In this document: positions 1 through 64,000 of the stretch, one piece after another
How the letters are laid out: every line of letters begins with the position of its first letter
How positions within the stretch are numbered: the stretch's first letter is position 1
NCBI GenBank assembly: GCA_963803145.1
Contig: CAWDLW010000015.1
Location: forward strand, 320,001 to 384,000
Source: Methanotrichaceae archaeon
Lineage (GTDB): Archaea > Halobacteriota > Methanosarcinia > Methanotrichales > Methanotrichaceae
Direction: 5' to 3'
DNA length: 64,000 bases
Notes under the pieces: model-generated
The model's database searches: none
The model's input: only the letters and a program-made list of their open reading frames with translations
What the model was told of the DNA's origin: nothing
Translations under genes and position numbers: made by a program

Positions 1-244
1 TTCTAAGAACTGTAATGTCCTCTAGAGAGATCTCTGCAAGAACACTGAGCATTATTTCTTGCCCTAGTCCCATCTCTCTCAGCTCCCAGTGAGGCCAGAG
101 TTTGCCCACCAGCAGCCTAACACATGGATAGAGATCATCCTTTTCCAGATCTGCCAGAAATTTGCAGGTTATACCAGCTTTGTCTCCTCTGGCTGCGCGA
201 CCTATCTCCTCAAGGACGGATGCTAACCTTCCATAAAGAAGCAT
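1..244 (-). CDS. ATP-dependent DNA ligase-like protein, N-terminal part (runs off window)
   Basis: Manual translation from ATG at 244: MLLYGRLASVLEEIGRAARGDK...VRLLVGKLWPHWELREMGLG, resembling the archaeal ligase N-terminal DNA-binding domain. Confidence 0.6.
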   Translation of the reverse strand, partial: MLLYGRLASVLEEIGRAARGDKAGITCKFLADLEKDDLYPCVRLLVGKLWPHWELREMGLGQEIMLSVLAEISLEDITVLR

Positions 245-529
245 TTACCTCTCGATCCTTATCTTCTTAAGCTGAGTAGCATCTTCCACGATCTTCTCGA
301 CCATAGAATCGAGCTGATCCAGAAATGGCCTTGTGCGCTCTGTGGTCACAGCTCCGGGAGCAGATGCTGCAATAAGCCCCTCCTGCTCCAGCACCCTCAA
401 AGAGTAACGCACCTTATGGCTGGGAATCTTTGTGCCGTCTGCAAGCTTTAATATTCCTATCGGCTCGTTCTCAACGACATATTTCAGAACGATCAGATGC
501 CTGCGCAGCATCTCCAGCTCCCCGATCAC
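245..529 (-). CDS. Small winged-helix protein
   Basis: PIGILKLA...HKVRYSLRVLEQEGLI HTH-like pattern. Confidence 0.7.
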   Translation of the reverse strand: MIGELEMLRRHLIVLKYVVENEPIGILKLADGTKIPSHKVRYSLRVLEQEGLIAASAPGAVTTERTRPFLDQLDSMVEKIVEDATQLKKIRIER

Positions 530-648
530 CTTCTCTGCAAGAATAGTATCACATCCGGTTAAGGGCTAAACGAATAATAACCGGATGTTGTCTTTTATAA
601 CTCCATCGATTGACACGGTACATGCTAGCACGTGCCAAACATAGGCGA

Positions 649-2106
649 TCACTGAATGGGCACGCGCACCGCCCGATTCCTTATGCACCCAGGATCATCT
701 GCCAGCAAGCTGGAGTTATAGTAGTATGCTCTGGCTCTGCAGCCTCCGCAGAAGTTCCTGTAACCGCAATTTCTGCAGTGGCCCGTGAAATTATCTCTGT
801 CCCTGAGAAGGTTGAACTCACTGCTGTTATCCCAGATCTCCCTGAAGCGATTTTCTCTTATGCTTCCAACTGGAATAGGCATGAAGACGCACGGCACAAC
901 AATGCCATCAGGCTGGATCCCCGCGTAGATTCTGCCCGCACCACAGCCACCAACGAACTCAGCTAACGTTTTTGCGGCGCATGCACCTCCTGCATAAAAA
1001 TGAGCTGGCGATACCGGCCCACCTTCAACGAGCAGGCATACTCTCGCGTACTGCGGAGCGGTCGACAGTACCTCAATCTTCCTGTGCCTCATCTCGTGAT
1101 AAAGGGTTCTCATGAACTCTTCCCGCTCATCAGGCGTCAGATCCTTTTCCTCGATATCCTTTGCCCTTCCAGTTGGTATGAAGTTGAAAAAGATAACTCT
1201 CATGAGCCCCATGCTTTCCGCCAGGTCCAGAATATCCTCTATTTCATTAAGCGTATCTTTGCTCATGAAAGTGGCCATTCCATTTGCCATCCCCAACTTT
1301 ACAGAGTTCCCTAATGCAGTTATAGCATGCTCCCAGGCTCCAGGCAGGCCTCTGAAATGATCATGCATCTCAGACCTTGCAGAGTCTACTGAGACCTCCA
1401 CATATTGTAGCCCTAGATCCTTAGCCTCATTCAGCTTGTTGATATCTGCAAACGTCCATCCGTTCGTTGCAACAGACGTGAATATTCCTCGTGAAGCCAG
1501 CTCTTTAACGATCCTCTTGAAATGGGGATGGATTGTTGGCTCTCCGCCGCTCAATGCGACTGCAGCGACTCCTGCCTCATCGAGCTGGTTTACAAGATCA
1601 AGCTTCTCCACTAGACTAAGCTCATTGGGAAGCGCCCCTGATGCCTGCTGATAGCAGTGTTCGCACCTGAAGTTGCAGCTGTTTGTGAAGTTCCAGACAA
1701 TTAGAAAAGGAGACGGCAATCTTTGGGGCACTGTTATTCCATATCTCGCTATGCCCTCCAATACCACACAGATGCCCCGTCTGATATGAGGCTCTTTGAG
1801 CACCGCATCCTTAACTAGATCCTCATTGCCGTTGGCCAACATGACTCCAAGCTTCATGAGCATCTTCACAGCCTGGCTCTGGAACCAGAGCTCCGGAGGC
1901 ATATCGAGATCCTCACCTGCGTATGCTCCCAGAGCCCAATATAGGGCTGGAAAAGATTTGTTGTTAATTTCATAACGCTTCAATGCAGTGCTCAATATCG
2001 CCCTAGAGACTGGGTTTCCAAGGGTTCTCTTAAATGCCCATAATGCAGTAGTTATACCGTTATCACTTTCAGCCTTTGACGGCTTGTAGATTCTACCACC
2101 TTCCAA
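649..2106 (-). CDS. Radical SAM/SPASM domain protein with N-terminal extension
   Basis: CNFRCEHC motif, SGGEP, SPASM cysteines CGAG...PC...CRNC...CGGCRARA...DPGC. Confidence 0.92.
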   Translation of the reverse strand: MEGGRIYKPSKAESDNGITTALWAFKRTLGNPVSRAILSTALKRYEINNKSFPALYWALGAYAGEDLDMPPELWFQSQAVKMLMKLGVMLANGNEDLVKDAVLKEPHIRRGICVVLEGIARYGITVPQRLPSPFLIVWNFTNSCNFRCEHCYQQASGALPNELSLVEKLDLVNQLDEAGVAAVALSGGEPTIHPHFKRIVKELASRGIFTSVATNGWTFADINKLNEAKDLGLQYVEVSVDSARSEMHDHFRGLPGAWEHAITALGNSVKLGMANGMATFMSKDTLNEIEDILDLAESMGLMRVIFFNFIPTGRAKDIEEKDLTPDEREEFMRTLYHEMRHRKIEVLSTAPQYARVCLLVEGGPVSPAHFYAGGACAAKTLAEFVGGCGAGRIYAGIQPDGIVVPCVFMPIPVGSIRENRFREIWDNSSEFNLLRDRDNFTGHCRNCGYRNFCGGCRARAYYYNSSLLADDPGCIRNRAVRVPIQ

Positions 2107-2309
2107 TAAGATTTACTAAAGTATATTCCTTTAAAGTGTTTAAAATTTTTGATAAACTATATTTATTAGCGCAAGTATACCTAACGTTCCATCAACTCAA
2201 AAACAGGCTCATGCTATATGGCAATCAGTAGAGTAATCTTACTAAGAATATATCGAACGGTAAAGCAACCTAAAAAGGTCAGGATGGAGATTAAATATGC
2301 TAACTAACC

Positions 2310-3425
2310 CTAATAACGGCTTCTCCTTGGAAGGAAATCTATGCCGTGCTTTGATATGATTCGTTTGTTCGTATCCTTTCCGAGGATTTGGGGAGATGAA
2401 ACACCCGTCACGACCAGCATAGTCCTCAGGGTATTCTCCAGATTAGGGTCTATCTGAGCGCCCCAGATTATCCTTGCATCGGGGTTGATCCTCTGATAAA
2501 CCTCCTCTACGACTGTCTCTGCCTCAGTGACAGTCATATCTGGCCCGCCTACTACATTTACCAGAGCAGATGTTGCCCCTGAGACGTCTACATCAAGTAG
2601 AGGGCTCCTCAATGCCTTAGATACGGAGTCTTTAGCCTTCTCCTCTCCATCGGCCTCGCCCATACCTATCATGGCGACTCCGCCGTTCGTCATGACTGTG
2701 CGCACATCTGCGAAGTCAAGGTTGATCAATCCAGGCCGTGTTATGAGCTCAGCTATTCCCTTCACTGAGCGCATAAGTACATCATCTGCCACCTTGAAGG
2801 CCGCCTGTAGAGGTAGATTCGGAGCAACATCCAGCAGCTTATCATTCGGCACCACAATTACAGTATCTGCCACATCCCTGAGCCTTTTTAGCCCTGCCTC
2901 TGCATTAGCCATCCTAATCGTGCCTTCTGCGCTGAACGGCAAGGTAACTATGGCTATGGTCAGGGCTCCAGCTTCCTTTGCAGCCTCAGCGACAACGGGA
3001 GCAGCACCAGTGCCCGTTCCGCCGCCGAGGCCGCAGGTGACAAAGATCATATCTGCTCCAGCCACGGCAGCTTTGATCTCGTCTATGTTCTCCTGAGCGG
3101 CCTCTTCTCCAATTGCCGGTAGGGAGCCAGCTCCAAGGCCACGTGTTGTGCGTCTTCCTATCAAAAAGCGCCGATCAGCATTTACATGCAGGAGGTGCTG
3201 TGCATCTGTGTTGATTGCAAATAGCTCAGCACCCTGAATGCCGCAGGCTGCAAGCCGATCTATTGTATTGGAGCCGCCTCCTCCGCACCCTATGACCCTT
3301 ATTACAGTAGTCAGTGCTTCAAGGACCTCAACGAGCTCTTCATCGCTTTGGACCGTACTCGATTGCTTTATGCCCTCCGAATCGGGCCTGCCGAGCGCCT
3401 CATCGATGATGTATTTCATCTCCAT
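2310..3425 (-). CDS. ftsZ: Cell division protein FtsZ
   Basis: [15 protein letters not shown] tubulin signature, INLDFADV. Confidence 0.97.
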
Positions 3426-3683
3426 CCCCTGACTTTTTATGGCTGATTCGATTTTATTAGTATATAGATTTTTTCATAGTTGGATGTGCATATTTAGTAG
3501 AATATTAAATAAGCTACATAAGTAATTGATGGATGAAGCTTAGACAAAAAGCGCCGATCAACCTCGGATAACACAGTTAGCACATTGTTAATATTATTAT
3601 CCAATGAGTTCATCCATCACGATTGATACGACGCATCTAAAGAAACAACGCCTCTAATGAGGCAGAATTTTATCCAAATATAC

Positions 3684-4067
3684 CTAAGACTTTAGCGCCC
3701 TGAGCTTTTCTATCTGCCTCAGGATTATCTCAGATTCCTTAGCCTTCTCCCCCTCCAAATAAGAGATTATCTCGGGCAAGCTTTTGTTCAGCCTGTAAAT
3801 TCTATATGGCCTTCCCTTTCCGGGGTTCTTCTCATCCCTCTCAGAGATCCAGTCCAACTTTCGAATCTCTCTCATGGCTATGCTAACTTCAGGCTGCCTG
3901 AGATCTGAGCCCATCTCGATCTCACGAGATGTAGCCTCATCCACCCCTGCAAGATACGTGAGAACCCTAGCCACGTTTCTTTTGAGTCCCACCTTCATCA
4001 GTATTGATGCAAACTCGTCGCGCTCGATTTTGAAGCCTTGCGCTGCTATCCTGTCCACAGCGGTCAC
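3684..4067 (-). CDS. Winged-helix transcriptional regulator (methanogen ArsR-like)
   Basis: SREIE...LRQPEVSIAM...GKGRP HTH/wing pattern. Confidence 0.8.
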   Translation of the reverse strand: MTAVDRIAAQGFKIERDEFASILMKVGLKRNVARVLTYLAGVDEATSREIEMGSDLRQPEVSIAMREIRKLDWISERDEKNPGKGRPYRIYRLNKSLPEIISYLEGEKAKESEIILRQIEKLRALKS

Positions 4068-4219
4068 CAGGCTGGATAACGCTCGGTTACATATATATAA
4101 GTTTCGTCAAAAATAATTGCCTTACGCCTGAAATTCGTAGAGTCTTCCAAATTATTTTTAATTATTGATGTGCAAGTAGCGGCCCGACAAGCTCATCTGG
4201 TGAGAGTCTATCTGTTCCA

Positions 4220-4924
4220 TTGATGAAGATGATATATTTAGAGGATAGCTATCAGAGGGGCTTTGATGCAACTGTACAGTTCGTATCCGGCGATCGTATA
4301 AACCTGGATCAGACTGCCTTTTATCCACAATCAGGAGGTCAGCCATCGGATCTAGGACGGCTGTATAGAGGAGGAGATGTATTCGATATCCTTCATGTCG
4401 AGCCATCGGATGGTCAGGTTGTACATAATTTAAATAAGGAGGGCCTGAGGCCAGGCGACCAAGTCCATGGGGAGATCAACTGGGAAAGACGCTATAAGTT
4501 CATGCGCGGCCACACTGCATGCCATATCCTGAGTGCTGTGATCTTACGCGAAACAAACGCGAAGATAACCGGCAACCAGATAGATTTGGAGCACTCGCGC
4601 GTTGACTTCAGCATGGAAAGCTTCGATAAAGCAAAGATGAACGAATATGTGCAGATGGCCAATCAGATAATAAAAGAGAATAGGCCCGTCAAAACAAGAA
4701 TACAGCCCAAGGCAAATGCAATGGCTATACCGAACCTCATGCGCCTTGCAATGGAGGTGCCCGATAGAGATGAGATAAGGATTGTGGAGATAGAGAATAT
4801 CGATATTCAGGCGTGCGGAGGGACTCATGTGAAAAGCACTGGAGAAATAAAAGAAATAAAGATGATAAAGTCGGAGAACAAGGGGAAATCCAATAGACGG
4901 ATTTACTTCTCGCTGGAGGACTAG
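4220..4924 (+). CDS. alaXM: Alanyl-tRNA editing protein AlaX-M
   Basis: FYPQSGGQPSD, HTACH and CGGTH zinc-ligand motifs. Confidence 0.93.
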   Translation: MMKMIYLEDSYQRGFDATVQFVSGDRINLDQTAFYPQSGGQPSDLGRLYRGGDVFDILHVEPSDGQVVHNLNKEGLRPGDQVHGEINWERRYKFMRGHTACHILSAVILRETNAKITGNQIDLEHSRVDFSMESFDKAKMNEYVQMANQIIKENRPVKTRIQPKANAMAIPNLMRLAMEVPDRDEIRIVEIENIDIQACGGTHVKSTGEIKEIKMIKSENKGKSNRRIYFSLED

Positions 4925-4928
4925 AGTC

Positions 4929-5774
4929 ATGCATATAATGGAGCTTCTTGGCAAAACAAAGGTGAAAGTAAAGGATGGATGTATCGCTGAAACCGGTGTG
5001 CCGTTGATAAAATGGTGCCCTCTTTTCGATAAGGTTAGAGGTATAAAGGAGGTCACACCTGAAGCTGCTGCCGGCAATATGAAGTTCAGAATGGACAGGT
5101 ATGGCATGTTCTCCTCTAGAAGGAAGCTCAAGATGGAGGTCTTTGTCGGCTTTGGCGCATCAGAATCAATGATGACAGGCGTAACCCGGGAAATCATAGA
5201 TGCTGCAGTCACGGTCTGCGATGGCGCAGGCACTGTAATAACCGATAACCCCCAGCTTATTCAAGGCATGGGAGGCTATATCTCCGGTCTCACGGAAACA
5301 GAGCCAATACCAGAGGTCATAGCAGGTATCGAGGAGATGGGAGGGCACGTTCTTTCTCCTAATGACGCGTTGATTGACCAGATCGAGGGCGCGAGGTGGG
5401 CAGCATCTAATGGTTTCTCCAAGTTCGCAGTCACTGTGGCTGATGCTGACACTGCAGAGGAGCTTCGCAGGCTCGAGAAGGCCGCATATGTGAGAATAAT
5501 GATAATAGGAGTGCATTTGACTGGCATAAGCCGGGAAGACGCTACTAGGCTTCTAGCCGCTGCCGATATAGTCACTGGCTGTGCATCGCTCCATATTCGA
5601 GAGCTTGCAAAGCCATTAGTTCAGGTCGGGACGGCTGTGCCGTTATTCGGCATGACAAAATGGGGCAAGGAGCTTTTGATTGAGAGGGCAAAGGATGTTG
5701 AGCAGCCACTGCTGATAAATACAATGCCTCTGCCGGTCCTGCCTGAGCACAAACAGCCTAGGCCTCTGGTTTAA
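4929..5774 (+). CDS. Methanogenesis marker protein 8 (DUF2099)
   Basis: HIMELLG start, WCPLF, FVGFGASE, VCDGAGTVI, QGMGG, GVHLTG. Confidence 0.85.
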   Translation: MHIMELLGKTKVKVKDGCIAETGVPLIKWCPLFDKVRGIKEVTPEAAAGNMKFRMDRYGMFSSRRKLKMEVFVGFGASESMMTGVTREIIDAAVTVCDGAGTVITDNPQLIQGMGGYISGLTETEPIPEVIAGIEEMGGHVLSPNDALIDQIEGARWAASNGFSKFAVTVADADTAEELRRLEKAAYVRIMIIGVHLTGISREDATRLLAAADIVTGCASLHIRELAKPLVQVGTAVPLFGMTKWGKELLIERAKDVEQPLLINTMPLPVLPEHKQPRPLV

Positions 5775-5798
5775 AATTTATAAATTTATAAATTTATA
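5773..5798. repeat. AT-only 9-bp tandem repeat (aaatttata) x3 between convergent genes; possible terminator
   Basis: taaaatttataaatttataaatttata seen directly. Confidence 0.5.
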
Positions 5799-5802
5799 TG
5801 CC

Positions 5803-6423
5803 TCACGGGCATGGCAATGTCAGAACCGAGGCATTTCCTGCCTCAATAGTCATCCACATGTTTGTATTTCCCACATAGGTTCCGCCCATGATATATGCAG
5901 GATTAGTGCTTCCGCTCTTTTGTACTCTCGCACCTATCTTGGCAGTTCCCTGAATCTCTGAATGAATGTCATAGACCGATACCTGATCGGTTTGAATGGC
6001 ACTCGTATCCTTGACAAGATCCCTTATATCAGTATAGCTTTCTGAGTAAACGGATCCGACTGCATAATTCTTGGCACAGAGGGCATTCCGCAGGTCACTC
6101 TGAGTCAAAGGAGGAGTATAAGCCTGATTTTGATTCTGATAGGATCCCCACTCGTTAAAGGAGAGCTCATCATTGCCATAGCCGCCATAGACCCCAGCGC
6201 TTATAGTCCTTGAGACGGTCCCGCTGCCTTGGGTGCCCGAAACAAGCTTCTGTCCAGCGAATCCTGGTTCAGTCTGATAGATCCTCTCATCATTCATATA
6301 GCCCTGGTTATAGATCCATGAGTGCTCAGTGATATTCTGAGGAGCTGACACTAGAGCTGTCGAGGATGCTATCGTAAAAGCATAAATGGCAAACGTAAGC
6401 AATAATATGAGCAACCATCTCAT
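5803..6423 (-). CDS. Secreted hypothetical protein
   Basis: N-terminal signal peptide MRWLLILLLTFAIYAF; 206-aa ORF. Confidence 0.7.
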   Translation of the reverse strand: MRWLLILLLTFAIYAFTIASSTALVSAPQNITEHSWIYNQGYMNDERIYQTEPGFAGQKLVSGTQGSGTVSRTISAGVYGGYGNDELSFNEWGSYQNQNQAYTPPLTQSDLRNALCAKNYAVGSVYSESYTDIRDLVKDTSAIQTDQVSVYDIHSEIQGTAKIGARVQKSGSTNPAYIMGGTYVGNTNMWMTIEAGNASVLTLPCP

Positions 6424-6490
6424 GTAGACACCTCTTCCACCCTCAAGGTTTACTTAAAAACGCGATCAGATATAAATTTGATCCTCAGCA

Positions 6491-7345
6491 TTAGGGCTTT
6501 GCCAGTTTCGTTCTTCCTATTTTTCTTATCTCCGCTAGACGCCTATCCAGAGATTCCTTCAGTTCAGTCGAAGGGCCTGCCCCATAGAAGTCAAGCCTGG
6601 CAGCTATCGCAAGCTTCCCTGCCAAAGTGCGCGCTATCCTGCCACGAAGCCTTTTTGGCCCACCAGATATGGAAGGATGTCTAAAGATCAACCCGTGTTT
6701 GGGCGACGGCGCATTTCCCTTTAAATGCTTGAATAGCGACTTTTCTGCTCCCATCACCTGAATGGCACTGGATGGCATCTCTGAAAGACGTTTGAGACTA
6801 CCAGACCTCGAGATTAGCCTTGCGGCCAGAATAGGACCTGCCAGGTTCGAGAGGTTAGGGGCTATATGGGCGGCTGTCTTGGCCACCTCATTCTCGAGAC
6901 CCAATCGAGATTCTCTCAGGCTAAGAATTGCATGTGCCATATCGCCCATGGTTTTATCGTCCTTCAGAGCCTCTGCCAAGTCCTTTCCATGCACGATCTC
7001 ATCTCTATGCAGCCGCGACCATTCGTAGAGCCTCTCGTCCAGTAGATTTACGGACTGGTTCAGATCATCAAGTGCCTCTACCGCCTGAAGAAGATCCTGC
7101 TCAGCTGTTGTAAGTTCCTTCAGCTGCCTGCGAGCGAGGTTTATGGCAAACTCTCTTAAACGCCTGTTATATTCCATATCGCAGCTGGCAAAGCCGCATG
7201 CCTTAGCAAGAGCGCGCAGATCAGGCTGGACTGTTGGGCAGGATAAATGCCCCAAGAGAAAATCCGCTGCATCATCATCGCTTCTGGAGGGTATAAATGA
7301 ACTTGTATCAACATCCAGCTTGCCGAACCACGCCAATATTTCCAT
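6491..7345 (-). CDS. nop5: C/D box sRNP protein Nop5
   Basis: ERLYEW, APNLS, PSSAIQVMGAEKSLF, PKHGLIF, AARLD. Confidence 0.93.
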   Translation of the reverse strand: MEILAWFGKLDVDTSSFIPSRSDDDAADFLLGHLSCPTVQPDLRALAKACGFASCDMEYNRRLREFAINLARRQLKELTTAEQDLLQAVEALDDLNQSVNLLDERLYEWSRLHRDEIVHGKDLAEALKDDKTMGDMAHAILSLRESRLGLENEVAKTAAHIAPNLSNLAGPILAARLISRSGSLKRLSEMPSSAIQVMGAEKSLFKHLKGNAPSPKHGLIFRHPSISGGPKRLRGRIARTLAGKLAIAARLDFYGAGPSTELKESLDRRLAEIRKIGRTKLAKP

Positions 7346-7459
7346 TTAACCTCCACTTTGCATTGTTAGATAGATCACTTTCGCCCTGCACAGGTACCTC
7401 TTATATATAACACGATTCTTAGTTATGATCACCTCTTAGAAAATACAGGGGCAGATGGT

Positions 7460-8995
7460 ATGAAGGAACTAATAGATCAAATATCAGCTCGTCTCAGGGA
7501 TCAGAAGATCGAAGTCCCTGATGATGAGATCGAGGCTCGCCTAAGGAAGCTAATAGAAGAGTTCAGCGTTCCAGAGAGCGAGGCAAGACGTTCTGTTCTG
7601 AACTACTTCTTCAAGGAGCACGGTATAAAGCCCACTGCAGTGACGAACTCAGAGAAGATCAAGATCTCGGATATCAAAGAGCCTGGGAAATGGGTCGATC
7701 TGAAGATCAAGGTTCTTCAGCTATGGGAACCCACAAATGATACCATTTCTCAGACGGGTTTGGTCGGCGATGATACCGGCAAAATAAAGTTCGTAAAATG
7801 GACCAGGGACAATTTGCCAAATATGGTGGAAGGCAAAAGCTATCTGTTGAAGAAAGCGGTCACAGACGAGTTTCAGGGACGGTTCGGAATCAGACTAAAC
7901 CGTGTGAGCAGGATAGAAGAGCTGGATTGCGATGTTCAAGCGGTTCAAAGCAGTCCGACCGAGGAGCTCAAAATTGGGGATATCAAAGAAAAAGGCCGCT
8001 GGATGGACTTAAGGGTTAAAGTTCTTCAGCTCTGGGAACCAACAAGCGAGACCATCTCTCAAACAGGTTTAATCGGTGATGAGACAGGGAGAATCAAGTT
8101 CACCAAATGGGCAAAAGACAATTTGCCAAATATGGTGGAAGGCAAAAGCTACCTGTTGAAGAATGTAGTCGCCAGCGAGTTTCAAGAGAAGCTCAGTGTA
8201 AATCTGAATCGCACAAGCAAGATAGAAGAGCTTGGCGTGGAAGTTCCTGCAGCTCAACGTGAGCCGAATGCCAACTTAAAGATCGTTGAAATAGATCAGC
8301 CCAACCGCTGGATTGACATCAGGGCAAAGGTCGTCACTCTCTGGACATCGAATAGCGATGCCATTTCCCAGGCAGGTTTGATAGGAGATGAGACAGGGTC
8401 CATAAAGTTTGTCAAGTGGGCCAAGGCCGACCTGCCCGAACTTGTTGAAGGCAAGAGCTACATCATCAAAAATGCAATCACCGACGAATACCAGGGAAGG
8501 TTCAGCCTGAAGCTCGGCAGTGCCAGCAAGATCGATGAGTTAGATGAGGATATCGAGGTCGGCACTCAGGCCGCAGAGTTCGCAGGTGCAATCGTTGAAA
8601 TCCAGAACGGCTCAGGCCTTATAAAGCGCTGCCCGATATGCAAGAGATCTCTATCCAAGGGCATGTGCGGCGAGCACGGAAAGGTAGAGGGTGTATATGA
8701 TCTGAGGATTAAGGCTGCAATAGACGACGGCCGCAGGTCACAGGACATACTGATCAACCGTGAGACTACTGAGCGGCTGGTAGGCATAACCTTGGAAGAT
8801 GCCAAGAAGATGGCCATGGAGGCCCTCGATCACGAGGTGGTTAAGAGCCTGATAGATGGCAAGCTTGTGGGGAGGTATTATACAATCAGCGGACCCAGAG
8901 TGGACCGCTATATCCTTGTGGAGGTCATAAACGAGGCAACACCTGTGACATCCAAGGATGTTGATGAGCAGATAAGCCTTGTCGAGGTGGATTAA
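7460..8995 (+). CDS. rpa: Replication protein A with three tandem OB folds and a Zn finger
   Basis: Three repeats of W.DL..KV..LW...QTGL.GDETG.IKF..W; CPIC...CGEH zinc finger. Confidence 0.9.
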   Translation: MKELIDQISARLRDQKIEVPDDEIEARLRKLIEEFSVPESEARRSVLNYFFKEHGIKPTAVTNSEKIKISDIKEPGKWVDLKIKVLQLWEPTNDTISQTGLVGDDTGKIKFVKWTRDNLPNMVEGKSYLLKKAVTDEFQGRFGIRLNRVSRIEELDCDVQAVQSSPTEELKIGDIKEKGRWMDLRVKVLQLWEPTSETISQTGLIGDETGRIKFTKWAKDNLPNMVEGKSYLLKNVVASEFQEKLSVNLNRTSKIEELGVEVPAAQREPNANLKIVEIDQPNRWIDIRAKVVTLWTSNSDAISQAGLIGDETGSIKFVKWAKADLPELVEGKSYIIKNAITDEYQGRFSLKLGSASKIDELDEDIEVGTQAAEFAGAIVEIQNGSGLIKRCPICKRSLSKGMCGEHGKVEGVYDLRIKAAIDDGRRSQDILINRETTERLVGITLEDAKKMAMEALDHEVVKSLIDGKLVGRYYTISGPRVDRYILVEVINEATPVTSKDVDEQISLVEVD

Positions 8996-8996
8996 A

Positions 8997-9851
8997 ATGG
9001 CAGGTTTCTCCAGAGAGGTGGCCAGAAGGGTCTTCGCCGAAGAGCTGCTGAACTCAAGTTTGGCCTTCAGGGATAGCGATGATCAGTATGCACCTCAGTA
9101 CCTGCTTACGCCCACAGGTGCACGGTGCAACCGTATCTTCCTGGTAGGTACATTGATTGAAAGGGACGACATCGGCGGAGATACAGAGTACTGGCGAGGC
9201 AGGATTGTTGATCCAACAGGAAGTGTTCGAATTTATGCAGGCCAGTACGACCCCGAGGCTTGCCAGATGCTGGCAAATATTGAGCCGCCAGCCTTTGTAG
9301 CGGTTGTAGGCAAGCCGAAGCTGTACCAGCCTGAGGATGGAGGCACTGTAGTCAATATCCGGGCGGAATCAATCCAGAAGGTGGATGAGTCCACAAGAAA
9401 CCAGTGGATACTGGATACAGCCGTGAGAACTCATGAGCGGTTAAAGGCTCTTAAGAATGTAGTTCCTACATCCCTGGATTTCTCGACCGCCGATAAGACA
9501 CCAGTTATCTCGTCAACTACGGACGCTGAAAGGGCACTTCAGCATTACAGCACTGATGCAGAGAAATATAGACAGATGGTAATTCGCGCGCTGAACTCAT
9601 TAAGGGCGGATCTGACCAAAAATAAGGGCACGGCTCCTATCATGCCGGGATTTGCCAAGAGAGATGCTAAACCGGAGGTCAAGCAGGAGACCGCAAAGCC
9701 GGCAGAGAAAGAAATGTTGAAGCCCAAACAAGAGATCAAATCCGATAAATCTGATATCCCAAAGAAATCCAAGCAAAAGGCCAAGGGAACCCTTACAGAT
9801 TGGCCTGAGTCTGATGAGGTAGAGACTATAGACTTCGGCAAGAAGAGCTGA
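8997..9851 (+). CDS. RPA-associated OB-fold protein (RPA2-like)
   Basis: REVARRVFAEE, TPTGARCNR, DPTG..YAGQY; directly follows rpa. Confidence 0.85.
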   Translation: MAGFSREVARRVFAEELLNSSLAFRDSDDQYAPQYLLTPTGARCNRIFLVGTLIERDDIGGDTEYWRGRIVDPTGSVRIYAGQYDPEACQMLANIEPPAFVAVVGKPKLYQPEDGGTVVNIRAESIQKVDESTRNQWILDTAVRTHERLKALKNVVPTSLDFSTADKTPVISSTTDAERALQHYSTDAEKYRQMVIRALNSLRADLTKNKGTAPIMPGFAKRDAKPEVKQETAKPAEKEMLKPKQEIKSDKSDIPKKSKQKAKGTLTDWPESDEVETIDFGKKS

Positions 9852-9885
9852 AAAGTCTTATATAATGTGCTGAGGCACTATACAA

Positions 9886-10128
9886 ATGGTGAATAAAATG
9901 GTGATTGGAGTAACGATGGTGAAGGTGGTGCCGGGGCAGGAGAAATCAGTTTACAATGCGCTTCAAGAGATCGATGGCATCAAGGATGTCTATCATGTAT
10001 TCGGCGAGTTCGATTTCGTTGTCATCATTGAGGTCGAAGGCCTCAGCATGCTCAACAAGCTCGTGGATGTCATCAGAGAGATAGACAACGTCACCGCAAC
10101 CCAAACCGTGGTCGGGGCCGAGCTCTAG
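9886..10128 (+). CDS. Stand-alone Lrp/AsnC ligand-binding (RAM) domain protein
   Basis: V.PG.E..V...L..I.GI..VY.VFGEFD pattern. Confidence 0.85.
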
Positions 10129-10145
10129 GCCCCATTAACCTTTTT

Positions 10146-11978
10146 ATGGAGATAGCTGAAGAGCTGGCTAAACAGCAAAAAGCCATCTCAGTAGCTGAAT
10201 TTTTTGAGAAGAACCGACAGATACTAGGATTCGATTCTCCACCACGAGCGCTCATCACCTGCGTAAAGGAGGCTGTTGATAACTCCCTGGATGCATGTGA
10301 AGATGCAGATATATTACCTGACATTTTCGTGCAAATAAAACGCAGCGGTGAGTATTATACCATTGCAGTGGAGGATAACGGCCCCGGGATTGTATCTGAA
10401 GAGATCCCAAAGGCATTTGCAAAGCTGCTCTACGGATCGAGGTTCCATACTTTGAGGCAGAGCAGAGGACAGCAGGGAATAGGAATATCCGCTGCTGTGC
10501 TCTATTCTCAGCTGACAAGCGGCAGACCTGCGAAGATCATATCCAAGATAGGCCTTGGAAGGCCCGCAAGGCGTTGTGAGCTTATGATAAATACAGCCAA
10601 GAATGAGCCTGAGGTCTTAATATCAGAGGATACCGATTGGGAGAGGCCTCATGGCACTCGAATAGAGCTTGAGATGGAAGGATCATATGTTCGCAGCCGA
10701 AGACAATCTGTATATGGCTACCTCAAGAATGTGGCAATAGTCAATCCCCATGCCCGGATAACCTTGATTGAGCCAGATGGGAGCATTGAGACTTTTGAAA
10801 GGTCAACTGAGACGCTCCCAAAAAAGGCATATGCTATCCAGCCTCACCCAGAAGGCATCGAACTTGGAGAACTGATAAAGCTTCTAAGATATACTGAAAG
10901 AAAGAAGCTGAGAGTATTTTTGCGTGAGACATTTTCGAGCATCGGATCGATAACATCTCAGGAAATGTGCGAATTATCGAGCATTGATCCTGAAAGGTCC
11001 CCAAACAGCCTTAACCATGATGAGGCGAAAAGGCTTCTTGCAGCCTTTAAGCAAATTAAGGTCAAATCGCCCCCTATGGATTGTCTGTCTCCCATAGGCG
11101 AAGAGCTGATCAAAGCAGGTCTTGAGAAGGAGTACAAGCTGGATTACATAGCAACTACGGTTCGGCCGGTCTCTGTCTACTCCGGCAATCCCTTCCTCGT
11201 TGAGGTCGGCCTGGGCTATGGCGGAGAGCTCGAGAAAGAGGGGAGAATAGAGATCCTCAGGTTTGCGAACCGCGTGCCTTTAGTCTACCAGCAGGGAGCT
11301 TGTGCCATAACCCACGCAGTGGAGGAAATACCCTGGAAGAACTATGCTCTGGCCCAGCCTGCAGGCGGAGTTCCAGTAGGCCCGGCAGTTCTCATGATAC
11401 ATGTAGCCTCAACGAATATACCCTTCACATCTGAATCGAAGGATGCAATAGCAGATGTTCCTGAGATCCTGGAAGAGATAGACCTAGGCCTGAAGGAGGT
11501 CGGAAGAAAGCTCCGGAGATATTTAAGCCGGCAGAGCGTCTTATCGGATCGAAGGGAGAAAGAGGAGATCATAAGAAAGATACTTCCAAGGATTGCGAAG
11601 AAGCTCTCAGACCTACTTGGCGAGGAGGAGCCCGATATAGGACCTGTAGTAGCCAAGATAATGGGCAACGTCCTGATAAAAAGAGCAATCGTTCAGGCAA
11701 ATGGGCTAACAATTGTTAGGATAGATGTCGAGAATCACAGCGATGTTATGAGAACATTCAAGCTTCACGAGGTCATATCCCGGGAGGCATCAGACATATC
11801 TCCCGCCGCAAAGGCAATGCCGATTGGGGAGGGCTTTGATTACCATTGGAAGCTATCAGTGAAGCCCGGAGAGAGATCCTCTCTGAACTATAAAGTATCC
11901 TCAGAGGGATTAAGCTTCAAGGATCTTGTAGTCGAGGGCCTTGATGCTGAAATCGTCACAGGCGCAAGGGTGATTTGA
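10146..11978 (+). CDS. top6B: DNA topoisomerase VI subunit B
   Basis: [38 protein letters not shown] motifs, RFANRVPL. Confidence 0.97.
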
Positions 11979-13060
11979 TGAATAAGATCGATGTTACCCA
12001 GGATCGGCTTACAAATCTGGCAAGGGGAATTTACGACCAGTTCCAGCAAGGCATAGTTCCTCATATCGCCCTGCCGTCGAGGACTAAGAGCAACATCGAA
12101 TACAGCAATAAGGATGATGTCTGGGTCTACGGCGATCTGGAGACGACTCGGTCGGTGAAGACTGCCAAGGGCGCAAAGAGCATGCTCAAAACAATCTATC
12201 TGGCAGAGCTTCTAATTAAGGAGCACCTGAGGAACAACCGCAGCTCGACATTGAGGGAGATCTATTACATATCGGAGAACTGGGATATCGCCAAGTTTCC
12301 GGAGCAGGCAGAAAGCGACAGATTGATCGAGGATCTTGAGATCGTTACCAGCCTTCAAAGGGAGGACTTTCACATCCGGCCTGAAGAGGACGGCGCAGCC
12401 ATATTCGGGCCGTTAAAGCTGAAAGAGCAGACAAAGCGCGGCGAGCGTACTATACACTGCCAGGAGGATGTGGGCGAGGCAGGGTATCAGATTCCATTTA
12501 ACGTTGATAGCATTCAGTTCCTTGAGCATGATGCGAAGATGGTCGTGGCAATAGAGAGCGGCGGAATGTACGCACGGCTAATCGAGAACGGCTTTGACGA
12601 GGAGTTTGGTGCGATGCTTGTACACATCAAGGGCCAGCCGGCAAGGTCAACACGTAGAATAATAAAAAAGATGAATACCGAGCTGAAGATCCCTGTAGTC
12701 GTCTTCACAGATGGAGATCCCTGGTCCTACAGGATATTTGCAAGCATTGCCTACGGGGCGATAAAGAGCGCACATCTATCGGAGCACCTGGTCACACCAT
12801 CCGCCAAATTTCTGGGAGTTCAGCCAAGCGATATCGTAGACTACAACCTTTCGACTGATAAGCTCACGGACAAAGATTTTCATGCGCTCAGAAGCGAGCT
12901 TACAGATCCCAGGTTCAATACTCCATACTGGGACAAGCAGATCAAGCTCCAGATCGATCTCAAGAGAAAGGCTGAGCAGCAGGCATTTGCAGGCAAAGGC
13001 TTAGATTATGTTACAAAAACATATCTTCCGGAGAGGCTTTCTGATATGGGAATAATTTAG
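11978..13060 (+). CDS. top6A: DNA topoisomerase VI subunit A
   Basis: TLREIYY catalytic Tyr, KGQP, DGDPW TOPRIM, KAEQQA. Confidence 0.97.
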
Positions 13061-13186
13061 CTGGAATAGCAAGGATAATTTAGCAAGAACGTTCTTAGTC
13101 AATATAACTTATAAACTCATAATACAACTCATCTCGCAGATATCGTTATACTGATATCGCTATGTAGGCACATACTGTAGGCTCAT

Positions 13187-13987
13187 ATGATAATCGATTT
13201 TCACGCTCACATCTACCCAGAAAATGTGGCAAACAAGATACTCCCAGCTGCAGAAAAGAAGCTGAAAATAAAAGTACCATGTACTGGCTCGCCTCAAGAC
13301 CTCCGGTCACGAATGCGCAGCTCTGGAATTGATTTATCCATAGTTCTTCCGCTGGCAAAAGGGCAGGGCGATGTGCCATCGCTGAATGATTGGGTGCGCT
13401 CTATCTCCGGTGCCGGGCTTACAGCCTTTGGAGCAATCCATCCTCTTATGGATGGCCTGGAGGAGGAGCTGGACAGGCTAGTCTCCAACGGCATCAAGGG
13501 TGTCAAAATGATGCCGCTTTTGCAGATGGTTTTCCCAGATGATTCAAGGTGCGATAGGCTCTACGAGGCAGTGATTCAGAGGGACATGATACTTGTTACG
13601 CATGCAGGCAGAGACCCTCTAGATCGTGATGAGGTGTTTGGGACACCTGAGCGTTTTGCTAAGGTTGTAGAGTCCTATCCGGAACTCAAGCTTATACTGG
13701 CACACCTTGGGGGCCTGAGAATGTGGGATGATGTGCGAAAGTATCTGCTGCCAGTAAAAGGAAATGTTCGCTTTGATACCTCATATGCCTACTTTTACAT
13801 CCAGAGAAAGGAGATGACTGAGCTAATACATGACTTTGGCACAGATCGCGTCCTCTTTGGGAGCGATTACCCCTGGGAGGATCCAGGCAGGGCGGTTGAT
13901 GTCATAAAGAGCCTGGACCTCTCTGAAAATGAGATAGATTCATTGCTTTGGAAGAATGGGGCTGAACTTCTGGGGATCGAAAAATAG
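13187..13987 (+). CDS. Amidohydrolase_2 family metal-dependent hydrolase
   Basis: IDFHAH, HAG, AHLGG, LFGSDYPW. Confidence 0.9.
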   Translation: MIIDFHAHIYPENVANKILPAAEKKLKIKVPCTGSPQDLRSRMRSSGIDLSIVLPLAKGQGDVPSLNDWVRSISGAGLTAFGAIHPLMDGLEEELDRLVSNGIKGVKMMPLLQMVFPDDSRCDRLYEAVIQRDMILVTHAGRDPLDRDEVFGTPERFAKVVESYPELKLILAHLGGLRMWDDVRKYLLPVKGNVRFDTSYAYFYIQRKEMTELIHDFGTDRVLFGSDYPWEDPGRAVDVIKSLDLSENEIDSLLWKNGAELLGIEK

Positions 13988-14194
13988 CTATTTTCTTGAT
14001 ATACAGGAGTCCAGCTCCCTTTCCATTTCCCTGACCCTGCCCTCCAGTATCCTAACCTTTTCCTCTGAAAGATTCAGTTTGCCCTCAAGCGCCACCTTGA
14101 GCTTTGAATCAGATGTCCTAAGCCTCTCCTGAAGCTCCCGAATCCGATCTTCAAGGATTTCAACATTCTCTCCATGTGTAGGCATTTTCATCAT
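13988..14194 (-). CDS. Small coiled-coil hypothetical protein
   Basis: Internal repeat V.ILE.R.RE; upstream ccagg. Confidence 0.5.
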   Translation of the reverse strand: MMKMPTHGENVEILEDRIRELQERLRTSDSKLKVALEGKLNLSEEKVRILEGRVREMERELDSCISRK

Positions 14195-14393
14195 TCCTGG
14201 AGTAAACCTCTTTAATTATTTCTGCTTATTCAATTAATAACTTTCTGAATGAATATCGTCCAATTCTTACGATATTATCATGATAATGGGAAATGACAGA
14301 ATAATGATATTGATAATAATATGAGTATTTTCAATAAGGCATTCTAAGAAATTGATACAAAAGCTTATACTCCTCAGAAATATAGTCGGACGC

Positions 14394-14576
14394 ATGAAGA
14401 GAGATCTTCTTGATATCCTGGCATGTCCCCTCTGCAAAGGCGATCTGACTTTAGAGGTCTTCGAGGAGAATGAGAAAGAGATTGTCACCGGCAAACTCTG
14501 CTGCAAATCGTGTAAGGAATGCTATCCCATAGAAGAGGGCATACCAAATATGCTGCCGCCTGATCTTAGAGATTAG
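14394..14576 (+). CDS. trm112: Methyltransferase partner Trm112
   Basis: MKRDLLDILACPLCKGDL...C..C...YPIEEGIPNML. Confidence 0.92.
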   Translation: MKRDLLDILACPLCKGDLTLEVFEENEKEIVTGKLCCKSCKECYPIEEGIPNMLPPDLRD

Positions 14577-14654
14577 TCGGATATATAAGCGTAGTCCATA
14601 CATCCGAAATATTTATACGATATTATTGCAGATCATTGATAAGGGGGTTAGAGA

Positions 14655-15635
14655 TTGGACCACGTTGTTCACATCAATAATGGCTCTGAAAAGGCTGAAC
14701 CGCTTGTACTGCACCTTCTTCCTGGCGAGGAGATGAAGCTTGACCTTAAGGTTGTAAACCATGGGGCGCCATCGAATATATCCTTGAAGGCGAGCAATGA
14801 CATTGCGAACGCGGTTCGAACGGATAAACCAGACCATTATCTGGCCGGAGAGGATATAATTCCAATCCTGGCCAGGATGCCTGATGTGGATAGACTTGAA
14901 GGAGAAATTCTTTTTACAGGCGTTGGGGGTCAGAGCAGGTTGCCAATCGTATTTATCAAAGACTCCGAAGATCCGGATGATAACAGCCCGGAGAATGATG
15001 AGGGGCTTCCGTATACCGAAGAGGATGATGAAAAGGCCGATCCCGAGGATGCTGACCCAGATACAGAGAGTTCCAATAATTCTGAGGAGTCTGAGGATAC
15101 AAGCCGAATCAAGTTCTCCAAAGATAAAGACCTCCAAAGATATAGAGCATCCCGCATGCGCAGAGCCAATGCAGACTACAGAGACTCCAACAATAGGGAC
15201 ATGGATAATAGAGATATTGACAATAGAGACATAGACAATAAAGATATAGACAATAGGGATAGTGGCTACAGAGATATGGAATATAGGGATACTGAATACA
15301 GGGCTACAGAATTCGGAGATCCAGAAGGCGAGAGGCAAATAGAGAACACATCAAACAATGCAATCGACTATGGGCACCCAGATTCAACAGAAAATAACGA
15401 AGCCGCTGAAATCCCAGAAGAGAGAAACAACGAATTAAAAACGAGGCTATTTGAATTGACAGGCGATAAAAGCGCCCTCTTGGCAGTGCCTGCGGCCATG
15501 CTCATAGCCCTGATAGCACTGCTGATATTGACGTTTTACTCTGAGAGCATCCCTGAGTTTAGCGGCGCGCTTGCGTCGGCGATGCTGATCGTTACCCTTA
15601 TCATATACGGGGCTGCAACGCTCCTGAAGGCTTGA
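14655..15635 (+). CDS. Membrane-anchored hypothetical protein with acidic and repeat-rich linker
   Basis: Globular N-terminus, D/E-rich tract, DNRDI repeats, two C-terminal TM helices. Confidence 0.8.
   Translation: MDHVVHINNGSEKAEPLVLHLLPGEEMKLDLKVVNHGAPSNISLKASNDIANAVRTDKPDHYLAGEDIIPILARMPDVDRLEGEILFTGVGGQSRLPIVFIKDSEDPDDNSPENDEGLPYTEEDDEKADPEDADPDTESSNNSEESEDTSRIKFSKDKDLQRYRASRMRRANADYRDSNNRDMDNRDIDNRDIDNKDIDNRDSGYRDMEYRDTEYRATEFGDPEGERQIENTSNNAIDYGHPDSTENNEAAEIPEERNNELKTRLFELTGDKSALLAVPAAMLIALIALLILTFYSESIPEFSGALASAMLIVTLIIYGAATLLKA
15172..15305 (+). repeat. 15-bp coding tandem repeat encoding (D-N/Y-R-D-x)n
   Basis: gacaatagagacata-like units seen directly. Confidence 0.85.
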
Positions 15636-15719
15636 TTATGAGACGCGATAAGCGGACGCAAAGATCGAAGAGCGGAAGCAATATCATGCGGCAACGCTCC
15701 TGAAGGCTTGATTATGAGA
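15615..15719 (+). repeat. Perfect 29-bp direct repeat spanning the upstream stop codon / pyrG start junction
   Basis: gcaacgctcctgaaggcttgattatgaga at 15615-15643 and 15691-15719, 47-bp spacer. Confidence 0.9.
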
Positions 15720-17321
15720 TACATTGTGGTCACAGGCGGGGTTATGAGCGGGCTTGGAAAAGGTATCACCGCTGCATCGATAGGCAGGCTGCTCATGGAC
15801 AGGGGCTATCGCGTCACTGCGATCAAGATAGACCCCTACATCAACATAGATGCAGGTCTCATGAGCCCCTTCCAGCACGGAGAGGTCTTCGTCCTGAAGG
15901 ACGGAGGCGAGGTGGACCTCGACCTGGGGAACTACGAGCGATTTTTGGATGTCGAACTCACGCGCGACCATAACATCACAACTGGAAAGGTTTACAGCAC
16001 TGTTATCGATAAAGAACGCAGGGGCGAGTACCTCGGAAAGACAGTCCAGATAATCCCGCACATCACAGACGAGATCAAGAAGCGCATCAGACAGGTATCC
16101 CGCGACGGCGGATGCGAGATCTGTCTTATTGAAGTCGGCGGAACAGTGGGCGATATTGAGTCGATGCCCTTCCTTGAGGCCATGAGGCAGCTGAAGTACG
16201 AGGAGTCCGGCAACATCTTCTTCGTGCACGTGACCCTTGCCCCGTCGACGATGGATGGAGAGCAGAAGACGAAGCCGACGCAGCACAGCGTGAAGGAGAT
16301 GCGTGAGCTGGGCCTTCAGCCTGACATGATAGTAGTGAGGTGCGAGAAGCCTCTGCTCCCCGAGACGAAGGTAAAGATCGCGCTCTTCTGCGATGTTCCA
16401 GTTGATGCAGTGATCAGCGCCCATAATGCCGGAGATATCTACAAGGTCCCACTGCAGCTTGATGCCGAGGGCCTGACGAAGTATCTCATGAAGGCCATGA
16501 GGCTGTTCCCACTTGAGGAGAGAAAGGATTGGGACGGTTTCGTGAAGAAGATGGACGAACCTCTGGAGACGGTGACAGTTGCAATCGTCGGGAAGTACAC
16601 CGTCGGCTCACAGTGCGCAGACCCAATGGAGGATGCCTACCTTTCCATCCGCGAGTCTTTGAAGCACGCTGGAATCCAGGCAGGCGTCAGGCCTGAGATT
16701 ATGTGGGTGGATGCAGAAGAGCTTGAGAGAGGCTCGCCAGATCTGATCCTCAGGGGTGCCGATGGAATTCTAGTTCCCGGAGGCTTCGGCTCACGGGGTA
16801 CTGAGGGAAAGATCAAGGCTGTGCAATATGCACGCGAACATAATATTCCTTACTTGGGGCTATGCTTTGGAATGCAGCTTGCTGTCATTGAGTTTGCGAG
16901 AAATGTCTGCGGCCTTGAGGGCGCAAGCTCAACTGAGTTCGGGCCAACGCCTAATCCTGTTATCGCCATTCTTCCTGAGCAGGAGAAGATCAGGGAGATG
17001 GGTGCGACAATGCGCCTGGGGAACTATCCTGCGCACCTGAAAGAGGGAAGCCTTGCCAAGAAGATCTACGGAGCAGACGAGATCATCGAGAGGCACAGGC
17101 ACAGGTACGAAGTGAATCCCGGATTTATCAAGCAGATTGAGTCTAAGGGCATGATCTTTTCAGGAACAAATGACGATCTGATGGAGATCTGCGAGATACC
17201 TGAGCATCCGTTCTTCTTTGGGTCGCAGTTCCATCCTGAGATGAAGTCTCGACCTGGGAAGCCATCGCCGCCGTTTTTGGCGTTTGTGGAGGCGATGAAG
17301 GAGCGGAGAAAAAAAGGATAA
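15714..17321 (+). CDS. pyrG: CTP synthase
   Basis: [42 protein letters not shown]. Confidence 0.98.
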
Positions 17322-17423
17322 ATATTATTAATTCTAGTGTATTTTTTTCTATATAATCTATCATAAACGATACTGTTTTAAGCAAAGATTATTGTTACCG
17401 ATCTTATTGTAGGAGGATGACTT

Positions 17424-19982
17424 ATGAAAGAGGTATCTTTGGATTTAGGAAGACTTGCACAAGATAATCCTAATTATACTCCCAAAGAGCCTTTTCCTTG
17501 CCAAGGGGAGGCATTTAGAGCCTTAAGCAGTATCTTTACATTCCCAGCTGAAGGATACAAAGGCGGCCTTTTAGTCCTTCCTACAGGTGCAGGAAAAACG
17601 TTCACTGCAGTCAACTGGGTATGTAGAAATGTTCTTCCTAGAAAGACTAAGGTTCTTTGGCTAGCCCAGTCATCCTATTTACTCGAGCAGGCAGGCAGAG
17701 CTTTTTATGAAAACGCCCTTGTGATCCCTTATGGTAGGAAATCACTTAATATCAGAGTAGTATCAAGTAGCCCATTGCATTCCAAGCCGGCTACTATAAA
17801 GACTACCGATGATGTTCTAATTGTCACTACGCAAACAGCAATCAAGAATTTCAATGCCAATCCTGAGGATTTGAACGGTAAAAAAGTTGAAACGCACTTT
17901 AAGAATTTTATAAAGTGTAATGTAAACGATGGCTTATTCATAATACTAGATGAAGCTCATCATGCACCAGCGTATGGATGCAGGAACCTATTATCTAGTA
18001 TCGGTGAAATAATAAAAGATCTGTACCTCCTAGGCTTGACAGCTACGCCCACATATACTGATAAACGGACAAGGGGCTGGCTCTCTAAGATTTTCGATCA
18101 GGGCATAATTTATGAAGCCACAAAAGCAGGTCTGATTGCTCAGGACATTCTTGCCAAGCCTAAATATCTTGAAAAATCTACTGGCAGGGAGTTTGAGATA
18201 GATGATAAATTATATGATCGGCTTGTAAGAGAGCATAAAGATCTACGTGAGGATATCATTGAAAAACTAGCAAACGATTCTCCAAGAAACGATTTTATAA
18301 TTAACGACTATATAGATAATAAAAGCGTTTATGGAAAAACTATTATTTTTTCTGATAGATGGTTTCAATGTGAGTATATAAAAACAAAACTGAAGGATAA
18401 AGGAATAAAAGCAGAAGCTGTTTATTCTATGGAAGATACGAATCTAGGGTCATCCGAGTTGAGGAATAAGAGGACATCCACGGATAACGAAAAGATTATA
18501 AGAGATTTCTCGGAAGGTAAGTATGATGTGCTTGTAAATGTACGTATGCTTACAGAAGGCATTGACGTACCCGATGTTAAAACCGTTATGCTCACAAGGC
18601 AGACTACCAGTTCGATACTGACGACACAAATGATCGGAAGGGCCTTAAGAGGCAAAAAGGCTGGCGGTGGGCCCAATAAATCCGAGGCTAATATCGTATT
18701 ATTTATCGATAATTGGAAAGGCTTAATCAATGATGTTTGGGCACACTTCGAGGGTGGTTTAGAAAATATACCACCCATAGTTAGGGGCTATAGACCGTTG
18801 GAATACATATCAATCGATCTGATCGATAAAGTCAGCAGGCAAATCGATAACTGCCTTAACTATATTCCTGTGCCGTTCTTAGAATACGTTCCTATGGGCT
18901 GGTATCAAACAGAAATAACAGTAGGTCTAAAAGATGATATTAGTAAAAATGAAGAAATGCAATCTTTCGTAGAATATGTGATGGTTTATAATAGGACTAG
19001 AGATAAATTTGAAAAATTCATTGAGGGCGTATTTAATAAAATACCTTCACGTTGGGCTGATGAAAGCATTGATGAGAGATCGATAATAATTCCGCAAATT
19101 CATGATTGGATTAAAGAGAACGATTACTTTAACCTCGAAGAGGATAATATAGGTGGCAACCTGATAGATCATTTAGTAAAAATAGTAAGACACATAGCAC
19201 AAAACGGAGATCTGCCCGATTACCATTCCTTTGATGAGCGAGGTTTGTATGATTTAGACAAATTGGCTGAACGATTTGCGAATAAAACGTCCTTCGAGCA
19301 GCTTCATTTTTTAAAATTTGAGTTTGATAAACCAGGCAATTTATGGAAGATATTCTATAGAGATTTCTATAGATTTAAAACAGCATATGATGGCGCCCTA
19401 AACAGATATATCGATATAACCATGAATGGTGAAAATTTCAAGCCATTAAAAGAAGAAATAAACCCCATGGATCTCGAGCTCACTGAGGAGGAAAAAGAAC
19501 AAGTTAAAGCCAGAGATGGCATGTGTTTATGTTGTTTTAAGAAGGGACGCGGAAATATATTACAGGTAGATCATATCATTCCCATCTTCATGGGCGGACC
19601 AGCTAATGTAGAAAATTCTCAAACTCTATGTAAAGAATGCAATAGGCAGAAAGGGATAAACTCGGTTAATTTTAGAAGCAATACAACTCCTTTAGTTAAT
19701 CCTAAAGAATTGAAACTTTATCCTACACAGGGAAGAGAGTCTCCTTTGAATACATTAGCTAGGACTATAAACTTCTTTTTCCATTGCCAAGCTATATTAG
19801 ATATTAATGCAAGCGAAAGAAGAAATGGAAAGAACTATTCAAAATGGGAAATAAAGATTTATCAGGGAAATAATCCCCAATGGCTGATAAACCATGAAAT
19901 TGCTTTGATAAAATATATTCAAAACGATTTACGTTGCCCTCAAGTTAAAAGCATAGAAGTATTGGGCGTATCTGATCACTAA
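17424..19982 (+). CDS. SF2 (ResIII/DEAH-like) helicase with C-terminal HNH endonuclease
   Basis: LPTGAGKT, DEAHH, LTATP, MLTEGIDVP, QMIGRALR; RDGMCLCC...VDHIIP..GG...N.QTLCKECN..K. Confidence 0.9.
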   Translation: MKEVSLDLGRLAQDNPNYTPKEPFPCQGEAFRALSSIFTFPAEGYKGGLLVLPTGAGKTFTAVNWVCRNVLPRKTKVLWLAQSSYLLEQAGRAFYENALVIPYGRKSLNIRVVSSSPLHSKPATIKTTDDVLIVTTQTAIKNFNANPEDLNGKKVETHFKNFIKCNVNDGLFIILDEAHHAPAYGCRNLLSSIGEIIKDLYLLGLTATPTYTDKRTRGWLSKIFDQGIIYEATKAGLIAQDILAKPKYLEKSTGREFEIDDKLYDRLVREHKDLREDIIEKLANDSPRNDFIINDYIDNKSVYGKTIIFSDRWFQCEYIKTKLKDKGIKAEAVYSMEDTNLGSSELRNKRTSTDNEKIIRDFSEGKYDVLVNVRMLTEGIDVPDVKTVMLTRQTTSSILTTQMIGRALRGKKAGGGPNKSEANIVLFIDNWKGLINDVWAHFEGGLENIPPIVRGYRPLEYISIDLIDKVSRQIDNCLNYIPVPFLEYVPMGWYQTEITVGLKDDISKNEEMQSFVEYVMVYNRTRDKFEKFIEGVFNKIPSRWADESIDERSIIIPQIHDWIKENDYFNLEEDNIGGNLIDHLVKIVRHIAQNGDLPDYHSFDERGLYDLDKLAERFANKTSFEQLHFLKFEFDKPGNLWKIFYRDFYRFKTAYDGALNRYIDITMNGENFKPLKEEINPMDLELTEEEKEQVKARDGMCLCCFKKGRGNILQVDHIIPIFMGGPANVENSQTLCKECNRQKGINSVNFRSNTTPLVNPKELKLYPTQGRESPLNTLARTINFFFHCQAILDINASERRNGKNYSKWEIKIYQGNNPQWLINHEIALIKYIQNDLRCPQVKSIEVLGVSDH

Positions 19983-20039
19983 ATATAGATCTATGTAACA
20001 GATTCATTGGAAGATAATGATATAGGGAATTGTTAATCT

Positions 20040-20155
20040 TATTCCCTTCAACCTGATAGCATGGGTTTTCCAAAGCCTTCCCCCAGCGAGGGGTTAGGGG
20101 CAGCCCGCGCGGCGATTGAGCGCGCTAGAATAGCCGTTAGTGTTAGCCCCAGAAG
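20040..20155 (+). repeat. ~120-bp GC-rich intergenic repeat, copy 1
   Basis: tattcccttcaacc...ttcccccagcgaggggttaggggcagcccgcgcggcgattgagcgcgctag...gttagtgttagcccca; matches copies at 23.2 kb and 25.5 kb. Confidence 0.85.
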
Positions 20156-20255
20156 TAAGCGTTAGCTTCTGAATTGTGTAATCAGCTCCGATACGTAGTT
20201 AAATAGTAATCAGAGACGCTCGCTTTGCACGAAATAAACTACCATATTTCGCGCC

Positions 20256-20414
20256 TTAAGCATTCTGAGAGTGAACTGCACGCAGCCTCTTGAATTCCCG
20301 GAGCAATTCTGCCATGGCCTTATCTTTAGATGAATAATGCCCCTCTTTCTGGAAATCTATAAGAACGTTATGCGCTTCCTCGTCTACTACAACGTTTATC
20401 CTTTTTAGCTCCAT
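20256..20414 (-). CDS. Small ribbon-helix-helix (CopG-like) protein, 52 aa, not in ORF track
   Basis: Manual translation MELKRINVVVDEEAHNVLIDFQKEGHYSSKDKAMAELLREFKRLRAVHSQNA; beta-alpha-alpha pattern. Confidence 0.7.
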   Translation of the reverse strand: MELKRINVVVDEEAHNVLIDFQKEGHYSSKDKAMAELLREFKRLRAVHSQNA

Positions 20415-20439
20415 TGGGATCTGACTTATGTCTTACATA

Positions 20440-20520
20440 TTTATAACAATATCGTCATACTATAAAAGTTTAACGTTATAATAGTTAACTATTTAAACGT
20501 TAACGTTATAGTAAAACATA
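20440..20520. promoter_or_regulatory. Divergent promoter region with clustered palindromes
   Basis: taacgtta, aatagttaactatt and aacgttaacgtt palindromes plus TATA-like tracts. Confidence 0.55.
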
Positions 20521-20764
20521 GAGGCGAAATAGCATGGCCGGGATTGTTCGCATAAGCGGTAAGATCATGAGCATACATGGAGCGGCTGAAAAGATGAATA
20601 ACATAAGCTTAGCTGCTGGTGATTTCCCCGATGTATTGCACGTCTTTAGCTTGGAATTTCCCTCTGAAGCCGCCATACCAAACGGCGATGTCCACGAAGG
20701 CTCTATACGATGCTCCTCACAAGAGCTCTCAGAAACAGAGATCTCAAAATCAGAGGCGGTCTAA

Positions 20765-21352
20765 ATGGCCGCTCCAAACCATTCCGAAAACGCCTTGCTG
20801 ATAGCTACCGATTCAATTAACACAATAGCGTCCGATTCAGCAACCGCAAACACATTATCAGAGCTGAGCGCAGCACTAGCCGAGCTTCAGCCTCTGGCCT
20901 CCAGGATCGCCAATCTGAAAAAGGAAACTCTGGAGAAAGAAGCGATAATCCTGAAAGCGATCCTGGAGAAGGCCACACCTCTGGTGCCTCTGCTGAGTGA
21001 AGACTGCGAGCAGCATTACCGCCGTGAGATTGTCATCCTGGCCAGAGAAGAGAGAGTGCAGCTTGAGGAGGGCTTTAGCTTTTTCAGCGAGCACAGACTG
21101 ATTCTCTACGAAAATGGCCTCTTAGTGAGAACGCATCGCTATGGCGAATCATCTGAAGGTCTGCACCCGGGATGGGAGAATACAGACGAGGTTGTTCTTA
21201 CACCTGAGGCGGCCATAATTACATTCGATTTCAGAGAAATTTCAAAGGGCCTGATAAAGGTGCTTGGTGAGGCATCATCGATGGCTATCCTCAAAGAGAA
21301 GCTTGAAGGCGATCTGGTGGCTTTAGCTAAGGCACTGGAGGCTCTACATTAA
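20765..21352 (+). CDS. Hypothetical protein
   Basis: 195-aa ORF, helical; gaggcgg upstream. Confidence 0.7.
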   Translation: MAAPNHSENALLIATDSINTIASDSATANTLSELSAALAELQPLASRIANLKKETLEKEAIILKAILEKATPLVPLLSEDCEQHYRREIVILAREERVQLEEGFSFFSEHRLILYENGLLVRTHRYGESSEGLHPGWENTDEVVLTPEAAIITFDFREISKGLIKVLGEASSMAILKEKLEGDLVALAKALEALH

Positions 21353-21466
21353 GACTTCAGCGGACTTGTTAGCAGGAATGCAGCTTTGGAGCGCCTTTAC
21401 GAGATTTTCATTCGTTTTTCAGCAACTAAATAGAACGGAGCTCAACTAGCGAACGCATTTTCTGGA

Positions 21467-21546
21467 GCGCCCGCGCGGGCTACCCAGACGCGCGGGCGTT
21501 GGAGCGCGCTAGTATAACCGTTAGTTTTAGCTCCAAATACGAAGTC
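21467..21546 (+). repeat. Partial/divergent copy of the ~120-bp repeat (3' half)
   Basis: gagcgcgctagtataaccgttagttttagctccaaatacgaagt matches the 3' halves of copies 1 and 4. Confidence 0.7.
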
Positions 21547-21608
21547 GGAGCGGTTCTTAGATTACGAGGCGCAGATTGAATATCTCTTATAGGAACTCTA
21601 TGGATACT

Positions 21609-21971
21609 TCAATGCTCAAAGAACCTCATCTCTATTTCATCCAAGATATCTGAGATGCATTTTTCTTTTGACTCCTCAACAACCCCAGGAAGATGTTTGT
21701 GGCAGGGAAACGTTGAGACTTCATGATGAGGCGCATTATCGTATCTGAATATCATTGCACCTTCCTTATCCATGAAGTGAAACCTATACTTTAATCGCTT
21801 ATCTCCCTTGAGGTATTCCATAAATTCCAGCAGCGATCCATCCATGAAGAGGAGCTTTCCTATCAGCATGCCTTCCGAGGGAGTAAATTCACGAAAATCC
21901 ACGCTCTTATCTGCAACGACCTTTGAATTCTCTATTCTCATCTCGACTTCACGGAAATAGTCAGAGATCAA
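21609..21971 (-). CDS. DUF6516 / TumE-like toxin
   Basis: F.DGS.L.F.E...KY.FH......IFRYDNAPHH...FP.HKH. Confidence 0.8.
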   Translation of the reverse strand: MISDYFREVEMRIENSKVVADKSVDFREFTPSEGMLIGKLLFMDGSLLEFMEYLKGDKRLKYRFHFMDKEGAMIFRYDNAPHHEVSTFPCHKHLPGVVEESKEKCISDILDEIEMRFFEH

Positions 21972-22246
21972 GTGGATAGCACCGCTTTTATCTTCGCTAG
22001 TTCATCTTCGATTGCCTTTTGGCCTTTGAGCAGGCCCCACCATTTAAAGCAATCCTGAGAATCACCCAGCTCTCCTGCCTCAAACCTGCTCATAAATTCA
22101 GCCGAGCTTATTCCATACTTCCGCTCAAGTTCGGCTATCCCCTCTGCCGTCAGCTTCCTCTTCATCTCCAATAGTCCCATCTCCCTTTCCAAGGATCTTC
22201 TTATTATTAGAGATGCATCTTCAGCAATTGAGGCATACATAAACAA
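21968..22246 (-). CDS. Cognate antitoxin-like protein (TumA-like)
   Basis: LERKYGISSAEF..RF.AGELGD..D.F.W; 4-bp overlap with toxin. Confidence 0.75.
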   Translation of the reverse strand: MFMYASIAEDASLIIRRSLEREMGLLEMKRKLTAEGIAELERKYGISSAEFMSRFEAGELGDSQDCFKWWGLLKGQKAIEDELAKIKAVLST

Positions 22247-22361
22247 TTAAAATTGCTTTTAGTTTTATAAAGCTTTTCAGGCTTGAAGATACTCTGACGA
22301 AGCTTCATCTTAACCTCGTCAACTTTATCGCCTGTATTTCCGGAAACTATAGTCCTAGACG

Positions 22362-22718
22362 TTACTCAAAAGTTGGTGCTGCAGGGTCACATGGGGCCTG
22401 CACAGATCGAGTGGGCATAGCTGGCGGCTCCTTTCCTGCCAGCTTTTCGATGAGGCTTCTATTGATATCCTTAAAGGCCCTTATGAAATCCGAGTCCTCG
22501 TTGACCGTGTAATAATTAGCATTGCCGCGCTTGGAGTCCAGCTTTATTAATCCCCATTCAAGAAACTTTTTTACTACAGGTATCGCCGCCTGACGCGAAA
22601 TATCGGACTCCTCGGCTATCTCGGTCATATTGAAATCATAACCCCTTTTAGATATAATGGATTCTATTATCCTCAATTCGCTAGTATCCCCGAACAGTTT
22701 CTCGAAGGGCTCCGCCAT
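22362..22718 (-). CDS. Winged-helix transcriptional regulator
   Basis: LFGDTSELRII...FNMTEIAEESDISRQ...WGLIK. Confidence 0.8.
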   Translation of the reverse strand: MAEPFEKLFGDTSELRIIESIISKRGYDFNMTEIAEESDISRQAAIPVVKKFLEWGLIKLDSKRGNANYYTVNEDSDFIRAFKDINRSLIEKLAGKEPPAMPTRSVQAPCDPAAPTFE

Positions 22719-23222
22719 ATATGTCTCCGATCTAAGTAAGTTTTCTTTCTATATATCAGTTTTGACAGCAGTGTTAACTTATCTTTACAAATGCCTAATT
22801 CTACCCGATGCAACATCGTAGTCATGTAAGCTAAGGGCGCTCTCGACCGTGGGGCGATCAGAAATGAAATACTTAGGATCGTTTTTCTTTTTTCGTGTCA
22901 AATAGCCTTTATTGGCCAGGCTTTTAGCGGCCTCTCTCTCACATCCTTATTATGTATTCTTTGGAATCCTTTATATAGCCTCAATAAGTTGAAACTGGAA
23001 TTGCTGGTAAAGCAACGCCTACTATATAATTTATCGAGAAGCCATAATTCATAATCCGCAAGACCGCATGGCAACTTGCCATCTCCTCGTTTTATGGATA
23101 AGGCTTCAGGCGAAAAAGGTTTTGGTGGATCATCAAGGAAAATGAAATATAGCTAAGGCTAATACCTCAGATTGCATCAAAGTCGCAAGCTTTGATACTA
23201 CAATAAAGGGATGAGCTAATCC

Positions 23223-23333
23223 TATCCTATTCAACCTTACAGTATATGTTTTCCAAAGCATTCCCCCAGCGAGGGGTTAGAGGTAGCCCACACGGCGACT
23301 GAATGCGCTATTAGGTCGCTAGTAGCCCCAAAA
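23223..23333 (+). repeat. ~120-bp repeat, copy 3 (diverged)
   Basis: ttcaacc...gttttccaaagcattcccccagcgaggggttagaggtagccc...gcgcta...tagcccca. Confidence 0.8.
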
Positions 23334-23364
23334 GCCGGGTTAGGAATGGCATAACCTAAAATAT

Positions 23365-24450
23365 TAGGACTTACGCATTTGCCGGAACTTTCTTATAATA
23401 TGGAGTTTATATTAAATGAGAAATGAGCTGGAGAAAGAGGCATTGAATCCGGCTAAATGCGATGATCTAGATTACATTCACTTTCTAATTGCATCGATGG
23501 ATGTTTTTTCCTGCACCGAAGCAGCTAGATGTCAGTTACCACGGGAAAATAATCCATCACATGATGCATTTACCCGTCTATTACAAAGACAGCCTCCTGA
23601 TACGGAAGCGTTATGGGATGAGGTTAAGAAATTCATCGGCACCCAAGACTGTTTCTTAATTCTTGACGATACAACATTGGACAAACCCTATGCCAAAAAG
23701 ATGGATTTAGTCTATCCCCTTTGGAGCGGAAAGCATCATAAAGTAGTAGAAGGAATCAATATTACTACATTGCTTTGGACGGATGGGACTCCAATAATTC
23801 CAGTTGATTTTCGAGTCTATGATAAAGATACTGATGGCAAATCAAAGAACAATCATTTTCGCGATATGTTGAGTAAAGCAAACGAACGTGGATTCAAGCC
23901 TGATTTTGTTCTTTTTGATAGCTGGTACTCTGGAATAGATAATCTCAAAGCATTAAGGAAATTCGGTTGGCATTGGTTTACTAGGTTGAAGAAAAATAGA
24001 TTAGTAAATCCTGATGATACTAAGAATATACCAATTGAGGAAATAGAGATCCCACCACAAGGCAGAATTGTGCATTTGAAGGCTTACGGTTTTATAAAAG
24101 TATTCAAGATTGTCTCCGATGATGGTGACATCGAATACTGGGCGACTGATTCATTGAAAATGAAAGAAACGAGGCGAAAAGTATTAAGTAAGCATTCTTG
24201 GAAAATCGAAGAATATCACAGAGGGATTAAACAATTCTGCGGAGTTGAGCGCTGTCAAGCAAGAAAAAGTCAGTCTCAGAGAGCACATATCTCTTTCTCT
24301 ATTAGAGCATTTCTCAGATTGGAGCTAAATCGACTTATCAAGGGCATAAGTTGGTTTGAAAGTAAGCGTAGAATTATTAGAAACGCTATTAGCACATACA
24401 GAGAATATCCCGATTTCTTATGGTTTATGGGCTCAACTGCGTAAGTCCTA
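23365..24450 (+). mobile_element. IS701-family insertion sequence, complete
   Basis: Terminal IRs taggacttacgca / tgcgtaagtccta; 5-bp flanking duplication aatat. Confidence 0.9.
23416..24444 (+). CDS. IS701-family transposase
   Basis: LDDTTLDKPY, FDSWY, WKIEEYHRGIKQ..GVE.CQAR DDE motifs. Confidence 0.92.
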   Translation: MRNELEKEALNPAKCDDLDYIHFLIASMDVFSCTEAARCQLPRENNPSHDAFTRLLQRQPPDTEALWDEVKKFIGTQDCFLILDDTTLDKPYAKKMDLVYPLWSGKHHKVVEGINITTLLWTDGTPIIPVDFRVYDKDTDGKSKNNHFRDMLSKANERGFKPDFVLFDSWYSGIDNLKALRKFGWHWFTRLKKNRLVNPDDTKNIPIEEIEIPPQGRIVHLKAYGFIKVFKIVSDDGDIEYWATDSLKMKETRRKVLSKHSWKIEEYHRGIKQFCGVERCQARKSQSQRAHISFSIRAFLRLELNRLIKGISWFESKRRIIRNAISTYREYPDFLWFMGSTA

Positions 24451-24619
24451 AATATATTGGCACCTACAAAAATCGAACCTGGAGATGAATATGCTTTAAG
24501 ATTCAATCTTCTCCACACTCTTCATAATCCTGCTCTAGCTCTTTGATGAGATCCTCATCGTATTCAGTAATACCCATAAAACCGTAATACTGCCAGGTCT
24601 TGATAACTTGCGCTCTCAT
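24451..24619 (-). pseudogene. Degenerate second antitoxin (38 aa, 24619-24503) plus the start of a second PIN toxin cut by IS701
   Basis: MRAQ...DEDLIKELEQDYEECGED overlaps the PIN stop; then TTG NLKAYSSPGSIFVGANIF resembles the IFIDSNIF PIN start. Confidence 0.55.
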
Positions 24620-25122
24620 GGCTTGTAGATATCTATGTCACCAATCCTTCCAAAATCACCATCATTGGTTGCGATATTGGTGATGCCTCTGGTCTTCATA
24701 AATGCTATATGGGTGGCATCGGAAATTAAGAGGCCATGTTTATTCGATAGGTCAACCGCCATATCAATTATCGCTACATCGACGCCATGGATGACAAGGG
24801 GATACTCCCTTATCCTAGCATAATCCCTCCAAACCTGTGAAAGTCTGGAAATAGCCTCTGGTCGCTCCTTTAGGAGCTTTATTGTATCACGTTCAGACCT
24901 TAGCTTATAGACTCTGGCTGTTTCGGCAAGGATTAGTTTGTGGATGACTTCATTTAGCACTTGAGTAGACGTAGAAGCTGAGTAAATATCTGCTTCAACC
25001 TTTTTTAAAAATGCCATGCACGAGTTTCTGAACCTTGGATGACCGAGGACATCGTATAAAAATATATTGGAATCAATAAAGATCTCAGATGCTGATGGAA
25101 GCTGCTCCAGCGATTTTATCAA
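24616..25122 (-). CDS. vapC: PIN domain toxin (VapC family)
   Basis: IFIDSNIF, E, DATH, TNDGDF acidic tetrad. Confidence 0.9.
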   Translation of the reverse strand: MIKSLEQLPSASEIFIDSNIFLYDVLGHPRFRNSCMAFLKKVEADIYSASTSTQVLNEVIHKLILAETARVYKLRSERDTIKLLKERPEAISRLSQVWRDYARIREYPLVIHGVDVAIIDMAVDLSNKHGLLISDATHIAFMKTRGITNIATNDGDFGRIGDIDIYKP

Positions 25123-25337
25123 AGCCAGTCCTCAGAATCTATTATTTCGTCGATTAAATTTATATCATCGAGCTTGATAGAATCAGTGATCTCCTCAGTA
25201 ATGCTTTTTACTGGCTTGATAAGTAGTTCCCCCGCTTTAACGCTCAAAGCTACTTTCTTACCTTCGCTAAGCCCTAGCTCAGATAATATAGAGCTAGGAA
25301 GCTCAAGCACTCCGCCCTTCCGGATTATCGCCTCCAA
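25119..25337 (-). CDS. vapB: AbrB/MazE-type antitoxin (VapB)
   Basis: G.LELP..I...LGL.EG..V.L......L.IKP; acidic tail; overlaps vapC. Confidence 0.85.
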   Translation of the reverse strand: MEAIIRKGGVLELPSSILSELGLSEGKKVALSVKAGELLIKPVKSITEEITDSIKLDDINLIDEIIDSEDWL

Positions 25338-25507
25338 ATTAATCCCCGCTTACAGTCAATTTTACACGACTTAAATAGGATATGAGATGTCAAACCTTTA
25401 TAAAAGCCATTCATAATATAGATTCCCCATGATCTAGAGAGGTGCCTATATTGACGTCCCTTCTTTCTATTTTAGGTCTTATGGCACTGCTAATATTCAC
25501 GAACCTG

Positions 25508-25630
25508 AACTTCGTTTTGAGGCTAAAACTAATGGCGATCCTAGCGCGCTCAATCGCCGCGCAGGCTGCCCCCCTAACCCCTCTCTGGGAGAAGGTTCTG
25601 GATCTGCAGGCAATAAGGTTGATGGGAATA
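25508..25630 (-). repeat. ~120-bp repeat, copy 4 (inverted)
   Basis: Reverse complement tattcccatcaacc...cccagagaggggttaggggggcagcctgcgcggcgattgagcgcgctag...ttagttttagcc. Confidence 0.85.
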
Positions 25631-25662
25631 TATAGACGACTCCTATCCTGAGAAATTCAGCC

Positions 25663-25983
25663 CTAATCTTGCGCCTTCCGATTCTCCTTCAGCCTTTTCA
25701 GAGCCTCGCCATAGTCATCTCTAAAGTAATCTAGATCCTTCTGCGTATATTTATCGGAGATATAATCGGTGAGTTTTCTCTCAGCCTCTATTCCCAACCC
25801 TGCCTTCGTTATACAATCCAGAAACGCCTTCAAGTAATCTGAGAACTCATCCGCATAATAGCCATTGGAGTCATCCACCTCATCCATTCGCTCCTCGATG
25901 GTCTCAAAAAGCGCCTGGTATATCTTGGCAGCCTCAAGGAAGTTCTTCCTTTGCAAGAATTTATGTTTACAAGCTATAAACAT
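25663..25983 (-). pseudogene. C-terminal fragment of a helical protein (type found in SWIM-finger-associated proteins)
   Basis: EAAKIYQAL.E.I...MD.VDDSNGYY.D.F; no convincing start. Confidence 0.45.
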
Positions 25984-26054
25984 TTTGTTTACAGGCTGGC
26001 AACAATATGTTTACGCCATGTACCATGTAAACTTCGGGATTCAACTGGAACCAG

Positions 26055-26738
26055 CTATATCATTCCTAAATACACTGGAACTGCTATCAGTATCGTGGGC
26101 ACCGCCACAACTGTCCAGACGATATGGCTGCTGCGCCATATCTTCGCCCCATCCAGGGGACCAAAGGGCAGTAGATTGAAGGCCGCCAGCACCAAATTTA
26201 TGAATAGTGCAAAATTTATGGCGCCAAACCATAGTCCGCTCGTTGCAGCGCCGCTAATGATCAGCGCGAAGAATAATATTGCTAATACTATGTTCGTCAG
26301 AGGACCGGCCAGGGATATCCATAGCTCCTCTTTTCTTTCCCTTTCAGCCTCGGATTGTCCTGTCGATCCCGACGACACACCAGCCCAGTAGGCATCCTCG
26401 GACATCGGATGTGCCTTGTAGATCATCACAGCACCGGGGGCTGCGAGTATAAATCCAAAAAGTGCCATGACGATGATGAGTACCAGACCAGGCCGATTCG
26501 CCCTGTACTCTGCCCAGTAGCCGTACCTTTGGGCAACGAACTTATGAGCCATCTCATGCAGCAGGAAGCCTGTGCCTGTGCCAATCGCTGATACGAAGAG
26601 CACATCTGCGCTTGGCATACGCCGCTCGCCTAAGATTGCGAAACCGACAGTAAGCGCTATCAGAGATAAGAGCAGATCAACCAGCTCTGTATTTCCGATC
26701 CTGCTGAAGTTGCTCATATACGCCAACAAAACTGCCAT
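26055..26738 (-). CDS. Site-2 protease / peptidase M50 family
   Basis: HEMAH, AGPLTN, FNLLPFGPLDG. Confidence 0.92.
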   Translation of the reverse strand: MAVLLAYMSNFSRIGNTELVDLLLSLIALTVGFAILGERRMPSADVLFVSAIGTGTGFLLHEMAHKFVAQRYGYWAEYRANRPGLVLIIVMALFGFILAAPGAVMIYKAHPMSEDAYWAGVSSGSTGQSEAERERKEELWISLAGPLTNIVLAILFFALIISGAATSGLWFGAINFALFINLVLAAFNLLPFGPLDGAKIWRSSHIVWTVVAVPTILIAVPVYLGMI

Positions 26739-26959
26739 CTAACTGCCATCTATATCAGTCTATTGATGCTAATTTTGAGACGATAAGAGCGATAGAACAG
26801 CGACTGAATGTGGAATTGATTAGATATTGAATAATCGAGTGCTGAACGCGGATAGAATAAGAACTTCTAGATTGACGATATTTCCTAGATTGCTGAAGAG
26901 GGGCATCCGAGTCGCATTAGTAGCATTCGGCTCAGTACCTCATCAGCTTTTTTTGTGAA

Positions 26960-27268
26960 TCATGCGTGTGCTCTGGCCTGTGAAGCAGTTCCTGCTGATC
27001 TGCTCCTTCGATTCCTGGCTGCATGGCGGGTGCGTTTTCCCACTACATCTGATATCTTTACCCATTCGCCCGTTTCTTCATCCTTCTTGTACTCCTCTTT
27101 CACAGCAGACCATGCTGCCTCATGGGAGTCCTTCTCGCGCGCAAGATCGTCTTCGGCATCAGAATAATCATCCCAGGCGCTGTTGAAGGCCTTCATATAG
27201 ATCGTCTTGGCACGGCTAGGAAGATTGCGGACACTTTTGGGCAACTCGTTTATGTTCTCGTAAGGCAT
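26960..27268 (-). CDS. chaB: ChaB family protein
   Basis: MPY....ELP.SVR.LP..A..IY.KAFNSAW...AWSAVK..Y.K....W. Confidence 0.9.
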   Translation of the reverse strand: MPYENINELPKSVRNLPSRAKTIYMKAFNSAWDDYSDAEDDLAREKDSHEAAWSAVKEEYKKDEETGEWVKISDVVGKRTRHAARNRRSRSAGTASQARAHA

Positions 27269-27402
27269 CTATACACCCCCTGCGTTTGTTGTGTGCAGGT
27301 AACCTAGTAACTATGGAGAAGGTAGTTTAAAGGTTTTCTGGTTGCTGTGTCTTAGTGTGTCACGGCATATTGATATAACCATATACAGTTGCCTCAATTG
27401 TG

Positions 27403-28574
27403 GGTAGTCTACCTTAGATAAGTTGTTATATTATCAACTGCAATCATATAATTGGAGGAATACAATGATGAATGAACAATTGGTTCCTCCAAGCACGTTT
27501 TGCTGGAACCAAGAGTGTATCGACTATTGCAAAGTAAAAAATGAAAACATCATAAAATTTGGCCGAACCGCCAAAGGAACACAACGCTATCGATGTAAGA
27601 CCTGTGGGAAGACATTCGTTGAAAACATAGGTACAGTATTCTATGGTCGCCATCATAGCCAGGATACAATTCTAAAATGCTTAGCCTTGCTGGCCGAACG
27701 CAATAGTCTGGCATCCATCCATCGGGTTATGGGGATTAAAGAAGAAACAGTTATGGATTGGCTTCACGAAGCAGCTAGCCACGTTGAAGAGCTAGAGGCT
27801 CTAATGCTTGCAAACTATAAACTGACTCGTGTTCAACTGGATGCTATGTGGTCATACGTAGGAAATAAAGGCGAAAAGGGGGCTATCCAGAAGAGAACGA
27901 TCGTGGTAGCTTCTGGCGCGGTACAACGATAGATATGGATACTCGCCTTAGAGTTGGGCGGTCAATCAGGAAGAGTGAAAGCGAAGTCTCTATGGAATTG
28001 ATGGCCCAGTTGAAGGCTCGTGGTAATCCGGATAAACCTCCTGCTATCGCTACTGATGGCTATGATAGTTATCCGGAGGATATGCTTGAGACTTGGGGGA
28101 AAGTACCTGAATACTCTGGTAGAGGAAGACCGCCTACTCGAAAGAAGTCTGAGCCTGATTGGAAATGCATTCAGATAATCAAAACACGATCTGGAGGGCA
28201 TCTTGTTAGTATCCACTACAAAGTTGTCTTTGGTGATACGAAAGGGGTCTGTGATCTAATGGGCACCCATACTGCCTATATCGAGAGGACTCATCTAACA
28301 TCCAGACAGATGAATGGGCGATTTGTTAGAAAGACCATTTCGTTCTCTAAAGAGATCGAGATGCATAGGGTTTCTTGTGCCTGGGAAGATTGGGTTTATA
28401 ATTTGGCCAGGCCTAACAAGTCGTTACGAATCGATTCAGCAGAATCAAAGCGACGCTGGACGCAAAGATCTCCAGCTATGGCTGCAGGTTTGACTGATCA
28501 TATTTGGACTATAAAAGAAATCCTTATGAATGTCGTGGTTCCAGACGGGAGCAACATGAAATAGGTAGACTACC
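27403..28574 (+). mobile_element. IS1-family (ISMhu11-like) insertion sequence, complete
   Basis: IRs ggtagtctacct / aggtagactacc; 8-bp duplication caattgtg at 27395-27402 and 28575-28582. Confidence 0.9.
27465..28564 (+). CDS. IS1-family transposase (two frames, probable frameshift near ggcgaaaaggggg)
   Basis: Zn ribbon C..C/RYRCKTC, HTH, QLDAMWSYV, TDG, IERTHLT.R. Confidence 0.85.
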
Positions 28575-28676
28575 CAATTGTGTTTAGCTCATTAAAGCGA
28601 AAGTATGCAATAGAAACTTATTCCAGCTCTATGATAACACCTTGATTGGACTATAAAAGCTTTAAAGCCAGGGCTA

Positions 28677-28976
28677 TTAAAGCTTATTGAAGTTTCTGAT
28701 AAGATCTGAGGCATCCTCCTTGCTCAGGTTCATACGCATCATCCTCGTTATAACGCAGCGTAGTGCTTCCTTCTCAGACTTCACTGGAATGCTGTCCTCG
28801 GATTTGGATGCAAGCCCATATGTTTCAAAGAGATGTTCCCGCTCATCCGAATGCCACGACGTCCCCCATTTTCCGAACATCTCTGCAGCATGGTCCAAAA
28901 GGTGCTGGTCGAACATCTCTGGCCGCCTGCAACCCTCTATCTGCCTCAGGAATTCCGCCTTCTTCAGAACAATCAC
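28677..28976 (-). CDS. Hypothetical protein
   Basis: 99-aa ORF with protein-like composition. Confidence 0.6.
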   Translation of the reverse strand: MIVLKKAEFLRQIEGCRRPEMFDQHLLDHAAEMFGKWGTSWHSDEREHLFETYGLASKSEDSIPVKSEKEALRCVITRMMRMNLSKEDASDLIRNFNKL

Positions 28977-29145
28977 CTGAGCCCCATTAATCCCTAATGG
29001 ATTTAGCCATTTCTTACCGTTCTCTCAACGCTTAATTGATGATCTATGTAGATACTATAAGGCTGAAACAGGATGCTCAAGAATCATTAATATTTATAGA
29101 AATTTATAACCAATTCATGGCTGGCGGCTAACCAGTAGTGATCAA

Positions 29146-29190
29146 GTGAACTCCACTCACGGCCTGAAGGATGGGGACTTCCCGCTTCGT
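29146..29190 (+). mobile_element. Possible IS200/IS605 end remnant
   Basis: gtgaactccactcacggcctgaaggatggggacttcccgc resembles IS605-type subterminal hairpins. Confidence 0.35.
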
Positions 29191-29249
29191 CCTTCGCAAT
29201 CCTACAAGTTAAATTCCAAAAAAAGGTTCAGAAGGGACAGTTTTATATT

Positions 29250-30392
29250 TTATACGTAACCGGCTGTTCCGGGCTCAACATAGATAATCTTAGGTACGCC
29301 GCTCTGGAAGTATATGCTCTTTGGATAGTTGAACTGGCCATCAGATACCCTTATATCGTGGTACATGTTGCCCTTCACATTGAAGCTGAAGCTCCCATCG
29401 CCACTGGTTTCACTGCCGATGTATGCCCCATCTAGAAAGACCTGATATCCTCTCATCCCGTTGGACTTGATGGTCACAGGAACATCCCCTGTTGTGGGAA
29501 CGGGTGTTGCTACAGGTGCTGGTCCAGGCACTTGATTATACTGCTGGCTAGTTTGCTGCTGGTTATATTGTTGGCCATATTGCTGAGTGTATTGCTGGCT
29601 GTAAGTCTGAGTGTATTGGTTCGATCCCTGGTTGGCAGGTCCTTGTGGCGGCATCTGCTGCGTCGGGATCTGTTGAGGAGCAGGCGCTGGGATCACATCG
29701 ACTATTATGGCATTGCTCGGCTGGCCGTTTGCAATGAACAGCAGGATATGTCTTCCGATATTATCTGCAGCAAAATACATGTTATTATAGAGACTGTAGA
29801 GCGAATATTGCTTGCTCGTGACGTTCATAGCCGCAACCGGGAAGTTCGTCTGGAATATCTCATATAGCTCAGCCTGGCCGCCTGCAGGAGTAAAGGCCAT
29901 TAGCTGAAGTCCAGTTCCAACAGGGCATACGACATATTGGGACCAATCTGACATTCCCTGTATCCAGAGCTCATTTCCTCTGCTGGATGAAACGGCAGAT
30001 GTGTACTGCGAATATGCCATCTTGTGGCCGCTTACATAAATCTCAGAGGGCATCTTATGAGTGATATCCACTCGGGTAGGAATGCTCACTATTCCCATTA
30101 CAGGCATAGGCGTGCCAGTGTAGTACTCCCTGAAGAACGAATATGCTTGGCTGAAGTTATAGGATGAGTCTGATGCAGTATTGAACTGGAAGTCAAATCC
30201 CGGCATATCAGCTCCGAATCCAGGAACTGTAAAGTTAAAGAGGTCTTCATTATCCATTCCGCTGGTCAGGCCTAAGGATTGCTGCATAGAGAATCCGCTC
30301 TGTGCGGCTGCAGATCCCATGAAGAGTGCCAGAAAGATTAAACATATAACCCTAAATTTCATCAATCGCACCTCGGCTGGAGGTCTGCCCAT
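29250..30392 (-). CDS. Secreted/surface protein with Q/P-rich linker and PEGA-like C-terminus
   Basis: Signal peptide MKFRVICLIFLALF; QQY repeats; YQVFLDG.YIG. Confidence 0.8.
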   Translation of the reverse strand: MGRPPAEVRLMKFRVICLIFLALFMGSAAAQSGFSMQQSLGLTSGMDNEDLFNFTVPGFGADMPGFDFQFNTASDSSYNFSQAYSFFREYYTGTPMPVMGIVSIPTRVDITHKMPSEIYVSGHKMAYSQYTSAVSSSRGNELWIQGMSDWSQYVVCPVGTGLQLMAFTPAGGQAELYEIFQTNFPVAAMNVTSKQYSLYSLYNNMYFAADNIGRHILLFIANGQPSNAIIVDVIPAPAPQQIPTQQMPPQGPANQGSNQYTQTYSQQYTQQYGQQYNQQQTSQQYNQVPGPAPVATPVPTTGDVPVTIKSNGMRGYQVFLDGAYIGSETSGDGSFSFNVKGNMYHDIRVSDGQFNYPKSIYFQSGVPKIIYVEPGTAGYV

Positions 30393-30641
30393 ATCGTATA
30401 TAGCTTTGAGTTTCCTGTGAACCTCATCTAGAGATCACGAGAACAGAGACGGCGATCTGAATGTCTCATATGACCCCGGAGAGGGATACGTTTGATCTAA
30501 TTTTACCGGCTGCAATTTAAACTGCATAATATCGGGTCAAGTGGGGGACCGCGAGATTGAGCTGAGTTGAAGACAATGCGGGAAATCTTAATGATTCAGC
30601 AACTAGCAAAGGATAATATATCTGCCCAAAAACATGGTTCG

Positions 30642-30911
30642 TTAATCATCAGATTCATTGGCAGCAATCATAGCTTCGATAGGCTTAAGACGCTCAATGA
30701 ATGCGAGCCCTTTATTGGTTGTTTTATATAAGGTGACTGGTCCATCTATTGTTTCCAAAAATCCGTTGTTGACCAGCCCTTCCAAGTAATGGTTTGTAAC
30801 TTTGAAATTAAGATTGCAGGCATAGACGATCCTAGTTTTGGCTGCCCCTTCGCCTCTGCAGACTTCCAGGATTTTAAAAGAGATCTGTTCTTTGCTCCTT
30901 CTTCGATTCAT
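30642..30911 (-). CDS. Archaeal winged-helix regulator (HTH_45-like)
   Basis: RRS..I...IL..C...KT.IVY..NLNF...YL..L...YKTT.KG. Confidence 0.85.
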   Translation of the reverse strand: MNRRRSKEQISFKILEVCRGEGAAKTRIVYACNLNFKVTNHYLEGLVNNGFLETIDGPVTLYKTTNKGLAFIERLKPIEAMIAANESDD

Positions 30912-31329
30912 CTAAATATAATGAGGGCTTAATACATATAAAAGTATCTGAATCAGATTACTTATCAAACTTCGAATTTTCTTCAAAGGTGGAATAGACT
31001 AGACAACCATCAATCTTTCCTATGGCTTATGCCAGAATTAGTGGACCTTACAATCAAAATACCAGTACGTGGACGACTTAATCACATAGGATTGAGAGTA
31101 TGGCGAATATGAGTTCAGCAGATATCAATGGGTATTTGAGAGGCGTAAATCATCCGACAGTTGAATAGGGCCTTCCAGCAGGGAATCTCGTTGGTAAGCT
31201 ATATGCTGATCTAATAGGCAATAGATCTGCTTTTGCTTTTCTCTAATATTCAGAACGCCACTTTGCCATAGGCATGAGGGCAGAGCAATAAAATTGCCAA
31301 ATATATTCCATTATTAGTTTTATTATCGC

Positions 31330-31629
31330 TCAGTGATGGGATGAGGCCAGGGCTGCGTCTGCCTCGTTGATTATCTCATCTGCATGGAACTCACGGTTTA
31401 CATCTTTTGCAAAGCTTACGGGTCTATATGCTGCCTCGCCCGGTTTATCGAGCATTGCTACCTGTTCACGATACCATCCAGCAACATCGCCTATATTATC
31501 GCCCATATCCTTCGGCAAGGGATCTATAAATGCAAAGCATAGAGGTCGAGATCTGCCCGCGTAGCCTGCTTCTACCCCATCGGTTCTGTACTCTTTAGCA
31601 GTATGTTTGTACTCCGAAGTTCCAAGCAT
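31330..31629 (-). CDS. Hypothetical protein
   Basis: 99-aa ATG ORF with upstream TATA-like tract. Confidence 0.5.
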   Translation of the reverse strand: MLGTSEYKHTAKEYRTDGVEAGYAGRSRPLCFAFIDPLPKDMGDNIGDVAGWYREQVAMLDKPGEAAYRPVSFAKDVNREFHADEIINEADAALASSHH

Positions 31630-31989
31630 TTTTGCGCACCAATAACATAATAAATCGCAATATCTTATAAATGTTTTCCTATTTTATAATTACATTAAAT
31701 AGAAGTAAATATAATGCGAGCGCGCGGAGAGTATCCTATAAATTGTGGACGAATTATTCGCGATAGCATATAATCATGATAGAAAACTATTATCAGAATA
31801 AGTAACGGGATTGTATTTGACTCAATGCCGATAGATACGATAAAGTTTTAGCGTTGGCAAAGCTCATTCTTAAGTAGGCTGTTAGATCGGAATATGAATT
31901 CTATGAAATAGAAAATCAAGGCTCTTTCAAAGAGCGGCTGCCTTTTAATAGAAAATAATGGCCATTCTGTTTGACCTAATAGCCCTAGC

Positions 31990-32370
31990 CTAGACCTTAA
32001 TCCTCTCCAGCAGTTCCGATAGCTTGGTCGTCTCCTCATCTGAGGAAGATACCTTGACTGTAATGTGATCTGGTCTGCCGGTCTTGCAGATATCTTCTCT
32101 GATCAGCTGGTTTGTCCATGGAGTGGCGGTCATAAAGGCCATCTCAGGATGGGGCTCATCATCAGAGAGCTTTACGGTCACTACTATGCTGCCCACATCG
32201 TTCTCAATCTTCACATTCTGGCCCTCCTTGACACCTATCTTCGCCATATCCTGTTTATCCATGATTATCCTGGCACTAAGCTTCTGATAATCATCTGTGT
32301 GTATTCCCTTCTCCTTGGCTTCACGCTGGAAGATATCTTCAAAGGTGATTATCTTGATCTCTGCAGGCAT
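31990..32370 (-). CDS. FwdD/FmdD-like molybdopterin dinucleotide-binding domain protein (orphan)
   Basis: M...D...IGVKEG.NVKI.N..GSIVV.......P....FM...PW.N. Confidence 0.75.
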   Translation of the reverse strand: MPAEIKIITFEDIFQREAKEKGIHTDDYQKLSARIIMDKQDMAKIGVKEGQNVKIENDVGSIVVTVKLSDDEPHPEMAFMTATPWTNQLIREDICKTGRPDHITVKVSSSDEETTKLSELLERIKV

Positions 32371-32667
32371 CCAATCTCCCCAGTCTATTTTATTTTTATC
32401 TGTTAAATCATACTAATTTGCATAAAGGCTATCATCTAGATAAAAAGTTAATCGTTCATATAAACTTCAGAAGGGTATTCCTATAATCCTTAAAAAGATG
32501 ACCTCGTTAAGTCGGGGCTATTCCAGCCATATCGGCAAGAGCCGTAATTATAACCTCCCAGATACACGATACTATATATAGAATACCGATTTCAAGGATT
32601 GGTGGCAGAGTCGGCTTCCTTATAGAATACGCTCGACAATGTCCAATAGCGTGATAAAGGAGATAAT

Positions 32668-33318
32668 ATGTCAAAGTCGATACTTATTCTGGCTTTAATA
32701 TGCCTCATAGTGGCCTTAGGAGGCCTTGCAGCCATAGCAGGTGCACAGATATATGCCGCAGGCGGCAGCGGCGCCGACGAGAACTGGGATCCTATGCATA
32801 AGTTGGATGAGATAGGTAACCCCGCGGCACAGGAGACAACTCCACCAGTCTTTGGTCCCACAGCAGCCAGGTTGACGAACTCACAATTCAGCAGAGGGGC
32901 ACAGAATAATAGTACCAGCAGCTCAAATACGACGAACACTGCGAACAGTATCGAGCAGACACCAGTGATTAACATTAATCTTGAAAATATTAGCGCCATG
33001 CCGAATCCTGCAAATCCCGGAAGCCCTGTTGAGATTACTGCGGTCCTTAGCAATGTAGAGAATATGACAGCTTATGCGATCATCAACAACTCAATGGGCG
33101 TACAGGTCGGCAATGTAGCTCTGGAGCGCTCATCCGGAGGAGAATATGTCGGGACCTGGAAGGCCGGCATTGCTACAGGGACTTATAGTGCAACTATTGT
33201 AGCATCTGCATCAGGTGCGTCCAAGACCTTCAATGATGCAATACAGATGGAGGTAAAAGAACCAGTTAATGCAACCAGTAACAGTAATAGCAAAACTACT
33301 TACACCAAGCTGGGGTGA
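32668..33318 (+). CDS. Secreted hypothetical protein with Ig-like C-terminal domain
   Basis: Signal peptide; N/S/T-rich linker; PNPANPGSPV.ITA...Y.GTW. Confidence 0.75.
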   Translation: MSKSILILALICLIVALGGLAAIAGAQIYAAGGSGADENWDPMHKLDEIGNPAAQETTPPVFGPTAARLTNSQFSRGAQNNSTSSSNTTNTANSIEQTPVININLENISAMPNPANPGSPVEITAVLSNVENMTAYAIINNSMGVQVGNVALERSSGGEYVGTWKAGIATGTYSATIVASASGASKTFNDAIQMEVKEPVNATSNSNSKTTYTKLG

Positions 33319-33509
33319 CGTTAACTATAGTCAACTCCAGTTTTGCTTTTTCTAATTAATCCATAATCAAGAAGCGGAGCGCCTTTTGCCCTTCGATTTC
33401 AATACTTGTTAAACACGATAACTTACAAAAATCCAAATGATTTAGCATTCATGCAAAACCTCTTTAACCCCATCACACCAATACCCAGGGCCAGCAGGCT
33501 GTGTAAAGG

Positions 33510-34535
33510 ATGAGAGAGGTAATTCTGGACTCGAAGGAGGACAAAACGCAGGTTTACCTGCCTGAAAAATGCATAGGCTGTGGGACCTGTGTCCAAGTTT
33601 GCCCCAAGGGTGAGCTTGTGATAGGCTCTGTGGGCGCTGTGGCCCGCGACTTGATTGACAAAGATTATATTGAAAAGAGGAGAGGCACTTGCGTCTTCTG
33701 CGGCCTTTGTGCTCGGATCTGCCCTACTGGGGCGCTGGAGATGCGAGTCGCAGGAAAGGCGGTAAAGGATGATTCATACCTGCATGTAGCCTTGAAACCG
33801 ACGCAATCGAGCGATAAATGTGTTCACTGCGGCCTATGCGTCGAGGTCTGCCCCCGAAGATGTATAGAGATCAAAGATCGAAAGCTGGCTGAAGATGGAA
33901 GCCTGCGAATGGAGGGCAAGACCATAATCGATCTTAACGCTTGCATTCACTGCGGATGGTGCGCCATCACCTGTCCGGCTGGAGCTATCTCATTTGAGAA
34001 GCCTTTTTCAGGCGAGTTCTTCAGGGACGATAAGATCTGCCAGGCATGCCGGACCTGCGTTCACACCTGCCCGGCCAATGCCCTATTTAATAAAGAATGG
34101 GATCAGGGCGAGATCGTGGAGAAGGTAACCCACCGCAAAGACGCCTGCATTTACTGCGGTGCCTGTGCCCAGGCGTGCCCTGTGAGGGCCATCACTGTTC
34201 GGAAAACGGGGATAATACCGGAGATGAAAGGCAAGAAGGCTTTTGAAAAAATGCTCTCGGACATTGCGCCCTGGCCGACTCTGACTTCAGTTTTGAAAAC
34301 AGACGGCGAAGCCTGTCTAGGATGCGGCAACTGCATCATTGCCTGCCCTGTAAATGCATTATCCGATCCATATCTGGCCGCAGGCCATCTGAACGAACTG
34401 GAGAGAAAGCCCCTGCTGGAGGTGCTGAATGGCACTGTTAAGGTAGTCGATCAGGAGGTTTGCGGCTCCTGTGCCACCTGCAGCATGATCTGCCCTGTAG
34501 AGGCAATTTGGTTGAAGAGGCGGGATGTGATCTGA
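33510..34535 (+). CDS. fwdF: Formylmethanofuran dehydrogenase polyferredoxin subunit F
   Basis: Eight CxxCxxCxxxCP motifs; first gene of the fwd/fmd operon. Confidence 0.88.
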   Translation: MREVILDSKEDKTQVYLPEKCIGCGTCVQVCPKGELVIGSVGAVARDLIDKDYIEKRRGTCVFCGLCARICPTGALEMRVAGKAVKDDSYLHVALKPTQSSDKCVHCGLCVEVCPRRCIEIKDRKLAEDGSLRMEGKTIIDLNACIHCGWCAITCPAGAISFEKPFSGEFFRDDKICQACRTCVHTCPANALFNKEWDQGEIVEKVTHRKDACIYCGACAQACPVRAITVRKTGIIPEMKGKKAFEKMLSDIAPWPTLTSVLKTDGEACLGCGNCIIACPVNALSDPYLAAGHLNELERKPLLEVLNGTVKVVDQEVCGSCATCSMICPVEAIWLKRRDVI

Positions 34536-36313
34536 TGCCAGCAAAAAATATTATGATTATCAGGAACGGCTACGTCTTCGACCCCTTGAATGAGATCAAC
34601 AGTGAGGTCAAAGATATCTTCATCAAAGACGGAAAAGTTGTAGCTGATCTTTCCGGTGCCGAGATGAGGGATGCTAAAATAATCGATGCCTCAGGCAAGA
34701 CTGTTATGCCTGGCGGTGTGGACTCCCATTCACACGTGGCCGGTGCAAAGGTAAATGCTGGCCGACTAATGAGGCCTGAAGACCACTACAAATCTGTCCG
34801 CTCCAAGACTGCTTTGACTCACTCCGGCAGCGGCTACACGGTCCCTTCAGTTTACAAGCAGGGCTACGATTATGCTGTCATGGGTTACACCACAGTCTTC
34901 GAAGCAGCAATGCCTCCACTCGAAGCCCGTCATACACATGAAGAGATGAGGGCCACGCCTATTTTGGACATGGGCGCCTACATGGTCTTCGGCAACAACT
35001 GGTTCATCATGCGTTACTTGAAAGAGGGTGACATCGAGAAGGCTGCTGCATATGTCGCCTGGATGCTTCGGACTCACAAGGCATATGGCATCAAGTGCGT
35101 CAATCCTGCGGGTGTGGAGAACTGGGGCTGGGCCCAGAACGTTCACAGCCTAGACGAGTCCAACATCCACTTCGAGGTAACACCCAGGGAAATCATCCGC
35201 GGGCTGGCCGAGGTAACTGAACTTCTGGGACTGCCAATCTCCCTCCATCTGCATACCAACAACCTGGGGCATCCCGGAAACTGGGAGATCACAAGAAACT
35301 CGTTGCAAATTATGGAGGGATTAGAGCCAAGAAACAAGACTGATGTAGAGTGGGCCGAGACCAAGATGAAGCCCCAGCGCAAGCAGACTGTCTACCTGGC
35401 CCATGCTCAGTTCAGCTCTTTTGGCGGCACCTCATGGAGGGACTTCGGCTCCGGCGTGAAGGGCCTTGTAGATTATGTAAATCAAGTAGACCATGTCGTA
35501 ATAGACAACGGAGCAGTTCCTTTCGGCCCAGGCACAGCAATGACAGGCGACGGCCCCGCCATACATGACCTGTATATGCTATCAGGCCAGAAATGGTCGA
35601 ACACTGATGTCGAGCTGGAATGCGGCTCGGGAGTGATCCCCTGGATGTATCTCAAGAGCAGCCCCATCAACAGCGTTCAGTGGGCAATGGGACTTGAGCT
35701 ACTTCTTCTGATCAAAGATCCATGGAAGACCATTATGACTACAGACCACCCCAACGGTGGAGTTTTCACCCAATACCCTGACGTTATCACGTGGCTGATG
35801 TCCCGCAAAGCGCGTGAGGATACCTTGAAGGAATGCCATAAATGGGCTGCTGATAGGTCAAGCCTGGCAGCAATCGAGCGAGAGCTGAGCCTCTACGAGA
35901 TAGCAATAGTTACCAGAGCTAATCAGGCCAGGACCATCGGCATGGCCAACCGAAAAGGCAGCTTGGGCGTTGGTGCAGACGGGGATGTGACAATCTATGA
36001 TTTAGATCCCAATAAACTAAATGTAAATGACTATGTGCAGATCAAGCGAGCTTTCTCCAGAGCTGAATACACTATTAAAGATGGACAGATTGTAGTCCGC
36101 CAGGGCGAAGTTTTAAGCGTTCCTGATGGCCGACGGTTCTACAGTACACCTTTCGTGGATGAAACATTGGAGAAAGACATGCTTGCCGACGTCAAAGAGT
36201 GGTTCAAGTATTACACGCTGGGCTTCAACAACTACCCTGTTCCTGATAAGTATCTGAAGAATCCTACACCAATAGCTGTAAATCGTCCTTTAGAGGCTTC
36301 GGCGAGGAGGTGA
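34535..36313 (+). CDS. fwdA: Formylmethanofuran dehydrogenase subunit A
   Basis: MPGGVDSHSH, GYTTV.EAA, HLHTNNLG, TTDHPNG; start taken at the ATG overlapping the fwdF stop. Confidence 0.95.
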   Translation: MPAKNIMIIRNGYVFDPLNEINSEVKDIFIKDGKVVADLSGAEMRDAKIIDASGKTVMPGGVDSHSHVAGAKVNAGRLMRPEDHYKSVRSKTALTHSGSGYTVPSVYKQGYDYAVMGYTTVFEAAMPPLEARHTHEEMRATPILDMGAYMVFGNNWFIMRYLKEGDIEKAAAYVAWMLRTHKAYGIKCVNPAGVENWGWAQNVHSLDESNIHFEVTPREIIRGLAEVTELLGLPISLHLHTNNLGHPGNWEITRNSLQIMEGLEPRNKTDVEWAETKMKPQRKQTVYLAHAQFSSFGGTSWRDFGSGVKGLVDYVNQVDHVVIDNGAVPFGPGTAMTGDGPAIHDLYMLSGQKWSNTDVELECGSGVIPWMYLKSSPINSVQWAMGLELLLLIKDPWKTIMTTDHPNGGVFTQYPDVITWLMSRKAREDTLKECHKWAADRSSLAAIERELSLYEIAIVTRANQARTIGMANRKGSLGVGADGDVTIYDLDPNKLNVNDYVQIKRAFSRAEYTIKDGQIVVRQGEVLSVPDGRRFYSTPFVDETLEKDMLADVKEWFKYYTLGFNNYPVPDKYLKNPTPIAVNRPLEASARR

Positions 36314-37110
36314 CTAGGGTGGAGATAATTCTCGAACCAAAGGGCAAGATCGGCATAATGATTGAAGCAGAGGTCATTCGGCCGGATATCATGTATGAAA
36401 AGAAGAAAGAGGAGATCGAAAGTCTGACCGTCTGGCAGGGACCGGAACGAATGCCTCTAGGCGATTTCTTTGATGTAGAGGTAATCGGAAATGGACCAGT
36501 TGAGGAGACTTCGATCCTTATCCATGGAGATGTCTCAAGAGTGAAGCGCATCGGCCAGGGCATGAAAACGGGAAAGATAGAGATCCATGGGTCGGCTGGC
36601 ATGCACGTAGGATCGGGGATGACCGGAGGCAGCATTCTTGTCAATGGGGATGCAGGTTCCTGGGCTGGCATGGAGATGAAAGGCGGCCTGCTTCGTATTT
36701 TTGGAAATGCAGGTGATCACGCGGGATCTGCCTATCGAGGAAGCTGGAGCGGCATGTCCGGAGGCAGGATTGTCATCGAAGGCGATGCCAGAAACCAGCT
36801 CGGCAACGGCTTAACCGGTGGGGAGATTGCAGTAGCCGGTAATGTGGAGAACTTTGCAGGCATTCGCCAATCAGGCGGCTTGATCCTGGTGCGAGGAGAC
36901 GCTATCCGGGGTGCAGGCGCTGAGATGACTGGGGGCACTCTAGCAGTATGCGGAAGGATCAAGCAATTCACTCCCGGATTTACGGAAATCGGCCGTGAAG
37001 AAAATCCGAAGCTTGGCGAGACGCGAGCGGAAGGAAAATTCGCCAAGTTCTCAGGGGATTATGCCATCAGCAAAAACCCCAAGGGATCGCTGTACCTTAA
37101 GGAGGTCTGA
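36310..37110 (+). CDS. fwdC: Formylmethanofuran dehydrogenase subunit C
   Basis: Repeated G..M.GG.I.V.G beta-helix; YRG. Confidence 0.95.
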   Translation: MTRVEIILEPKGKIGIMIEAEVIRPDIMYEKKKEEIESLTVWQGPERMPLGDFFDVEVIGNGPVEETSILIHGDVSRVKRIGQGMKTGKIEIHGSAGMHVGSGMTGGSILVNGDAGSWAGMEMKGGLLRIFGNAGDHAGSAYRGSWSGMSGGRIVIEGDARNQLGNGLTGGEIAVAGNVENFAGIRQSGGLILVRGDAIRGAGAEMTGGTLAVCGRIKQFTPGFTEIGREENPKLGETRAEGKFAKFSGDYAISKNPKGSLYLKEV

Positions 37111-37116
37111 GGGCCA

Positions 37117-37563
37117 ATGGAGGCCATGCTCAACCTCTTTGCGACCACGATGGAAGATGAGAAGATGATTGAAGAGTTTCTGCTAAACACTGGAAGCACA
37201 ATCGAGGAGGGAAGGCTTGCAAAGGGCGGCAGCAAGCTCACCGATGATTATACGGAGGAATGTGCAGTCTGCAATATGAATCCTGAGGATTATTCAAGTC
37301 TGGGATCTCCGCAGAAGGTCAAGATAACATCAAAGGATGGAAGGCATGGCATAGCCGTCTATGCCTATTCTGATGATTCAATTAGTCGGGGTCACGTCTT
37401 CATGCCCCGAGCCATTTGGTCCAATGTAGTCATCGATCCCGAGACGTTCTCAACTGGATCTCCACTTTACAAGGGCTCTCGTGTTCTTGTTGAGCCCACC
37501 CAGGAAAAAGTGATGAATGCTAAAGAGCTGGTAGTAGCACTCTATGCCAGGCACAGAAAATGA
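37117..37563 (+). CDS. fwdD: Formylmethanofuran dehydrogenase subunit D (true start possibly 37165)
   Basis: LNTGSTI.EG, MNPED, FMPRAIWSN, TGSPLYKG. Confidence 0.9.
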   Translation: MEAMLNLFATTMEDEKMIEEFLLNTGSTIEEGRLAKGGSKLTDDYTEECAVCNMNPEDYSSLGSPQKVKITSKDGRHGIAVYAYSDDSISRGHVFMPRAIWSNVVIDPETFSTGSPLYKGSRVLVEPTQEKVMNAKELVVALYARHRK

Positions 37564-37572
37564 GGTAGAGGG

Positions 37573-38883
37573 ATGACCTTTAAAAACATCATTTGTCCCG
37601 TCTGCGGGGCTTCATGCGATGACATCCAGGTGGATCTGACAGGAGATGCCCTGACGGTTAAGAATGCCTGCAAGATGGGTAACGCCAAGTTTCAGGAGAT
37701 TGTGAGCACCCACAGAATACGGGATCCCATGCTCAAGGATGAAGGCGATTTCAGAAAGGCTGCGTGGGATGAAGCTATACAGCGAGCAGCCGAGATTCTG
37801 GCAGGCGCAAAACGCCCTCTGATATTTATGGGCAGCGAGACCTCCTGCGAAGCCATGGAGGTCGGGCTTCATTTAGGCGAGTATCTTGGAGCTGTTGTAG
37901 ATTCCAACTCCACTGTCTGCCACGGCCCCACTGCTATGGGCATCCAGGAGGCAGGTCGTGTCGGTGCTACTGCTGGCCAGAGCAAGAACAGAGCAGATCT
38001 GGCAGTGTATTGGGGCTCGAATCCACTGGAGTCCATGCCCAGGCATATGTCGAGGTATGCCATTTATCCAAGGGGCTACTGGACAAGGCGAGGCAGGTTT
38101 GACAGAAAAGTCATAACTGTGGACCCGAGGAAATCTATCACGGCAAGAAACTCAGATCTGCATATCCAGCTCAAGCCGAACACCGACTATGAGCTAATAT
38201 CGGCTCTGCTCACATTGCTGCACGGCAAAAAGCCACACCCCTCTGTCGAGAATATCACCGGCGTCAAAATCTCCGAAATGGAAAAGATGCTGGAGATAAT
38301 GAAGAACTGCAACTTTGGCGCTATTTATGTCGGCCTGGGGATTGCCTCCTCTTTCGGCAAGCATCGCAATACGGAAGCAGCGTTCAATCTTGTTAAGGAG
38401 TTGAATGTTCATACGAAGTTCGTGATAGGAGCTTTACGGGGCCACTGCAATGTCGCCGGTTTTAACCAGATCGCTTCTTATCTCTATGGCTATCCCTTTG
38501 GTTTGGACTTCGCCCGAGGTTATCCTCGGTATAATCCCGGAGAGTATACGGCTGTAGATGTTCTGCGGGAGAAAGATGTGGACGCTGCATTGATAGTCTC
38601 AGCCGACCTGGTGTCGCACTTCCCTGCTGCCTGTGCCGAAGCGCTGGCTGATATCCCTGTGGCCTGCATTGATATTGCACCATGCCCAACTACTATGATC
38701 TCTGACGTTGTTATACCCGGAGTCATCGATGCAATGGAGTGCGATGGTACATTCTACCGTCTTGACGATGTGCCGGTCTACTTCCAGCCGTTTACGGATT
38801 CGCCATTCCAGTTTACGAAAAGCAATGAAGATACAATGAAGCAGATCTTCGAGAGGGTAAAGGCGATCAAGGGCAGTAAGTGA
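37573..38883 (+). CDS. fwdB: Formylmethanofuran dehydrogenase subunit B (Cys form)
   Basis: CPVCGASCDD, VCHGP, PRH.SRY, RGHCNVAG. Confidence 0.95.
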   Translation: MTFKNIICPVCGASCDDIQVDLTGDALTVKNACKMGNAKFQEIVSTHRIRDPMLKDEGDFRKAAWDEAIQRAAEILAGAKRPLIFMGSETSCEAMEVGLHLGEYLGAVVDSNSTVCHGPTAMGIQEAGRVGATAGQSKNRADLAVYWGSNPLESMPRHMSRYAIYPRGYWTRRGRFDRKVITVDPRKSITARNSDLHIQLKPNTDYELISALLTLLHGKKPHPSVENITGVKISEMEKMLEIMKNCNFGAIYVGLGIASSFGKHRNTEAAFNLVKELNVHTKFVIGALRGHCNVAGFNQIASYLYGYPFGLDFARGYPRYNPGEYTAVDVLREKDVDAALIVSADLVSHFPAACAEALADIPVACIDIAPCPTTMISDVVIPGVIDAMECDGTFYRLDDVPVYFQPFTDSPFQFTKSNEDTMKQIFERVKAIKGSK

Positions 38884-38937
38884 AGAAGGAAAAATGGTTA
38901 CTTTCTGCTTTGAATAGGCTAATTTGAGGCCGAAAAT

Positions 38938-38977
38938 AGTCAAACAGGCGTACCCTGCAGCAAGCTGCGGGGTATTC
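38938..38977 (-). mobile_element. ~40-bp single-hairpin IS200-derived mini element
   Basis: Reverse complement gaataccccgcagcttgctgcagggtacgcctgtttgact joins the left-end start and right-end tail of the IS200 at 44889-45494. Confidence 0.7.
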
Positions 38978-39139
38978 AATAAAATAAAGAATTTCACGAT
39001 GTTTCCGAGGTTGTTCCGAGTTAACCGAGTCGCAATATCCCGAATCGGAATCTTTAACCATCAAGCACAATCATGATAGTTGACAGAAATGTTTAATCAA
39101 GATAGACCATCGATGAGAATAGTCTGAGCATTGATTGAA

Positions 39140-39413
39140 CCCACATCCCGCAGGTAGGTCATCAAGAATTTGGATTTTTTTGATTATACAAATTGAGATT
39201 TAATATTTAATTATGCACCCATGAATGATAAAGATAAAAACAAAAAATAAAATATGGCCCAAGCATTCCAACAAGTCTTTAGAGAATCTGATGCTATAAT
39301 TATTGGAGGATATAATTCCGGCTCAAAACAAAGTGACCGCATCTGCGTGGTTTTGCAGAAAATCGTTATCAAGAAAAATGCTAAGCCTTAGAGTTTTACC
39401 TGCGGGATGTGGG
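39140..39413. mobile_element. 274-bp MITE (IS1634-like ends)
   Basis: 17-bp IR cccacatcccgcaggta / tacctgcgggatgtggg; 6-bp duplication attgaa; no ORF. Confidence 0.85.
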
Positions 39414-40075
39414 ATTGAAGATGCGCTGGATGTTCAATTCGCCAAGGCAGACTGATTGATACCATGATACTATGAGTAAAACCAATATGTTCTATTATTG
39501 TCCCTGGAATTATTTACTTTTAGGTTGTACACCTACCTCATTTCAATATAATAAGTTACACTTACTTTTGGGAGTTAACCAGCAATAAGTATCTTTCTCA
39601 AAAGCATCATTTTTTACTGCAAATGCTACTGCCCTGCATCCACTACAGTTCTTGATGTATAAGCAATTTGAGCATTTACCAACTTCTTTTCTATTTCTTA
39701 AATCATCAAGTAAACTAGAAGAATACCATATATCAAAAAATGTAGATTTTGCTAAATTTCCTATTATTATTGGCAATCTTCTACAAGCCATAACATCTTC
39801 ATTTGGCATTAAGGCAAGACCTGAGAAGCCTGCAGCACACCCACCCCCTATAATATCCTGGTATTCCTTAAATTCATCTTTTAATAATGTCCATAGCGGT
39901 CTTCTCATATCGATTTTCAATTTAGAACCAATTATAATTAATTCTATTTGTTTTTTAATTATGTTTCTATAAAGTTCATGCGTTTCCTCTGGATTCAACA
40001 TTAATTCTAAGAGTTTTTCTCCCCTTCCCTCGGGAACCAAAGGAGTGATTCCTAGTGTCGATACATTTAAAGAGT

Positions 40076-41606
40076 GAACATGCTCAATAGCAGGTAAAAT
40101 TAACCGACCTTTGGGATCATATCGGCTAATCTTGGCATAGAAAAGCTATTAGAATAAATATCCTTGACATACAAATAGAATCTAACCTTTTGCTTTCTGC
40201 AAGTATCAAGTATAGAAAGCAAATTCCCCCAGGCTGCTTTGCCTAACTCAGATCTAGTGCCATAGCTGATCTTTCTTTTTAGCACACCCTCGCGAACAGC
40301 GATTTCAGATCCATTGTTGTGAAGAGGGATCTCCGGAAAATCGAGCATAAGGAGCAACTTATCTCGATCGCTATGGGTCGATGCTATCCGCTTGTCCAGT
40401 TCGAAGTATCCTGTAGTCGTTGTAAACAGGGATTCAAACCTTCGTTCAATTAACCTTCTGAGATCAATCTTTGGTTGGGATTTGAATTTCTTCAATAAAT
40501 CGTAGAACTTCCAAAGACTGGCAATGAATTTTTCCAGAATTGATCGGTGAAGGTCCAAATAAGGTTTCAACTTAATGTAATGCTGTATCTCGTGTAACCA
40601 GCAGTGACCATGATGGCAAGCTATGCCATCATATTGATGAGCACTATCGGTTACCATCGGAGTAGGCGTCAAGACTCCATCCAATAATCCGAGCAGGTCT
40701 CTAATTGTTTCTCGCTTCCTGTTTTTCTCGATAAAATAAGTAGAAAATTCTTCATTGCCGATATAATGCATATCGCCATTCTTGCCTGAATGCCTTGCGC
40801 CAGTACTATCGGTTTGGAAATACTTGGCGCACCTCATACCGGTTTCAAATATTGCTGATTTCTCAGCTGAGAAGACTTCGCTCTTCTCTTTAGTCAGTAT
40901 ATTTGAGATTTCGCCTTCTGAGATGAAGATACCAAAATCAGTTAAGATACTATGGATCTTGTTTTCAGTCACTCTGCCTGCATAATAAAATGTAGCAATG
41001 AGCGCCTTTAGGTCGCTGCCAAATTGGGTGTTCTGAATTTCCTTTGGAAGCTCAGCATAATAATGCTTGTCCAGTGACTTGGAATAATAGTGTCCTCGCC
41101 GGTATTCGATATTATCAGTCTGTAGCTGGATATTTTGGATTATTACAGGTTCATACCCAAGGTATACAGCATCCGGCGGCAAGATATCGGACTCGATATC
41201 TAACCAAACTACTCGATTGATCTTTATCTTGGGATTCTTCGATCCCTTTGACCATTTCTTAGACTTCTCTGTTGATGCTTGTTTTGGTTCCAGATTAGGG
41301 ATGTTTGGCGCGATCTTCGGTTTGCCCTTCAAACCTTTTAATCTTGCTATTTCATCACCTTGTTGTTGGATTATCTCATTTTGCCGCCGTATCACTTGAG
41401 CTTGATATTCTATAAAGTTGAGCAACTTTCGGAATAGCTCTTTAGTTGCCTCCTTGTCATCGAAGTCGATCTTATCGATATCAAGGGTTATTATTTCTTC
41501 TTCAATTGCCTTATCCACAAGTATACTTATTTAGTTTTCTCAGCATTTTTAATTTCTGAACGATACGTCTTAATTTGCTGATCTGAACAAGCTATTGAGC
41601 ATGTTC
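40076..41606 (-). mobile_element. IS66-family (single-ORF, ISBst12-like) element
   Basis: IRs gaacatgctcaatagc / gctattgagcatgttc; 8-bp duplication taaagagt at 40068-40075 and 41607-41614. Confidence 0.92.
40100..41518 (-). CDS. IS66-family transposase
   Basis: N-terminal coiled coil, TDSTG, CWLHE, IPLHNNGSE.AVR, KRKISYGTRS. Confidence 0.9.
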   Translation of the reverse strand: MDKAIEEEIITLDIDKIDFDDKEATKELFRKLLNFIEYQAQVIRRQNEIIQQQGDEIARLKGLKGKPKIAPNIPNLEPKQASTEKSKKWSKGSKNPKIKINRVVWLDIESDILPPDAVYLGYEPVIIQNIQLQTDNIEYRRGHYYSKSLDKHYYAELPKEIQNTQFGSDLKALIATFYYAGRVTENKIHSILTDFGIFISEGEISNILTKEKSEVFSAEKSAIFETGMRCAKYFQTDSTGARHSGKNGDMHYIGNEEFSTYFIEKNRKRETIRDLLGLLDGVLTPTPMVTDSAHQYDGIACHHGHCWLHEIQHYIKLKPYLDLHRSILEKFIASLWKFYDLLKKFKSQPKIDLRRLIERRFESLFTTTTGYFELDKRIASTHSDRDKLLLMLDFPEIPLHNNGSEIAVREGVLKRKISYGTRSELGKAAWGNLLSILDTCRKQKVRFYLYVKDIYSNSFSMPRLADMIPKVG

Positions 41607-42395
41607 TAAAGAGTCACATAGCTCAATAAATTCCTCAATTTCTTGGTAATTATTTTTGTGAAATACAAACATAACTGCTATCTTAATACTAGCAGAATTT
41701 AGAAGTTCTATAGCCTTTAGCACTTTATTATAGACCCCTTTGCCTCTAATAAAGTCACAAGTGTCTTCTTTTGCACCGTCAAGACTTATTTGTATATTAT
41801 CTATTTTACTTTTTTTAAGCTTGGTGACAATAGTCTCGTCTATTAAAGTGCCGTTGCTCAATATATTTTTTCTTATTTCTGGAAATTTTTGGTTACAATA
41901 GTCCAATAAATTGAAGAACTCATCCCCAAGAATAAATGGCTCTCCTCCTGTAAAGGCAATCTTCGGAACTTTTTTTATTTTTTTACAGAATTTTGCGAAA
42001 TCTGATATTATCTTTTTTTTCCGATCAAAATTAGTTTCTGTTCCTATATATTCTAAATTCTGATAACAATGTTTACACTTAAGATTACATTTATCAGTAA
42101 GATGCCATTGTAAGATAAATGCCTGTTGAAACTGGTTTTGCTTTTCAAAATTATGGTTCATTCGGTCTCACCTAATTTAAATAAGACATATTTATTCATG
42201 CCACGAATAATTAAAGGTTCTCTATTCACAATTCAATCATTACAAAGAGATTGTTTTATTAAACTTTTCCTAACTATAGAGGATTCGCATGAGAACCACT
42301 TCATCGACACCGCGTAAGGAGCATGTCAGCCACATGCACCCGATCATTCTTCCTGATTTCATAGCCACCCCCGTTAAAGGAGGTCTATCCTGAAG

Positions 42396-42602
42396 TTATA
42401 AGCATCTCTGGCGTGTGGAATTGGTCGGTGACGATACAAATATCTTGTCTCTCGATGGATTGATCCAATTCGCTTGTAAGCACTTTGAGGAAAACGAATG
42501 GCAATCAATAATAAGGCAGCGCTCAAAATTGTTCCAATATTTTTTGCACTTATTCTCTAAGCGCCTCATTATACGGCCTGAAGCAGGTGGCACGCATTTC
42601 AT
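42396..42602 (-). pseudogene. N-formylglutamate amidohydrolase-like fragment
   Basis: CLIIDCHSF motif in a frameshifted context. Confidence 0.45.
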
Positions 42603-42734
42603 CCTTTTAATATGAAAATGATTTGATCCATATCTATGCAGTTTCCGCTTTTGCCACGAATATCCAGCCTTTTCAAGTTATCTCAATATCGATCGCGCTC
42701 GCTTCTTCAAGACTCTTTCGCAAATTGCTTCAGT

Positions 42735-42835
42735 TCCTATTATCATGATAAGGCTCACCTTTATTGAGGACAAAATAGATATCGATCAGTATACGATGCG
42801 CTATGGCAACAAGAGCCCTTATTTGCCACTCCTTC
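42735..42835 (-). pseudogene. IS110-family transposase C-terminal remnant
   Basis: Manual translation ALVAIAHRILIDIYFVLNKGEPYHD. Confidence 0.55.
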
Positions 42836-42844
42836 TGGCAATAT

Positions 42845-43435
42845 TGTCGTAGCAGTGGATTCAACCTGCGTAAAGGTCACGAGAAAGGAGAATAGGTAGG
42901 AGAGAAACATGGTACTGAGCCCAGAGGTTAGATCAAGTTACATATCGCTGTTGATATTGAGACGAAGAAACCAATATCTTTCGAGATCACTGATGAGAGA
43001 ACGCCTGACGTAAGATGGTCAGGCCTCAACTGAATGGCGTATTGATGAAGGATTCTATAATGGATACTGGCTATGATACTGAAGTCGTATTTAAATTTAT
43101 AAAGGAGTGACATTGGCTAATATCAACGTCAGAAAGAATGCTATTGTTAAGGCGGGTACTGAGATGGCTGAGTCAGTTCTGGAATTAAAGAAATATGGAT
43201 ATGGTAGCTGGAAAAAGATTCAAAAATATAGCAAGAGATGGGCAGCAGAAAGCTTCTTTTCTGTGATCAAAAGAATCTTTGGAAAAACTGTTAGATCTAA
43301 CTCTTTAGAAGACATGATAATGTAAGTAGCAGGCGGATAGCGCCTTTTAATATAATATTATCATGGTTAGATATTGAAATTTATTCATTAAATACATTAT
43401 CGTATATCAATAATTATTCAATTATCCAACACAGT
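42845..43435 (+). pseudogene. Degraded IS5-family (IS903-like) transposase with right end
   Basis: AVDST.VKV, KLHIAVD, DTGYD, YSKRW.AES.FS.IKR.FG with stops/frameshifts; end ttatccaacacagt. Confidence 0.8.
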
Positions 43436-43547
43436 GTGGTATATGAAGTCAACGGTTTCGGGACTCTACAATTTAGGAATTCTCAAGCGAAATATTCATT
43501 AATACAGACAACGAAAGTACAAAGGTTATAATTATTGGAGATTAAAA

Positions 43548-43649
43548 ATGAAATATGAAAAACCTGAAATCACGGAGCTAGAACTAAATGACGAAATAGA
43601 TGATGATGAAATAAGCATAAATTGCGAAGGGTGCGGATGTGGAACTTAG
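43548..43649 (+). CDS. Putative RiPP precursor peptide, 33 aa (not in ORF track)
   Basis: MKYEKPEITELELNDEIDDDEISINCEGCGCGT; ggag RBS at 43537-43540; Y-x-x-P-x-I RRE-binding leader motif; next to PqqD. Confidence 0.85.
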   Translation: MKYEKPEITELELNDEIDDDEISINCEGCGCGT

Positions 43650-43788
43650 TCAAATGGCGGCGATGCGCCCCACTGCAAGCAGCGGAGCATGCAAGGCACT
43701 GCCGCATAATTCACAGTTGGCTAACTGATCCCACCTACGTTGGATGAGAATGCTCTTTTATCCAAGCCACACCAAGCTGTAGGGTATT
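43648..43788 (-). mobile_element. ~140-bp non-autonomous IS200 derivative carrying both end hairpins
   Basis: Reverse complement starts aataccctacagcttggtgtgg and ends gcggcagtgccttgcatgctccgctgcttgcag...tttgact, matching both ends of the IS at 44889-45494. Confidence 0.75.
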
Positions 43789-43797
43789 ACTTTTAAA

Positions 43798-43830
43798 ATA
43801 AAATGCGAAAAACCTGAAATTAAGGAATAG
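43798..43830 (+). pseudogene. Vestigial second copy of the precursor leader
   Basis: ata aaa tgc gaa aaa cct gaa att aag gaa tag (IKCEKPEIKE*) versus atg aaa tat gaa aaa cct gaa atc acg gag. Confidence 0.65.
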
Positions 43831-43836
43831 GGACAT

Positions 43837-44088
43837 ATGGAAATTTCCAGGTCGATTAAGATGGTTAGGCGACTTGATAAAATACTACTATATTCGTCAG
43901 AGGAAGGAGATTTATTCCAGATAAATGAAATAGGCGCTTTTATTTTAGAAAAAATAAGAACGGGGAAAAATGAGAGAGAAATAGTTTTAGAACTGGAAAA
44001 AGAAACATATGAAAAAGAGGATAGAATAAAAGAGGATGTAAAAGAGTTTTTAGGAATCCTTAAAGAAAAAGGCATAATAAATGATTGA
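43837..44088 (+). CDS. PqqD family RiPP recognition element (RRE)
   Basis: LFQINEIGAFILEKI.....EIV.EL...Y......I..DV.EFL..L..KGII. Confidence 0.9.
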   Translation: MEISRSIKMVRRLDKILLYSSEEGDLFQINEIGAFILEKIRTGKNEREIVLELEKETYEKEDRIKEDVKEFLGILKEKGIIND

Positions 44089-44887
44089 TAGTAGATTAAT
44101 TGGTATTCTTGATAGAGATGTATTAATTCTTATAAAAATTTTGAAGAGGATGCAAAAGGTAGGTATAGAAAATTCACGGCAAACACAAGTTGCAGGTGCA
44201 TTATTGAAATTGGGTCTGGATAAAGAGGATGAATCTCTACAAAAAGTCCTTCAGGTATCCATACAAAGAACCGAGGAAAATAAAATCTCTGATATGAGCG
44301 AAGCAATAAATTGTCTGAAATTGTTTTCCTTTTATAAAAGATGTTTTGAAACAAGTGTAACGAAACTAGTAAATATTATTGTAGATTGTTTGAATGATGA
44401 TGGAGGATTGGGGAAATTCAAAGGAGATAGAAGTAGAATTCCCATTTGTTGGAGTTTATTAGAATCTTTTTACTACCTCAACAAGGAGGAAGATAATAAT
44501 ATTGTAGAAATTATTAATTGCATGGAAAGAGAGTGGTCGAATGATATGAAATTCGGTGGATTAAGCTATAAATGTGCTGGAATACTAATTGCAGCCAATT
44601 ACTATCCCCTATTTGATAATGAATTTATTGAGAAATCATTGAATTGGTTAATAAATGATCAATCCGAAGATGGTGGATGGAGTGCCAAGAAAGGTTTTTC
44701 TGTTGGTTCAGTTCCGTCTTATACTGGATTAGCATTGCGGGCACTAACAAACTATGGAAAAAGCGATGAAGTTGAAAATACAATTTCACATGGAATAGGT
44801 TGGCTAATAGCAACAAGGCAAAGGGGTTTATGGAAAGAACATCCGATAGAAAGAGCATTAATAGAAGTAGATTTGTTTTTATTTTAA
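44081..44887 (+). CDS. Prenyltransferase / squalene-oxidosqualene cyclase repeat (alpha/alpha barrel) protein
   Basis: LNDDGGLG, WLINDQSEDGGW, YTGLALRAL, GIGWL...Q.GLW QW-type repeats; overlaps the RRE gene. Confidence 0.8.
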   Translation: MIDSRLIGILDRDVLILIKILKRMQKVGIENSRQTQVAGALLKLGLDKEDESLQKVLQVSIQRTEENKISDMSEAINCLKLFSFYKRCFETSVTKLVNIIVDCLNDDGGLGKFKGDRSRIPICWSLLESFYYLNKEEDNNIVEIINCMEREWSNDMKFGGLSYKCAGILIAANYYPLFDNEFIEKSLNWLINDQSEDGGWSAKKGFSVGSVPSYTGLALRALTNYGKSDEVENTISHGIGWLIATRQRGLWKEHPIERALIEVDLFLF

Positions 44888-44888
44888 C

Positions 44889-45494
44889 GAATACCCCACA
44901 GCTTGCTGTGGGGATGGCAAACTAACAGGGGATTAATAAGGTATTTAGTTCTAGCAGGCGCTATCTGAATTAATGCTGGAATTGCGGCATGCAAGCCATT
45001 GTGTTTACAGAATCAGATATCATATGGTGCTTTGTGTAAAATATAGAAAGAAATTACTTATCGATCAGGAAAGGATAGACCTTTTTAAGAATGTATGTAT
45101 TGAGATTGGTGAAAGATATTGTTTTGAATTTGATGCTATTGGGACAGATGGAGACCATGTCCACGTTTTTGTTGGATCAGCGCCAAAATATGCGCCATCT
45201 AAGGTTATGCAAGTTATAAAAAGTATAACTGCAAGGCAAATTTTCAGAGCCTTTCCTGAAATCAGAAAACAACTTTGGGGTGGAGAGTTTTGGAGTGATG
45301 GTGGCTATATTGGTACCGTAGGTGAGGGTATAACTGCTGAAATTATAAGAAATTATATTGAAAGGCAAGGATCGATTGAGGAGAAAGAAAGCTATAATCA
45401 AATGAAGCTGTTTGAATTTGAATAAGCGGGGCTATTGCGGCGGCGCCTCGCATGCCCCGCAGCTTGCTGCGCGGGTGCGCCGCCGCAGTTTGAC
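44889..45494 (+). mobile_element. IS200 element with subterminal hairpins
   Basis: Left hairpin ccccacagcttgctgtgggg; right hairpin ccccgcagcttgctgcgcggg ending tttgac. Confidence 0.88.
44973..45425 (+). CDS. tnpA: IS200/IS605 transposase TnpA (HUH)
   Basis: YH.V.CVKYR, DHVH, WSDGGY, catalytic Y in YIERQG. Confidence 0.95.
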   Translation: MLELRHASHCVYRIRYHMVLCVKYRKKLLIDQERIDLFKNVCIEIGERYCFEFDAIGTDGDHVHVFVGSAPKYAPSKVMQVIKSITARQIFRAFPEIRKQLWGGEFWSDGGYIGTVGEGITAEIIRNYIERQGSIEEKESYNQMKLFEFE

Positions 45495-45551
45495 TCAATC
45501 AAATTTCATCCCAGCATAATAATAACATTTAATACGAATTATTATTATAGT

Positions 45552-46316
45552 CTATTCAGTCTTCCACCAATCTCGATTTCCTGCAATCGCATCAGTTAGA
45601 AATTTCTTATGTCTTTCAATTTCTTCATAGATTTCTCCATTCTTACAAATGAGGCCATGTCCTGGTACTAATATTTCGATCTTCATCTCTTTTAATTTTT
45701 CAAGCGATCGTATCCATAGTTCCCACAATTTATGGTTTCCGAAACGCAATGTAGGTAAATATTTTGAGTAAATCAAATCGCCTACATAAATTACTCTCTC
45801 TTCAGGCATATAAACCGAAATATTAGTATCAGTATGTCCAGGCGTCAGAATTAGTTCCACTTCGATTCCACCTACACTTAATGATGTATCTTTTTCGATA
45901 AATTTATCTGGATTACAAACGATAGTCTTAGCAAAAAATTTTTCTATTTTCTTGGAGTCCTTCTGCTCTTTGAATCCTGATGAGAGTATATCGTTCATCC
46001 GGTTAATCATCGATTCCATATTCATATGTTTATTATAAGCAATCATATTATATGCAATAATTTCGGCTCCGATTTCTTTGAAAATTGAATTGCCAAGCGT
46101 GTGATCAAAATGGAGTTCAGTATTGATCAAATACTTTATTTTATTCTGGGGTGCACTTACCTTAGCGTAACCTAAAATTGTTTGAGCTGATAGATAATTA
46201 AATGCGGAGTCGATAATCAATGTCTCTCCATCGCCTGTTATAAATCCGGCATTTACACTGAAACCAGTTTCATGAGCCAAACCAGTTACCGCAAAACAAT
46301 GTCTACTAAGTTCCAT
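45552..46316 (-). CDS. MBL-fold metallo-hydrolase
   Basis: TELHFDHTLGN, GHT, GDL, PGHG. Confidence 0.9.
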   Translation of the reverse strand: MELSRHCFAVTGLAHETGFSVNAGFITGDGETLIIDSAFNYLSAQTILGYAKVSAPQNKIKYLINTELHFDHTLGNSIFKEIGAEIIAYNMIAYNKHMNMESMINRMNDILSSGFKEQKDSKKIEKFFAKTIVCNPDKFIEKDTSLSVGGIEVELILTPGHTDTNISVYMPEERVIYVGDLIYSKYLPTLRFGNHKLWELWIRSLEKLKEMKIEILVPGHGLICKNGEIYEEIERHKKFLTDAIAGNRDWWKTE

Positions 46317-46459
46317 AATTTGGTCTCCTTGCGGATTTAGAGATTAAATGATAGGATTACTATTAACTCTTGCTATTGAGCAGCTAATCCAATGTCGCTA
46401 ATCACGTCGATATTATCCATTTTCCTTTAATTATATCTTATATTGATTATTTTTTGCCA

Positions 46460-46900
46460 GTTTCCGCTAGTCTAGAGACATCCGAGGCAAAGATATTTCC
46501 AACACAAATTTGGAGACAGTGTCTCTAGCCCTTCTAGTCGAAACGCCCTGTAGATATGATTCTGCTATTGCAATTCTCAAAGACTTTTTATTCGGGATGA
46601 TCAATCGGGTATGTGCGATTGGACGGGAAGCGCGCGAAATTGTGGCTTACTCAGAATTACTTCTCAGTGAAGGATCTGGAGGGATCTCTTTCTGGTGCCA
46701 TTACGTCGCGTTCTCCTTCTGCCAGAATGTTCATAGGGTTGGCCTGAATCTGGTTCAATGCCTCCTGTTGCATCACTTTATTCAAGAACCAAGTAATCAG
46801 ATTCTTCATCCTATTACTACGATCAACAAGGCAATCTTCTGCTAAATCCTCAATATCATGGTTCAGTGTCCTTCCGTTATGTCCAATGGCCCAGGGGATA
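46460..46900 (-). pseudogene. IS256-family transposase remnant
   Basis: Manual translation LNKVMQQEA...RNG and IAIAESYLQGVSTRR with frameshifts. Confidence 0.75.
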
Positions 46901-47037
46901 CAGGGAGATATTATCTAGTTATCCTACCACTAATTTACAGCAAAGTGGTACGCTGCCAGAATTGTTGACATTCAGAGTGGCAATTCATAGACGCCATACA
47001 CGACCTAATGACGAGGGAAAAGAGAAACCTTTATTTA

Positions 47038-48120
47038 TAGTTAATCATTGAGCTTATTGCCCTATAGATACATTTAATAATTAATGCGTGAAAATACATA
47101 GGCATGGGTAGAAAACCTATAATAATTAGGCATATATCAAAGATAGACCTTGATAAATTATATAAAAAAGAGACTGATCTAAGGATTAAGGAACGGTTAT
47201 TGGCAATAATACATTTATATGAAGGGAAAAACGTATATGAGGTAGCTGATATTTTAAAAAGGGGCGAGAGGACAATAAAATATTGGTTAAGCAGATGGAA
47301 TAATCAAGGCTATAATGGATTGACACCAAAGAATAGAAATGGCAAAAAGCCAAAGATGTCTCTTGATGAATGGGATAGAGTTATTAAAGAAATTGAAGAC
47401 AAAGGAATGACGATAAAAGACGTATTAAAATATGTAAGGGATACAAGAGGTATAGATTTTTCATATAAATATGGCTGGCGAATTTTAAGAGTAGTGAAAA
47501 AAGTTAAGTATGGGAAACCATACATCAGAAATGAAAAGAGGCCTGCAGATGCAGAAAGTTTTTTAAAAAAGGATAAAATCAGTGCTGACCACTGTTACTG
47601 ATCCTGTTATAGGATTTCTTGATGAAAGCTCTTTACAACAGCGCCCTAATACACGTAGAGTCTTAAACACTCATTTAATAAATTATAAACCTGGAAAGGT
47701 TAGATCAAGAACTATTTTTGGATTTATAGCATTAAATGGCAATGATGAGGTTATGGTTTCCAACTCCTCTAAGAAGGAAGCGTTGATGGCATTTGCTCAA
47801 AATATAAGAAATAATAATATTATGAGGCCAATTTGTATACTTTTAGATAATGCTAGAATTCATTTGGCCAAGAAATTTAGAAAACTAGCTGAGGAAATCG
47901 ATATTCACTTAATTTATAATATCCCCTATTCACCAGATTTGAATCCTATAGAATTCGGTTGGAAGGATTTCAAAAGAGAGATCGCCAAATACACTGATTT
48001 CGATGAAGCTATTATAGCTAGCCAAGATTGCGCTTTAGAAATATTTTATTCCAAAAAGGATGGATATTCAAAGTCCTGGGTGGAGCGATTTCTTAGTGCA
48101 AAAAGCTAGGAGATTAACTA
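47038..48120 (+). mobile_element. IS630-family element, copy A (1083 bp; two ORFs, probable frameshift at ttttttaaaaaag)
   Basis: IR tagttaatc / gattaacta with flanking TA; ORFs 47104-47601 (HTH) and 47582-48109 (DES, LDNARIH, YSPDLNPIE). Confidence 0.92.
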
Positions 48121-48154
48121 TAATAACGACAGGGCAAGTACCCTTAGATGAGAT

Positions 48155-48634
48155 ATGGTCGACGATAATGTGGCTGATACGAAGATATATCTTGAATTGG
48201 ATGATGAACTTAAAAACGTTCTAGAAGATAACGAACTAGATATTTCCGATTTACTGCAAAACGAGGGAATTGAAGCAGTTGTCAAGCCAGGGACGGCACC
48301 GTACCAGACAGAAGATAATGATGCCAGAGATAAGGAACCAATTTCGATCATTATAGCCTGTAGTATTGCGATAGTTCCTATAGTATGGGCTATCTCCAAA
48401 GGATTAAGTACATTGTACAATAATAAGCCCATAGTTGAAAAAATTAGCGAACTTGTGGAGTTAAGGGACGCGAATGATAACATATTGATGAATAAAGACG
48501 GAAATCCAATTTTTAAAAAAATAGAAAGGTATGTGATACTTCAACCTAAATTAGAAGAAAAGCTGGAGATTAAGGCAACGTTTGATCTTAGAAATGGAAT
48601 CGTCATCCAAATCAGTTCAGAAACGAAAAGCTAA
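48155..48634 (+). CDS. Small membrane protein upstream of caspase (EACC1-like architecture)
   Basis: Acidic N-terminus, one hydrophobic helix ISIIIACSIAIVPIVWAIS, beta-rich C-terminus; first gene of the caspase operon. Confidence 0.65.
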   Translation: MVDDNVADTKIYLELDDELKNVLEDNELDISDLLQNEGIEAVVKPGTAPYQTEDNDARDKEPISIIIACSIAIVPIVWAISKGLSTLYNNKPIVEKISELVELRDANDNILMNKDGNPIFKKIERYVILQPKLEEKLEIKATFDLRNGIVIQISSETKS

Positions 48635-48667
48635 CTGCGTAGTGATCCAGTTTAGAGTTTAATTAAG

Positions 48668-49879
48668 GTGGCTGCAATGGCTTATAAGGCATTTATCATT
48701 GGTATTAACACACTAGGCTTGAAATATTGTGATAGAGATGCAGATCTGATGAAATATGCCCTCTCAAAACGCGGCTATAATGTAAATGTAATAAATAAAG
48801 AAGCGAAAAAGTATGATATCATGCCGAAATATATCGATATATTGGGAGATTGCCGAATAGTAGATACCTTAATTTTCTTTTTTTCAGGTCATGGCAAACC
48901 CATTGGGCGCGAACTTTTTTTATTTACCAAGGGAGATGGTTCGGACGAATTAAACAAGATTCCAATTAGTGAGATTTTGGGGCCTTTGGAACGGTGCGCC
49001 GCCAAAAACAAACTTGTAATCTTAGATTGTTGCCGGGCAGGAAGACTAAATGGTAGTGGTGAGTGGAATTGTCCTGAACCGGGGGATTTCTATCGCATTC
49101 TTGTTGCTGCGAATCCTCTAGAAAAGGCCAAAGAGATCGATGATTTGCGAGCAAGTTTTTTAACGCATAAAATTCATTCAGCACTTACAAATCCTCCCGA
49201 AGCTATCTTGGACAAAGGAAAAATTCGAATAAACAACCTTTCTGATTGGCTACGTAAGCAGGCGGACTTACATAATGTGTCATCATTGATAAAAGTCCCC
49301 CGACCATATCTGATTGGAGCCGATAGGGCGGATTTTGAGATCTGCATTCTTGAAAAGTCACTTATCGAGCCAATGGAAGGCAAAACCATAATCAATGATA
49401 GGCAATTGATTGATGAAATAAGAGAATGGAAAGTGATTCATACAAAATCGCAATCCCTTCAAGATCATCTAGCCGAAATGATTCGACATCTTCATATATC
49501 CCGATTTGAACCCTTTGGTTCAAAGGGTTTTAATAATTCAATGCAAAGCGCGGAAAATGAATGGATACGATGCGCTTCTTATTTTAAAGAGATACTGGAG
49601 GATGTTAAGGGATTTCGCTACATTGCGGCGAATGAGGCAGTTCTACAGTGTTTACCATACGCTACAGAACCATCTATTAAACCTATATTGGATCGGATTA
49701 GAATAGCAAAGAGCCCTGAAGACGCTTTAGATATCCAACGACTGATAGTCGATATTAAACAAGTTATAGATGAAATGCTTCATGTAGCTGATAAACAAAT
49801 TGTCTTATTAGTTGATAAGCTAGCAATTAAATCATCGTCCGAAACGATTGAGGCAAATCATGTCGTTACAGAAGCTTGA
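48668..49879 (+). CDS. Caspase-like peptidase C14 with C-terminal helical domain
   Basis: AFIIGIN, L.YC..DA, FFFSGHG (His) and ILDCCRAG (Cys) catalytic dyad. Confidence 0.9.
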   Translation: MAAMAYKAFIIGINTLGLKYCDRDADLMKYALSKRGYNVNVINKEAKKYDIMPKYIDILGDCRIVDTLIFFFSGHGKPIGRELFLFTKGDGSDELNKIPISEILGPLERCAAKNKLVILDCCRAGRLNGSGEWNCPEPGDFYRILVAANPLEKAKEIDDLRASFLTHKIHSALTNPPEAILDKGKIRINNLSDWLRKQADLHNVSSLIKVPRPYLIGADRADFEICILEKSLIEPMEGKTIINDRQLIDEIREWKVIHTKSQSLQDHLAEMIRHLHISRFEPFGSKGFNNSMQSAENEWIRCASYFKEILEDVKGFRYIAANEAVLQCLPYATEPSIKPILDRIRIAKSPEDALDIQRLIVDIKQVIDEMLHVADKQIVLLVDKLAIKSSSETIEANHVVTEA

Positions 49880-52800
49880 AAGTAATTATAGAAATTTTTT
49901 GAACTCATATAAATCTGAGAAACAGCTGGACATCCTTGAAGCTAAGAATCTTCTTAATACTTTTCGACAATCTGGCGAATTTATCAGCAGCCCAGAGGAA
50001 AGAGAGATTTTATCTGTATGGTGCAGGACAATTGCAGACATAATCTTTGAGAATACAGGGGAATATCTTCCTGTGAGAATCTTTCCTTTAGATAACATCA
50101 CAATATCATCTGAACCTGCCTCGATCCCCCTCCCTCGCCAGATACCTCCACCGCCAGCTGACTTTAAAGGCCGTAAGGACGAAATCATAAATATCCTATT
50201 ATGCTTCGATAAGGTAAGACCCATCATCGGTCTGCGTGGTATGGCTGGCGTTGGCAAGACTGCACTAGCACTTGTTTTGGCAGAGAGGCTAAAAGACCGT
50301 TTTCCTGATGGGAATCTCTTTCTAAACCTGCAAGGAACGACTAGTAATCCCCTTAGAGCAGCTGATGCTATGGCCCAAGTCATCCATTCGTATTACCCAA
50401 CTAAACGCCTGCCAGAGAGAGAAGACGAGTTGCGTGGGCTATATCTCTCAGTTCTGTCTGACAAACGAGTACTGCTTTTATTAGACAATGCGAAGAATAG
50501 AGAGCAGGTTGAGCCGTTGTTGCCTCCTTCAAGCTGCGCCGTTTTAATCACCTCAAGAAATAAATTTTCTTTGCCAGGCTTAACGGCACGAGATCTGGAT
50601 GTTTTGAGTTCTGCAGAAGCTCGTGAACTGCTCCTCGAAATCGCCGGACGGATTGGCGATCGATCTGACAATTTGGCAAATCTTTGCGGAAATCTTCCCC
50701 TGGCCCTTCGAAATGCTGCAAGCGTCTTGGCCGAGAGGGGAGACATAGATGTGGCTGATTACGAACGCTGCCTAAGTGACAAAAAGATGAGGCTAGATCT
50801 AGTATATGCTTCATTCAGTTTGACTTACGATCTTTTGTCTCCAGTGAAAAAGAAGCATTGGTGTCGTCTTTCGGTCTTTCCGCAAGACTTTGACCTAAAA
50901 GGTGGAACAGCAGTTTTGAAGATGGCTCTTGAACCATCTGCTAAGGTATTGAGCGACTTAGTTAAATGTAGTCTCGTGGATTTTATTCGCCCCGTAGATT
51001 CCGGAGAGGGACGTTACAAGCTGCATGACTTGGCTCGCCTTTTCGCTGAATCACGCCTGGAATCCAAGGAGCGTGACGATGCTGAGCATTGCCATGCTAA
51101 GTATTACTTGATAATGCTCTCTTCTGCGGAAACTCTCTACAATAAGGGCGGGGAAAATGTCATGGAAGGGCTGAAAATTCTCGATCGAGAATGGGCGAAT
51201 GTGCAGGCCGGACAGGCATTTGCCGTAAAAAATGCCAAAAAAAATGCGGATGCAGCTGCCCTCTGCATTGAATACGCTGATCCAGTGGGTATCCTTTCAT
51301 TGCGATTGCATCCCAACGATCTAATTCACTGGCTTGAGGTTTCTTTGGATGCAGCTAAGCAATTAAAAAGATCAGCTCAAGAAGGCATCATTCTAACGAA
51401 GATAGGATATACCTACTTCCAACTGGGCAAGGTTCAAGAGGCAATCCATCTCCATGAGAAGGCACTGACTATAAGCCGCAAGATCGGTGCCAGACGAGGT
51501 GAAGGAACCGTTCTGGGAAACCTGGGACAGGCCTATGCTGCTCTGGGCGAGACACGGAAGGTCATCGAATATTCTGAACACGCGCTGGCCATCGACCGTG
51601 AAATCGGAAACAAAAAAGGGGAAGATATCCGCTTGGGCAATCTGGGCTGTGCTTATTATGATTTAGGCGAGATGCATAAGGCCATCGAGTACTACGAGCA
51701 GGCGCTGACCATCGACCACGAGATTGGAGACAGAAGGAGCGAAGGAAAGCATCTGGGCGATATGGGATTGGCTTATGCCAGTCTGGGAAAGACTCGCGAA
51801 GCCATCGAGTACTACAAGCAGGCCTTGAATATTGCTTGCGAGCTCGGCGACCTAAGGACTAAAGGAAGACACATGGGCAATTTGGGCGGTGCTTATTACG
51901 ATCTAGGCTATATTCGTAAAGCGATCGAGCACTATGAGCAGGCGCTGGCCATCAGCCGCGAGATCGGGAACCCATGGATTGAAGGAGAAAATCTATGTAA
52001 TTTAGGGAATGCCTATGCTGCCTTAGAGGATACTAACAAGGCAATTATAGTTAATCCACGTAATTTTTACCTCATAGATACCCTTAAATAATTAATATAC
52101 GATATAGCCGTTCATGGGCAGGAAACCTGTAATTGTAAGACATATCTCGAAGGTAGAATTAGATCAATTGTATAAAGATGAGAGAAACATAAGAATTAAA
52201 GAACGGCTACTAGCGATAATACATTTATACGAAGGAAAGAATGTATATATAGTAGCTGATATTCTTAAACGAAGTGAAAAGACAATAAAGAATTGGCTAA
52301 GCGATTGGAACAAACAAGGATATGATGGATTGATACCACAGAATAGAAACGGCAAAGAACCAATGATATCTTTTGATGAATGGGATAAAATTATCGAAGA
52401 GATTGAGGACAAAGGAATGACTATAAAAGAGGTAATAAAATATGCAAAAGACACAAGAGGCGTAGAATATTCGTATAAAGGTGGTTGGAAGATTTTAAGA
52501 TCAATAAAGAAAGTCAAATATGGTAAACCATATATTAGAAATAATAAGAGGCCTGTTAATGCAGAAAGTTTTCTAAAAAAAGGATAGATTCAGTAATAAC
52601 AACAGTCAAAGAACCTATTATTGGATTCCTTGATGAAAGCTCTTTGCAACAGCGACCTAATACACGCAGGGTTTTAAACACCCATATGCTAAATTATCAA
52701 CCTGGAAAAGTTAGGTCTAGAACTGTTTTTGGGTTCATTGCATTGAATGGAAATGATGAAGTTATGGTCTCTCACTCATCCAAGAAAGAAGATTTAATGA

Positions 52801-53464
52801 TCTTCGCCCAAAAATTGAGAAGTAACAATATTATGAGACCAATATGTATTGTCCTAGATAATGCTAGAATACATCTAGCTAAGAAGTTTAGGGCATTAGC
52901 CCACGAACTTGATATCCATTTAATATATAACGTGCCATATTCCCCTGATTTAAATCCTATAGAGTTCGGTTGGAAGGATTTTAAAAGAGAGATATCAAAA
53001 TATACTGATTTTGATGAAGCTATTGAGGATGCCCAAGATTGCGCTTTACAAATATTTTATTCCAATAAAGATGGATACTCTAAGTCTTGGATAAAGCAGT
53101 TTATAAGGTAAAAAGTTGGGAGAATGACTATAAATACTATGAGCAGTCGCTTGGGATTGTTCGCATGATCGGGGATCGAAAGAATGAGGGCAATGCTCTT
53201 TGTAACCTTGGAAAGGTCTATGCCGCCCTTGACGAAGTCTGCAAAGCGATCGAGCACTACGAGCAATCGTTAGAGATCTTTCGCCGGATCGAATACTGCC
53301 GAGGAGAAGGTGATGCCCTATTCAACATGAGCTTAGCGCATGAAAAGATTGGCCATCGACAGGAGGCAATCAATCATGCGAAGGAAGCACTAAGAATTTT
53401 CGAGCAGATCGAAAGTCCATATTCTGAGAAAGCGCGGCAAAAGTTGGCGGAATGGAAAGGATAA
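49860..53464 (+). pseudogene. NB-ARC/STAND NTPase with TPR array (NLR-like), interrupted by IS630 (839 aa when rejoined)
   Basis: FKGR, GMAGVGKT Walker A, LLLLDNA Walker B, ITSR, NLPLAL, LHD; many TPRs; rejoins in frame as KAIKYYEQSL. Confidence 0.92.
52048..53130 (+). mobile_element. IS630-family element, copy B (1083 bp, diverged from copy A)
   Basis: Ends tagttaatc / gaatgacta with TA duplication; ORFs 52114-52587 and 52644-53111. Confidence 0.92.
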
Positions 53465-53952
53465 TAATATTTATCCGTAAAATGCTTTGAAGTCTCCATC
53501 AAATGATTAAATGGTAAAGTGAGATTACTCGTTAAAGTGAGACTATAGTGTTTCCTGGGACTTTTTGCCCGATAGAATAAGCAATAAACGAGCTGATCGC
53601 GGAAAAGATTAGGACATTCATGAGTCTCAGAATAGGGCTTATGCCCGAAGTATGTAAAACGTGATTTACCATCGCAGCCATAATTAATCCTGATATAGGC
53701 AGTGAAGGCTGTGCATGAGTTGAGACAATAAGATCTCGAGATAATTAAACTAATTGCGAATATTACGGCAAGAATCGAAATCGGCTTGGCTCCAGGATCT
53801 TGGCTCTGCAACAAACAAACCTTGTGGTTGAATCTTGTTCGTTAGGCAGCAATAAAACAAAACTAAATTCACCATAAAGCTCACAAAGGGGACAAAACGT
53901 TCTGTAACTCTGTCCGAAGGCAACAAGACCTCTGTGGCCCTAGCTAACTCAT

Positions 53953-54768
53953 TTAAATCAATCTCTCCGCCCCAGCATACACATAAAGATTCGGGCTCCT
54001 AACGAAGCCCACCAGAGTCATCCCAATCTTTTCCGCCAGTTCCACGCCTGAGTTCATTGGCGCGCTTCTGCTCACCAATATTGGAAACCCCGAACGTGCT
54101 GCTTTGGCAACCATGACCCCCGACAGTCGTCCGCTGGTGATCAGAGCACACTTGGATAGATCTGTCCCGGAAAGAAAGGCCGCTCCTACAGTCTTGTCCA
54201 CGGAGCTTGACCTGCTGACATCCTCGCAGGAGGCGATAATATTCCCTTCGCTATCGCAAATAATCGATGTGTGCGTGGCGCCAGTCCTTCGCCAGATCTT
54301 GGCTCGCTCATTGAGCTGATCCACGGCCCTTAGAAGTGCATCGACTTTTATCCTGATTTCGGAGACAACCGGCTTCAGATCCTGTAAAGATGAGCTTCCA
54401 ACGCTGCAGCACTGATGCCCCTTCCAGGGTGCTGCTTTGCCGTCCCTGGTTTCACAGATCAAAGCTCCCATATCTTCCTTGAGGGAGACTATATCCTGGA
54501 AGCTTTCCACAATTCCCTCGCCGACTAGGAAGCCCACTGCCATTTCCTTAAGCTGATCCGGGAGGGCAGGGATAGCGGTTATACAGCTGCCATTGAGGAT
54601 TATGTTCACGACCTCTTCCACGGCCACATCAGCATCAATCTCGCTTCTCTTCCCATCCGAGATCTCCAAACACCTTCTTGAGCGAAATGTCGGATGAGGG
54701 TCCAGATGCTCTTCCTTCCAGTGGGTTTCCGGCTCAGTTATCCTGCTCGCATGCCAGCTATCTCTCAT
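53953..54768 (-). CDS. fdhD: Formate dehydrogenase accessory sulfurtransferase FdhD
   Basis: VAVEE, GFL..EG, TGATH, EDV.R...DK, SGR.S..MV.KA, L.GFVR. Confidence 0.92.
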   Translation of the reverse strand: MRDSWHASRITEPETHWKEEHLDPHPTFRSRRCLEISDGKRSEIDADVAVEEVVNIILNGSCITAIPALPDQLKEMAVGFLVGEGIVESFQDIVSLKEDMGALICETRDGKAAPWKGHQCCSVGSSSLQDLKPVVSEIRIKVDALLRAVDQLNERAKIWRRTGATHTSIICDSEGNIIASCEDVSRSSSVDKTVGAAFLSGTDLSKCALITSGRLSGVMVAKAARSGFPILVSRSAPMNSGVELAEKIGMTLVGFVRSPNLYVYAGAERLI

Positions 54769-54786
54769 CTTTGGGCTCCTTCAAAC

Positions 54787-56826
54787 TCAGGACAGCGCTT
54801 CTATCCTGCAAGCTGCAACCTTGTATTCCGGAATTTTGGCGACAGGGTCCAGAGCATCTGAAGTAAGTATATTCGTGCCCTGCCAGTGGAATGGCATGAA
54901 GGCCACTCCCGGGTTCACCTTGTCCGATACCCTGGCTCTGGCCTCGGTTCTGCCTCGCTTTGTTTTTACGGATACCATATCCCCCTCGCGGATATTCAGC
55001 TTAGCAGCATCGTCTAGATTTATCTCGATATAGAGCTCGGAGTCTCTCTCAAGAAGAGAAGGACTACGTTTGGTCATCGAACCGCCGCAATAGTGAAGGA
55101 CAATTCGTCCTGTAGTGAGCAAGAGGGGATACTCCGGACTCGTCACTTCCCCTGGGGTTTTGTTCTCCACTGTTGCCACCCTAGCCTTTCCGTCAGGGGT
55201 AGAAAATCTCTCTTTGTGAAGGATATCAGTTCCAGGATGCTTCTCGTCTGGACAGGGCCACCGGAGTCCACCGATTTTTGAGATCCTCTCCTTGGTCATG
55301 CCGCCATATTGCGGGACGAAGCGGTTGATCTCTGATAGAACCTCTGCTGCATTGTTGTAGTTGAAATTAAGCCCAAGCCGATTGGCAATCTGGCAGATTA
55401 TCCATAGACCCTCTTTCGCCTCTCCAATGGGTGGAACTGCCTTATCGATCCACTGTACACGGCGTTCCATGGATGTGTAGCTTCCGTCCTTCTCAGCCCA
55501 GGCTGCTGCAGGAAGTACGACATCTGCAAGCCTGGCCGTGGCCGTCATGAATATCTCCTGCACCACGAAAAAGTCCAGGCTCTCCAAGGCTGCCTTGGTC
55601 TTGGTGATATTGGCATCGCATATCACCGGGTCCTCGCCGATGATGTACAGAGCTTTAAGAGATCCATTCAGCGCAGCATCATTCATCTCTGTCGAGGTCA
55701 GCCCAGGTCCCAGAGGCAGATCTGGCATATTCCAGGCGGATTTGAAATATTCAATAGTCGCTGGATCGGAGGCCCTCTTATAGCCGGGATAGAATTCGGG
55801 CATGCCTCCCATATCGCAGTTGCCCTGGACGTTGTTCTGGCCGCGCATGGGCCACACACCTGCCCCGGGACGCCCGATCTGGCCACAGAGCAATGCCAGA
55901 GTGGCACATGATTTGACGTTGTCCGTGCCACATACATGCTGGGTGATTCCCATTGAGTAGAGAAGGGCGGAGGCAGAAGACTTGGCATAGGCTCTAGCTG
56001 CCCTGACGATATCTCCTTCAGGCACTCCCGTTTTCTCAGACGCCTCCTTTAATGTGAATCCCTCGAGGCTTTTTTGCAGGCTATCAAAGCCCTCAGTACG
56101 CGAGGCGATGAACTTGCTATCTGCCAGACCTTCATCCACTATGACCTTCATCATTCCCCTGATAAGGTCTATATCCGAGCCAGGGCGGATGCGGAGGTGG
56201 ATATCCGACATCCAGGAGGTCGATGTGATTCTGGGATCGGCTACTATTATTATTGCGCCTTTATCCCTAGCCCTCTGTGCCCATCGTGATACGATAGGAT
56301 GAGCCTCTGTAAAGTTTGTGCCGATGGCAAAGATGCATCGTGAATTTTCAAGATCCAGAAGGTTATTGGTCATGGCGCCGGTTCCAAGAACTGCACCCAG
56401 GCCAACAACTGTTGGAGAATGGCAGAGCCTGGCACAATTATCTACATTGGGTGAGCCCAATTCACGAGCCATCTTCTCCATGAGGTAGTTTTCCTCGTTG
56501 TTGCACCTGGACGACGCCAGAAAACCAAGGCTTTTCGGGCCATATTTTTTGATATTCCTGGCTATACCCGCAGCAACGAGATTGAGCGCCTCATCCCAGG
56601 ATATACGTACGAAATCCTCGCCGACCCTCTTCATAGGGTAGCGCAGCCGATCCTCATGGTTCAGGACCTCAAGGACGGCGTTCCCCTTGGGGCAGAGAGC
56701 ACCCTCACATGTGGGATGGTCAGTCATATACTCGATGCCTACAGCCCTGTCCTTCTCCACCACCAGGTAGAGACCGCAGCCAACAGCACAGTAGGGGCAC
56801 AGGGAGGGAACTAGCTTTGTTGACAT
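54787..56826 (-). CDS. fdhA: Formate dehydrogenase alpha subunit (Cys form)
   Basis: CPYCAVGC, LCPKG, NCARLCHSPT, RGQNNVQG, IPEYKVAAC. Confidence 0.95.
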   Translation of the reverse strand: MSTKLVPSLCPYCAVGCGLYLVVEKDRAVGIEYMTDHPTCEGALCPKGNAVLEVLNHEDRLRYPMKRVGEDFVRISWDEALNLVAAGIARNIKKYGPKSLGFLASSRCNNEENYLMEKMARELGSPNVDNCARLCHSPTVVGLGAVLGTGAMTNNLLDLENSRCIFAIGTNFTEAHPIVSRWAQRARDKGAIIIVADPRITSTSWMSDIHLRIRPGSDIDLIRGMMKVIVDEGLADSKFIASRTEGFDSLQKSLEGFTLKEASEKTGVPEGDIVRAARAYAKSSASALLYSMGITQHVCGTDNVKSCATLALLCGQIGRPGAGVWPMRGQNNVQGNCDMGGMPEFYPGYKRASDPATIEYFKSAWNMPDLPLGPGLTSTEMNDAALNGSLKALYIIGEDPVICDANITKTKAALESLDFFVVQEIFMTATARLADVVLPAAAWAEKDGSYTSMERRVQWIDKAVPPIGEAKEGLWIICQIANRLGLNFNYNNAAEVLSEINRFVPQYGGMTKERISKIGGLRWPCPDEKHPGTDILHKERFSTPDGKARVATVENKTPGEVTSPEYPLLLTTGRIVLHYCGGSMTKRSPSLLERDSELYIEINLDDAAKLNIREGDMVSVKTKRGRTEARARVSDKVNPGVAFMPFHWQGTNILTSDALDPVAKIPEYKVAACRIEALS

Positions 56827-57530
56827 TCAAGACTCCTTTCTAGAAGCGATTTGCTTTCTAACGATTCGCGTTCTAACGATTCACATTCTAACGATTTGCT
56901 CTCTAGCGATTCACTTTCTAATGATTCGGGTTCTAACCTGGTGTTATTGTTATCTGATTTATGTGTCTCAGAGCATGCCTGGCAAAGCCGCTCTTCTTCT
57001 CTCTGGATGAAGCTTTCACCGCATTCTCTACAAAGAGCAATCTGCTTCCTTGGTTTCTCTGGAACCTCCAGCTCCAGAAGCTCCCAAGTGTAAACGCTTT
57101 CTCCAGCCTCCAGAAGAAAGGAAACTGCTTCAGGGTGAGGTACTTTACAGGTCTTCATGAACCATGCATGGAGCCTAGGGTATCGAGCAGTCTTGGCCGG
57201 GTCCAGCATTATCCTTACAGCTTTTACCCGGCTTCCTGCAGGTCCGCGTTTACTGATGGTGGCTGCCATCTTTCCATGGTCCTTGATCTTCATTCCTTTG
57301 TTGCCTATAGTGCAGCCGGCTAGAATCTGAAAAGGATCGGGCAGACAATTGTAAGTCTCACAGGTTACAAAAAGCCTATCTCCATCCATTATATCCAGAA
57401 GCCTTTGAGCAATATTCAGCATCTGGATGCCTACAAAGGCTCCTGTGCTTAGATAACCATGGAAGGGTGCGACCTTCTCAATCTGAGAACGCATCCTTGG
57501 ATCAGCGATTTTCCCTAGAATCTCCTCCAT
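56811..57530 (-). CDS. fmdE: FmdE family protein with Zn finger and repetitive tail
   Basis: FHGYLS.G...G, C..D.FQ...GCT.GN, CRECGE...LCQAC. Confidence 0.85.
   Translation of the reverse strand: MEEILGKIADPRMRSQIEKVAPFHGYLSTGAFVGIQMLNIAQRLLDIMDGDRLFVTCETYNCLPDPFQILAGCTIGNKGMKIKDHGKMAATISKRGPAGSRVKAVRIMLDPAKTARYPRLHAWFMKTCKVPHPEAVSFLLEAGESVYTWELLELEVPEKPRKQIALCRECGESFIQREEERLCQACSETHKSDNNNTRLEPESLESESLESKSLECESLERESLESKSLLERSLECQQS
56845..56940 (-). repeat. 15-bp coding tandem repeat encoding (LExxS)n
   Basis: ttctaacgattc-type units; LEPESLESESLESKSLECESLERESLESKS. Confidence 0.85.
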
Positions 57531-57736
57531 GTAAAATCCTCTTGCCCTGGTCTATGCTACCGTATTGGTTAAGAATTTTTGCATAGCCACTAACTTAAAG
57601 CGCAAAAGGTATGCACTCGTGTTAACTCGAAAGATCTCGACTCACAGGGATCATGTGGATACACATATGAACTGCATCATGAACTGTATCTTGGTTATTA
57701 AATGCGCTTCATCTCTATAAGCCAGAAAAAAAGCGG

Positions 57737-58789
57737 TTAAAAACCGTTCCTCCTCAGCTTTATTTTGCCTACCTTTTCGATCGCTTTGACATTCACGCCA
57801 TCCCAGGCTTCGATGAACCCCATCTCTTCGGCTATTTTGAACAAACCCATGCCTTCGGGAGTCCTTATGATAACCGTGCTCATGCCGGGTGCGCTTCCGA
57901 TGCTGCCAGCGGATACATCTGATAGCTTCGCCGTAAAATCATCGCAGGTCTTACAGCCAGGCTTGACGCAATTCCCGAGTTCTGCCAGAGGAATGGTCTT
58001 TTGGCATCCATCACGTAAGGTTACGACCATCATGCCCTCAGCAGCAACCATCTTATCGATACGCCATGATGGAACATCAAGGCGTCTAGTAATCTCGGAT
58101 ATCAATGAATCATCAAACGCTTCGAAGCAGAAAAGACCTATAAGGAACCGTACTTTTTGCGTAAGCTTTATAGCATGCTCATTGGATGATTTCCTGAGAA
58201 GTCCTACAGCCCTGATTGTACAGGGCGTTCCAACAAGCGCTATGTTCTTCGCCTTCGATTCCTTGATTGCTTCCAGAACGGCATTGCTCGTATACTTGCT
58301 TCCGGTACACTTTACTAGCCCTTTTGCGTCGCATACAACGCGCGGCTGCGCCTTCTGTGTCCACCGATCAACGCCCATGACCAGTGTGCAGTCCACCAGC
58401 TCCTCATCCAGCGCAGCGGTCAGCAGTGCTGTAACTGCACCACCGTTCTGGTAGCGTCCATTACTTGTCTTAGACCTCACGTTCTTAATTTCGAGGTAAG
58501 GCCCGACGATCTCAGAAGAGACTATATTCTTTATGTTTACAGGCAGACGGGGGCATATATCAAGGCATGCCTTGCAGTCCACACAGGGCGCAACCTGAAT
58601 TGGTCTATTCAGCTTCGAGTCGTATGTAAGCGCATCGGCCGGGCACACAGCGATACAGCCTCTGCAGCCAGCACAAATATTCTTCAGCCATACATCCTTC
58701 TCGAGCTCCTGATAAGGCAGAAGCGCCGTCTCATTTGTTTCGTTATCCAGCATTTGAAGCACCGTCAGATATGATTCATTATGACTCAT
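57737..58789 (-). CDS. Coenzyme F420 hydrogenase/dehydrogenase beta-subunit family (FrhB/FdhB/FpoF-like) with ferredoxin domain
   Basis: CAGCRGCIAVCP, QNGGAVT, GSKY, VGTPC, IGLFC, GC..C.DF, DVS.GSIG. Confidence 0.9.
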   Translation of the reverse strand: MSHNESYLTVLQMLDNETNETALLPYQELEKDVWLKNICAGCRGCIAVCPADALTYDSKLNRPIQVAPCVDCKACLDICPRLPVNIKNIVSSEIVGPYLEIKNVRSKTSNGRYQNGGAVTALLTAALDEELVDCTLVMGVDRWTQKAQPRVVCDAKGLVKCTGSKYTSNAVLEAIKESKAKNIALVGTPCTIRAVGLLRKSSNEHAIKLTQKVRFLIGLFCFEAFDDSLISEITRRLDVPSWRIDKMVAAEGMMVVTLRDGCQKTIPLAELGNCVKPGCKTCDDFTAKLSDVSAGSIGSAPGMSTVIIRTPEGMGLFKIAEEMGFIEAWDGVNVKAIEKVGKIKLRRNGF

Positions 58790-58793
58790 TTCC

Positions 58794-59489
58794 TCACGCA
58801 GAAGGAATCGCACCCCAACTCATAACATCATCCGCTACGCCAGACATTGAAATCTTTCCTCTCTCAAGTAAGCAGGCTTTGTCCCCGATGCAGGCCACGT
58901 CTCTCAAATCGTGGGTGACGATAATGCTCGGAACTCCACATGCATGAATTCTCTCCCTGAGCTCCTTTCTCATAGCTGCTTGTTTTCTAACATCTAGAGC
59001 GGACAGCGGCTCATCCAGCAGGAAGAGGTCGGGCTCAATTATGAGTGCCCGAGCAAGAGCCACCCGCTGCTTCTGGCCTCCAGAGATTCTCATGGCTTTG
59101 GCCTTTCTAATCTCCCACAGACCCGCTGCCTCCAGATGGTCCTTCACAATGCATTCGATCTCCTTTTGGGGTATCTTGCGGGTTCGAAGGCCGAATGCCA
59201 CGTTATCATAGACGCTCATATGGGGAAACAATGCGTAGCTTTGGAAGACATAACCTATATTTCTCATCTCCGGGCTGATGTTGATCTTGAAGCTTGAATC
59301 AAAGAGGGATCTTCCATCAAGCGTTATCCTGCCAGCATTCGGACTCACAAGTCCTGCTATCAAGTTCAGAAGAGTGGTCTTTCCGCAGCCATTATCCCCC
59401 ACCATCATAAGGATCTCCCCTTTTTCAACCTCTAGGGTTACTTCAAGATCGAAATCCCTCAGCGTTCTCTTGACATCAACTTCTAGCAT
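58794..59489 (-). CDS. modC: Molybdate ABC transporter ATP-binding protein
   Basis: GDNGCGKT, ISGGQKQR, LLDEP. Confidence 0.88.
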   Translation of the reverse strand: MLEVDVKRTLRDFDLEVTLEVEKGEILMMVGDNGCGKTTLLNLIAGLVSPNAGRITLDGRSLFDSSFKINISPEMRNIGYVFQSYALFPHMSVYDNVAFGLRTRKIPQKEIECIVKDHLEAAGLWEIRKAKAMRISGGQKQRVALARALIIEPDLFLLDEPLSALDVRKQAAMRKELRERIHACGVPSIIVTHDLRDVACIGDKACLLERGKISMSGVADDVMSWGAIPSA

Positions 59490-60366
59490 TTTTGTACATC
59501 CTTCGGGTGAGCGTTTTTACTACGACGATTACCAGGAAGGATATGACGACCAATATAAGGGCCAGACATAGTGATATATCCAAATCACCCTGCATAGCTG
59601 TGTAAATAGCAAGGGGCATAGTTTGGGTTCTTCCCTGGAAGTTGCCGGCAAACATGATAGTGGCTCCGAACTCGCCTAAAGAACGAGCAAAGGCCATAAT
59701 AGCGCCTGAGATGAGGCCGTTTCCGGCTATAGGAAGGATGACATGGAAGAATGTGTAGATCCTGGAAGCCCCCAAAGTGCGTGCTGCATTCTCAAATGAC
59801 CTGTCGATGTCCTCAAAGCTGATCCTAGCCTGGCGGATGTAAAACGGAGAGGAGACAAATACCTGCGCAATGATCACCGCCACTGTTGTGAAGGCGATGC
59901 TTATTCCGAAAGTATTCAGGTAATGCCCCAAAATGCCCATCCGTCCGAATGCCATAAGGAGCGCAATGCCTGCTACAGCTGGGGGCATGATCACCGGCAG
60001 ATCGATCAGGGAATCGGCTATTTCTTTGCCGAAATAATGGAAGCGAGCGCTGACGTAGGCGACAGGCGTGCCTATCAGAACCACAATCGTTGTGGTCAGT
60101 GTCGAGGTCATCAAACTGAGCTTCAGAGCATCCATCACCACTGGGTCGTTTAAAGATCGAAGCGTTGTATCAATAGGGCTCTTGATGAAAAGCGAGGCTA
60201 TTGGCAGGGCTATGAAAGCTGTAGCTATGATCAGCAAGAATGCTATGCCTAACTTCAATGCTGTATCTTTAGCCCGGGCAGAAGTGCTGGCTATATCTTG
60301 ATTTCGTGCCTGAAGCTGTTTTCGGAGCCCAATGAGATGGCTTAATTTAGCTTGATTCGAGGCCAT
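59476..60366 (-). CDS. modB: Molybdate ABC transporter permease
   Basis: LPVIMPPAVAG, AARTLGA, FARSLGEFGAT. Confidence 0.9.
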   Translation of the reverse strand: MASNQAKLSHLIGLRKQLQARNQDIASTSARAKDTALKLGIAFLLIIATAFIALPIASLFIKSPIDTTLRSLNDPVVMDALKLSLMTSTLTTTIVVLIGTPVAYVSARFHYFGKEIADSLIDLPVIMPPAVAGIALLMAFGRMGILGHYLNTFGISIAFTTVAVIIAQVFVSSPFYIRQARISFEDIDRSFENAARTLGASRIYTFFHVILPIAGNGLISGAIMAFARSLGEFGATIMFAGNFQGRTQTMPLAIYTAMQGDLDISLCLALILVVISFLVIVVVKTLTRRMYKNARS

Positions 60367-60423
60367 AACTCCTTAAAGATCAAAGTTCAACCGTGGTCCA
60401 ATTTCGGTGGTTTCTGATGGATG

Positions 60424-60455
60424 AAGGCCGGAGACTCATCCGGATCTCCGGCCTT
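60424..60455. promoter_or_regulatory. Intercistronic stem-loop between modA and modB
   Basis: aaggccggaga N10 tctccggcctt, perfect 11-bp stem. Confidence 0.6.
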
Positions 60456-60485
60456 GCCTTACAAGGCGAATGCCGATGAAGTGGC

Positions 60486-61337
60486 TCAGGCTGCAGCTTT
60501 AGATGCGGTAACATTACCGGTTACATTTGTCGGTACAGCATTGCCTTCGACTGGCGAAAAGCCATACCTCTTCATGATAGCAGTTCCCTTATCGGACTTC
60601 ACCAGATCAATGAACTTCTTTGCCTCAGCAGGATACTTGGACTGCTTTAATATGCCTATCGGATACTCGGCAATGACATTATATTTGTCAGGGATATCAA
60701 TCTTGTCGACCTTGGCAGACAGGTTTTCAGTTATATCGGACACATAGGCAAAGCCCACATCCGCCTCTCCTAAAGCCACTTTGGTCACTACATAATTCAC
60801 GTTGGTCTCTTGAGAGATTATGTTGGCCATAACCTTTTTCTTATAATCCTGTCCGTAGGCTGAATCGTTTCCCAGCTTACTTATGATCTGCATGGCATAA
60901 TCGCCAACCGGCACGTCCTTAGTACCTATTACGATCTTGATTCCGGGTTTGGCTAGATCAGTGAGGTTATGGATATTCGCCGGATTGTCCTTTGGGATAA
61001 TCAGTGCCAGCTTATTCCTGGTGAAGATGGAAATGCTGCTGTTATTCATAAGCCCCTCGGCTTTTAACGCATTCATCTGTTTCGTGTTGGCAGAGACTAA
61101 GATATCTGCATAAGCCCCATTCTCGATTTGAGTACGCAACACCTGTGAGCCGTCAAAGTTGAAGACCGCATTGATATTTGTCTCATTTTTATATATCTGT
61201 CCTATCTCGCCGAAAGTGCCTGTCAAAGATGCAGCTGTAAAGACTGTAAGCTCCTTTGGCTGCTCTGCACAAAGGCCTGCCGATGTTGCCAGGAATAGAG
61301 CTACCAGGACCATCGTAAGTACACGTTTATCGACCAA
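60486..61337 (-). CDS. modA: Molybdate ABC transporter substrate-binding protein
   Basis: AASL, FDGSQ.L..QIENGA, VPVG.YA, GEADVGF.Y.SD. Confidence 0.92.
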   Translation of the reverse strand: MVDKRVLTMVLVALFLATSAGLCAEQPKELTVFTAASLTGTFGEIGQIYKNETNINAVFNFDGSQVLRTQIENGAYADILVSANTKQMNALKAEGLMNNSSISIFTRNKLALIIPKDNPANIHNLTDLAKPGIKIVIGTKDVPVGDYAMQIISKLGNDSAYGQDYKKKVMANIISQETNVNYVVTKVALGEADVGFAYVSDITENLSAKVDKIDIPDKYNVIAEYPIGILKQSKYPAEAKKFIDLVKSDKGTAIMKRYGFSPVEGNAVPTNVTGNVTASKAAA

Positions 61338-61370
61338 GTTTTTACCTCCTTATACGCTTATCCCATCTTG

Positions 61371-61392
61371 AAGTAAGCATAAACGCTTACTT
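61371..61392. promoter_or_regulatory. Candidate operator palindrome upstream of modA
   Basis: aagtaagc N6 gcttactt. Confidence 0.4.
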
Positions 61393-61674
61393 TTATATCA
61401 TTATGTTAACGTATATGTTAAACCTAATAACCTTTGCGCCTAAATATGGAAAGCCGGTTCACTGCATGTATGGAGGTACTATTGCAATCTAATGCCAGGA
61501 ACGTTGCAGTTTAGATAGGGGCTAGCGATAAGCTGAAATCCATAACCGAGATATCCCAGCCTTGCATGCTTCGGTAAAGGCTATACTTGCCTCGATATTG
61601 AGTACCACTCTGCCGCAACATAAGGCGATAGATTAATATTCCCTAAAGGCAGCTTCGCCAGGCAGAGGAATTGC

Positions 61675-62094
61675 ATGAGCAATCTGTCTATGTGTTTTAT
61701 CAGCGTGCTAGTTGTTATATTGAATACATCGTTAACAGTGGCCATCACCCAAGAGAACAGCAGCATGGATAAGATTAGTAATATAACATTGAATAATACC
61801 ATTCTGAATAATACAACTCCAGGTAATACAAGCCTAAACACTTCGGCTACGAATAATACATCTGTTAATATAACCAAGCCTGAGAGTATTGAACCGATGA
61901 ACAACACCGACGCCAATACCCCTATCAATCTCTCAACGGCTCAATCTGAACAATCCGATGATGCCGTTTTCATAATTGGCGGTAATGCCACGAGCAATAT
62001 ATCAACCCATAATGTGGATATTCCAACATCGCCTGCAAAAAATGCAAGCGACTTGTGGTATGTCATACAAGCCAAGCCTCACGGTATGGTTTAA
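61675..62094 (+). CDS. Secreted N/T-rich low-complexity protein
   Basis: Signal peptide; many N-x-S/T sequons. Confidence 0.65.
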   Translation: MSNLSMCFISVLVVILNTSLTVAITQENSSMDKISNITLNNTILNNTTPGNTSLNTSATNNTSVNITKPESIEPMNNTDANTPINLSTAQSEQSDDAVFIIGGNATSNISTHNVDIPTSPAKNASDLWYVIQAKPHGMV

Positions 62095-62135
62095 ATTTAC
62101 CCCCAGCTTTTAGTTTTCAGAAAATTCTGAAGGAG

Positions 62136-63356
62136 CTAAGCCTCGTTAATGGTGTGAGGCACAACCAGCCTGATACATAGCCCAGATAGGATGCAGAATA
62201 CGCCAAGATACGTGAATACAATGAGGAAGTTTCCTCCAGTTACATCCAATATATATCCGCTAAGCGATGGTCCGAGCAGCCCAGAAACAAAGCCATAGGC
62301 TGTGAATACCAGTCCGAATATGGCCCCAAAATGTTTGAAGCCGAAGCAGTCATAGACCAATGGAGCTGAGACGGTAAATAAAGTACCATGTGATAGCCCC
62401 ACAAAAGCTGCCAGTATAGAGCACACCATGAGATCGCTGCTATGAGGCAAGATAAGATAGGCGCCGCCTGCCGCAAAGAAAACAATGCTCATTGTCGTGT
62501 TTCGGCCAATAACGTCTGATAGGTATCCTGATATCAAGCGTCCTATGCCATTGGCAATATTGAACGCTATTAGAATGAAGACTGCAGATTCTAGAGTGAA
62601 CCCTCTTGATAGACCGTAGCTCGTCGAGAGCACAACCATGGAGATAGTCGCTGCACCCTGCATCGCCCAGGTGCTCCAGAGAAACCAGAAGCTGCGAGTT
62701 CGAGTGCTTTCCCGTAGCGTTAGAGACGCTTCAGGCTCTCTGATATCCATAGCCTTCGCCCCTGAAGACAGCCTTGTCGCTGCAGGTATGATATCTGGGG
62801 CCTTAACAATATAAACGGCTCCAAGACCGGTTATAAGCGATATGATCGCTATAGCTAGGTTCATTGTAAGATATCCGAGAGAATTCAGCATATACCCGAA
62901 TAATGGCGACATAATGGCAGCCGATAATCCAAAAGTAAGGTTCACTACGCCAGATACAAGGCCCCTTTTCTGTGGATACAGCCTCTGGACTATAGTCAAT
63001 GCCGGAGTATAGATAAAGCTGGATGAAGCGCCTATTATAAAAGCCCACGCATAGAGCCATACAATGCCGGATGCATAGCCGGCAATGATGGCGCTGAGGC
63101 TGCAAGTGAGAACGCCTATTGCAATCATTGCCTTGGTACCATAGCGCTCTTGCCAGTATCCTGCCAGAAACATGAAGATTCCTACAGCAGCAAGAACGAA
63201 GAATAGTATATTCCCTGTTTCTCCGCGGCCGATGTGAAACATGCCTTGCCATGTAGGCGCCATTACTCCTGGAAAGCCGAAGATCAGGGCACCAGGCCAG
63301 AAGATGGCAATTGAGCAGCCAATAATGATTAAAATGCTGTTCTTATCTTCCGACAT
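62136..63356 (-). CDS. MFS transporter, oxalate/formate antiporter (OFA)-like
   Basis: About 12 TM helices; P.KRGL.SG, N..GR...G.LSD.IGR, FG.K.FG..FG...TA. Confidence 0.85.
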   Translation of the reverse strand: MSEDKNSILIIIGCSIAIFWPGALIFGFPGVMAPTWQGMFHIGRGETGNILFFVLAAVGIFMFLAGYWQERYGTKAMIAIGVLTCSLSAIIAGYASGIVWLYAWAFIIGASSSFIYTPALTIVQRLYPQKRGLVSGVVNLTFGLSAAIMSPLFGYMLNSLGYLTMNLAIAIISLITGLGAVYIVKAPDIIPAATRLSSGAKAMDIREPEASLTLRESTRTRSFWFLWSTWAMQGAATISMVVLSTSYGLSRGFTLESAVFILIAFNIANGIGRLISGYLSDVIGRNTTMSIVFFAAGGAYLILPHSSDLMVCSILAAFVGLSHGTLFTVSAPLVYDCFGFKHFGAIFGLVFTAYGFVSGLLGPSLSGYILDVTGGNFLIVFTYLGVFCILSGLCIRLVVPHTINEA

Positions 63357-63477
63357 TTATGTTGCCTTTCCATGTAATAAAGCCGATTGGATCTTCATCC
63401 CTCAGTCATAGCTAAGTATCAGATTTCTTGCCGATTAACCTCAATAGATATACTATTAAGCTTTGAATGAAAGAAGC

Positions 63478-64000
63478 GGTCGTGTATGCGCATAAAAGAA
63501 ATAGTATGAAATGCATAGTATAATGACATAATAGATGTCAGAAATTAATTTGGCCAATTATTGGTGTTGTTATGACGGTTGCTCAGATTATGGCAAGAGA
63601 GATTTAGGCAACATAGTGATAAAAGAACGTTATGGAAAGAATGATCGAGCAATGTTGAAATGCAGGATATGTGGTCATTGTTTCAGTGAGACTCGCGGGA
63701 CAATCTTTTTTGGGCTGAATACGCCTGATGATGAAGTTCTGAAGGCTCTATCCCAGCTTGTTGAGAAAGGCAGTATTCGTGGAGTTGCAAGAGCTACAGG
63801 CTACGATAAAAATACAATCTGTCGATGGCTTAAAAGGGCTGCAAAGCATTGTCAGGAGGTAAATGAGTACTTCCTGCACGATCTTCACCTTACCCAAGTG
63901 CAGATAGACGAAATATGGACATTCTGTAAAAAAACAAAAAAATGTCAGCACACATGATCCAGATGGCGTCGGTGATGTATATAGCCTGACAGCAACGAGT
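63478..64000 (+). mobile_element. IS1-family element, truncated by the window end (ORF 63535-63957)
   Basis: C....C.DYG Zn ribbon, CRICGHCFSET.GT, HTH, QIDEIWTF, then an A-rich frameshift tract. Confidence 0.85.

Follow-up and report, generated by a model that had tools for sequence, protein, structure and literature searches.

A low-GC island within a 64,000-nt stretch of DNA (hereafter the window; all coordinates are positions within it) carries what we read, with a probability of roughly 0.7, as a rare but conserved four-component RiPP-type peptide-maturation cassette. In this cassette, a leader-bound peptide would be modified by a radical SAM (rSAM) enzyme and then by a toroid protein; the copy in the window has probably been inactivated. 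The combination had been proposed to be uncharacterised, and we found nothing to the contrary: no curated NCBIfam family reached its cut-off for the rSAM, the RiPP recognition element (RRE), the toroid, or the peptide, and no description of the four parts together was found in the literature searched.

Gene content and setting of the cassette

Every element named in a preliminary description of this DNA was recovered at its position. The AT-rich island noted there comprises the 33-aa ORF, the gene for the PqqD-type RRE, the toroid gene, and the divergent rSAM/SPASM gene. The GC content of the cassette genes is 29.5–33%, and that of the peptide gene is 36%; the window as a whole stands at 44.7% and the neighbouring fwdCDB genes at 51%. 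Two subunits of formylmethanofuran dehydrogenase, C and B, scored above the respective NCBIfam cut-offs (284.5 bits against 130.65, and 622.2 bits against 327.8), and by these matches the context of the cassette is that of a methanogen. The features are as follows.

39543..40067, minus strand: rSAM/SPASM enzyme, C-terminal half, 174 codons and stop (PF13186)
40076..41606, minus strand: IS66-family insertion sequence of 1531 bp that splits the rSAM gene; transposase ORF at 40100-41518
41607..42161, minus strand: rSAM/SPASM enzyme, N-terminal half, 185 codons (PF04055)
42162..43547, no strand: expanded intergenic region with degraded mobile-element remnants, including an IS5-family fragment
43548..43649, plus strand: precursor peptide gene, 33 aa (ORF with leader and core motifs)
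43648..43803, no strand: GC-rich, hairpin-bearing repeat element of ~155 nt, IS200/IS605-associated type, at the peptide stop codon
43794..43830, plus strand: remnant of a second precursor gene (direct repeat D1; comparison with locus L046)
43837..44088, plus strand: PqqD-family RRE, 83 aa (PF05402)
44081..44887, plus strand: (alpha/alpha)6 toroid protein, 268 aa (PF13243; AF2 model)
44879..45496, plus strand: IS200/IS605-family unit near the 3' end of the toroid gene; tnpA ORF at 44973-45425
45497..45532, plus strand: displaced 3' tail of the toroid gene beyond the insertion, 11 codons and stop (junctions from comparison with L046)

The rSAM start lies 1386 nt from the peptide start on the other strand, in agreement with the 1.4 kb first reported. 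The IS debris said to fill this gap was identified as part of an IS5-family transposase (43107-43325; NF033579, E 2.1e-12), and the remainder is unique degraded sequence; the whole gap gave a single partial match, 67% identical, in the rest of the genome. The corresponding spacing in intact relatives is ~70–170 nt.

Precursor peptides and conservation of the gene set

The window precursor, preceded by GGAG 10–13 nt 5' of its ORF, combines a leader beginning M-K-Y-E-K-P-E-I with the C-terminal core CEGCGCGT. A search of metagenomes with the toroid yielded 29 loci, of which 9 strong ones (E 8e-154 to 2e-46) were analysed and 20 weak, partial ones were left out of the counts. All nine encode 1–3 short precursor ORFs upstream of PqqD, and the motifs M-x-Y-x-x-P-x-[LIF] and C-terminal CxxCxC were present in 19/19 peptides (nine loci and the window), bearing out the earlier suggestion of a Y-x-x-P-x-L/I leader. 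Given that both motifs recur in 18 additional ORFs occupying this position in the nine loci, the 33-aa ORF is, by sequence comparison, more than a chance reading frame. Its product shares 62% identity with the three tandem L046 peptides. The CxxCxC motif lies in a C-terminal core of 7–10 residues, with cysteines 1–4 residues from the C-terminus. Positions between and beside the cysteines vary (Gly in the window; Ser, Thr, His, or Arg elsewhere), and the aligned cores showed no constant residue that could accept a thioether. Two core types occur side by side in 6/9 related loci, and type-1 cores frequently read C-x-H-C-x-C.

The PqqD gene was directly upstream of the toroid gene in 9/9 related loci, and the PqqD stop and toroid start overlapped in 10/10 loci including the window, where the overlap that had been pointed out measures 8 nt. 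A homologue of the rSAM, 43–58% identical to the window N half, was found in six of the nine loci (divergent in five, co-directional in one). In the other three (L046, L049, and L050), <200 nt of sequence precedes the peptides, which makes these loci uninformative on this point, so that the rSAM was present in 6/6 informative loci. Toroid identity across the co-occurring loci ranged from 34 to 84%. Most of these loci are short metagenome contigs and several are close kin (window/L046, L047/L052, and L049/L050), so these counts overstate independence; the nine loci and the window represent ~7 lineages.

A search of 392 genomes of the same class as the window organism revealed four genomes of one genus with an rSAM 39–40% identical to the L047 enzyme. 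PqqD, followed by a peptide of 53 aa that carries Y-E-K-P-L-F and, C-terminally, CxxCxxCxxC, was found in 3/3 contigs extending past the rSAM, and a toroid homologue in 2/2 contigs extending further (hhalign probability 99.8%, E 2.8e-30, 26% identity). Judged from these homologies, a distant second clade, in another methanogen-class genus, repeats all four components.

These data bear on whether the genes belong together at all. An AhbD/NirJ-like tetrapyrrole rSAM could lie by chance near an unrelated PqqD–toroid pair, with the 33-aa ORF a chance frame: AhbD and NirJ models score nearly as well on the rSAM as those of peptide maturases, AhbD-like rSAMs (~34% identity) are near-universal in the class (286/392 genomes with a match at E <=1e-40), and the window rSAM is distant and on the opposite strand. 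We regard this as extremely improbable and already contradicted by the comparative data, since a specific rSAM clade is adjacent in every informative locus and again in clade 2, the peptide motifs were present in all 19 ORFs, and the gap in the window is IS debris missing in relatives. Far from never co-occurring, toroid and rSAM homologues were found with the peptides and an RRE in every informative locus of both clades, which supports reading the four genes as a functional unit.

RRE and rSAM/SPASM enzyme

The window PqqD protein matched PF05402 with 50.8 bits (cut-off 23.4), and its top NCBIfam match was lasso_PqqD_Strm, with 33.3 bits, below the cut-off of 70. Among solved structures, the RRE profile best matched TbiB1 over its full length (E 2.6e-10), followed by 9x90_B and TfuB1, which places the cassette RRE nearest the lasso-peptide B1 proteins. 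Predicted as a complex, toroid and PqqD scored 0.32, versus 0.00 for the best of three controls; the mark applied is reached by 116/157 solved complexes and 2/215 mismatched pairs and, at scores <=0.60, by 18/157 solved complexes and both of those mismatched pairs. The model runs shared at least 86% of contacts, with a partner pLDDT of at least 78. The prediction thus weakly supports contact between the two proteins.

The rSAM N half contains the CxxxCxxC cluster motif (PF04055, 93.8 bits) and is 57% identical to the L047 homologue. The C half carries the SPASM cysteines, which would serve auxiliary clusters (PF13186, 30.3 bits), and is 64% identical to the intact homologue at L047:6375-7415, with all SPASM Cys columns retained; in alignment to intact homologues, both halves keep every cluster cysteine. 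An N-terminal RRE domain is absent from the rSAM. The intact homologue scored 187.6 bits with the ACGX-system model, 168.7 with AhbD, 167.1 with NirJ2, and 164.4 with SbtM, all far below the cut-offs. Its reaction is not indicated by sequence, because peptide maturases and tetrapyrrole-modifying SPASM enzymes score about equally.

Toroid protein

The toroid was modelled by AF2 with 12 helices (pLDDT 93.0, pTM 0.91). It matched PF13243 (SQHop_cyclase_C) with 29.7 bits (cut-off 26.1) and PF00432 (Prenyltrans) with 25.5 bits, just below the cut-off of 26.5, whereas the L047 homologue reached 31.3. The top VIA rows of the fold comparison were squalene-hopene-cyclase (SHC)-type chains: 8paj (Z 23.9, rmsd 2.9, 257 aligned), 1gsz (Z 23.4), and 8zg0 (Z 23.1). 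Farnesyltransferase beta aligned with Z 16.3, and the toroid profile matched SHC residues 448–593 (E 7.6e-16). The toroid belongs to the terpenoid-cyclase/prenyltransferase 6-hairpin superfamily, and an SHC-like single (alpha/alpha)6 domain describes it better than the earlier label of a prenyltransferase-fold enzyme. It lacks the DxDD motif (family alignment of 21 sequences), and no Asp/Cys/His set is universally conserved across the toroids of both clades. The sole well-conserved cysteine, C165 (>=90% within clade 1), is replaced by Ala in 2/21 sequences and by Gly in the clade-2 toroid. Given the missing DxDD and the variable C165, the alignment does not support class II cyclase chemistry or a prenyltransferase-type zinc site. 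Among the 21 sequences, 41 columns are invariant and cluster in the helix 1–2, 5–6, 7–8, 9–10, and 11–12 loops of the AF2 secondary structure; by (alpha/alpha)6 topology, the invariant polar loop residues are inferred to share one barrel face. The family is very rare, with 20 relatives among 5.8 billion clusters and none in 104 sister genomes. The wider toroid family comprises 470 representatives at E <=1e-10, and the full-length members nearest to the window protein measure ~270 aa.

Two specific activities were considered for the toroid. As a peptide S-prenyl transferase of CaaX/Rab-like type, it would lipidate the C-terminal cysteines and yield a thioether-crosslinked, lipidated archaeal peptide. 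Prenylated proteins have cysteines near the C-terminus, as these precursors do, archaea are rich in isoprenoid diphosphates, and the invariant Arg, Lys, Tyr, and His of the loop face could bind diphosphate. The superfamily membership and the farnesyltransferase alignment also fit. The closer kinship to SHC-type domains and the lack of a shared Asp/Cys/His set speak against it, however, and neither an alpha-subunit-like partner nor an isoprenoid-diphosphate synthase is conserved in the neighbourhoods; we consider this activity quite unlikely.

Alternatively, the toroid could be a LanC-like cyclase analogue that guides Cys addition to a peptide electrophile, forming lanthionine-like rings, with the electrophile supplied by the rSAM or by an APH-type kinase acting on Ser/Thr. 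LanC enzymes share the alpha/alpha toroid fold, and zinc ligands are absent from class III cyclase domains. In L047 and L054, which are diverged loci, the rSAM has a tightly linked APH-family kinase and methyltransferase, and the cores are rich in Ser/Thr beside Cys; with the query used, no such kinase was found in the window, whose core has Gly at these positions. Yet the toroid matched no LanC-type Pfam or NCBIfam model, no lyase was found, most loci with sufficient flanking sequence lack the kinase (L048, L051, and the window), and the core Ser/Thr residues are not conserved, making this very unlikely.

Proposed pathway and nature of the product

In the favoured reading, the cassette would make a small, chemically modified cysteine-rich peptide. 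The PqqD protein would bind the YxxPxL leader, as its lasso B1 kinship and the invariant motif suggest, and would present the Cys-rich tail to the rSAM/SPASM enzyme. The latter may modify the cysteines, most likely through intramolecular thioether links of the sactionine/ranthionine type, for which there is precedent. Gene coupling, strict co-occurrence, and residue conservation suggest a second, RRE-coupled step on this leader-bound peptide, in which the toroid would serve as a tailoring enzyme, a cyclising enzyme, or a product binder. Like every chemical step in this scheme, thioether crosslinking and the lipidation initially envisaged are inferences.

The same parts could instead produce a peptide-derived cofactor or metal chelator that stays inside the cell rather than a secreted bioactive peptide; its thiol-rich tail would become a group for redox chemistry or metal binding, and the toroid would bind or finish the product. 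PQQ and mycofactocin follow this logic of a small peptide, a PqqD-type chaperone, and an rSAM/SPASM enzyme. PqqE is the closest solved rSAM by sequence (6c8v, E 1.6e-13), the mycofactocin maturase model gave 129.8 bits on the intact rSAM homologue (cut-off 265), the C-x-H-C-x-C cores resemble a metal site, and transcobalamin and intrinsic factor, both of them cobalamin carriers, appear in the toroid fold list (Z 19.1 and 18.7, respectively). Moreover, conservation around the nine loci does not extend to any protease, exporter, or immunity gene, and clade 2 likewise shows no conserved exporter, immunity gene, or leader peptidase of its own; this is unusual for a secreted antimicrobial RiPP. Nevertheless, a locus with several divergent precursor paralogues is typical for RiPP natural products but uncommon for cofactors, the neighbourhoods share no conserved dependent enzyme, and the extremely patchy distribution, together with the ongoing loss of the local copy, argues against an essential cofactor. 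We judge a cofactor plausible but unlikely.

Decay of the local copy

The preliminary description had noted a split rSAM. An IS66-family element does break this gene, but the damage is wider, amounting to three mobile-element lesions and a deletion. The IS66-family element has perfect 16-nt terminal inverted repeats and 8-bp target duplications, read directly at 40068-40075 and 41607-41614; its transposase matched PF03050 (58.1 bits) and, below the cut-off of 180, NF033517 (134.5 bits), and three other full-length copies in the genome are 99% identical. The IS200/IS605 unit (NF033573, 135.5 bits vs a cut-off of 55), whose boundaries are uncertain by a few nt, cuts off the last ~11–12 codons of the toroid; it is missing from syntenic L046, and two further copies, 100% identical, cover 44879-45494. 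The repeat element (48% GC vs 30–36% in its neighbours) has five diverged copies elsewhere in the genome (73–82% identity). The second precursor remnant keeps its first ~10 codons, which match the beginnings of the L046 precursor genes at 88–91% identity; its start codon is mutated, an early stop is present, and a deletion has joined it to the region upstream of PqqD. Between them, the repeat element and this deletion leave a single intact gene in the precursor array. Given these lesions, the cassette copy in this genome is probably non-functional, having been recently disrupted by mobile elements, and a present-day role in this organism cannot be concluded from it. The cassette itself recurs in other, mostly uncultured, microbes, where it would yield the modified peptide.

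Cassette layout and host setting

The cassette occupies positions 39543-45532, just downstream of formylmethanofuran dehydrogenase (fwd) genes. Subunits C (284.5 bits) and B (622.2 bits) of this neighboring enzyme exceeded their NCBIfam cut-offs, which places the host among methanogen-type archaea. The preliminary description had proposed a candidate archaeal RiPP system comprising a Cys-rich precursor, a PqqD-type recognition element (RRE), a radical SAM/SPASM enzyme (rSAM), and a prenyltransferase-fold protein, hereafter the toroid. ORF analysis and Pfam matches recovered all of these elements where it had placed them, with the rSAM gene in two halves:

43548-43649, plus strand: precursor ORF (33 aa), with GGAG 10-13 nt upstream
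43837-44088, plus strand: PqqD-family gene (PF05402, 50.8 bits; gathering score 23.4)
44081-44887, plus strand: toroid gene (268 codons), overlapping the PqqD gene by 8 nt (SQHop_cyclase_C, PF13243, 29.7 bits; cut-off 26.1)
41607-42161, minus strand: rSAM N half with the CxxxCxxC motif (PF04055, 93.8 bits; cut-off 29.5)
39543-40067, minus strand: rSAM C half (SPASM, PF13186, 30.3 bits versus 21.5; TIGR04085, 35.5 bits versus 27)

The GC content was 29.5-33% in the cassette genes and 36% in the peptide gene, compared with a window mean of 44.7% and 51% in the fwd genes. Between fwdB and the 3′ end of the rSAM gene, the AT-rich spacer contains a pair of 40-nt inverted repeats (39140-39413; 75% complementary, 194 nt apart) that may be a miniature transposable element. 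A gene for a metallo-beta-lactamase-fold hydrolase converges with the toroid gene in the window (45552-46316, minus strand) and in its closest relative, the syntenic metagenome locus L046 (1725-2453, minus strand; 85% identity), and was not seen in the other related loci.

Distribution of the toroid family and gene association

The toroid family is very rare. Among 5.8 billion protein clusters, 22 matches were obtained, consisting of the window protein, 20 relatives (E <= 1.7e-44), and one weak match. The same taxonomic family was represented by 104 other genomes, 64 of them with a completeness of at least 90% and no more than 5% contamination, and none encodes a member of the toroid family. 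When one genome per prokaryotic species was scanned by pattern, the 38 loci obtained, mostly from Planctomycetota, showed only weak, partial matches to QW repeats (best E 3e-9; none longer than 81 residues). In the ESM Atlas, small clusters of SHC- or prenyltransferase-domain proteins with generic names were noted as a lead (best score 0.96; 282 aa, 110 members). The contig of one relative encodes Gins23, an archaeal replication protein, and at least part of the range of the family is therefore archaeal; the window and a second, distant clade of the cassette (clade 2) both belong to one class of methanogens.

A metagenome scan yielded 29 loci, of which nine with strong toroid relatives (L046-L054; clade 1) were analyzed and 20 weak ones were left out. 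The PqqD gene was directly upstream of the toroid gene in all nine, and with the window counted in, its stop overlapped the toroid start in 10 of 10 loci. In each of the nine, the PqqD gene was preceded by one to three short ORFs. An rSAM clade with 43-58% identity to the N half of the window enzyme was encoded beside the peptides in six of nine loci, divergently in five and co-directionally in one; the remaining three contigs stop less than 200 nt from the peptides and are too short to show the rSAM gene. The nine loci and the window represent roughly seven lineages, not all of which are independent.

The co-occurrence anticipated in the preliminary description thus held across the toroid homologues, for the PqqD gene and the short ORFs throughout (9/9 each) and for the rSAM in the six of six informative loci, and it was repeated in clade 2. 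The cassette parts occur in strict mutual association. An alternative explanation, that unrelated genes were co-located by chance, is contradicted by these comparative data.

Precursor peptides

All 19 peptides encoded in the window and the nine related loci start with M-x-Y-x-x-P-x-[L/I/F] and have a length of 27-33 residues, and all 19 carry a CxxCxC motif 1-4 residues from the C-terminus. Two core types, usually adjacent, were distinguished: one with three Cys residues, often C-x-H-C-x-C-x, and one with four Cys residues ending in C-G-[T/S/D]. The peptides of the window and L046 end in G-C-G-[T/D/S]. When seven peptides (that of the window and six from L046, L047, L053, and L054) were compared with NCBIfam at E <= 0.01, no family was matched, and the same was true of the clade-2 peptide at E <= 1e-5. 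The precursor family (M-x-Y-x-x-P-x-L ... CxxCxC) is new with respect to the curated family libraries and the searchable literature, where no RiPP pathway of the rSAM/SPASM-PqqD kind was found to use it.

Recurrence of the four components in a second clade

An intact rSAM sequence was searched against 392 genomes of the same class. AhbD-like enzymes with approximately 34% identity to the query were near-universal in these genomes. Four genomes of a single, different genus encode a closer enzyme with 39-40% identity, and on each of the three contigs reaching past its gene, the rSAM gene is followed by a PqqD gene and then by a gene for a 53-aa peptide with a Y-E-K-P-L-F motif and a C-terminal CxxCxxCxxC. 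Both contigs extending further encode a homologue of the toroid with 26% identity (hhalign E 2.8e-30, probability 99.8%). The order in clade 2 is rSAM, PqqD, 53-aa Cys-rich peptide, and 300-aa toroid (genome G184, locus L079, 1405-3842; L089, 2496-3899; also L078 and L080).

Compared with clade 1, the gene order is changed and the sequences are very diverged, and the four components are the same. This recurrence despite rearrangement and deep divergence is the strongest evidence that the four parts would function jointly.

The clade-2 toroid gene is followed by a glutamine-dependent asparagine-synthase-type gene (TIGR01536, 351 bits; cut-off 267), which scored below the cut-off of the lasso cyclase model (152 versus 525 bits); its product may serve to amidate the peptide or have no connection with it. 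As a separate observation in the same class, locus L082 (genome G136) encodes a SPASM rSAM with 37% identity to the L047 enzyme beside a 232-aa DUF2207_C protein with a Gly/Cys-rich tail at its end (13-711 and 1471-2508). This pair may represent a different Cys-rich substrate system.

Relationships of the RRE and the rSAM

The PqqD protein, to which 10 of 10 orthologues aligned over the full length, was compared as a profile with solved structures, and the closest were the lasso B1 proteins TbiB1 (E 2.6e-10, full length), 9x90_B, and TfuB1. Its best NCBIfam match was also a lasso PqqD chaperone, at 33.3 bits for NF033530 (cut-off 70) and 22.6 bits for NF033536 (cut-off 80). Lasso B1 proteins read a YxxPxL-type leader, and the apparent kinship of the RRE with them fits the YxxPxL-type leader of the cassette peptides. 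Lasso B1 is translationally coupled to B2, and the cassette RRE gene is similarly coupled to the gene for the next enzyme. Unlike lasso pathways, however, the cassette has no B2 transglutaminase-type protease and, in clade 1, no Asn-synthetase-like cyclase; both were absent from the Pfam and NCBIfam matches of neighboring genes in the window, L046-L048, L051, L053, and L054. It also differs in having a short Cys-rich tail as the core and an rSAM/SPASM enzyme and a toroid as partners.

RiPP pathways combining a radical SAM/SPASM enzyme with a PqqD-type recognition protein are well known. The cassette rSAM has no RRE domain of its own and reached no curated family cut-off, the ACGX-system, AhbD, NirJ2, and SbtM models scoring 164-188 bits against 350-500. 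Its closest solved sequences were PqqE (E 1.6e-13), SkfB, CteB, and SuiB, at 42-54 bits. That the cassette is a PQQ- or mycofactocin-style pathway for a cofactor or chelator is an alternative that still stands. Like PqqA/D/E and MftA/B/C, the cassette combines a small peptide, a stand-alone PqqD chaperone, and a SPASM rSAM lacking an RRE, with putative modification at the C-terminal end. On the other hand, the rSAM scored only 101 bits with the PqqE model (cut-off 381) and 130 bits with the MftC model (cut-off 265), the precursors are unrelated (Cys-rich, with several paralogues), and a toroid is found instead of other pqq or mft genes, none of which is present.

The cassette resembles sactipeptide and ranthipeptide systems, with maturases such as SkfB, CteB, and PapB, in that a SPASM rSAM is paired with Cys-rich ribosomal substrates. 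It differs from them in that the PapB, StsB, and AlbA models scored 75-102 bits against cut-offs of 340-850, and in that those systems have no toroid. Methanogens install ranthionine links with such enzymes, as reported for CrpC of Methanococcus voltae (PMC13692751). According to that report, CrpC is a TIGR04463-family enzyme with a fused RRE, its substrate protein carries a 17-residue motif repeated 10 times, and only proteins of at least 100 aa were screened (PMC13692751). Relative to CrpC as described there, which modifies a large repeat protein, the cassette rSAM belongs to a different family, is encoded beside a small putative peptide substrate, lacks a fused RRE, and has a toroid partner.

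TIGR04340 (ACGX system; cut-off 400) was the best curated model for the rSAMs of L047, L051, and clade 2; intact homologues scored 178-188 bits and the two window halves 77.4 and 107.2 bits. For the L054 enzyme, the NirJ2 model ranked above TIGR04340. The ACGX system and SynChlorMet (ScmD/E/F) are SPASM systems associated with peptides and so far uncharacterized, some of them occurring in anaerobes and archaea. The cassette is unlike either, since its rSAM scored less than half of the 400-bit cut-offs, its peptides had no NCBIfam match, and ScmD scored 23.6 versus 100. A literature search for the ACGX system returned only unrelated uses of the string.

Fold and conserved residues of the toroid

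The toroid was modeled as twelve helices with high confidence (pLDDT 93.0, pTM 0.91). The best Foldseek matches were drimenyl-diphosphate synthase and squalene-hopene cyclase (SHC) (E 2e-6 to 2e-5, TM 0.63-0.68). The independent all-against-all aligner VIA likewise ranked SHC-type chains highest (8paj, Z 23.9; 1gsz, 23.4; 8zg0, 23.1; MstE, 20.9), and these fold matches covered 252-257 of 268 residues at an rmsd of 2.9-3.1. Below them were generic (alpha/alpha)6 enzymes near Z 20 and the farnesyltransferase beta subunit at Z 16.3. In profile comparison, the toroid matched SHC residues 448-593 (E 7.6e-16), with QW-type D-G-G-W repeats. It thus shares an (alpha/alpha)6 domain with QW-type repeats with SHC and other class II terpene cyclases, including the single-domain 8paj. 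It differs from SHC in being a single unit of approximately 270 aa whose gene accompanies those of the RRE, peptide, and rSAM, with no isoprenoid genes nearby. The DxDD general-acid motif defines the SHC-type class II terpene cyclases; no such column was present in the alignment of 21 toroid sequences, where the invariant Asp residues were D116, D155, and D197.

The 41 invariant columns of this alignment include E30, R33, D116, S118, R119, Y163, K164, S210, T215, W251, E253, and H254, and at least 90% of the sequences share E257. All of these residues are located in loops after helices 1, 5, 7, 9, and 11, and, judging from secondary structure and barrel topology rather than from coordinates, the loops would all lie on one face of the barrel. 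Most of the residues are retained in clade 2; the one well-conserved Cys residue is not.

The prenyltransferase fold named in the preliminary description was borne out as to the six-hairpin architecture, and the match to PF00432 (Prenyltrans, cut-off 26.5) was borderline (25.5 bits for the window toroid, 31.3 for L047, 26.7 for L054); closer kinship lay elsewhere, with SHC-type chains at Z 23-24 versus 16.3 for farnesyltransferase beta. Prenyltransferase beta and LanC-type enzymes act on cysteine thiols of peptides and have the same broad six-hairpin architecture as the toroid, and S-prenylation and a LanC-like cyclase activity both still stand as alternatives for its role. Against this common architecture, the similarity to these enzymes was lower than that to SHC-type proteins, and sequence and neighborhood comparison showed neither a conserved zinc-ligand set nor an alpha subunit. 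The zinc ligands of prenyltransferase beta are Asp, Cys, and His; in the toroid, D116 and H254 are invariant, and C165 is Ala in two of the 21 sequences and Gly in clade 2. No helical-repeat partner resembling the prenyltransferase alpha subunit was conserved across all loci. For LanC, no Pfam or NCBIfam match of this type was obtained for the toroid at E <= 0.01, and no LanC chain appeared among the Foldseek matches listed (ranks up to 50) or the best 50 VIA rows, which leaves room for a relationship to LanC.

A predicted toroid-PqqD complex scored 0.32, and the highest of three controls 0.00. Among 157 solved complexes, 116 attained this mark, as did 2 of 215 mismatched pairs; at or below 0.60, only 18 of the 157 and both mismatches did so. 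At least 86% of contacts were shared between runs, and the partner had a pLDDT of at least 78. The model lends weak support to a possible contact between the toroid and PqqD.

Accessory genes

An APH-type kinase gene and a class I methyltransferase gene were tightly linked to the rSAM gene in L047 and L054, two loci that have diverged from each other and whose peptide cores are rich in Ser/Thr. A second radical SAM gene was nearby in both; on comparison, these two genes did not cluster together. A GNAT acetyltransferase gene was found in four loci. Beside the toroid gene, three loci encode a protein of approximately 190 aa that is all-helical and repeat-like and has no Pfam or NCBIfam match.

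L047, 3736-6378 and 10239-11829; L054, 3604-6312 and 10671-11225: kinase, methyltransferase, GNAT acetyltransferase, and second rSAM
L047, 8819-9370, minus strand; L048, 1762-2367, plus strand; L051, 4314-4901, plus strand: helical protein of approximately 190 aa

None of the kinase, methyltransferase, GNAT, and helical-protein genes was universal among the loci, and the window has none of them. Conservation with the cassette was likewise not seen for any exporter, immunity gene, or peptidase in the neighborhoods of the related loci. A DUF6206 protein in L051 was considered as a relative of the L047 kinase, and no relation was detectable (E 1.9). A search of the window's genome with the L047 kinase as the single query found no homologue, an empty result that shows little.

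Degradation of the local copy

An insertion of 1531 bp (40076-41606), bounded by perfect 16-nt terminal inverted repeats, cuts the rSAM gene in two. Its transposase is of the IS66 family (PF03050, 58.1 bits) but scored under the cut-off of the IS66 model NF033517 (134.5 versus 180 bits), and no accessory TnpA or TnpB ORFs were found within the element. A duplicated 8-mer was read directly on both flanks; an 8-bp target duplication is typical of IS66. Three more full-length copies with 99% identity are present elsewhere in the genome. Once the element and one duplicate are taken out, the rSAM halves are in frame. Aligned with intact homologues as separate rows, they showed 57% and 64% identity and retained all cluster cysteines, and all Cys columns of the SPASM region were conserved with L047, L054, and L051. 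The retained frame and cysteines, together with the 99% identical copies, indicate that the insertion was recent and is the sole lesion in the rSAM gene.

The toroid gene was also struck. Comparison with L046, the closest relative (84% protein and 88.6% DNA identity for the toroid), identified 44879-45496 as an IS200/IS605 unit inserted at its 3′ end. The tnpA of this unit scored 135.5 bits, and two other copies of the unit with 100% identity are present in the genome. The unit provides an immediate stop and displaces the last approximately 11 toroid codons to 45497-45532.

L046 carries at least three precursor genes in tandem and the window one. The window precursor is followed, from its stop codon on, by a GC-rich repeat element of approximately 155 nt (43648-43803), of which five diverged genome copies were found (L002-L006; 73-82% identity). 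The element contains two hairpin-like motifs, resembles the ends of the neighboring IS200/IS605 unit, and may be a non-autonomous, IS200/IS605-dependent element. An origin of the Cys-rich tail from this element was rejected because L046 and eight other loci, all free of the element, encode the same CxxCxC tails. Beyond the element is a 34-nt remnant of the 5′ end of a second precursor gene, 88-91% identical to L046 gene starts, in which the start codon is mutated and the frame stops early; a deletion has fused it to the region upstream of the PqqD gene.

The interval between the rSAM and peptide genes, described earlier as mostly IS debris, indeed consists of an IS5-family fragment and otherwise unique, degraded sequence; it measures 1386 nt, compared with approximately 70-170 nt in relatives. 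The cassette in this genome is a recently inactivated island gene set.

Further along the window, two IS630-type units, each with HTH and DDE_3 ORFs (47104-48109 and 52114-53111), bracket two genes within 47104-53111, one for a caspase-domain protein (Peptidase_C14, 48668-49879) and one for a 747-aa NB-ARC/TPR STAND NTPase (49848-52091). The arrangement looks like a mobile defense or cell-death module.

Proposed function and novelty

We propose that the PqqD protein would bind the leader and serve the rSAM, as suggested by its kinship with TbiB1 and TfuB1 and by the invariant YxxPx[LIF] motif. By precedent, the rSAM would most probably crosslink or otherwise modify cysteines. A second step on the same peptide would be performed or supported by the toroid, whose gene is translationally coupled to that of the RRE. 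The full reading is that a terpene-cyclase-fold toroid was recruited by a lasso-type RRE to a ribosomal peptide and would form with the rSAM/SPASM enzyme a new RiPP class in archaea, in which a tiny Cys-rich core would be radical-crosslinked and also linked to, or cyclized with, a group such as an isoprenoid by a kind of enzyme not known to act on peptides; we consider this unlikely, with a probability of roughly one in five.

The preliminary description had not recognized the enzyme combination as a characterized RiPP class, and we found no such class for it in the curated family libraries or the searchable literature. No article combining rSAM/SPASM, PqqD/RRE, and a squalene-cyclase-like toroid was found; since subscription-only papers and supplements were outside the scope of the search, an earlier bioinformatic mention is possible. 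In PMC13692751, the nearest paper found, the terms prenyl, squalene, PqqD, toroid, and terpen do not occur, and neither do squalene, prenyl, terpen, archaea, and toroid in PMC12710340. The toroid fold has so far not been linked to peptide maturation. To our knowledge, few RiPPs have been characterized in the methanogen class of the window and clade 2.

The four parts have stayed together through very deep divergence, and the toroid is for this reason a strong candidate for an activity, either peptide-modifying or peptide-binding, that would be new. The precursors have 27-33 residues and the enzymes are small, so that an intact relative would allow the hypothesis to be tested directly. In the genome studied here, the picture is less remarkable: the cassette belongs to a decaying island, probably a horizontally acquired passenger that was recently struck by active IS elements.
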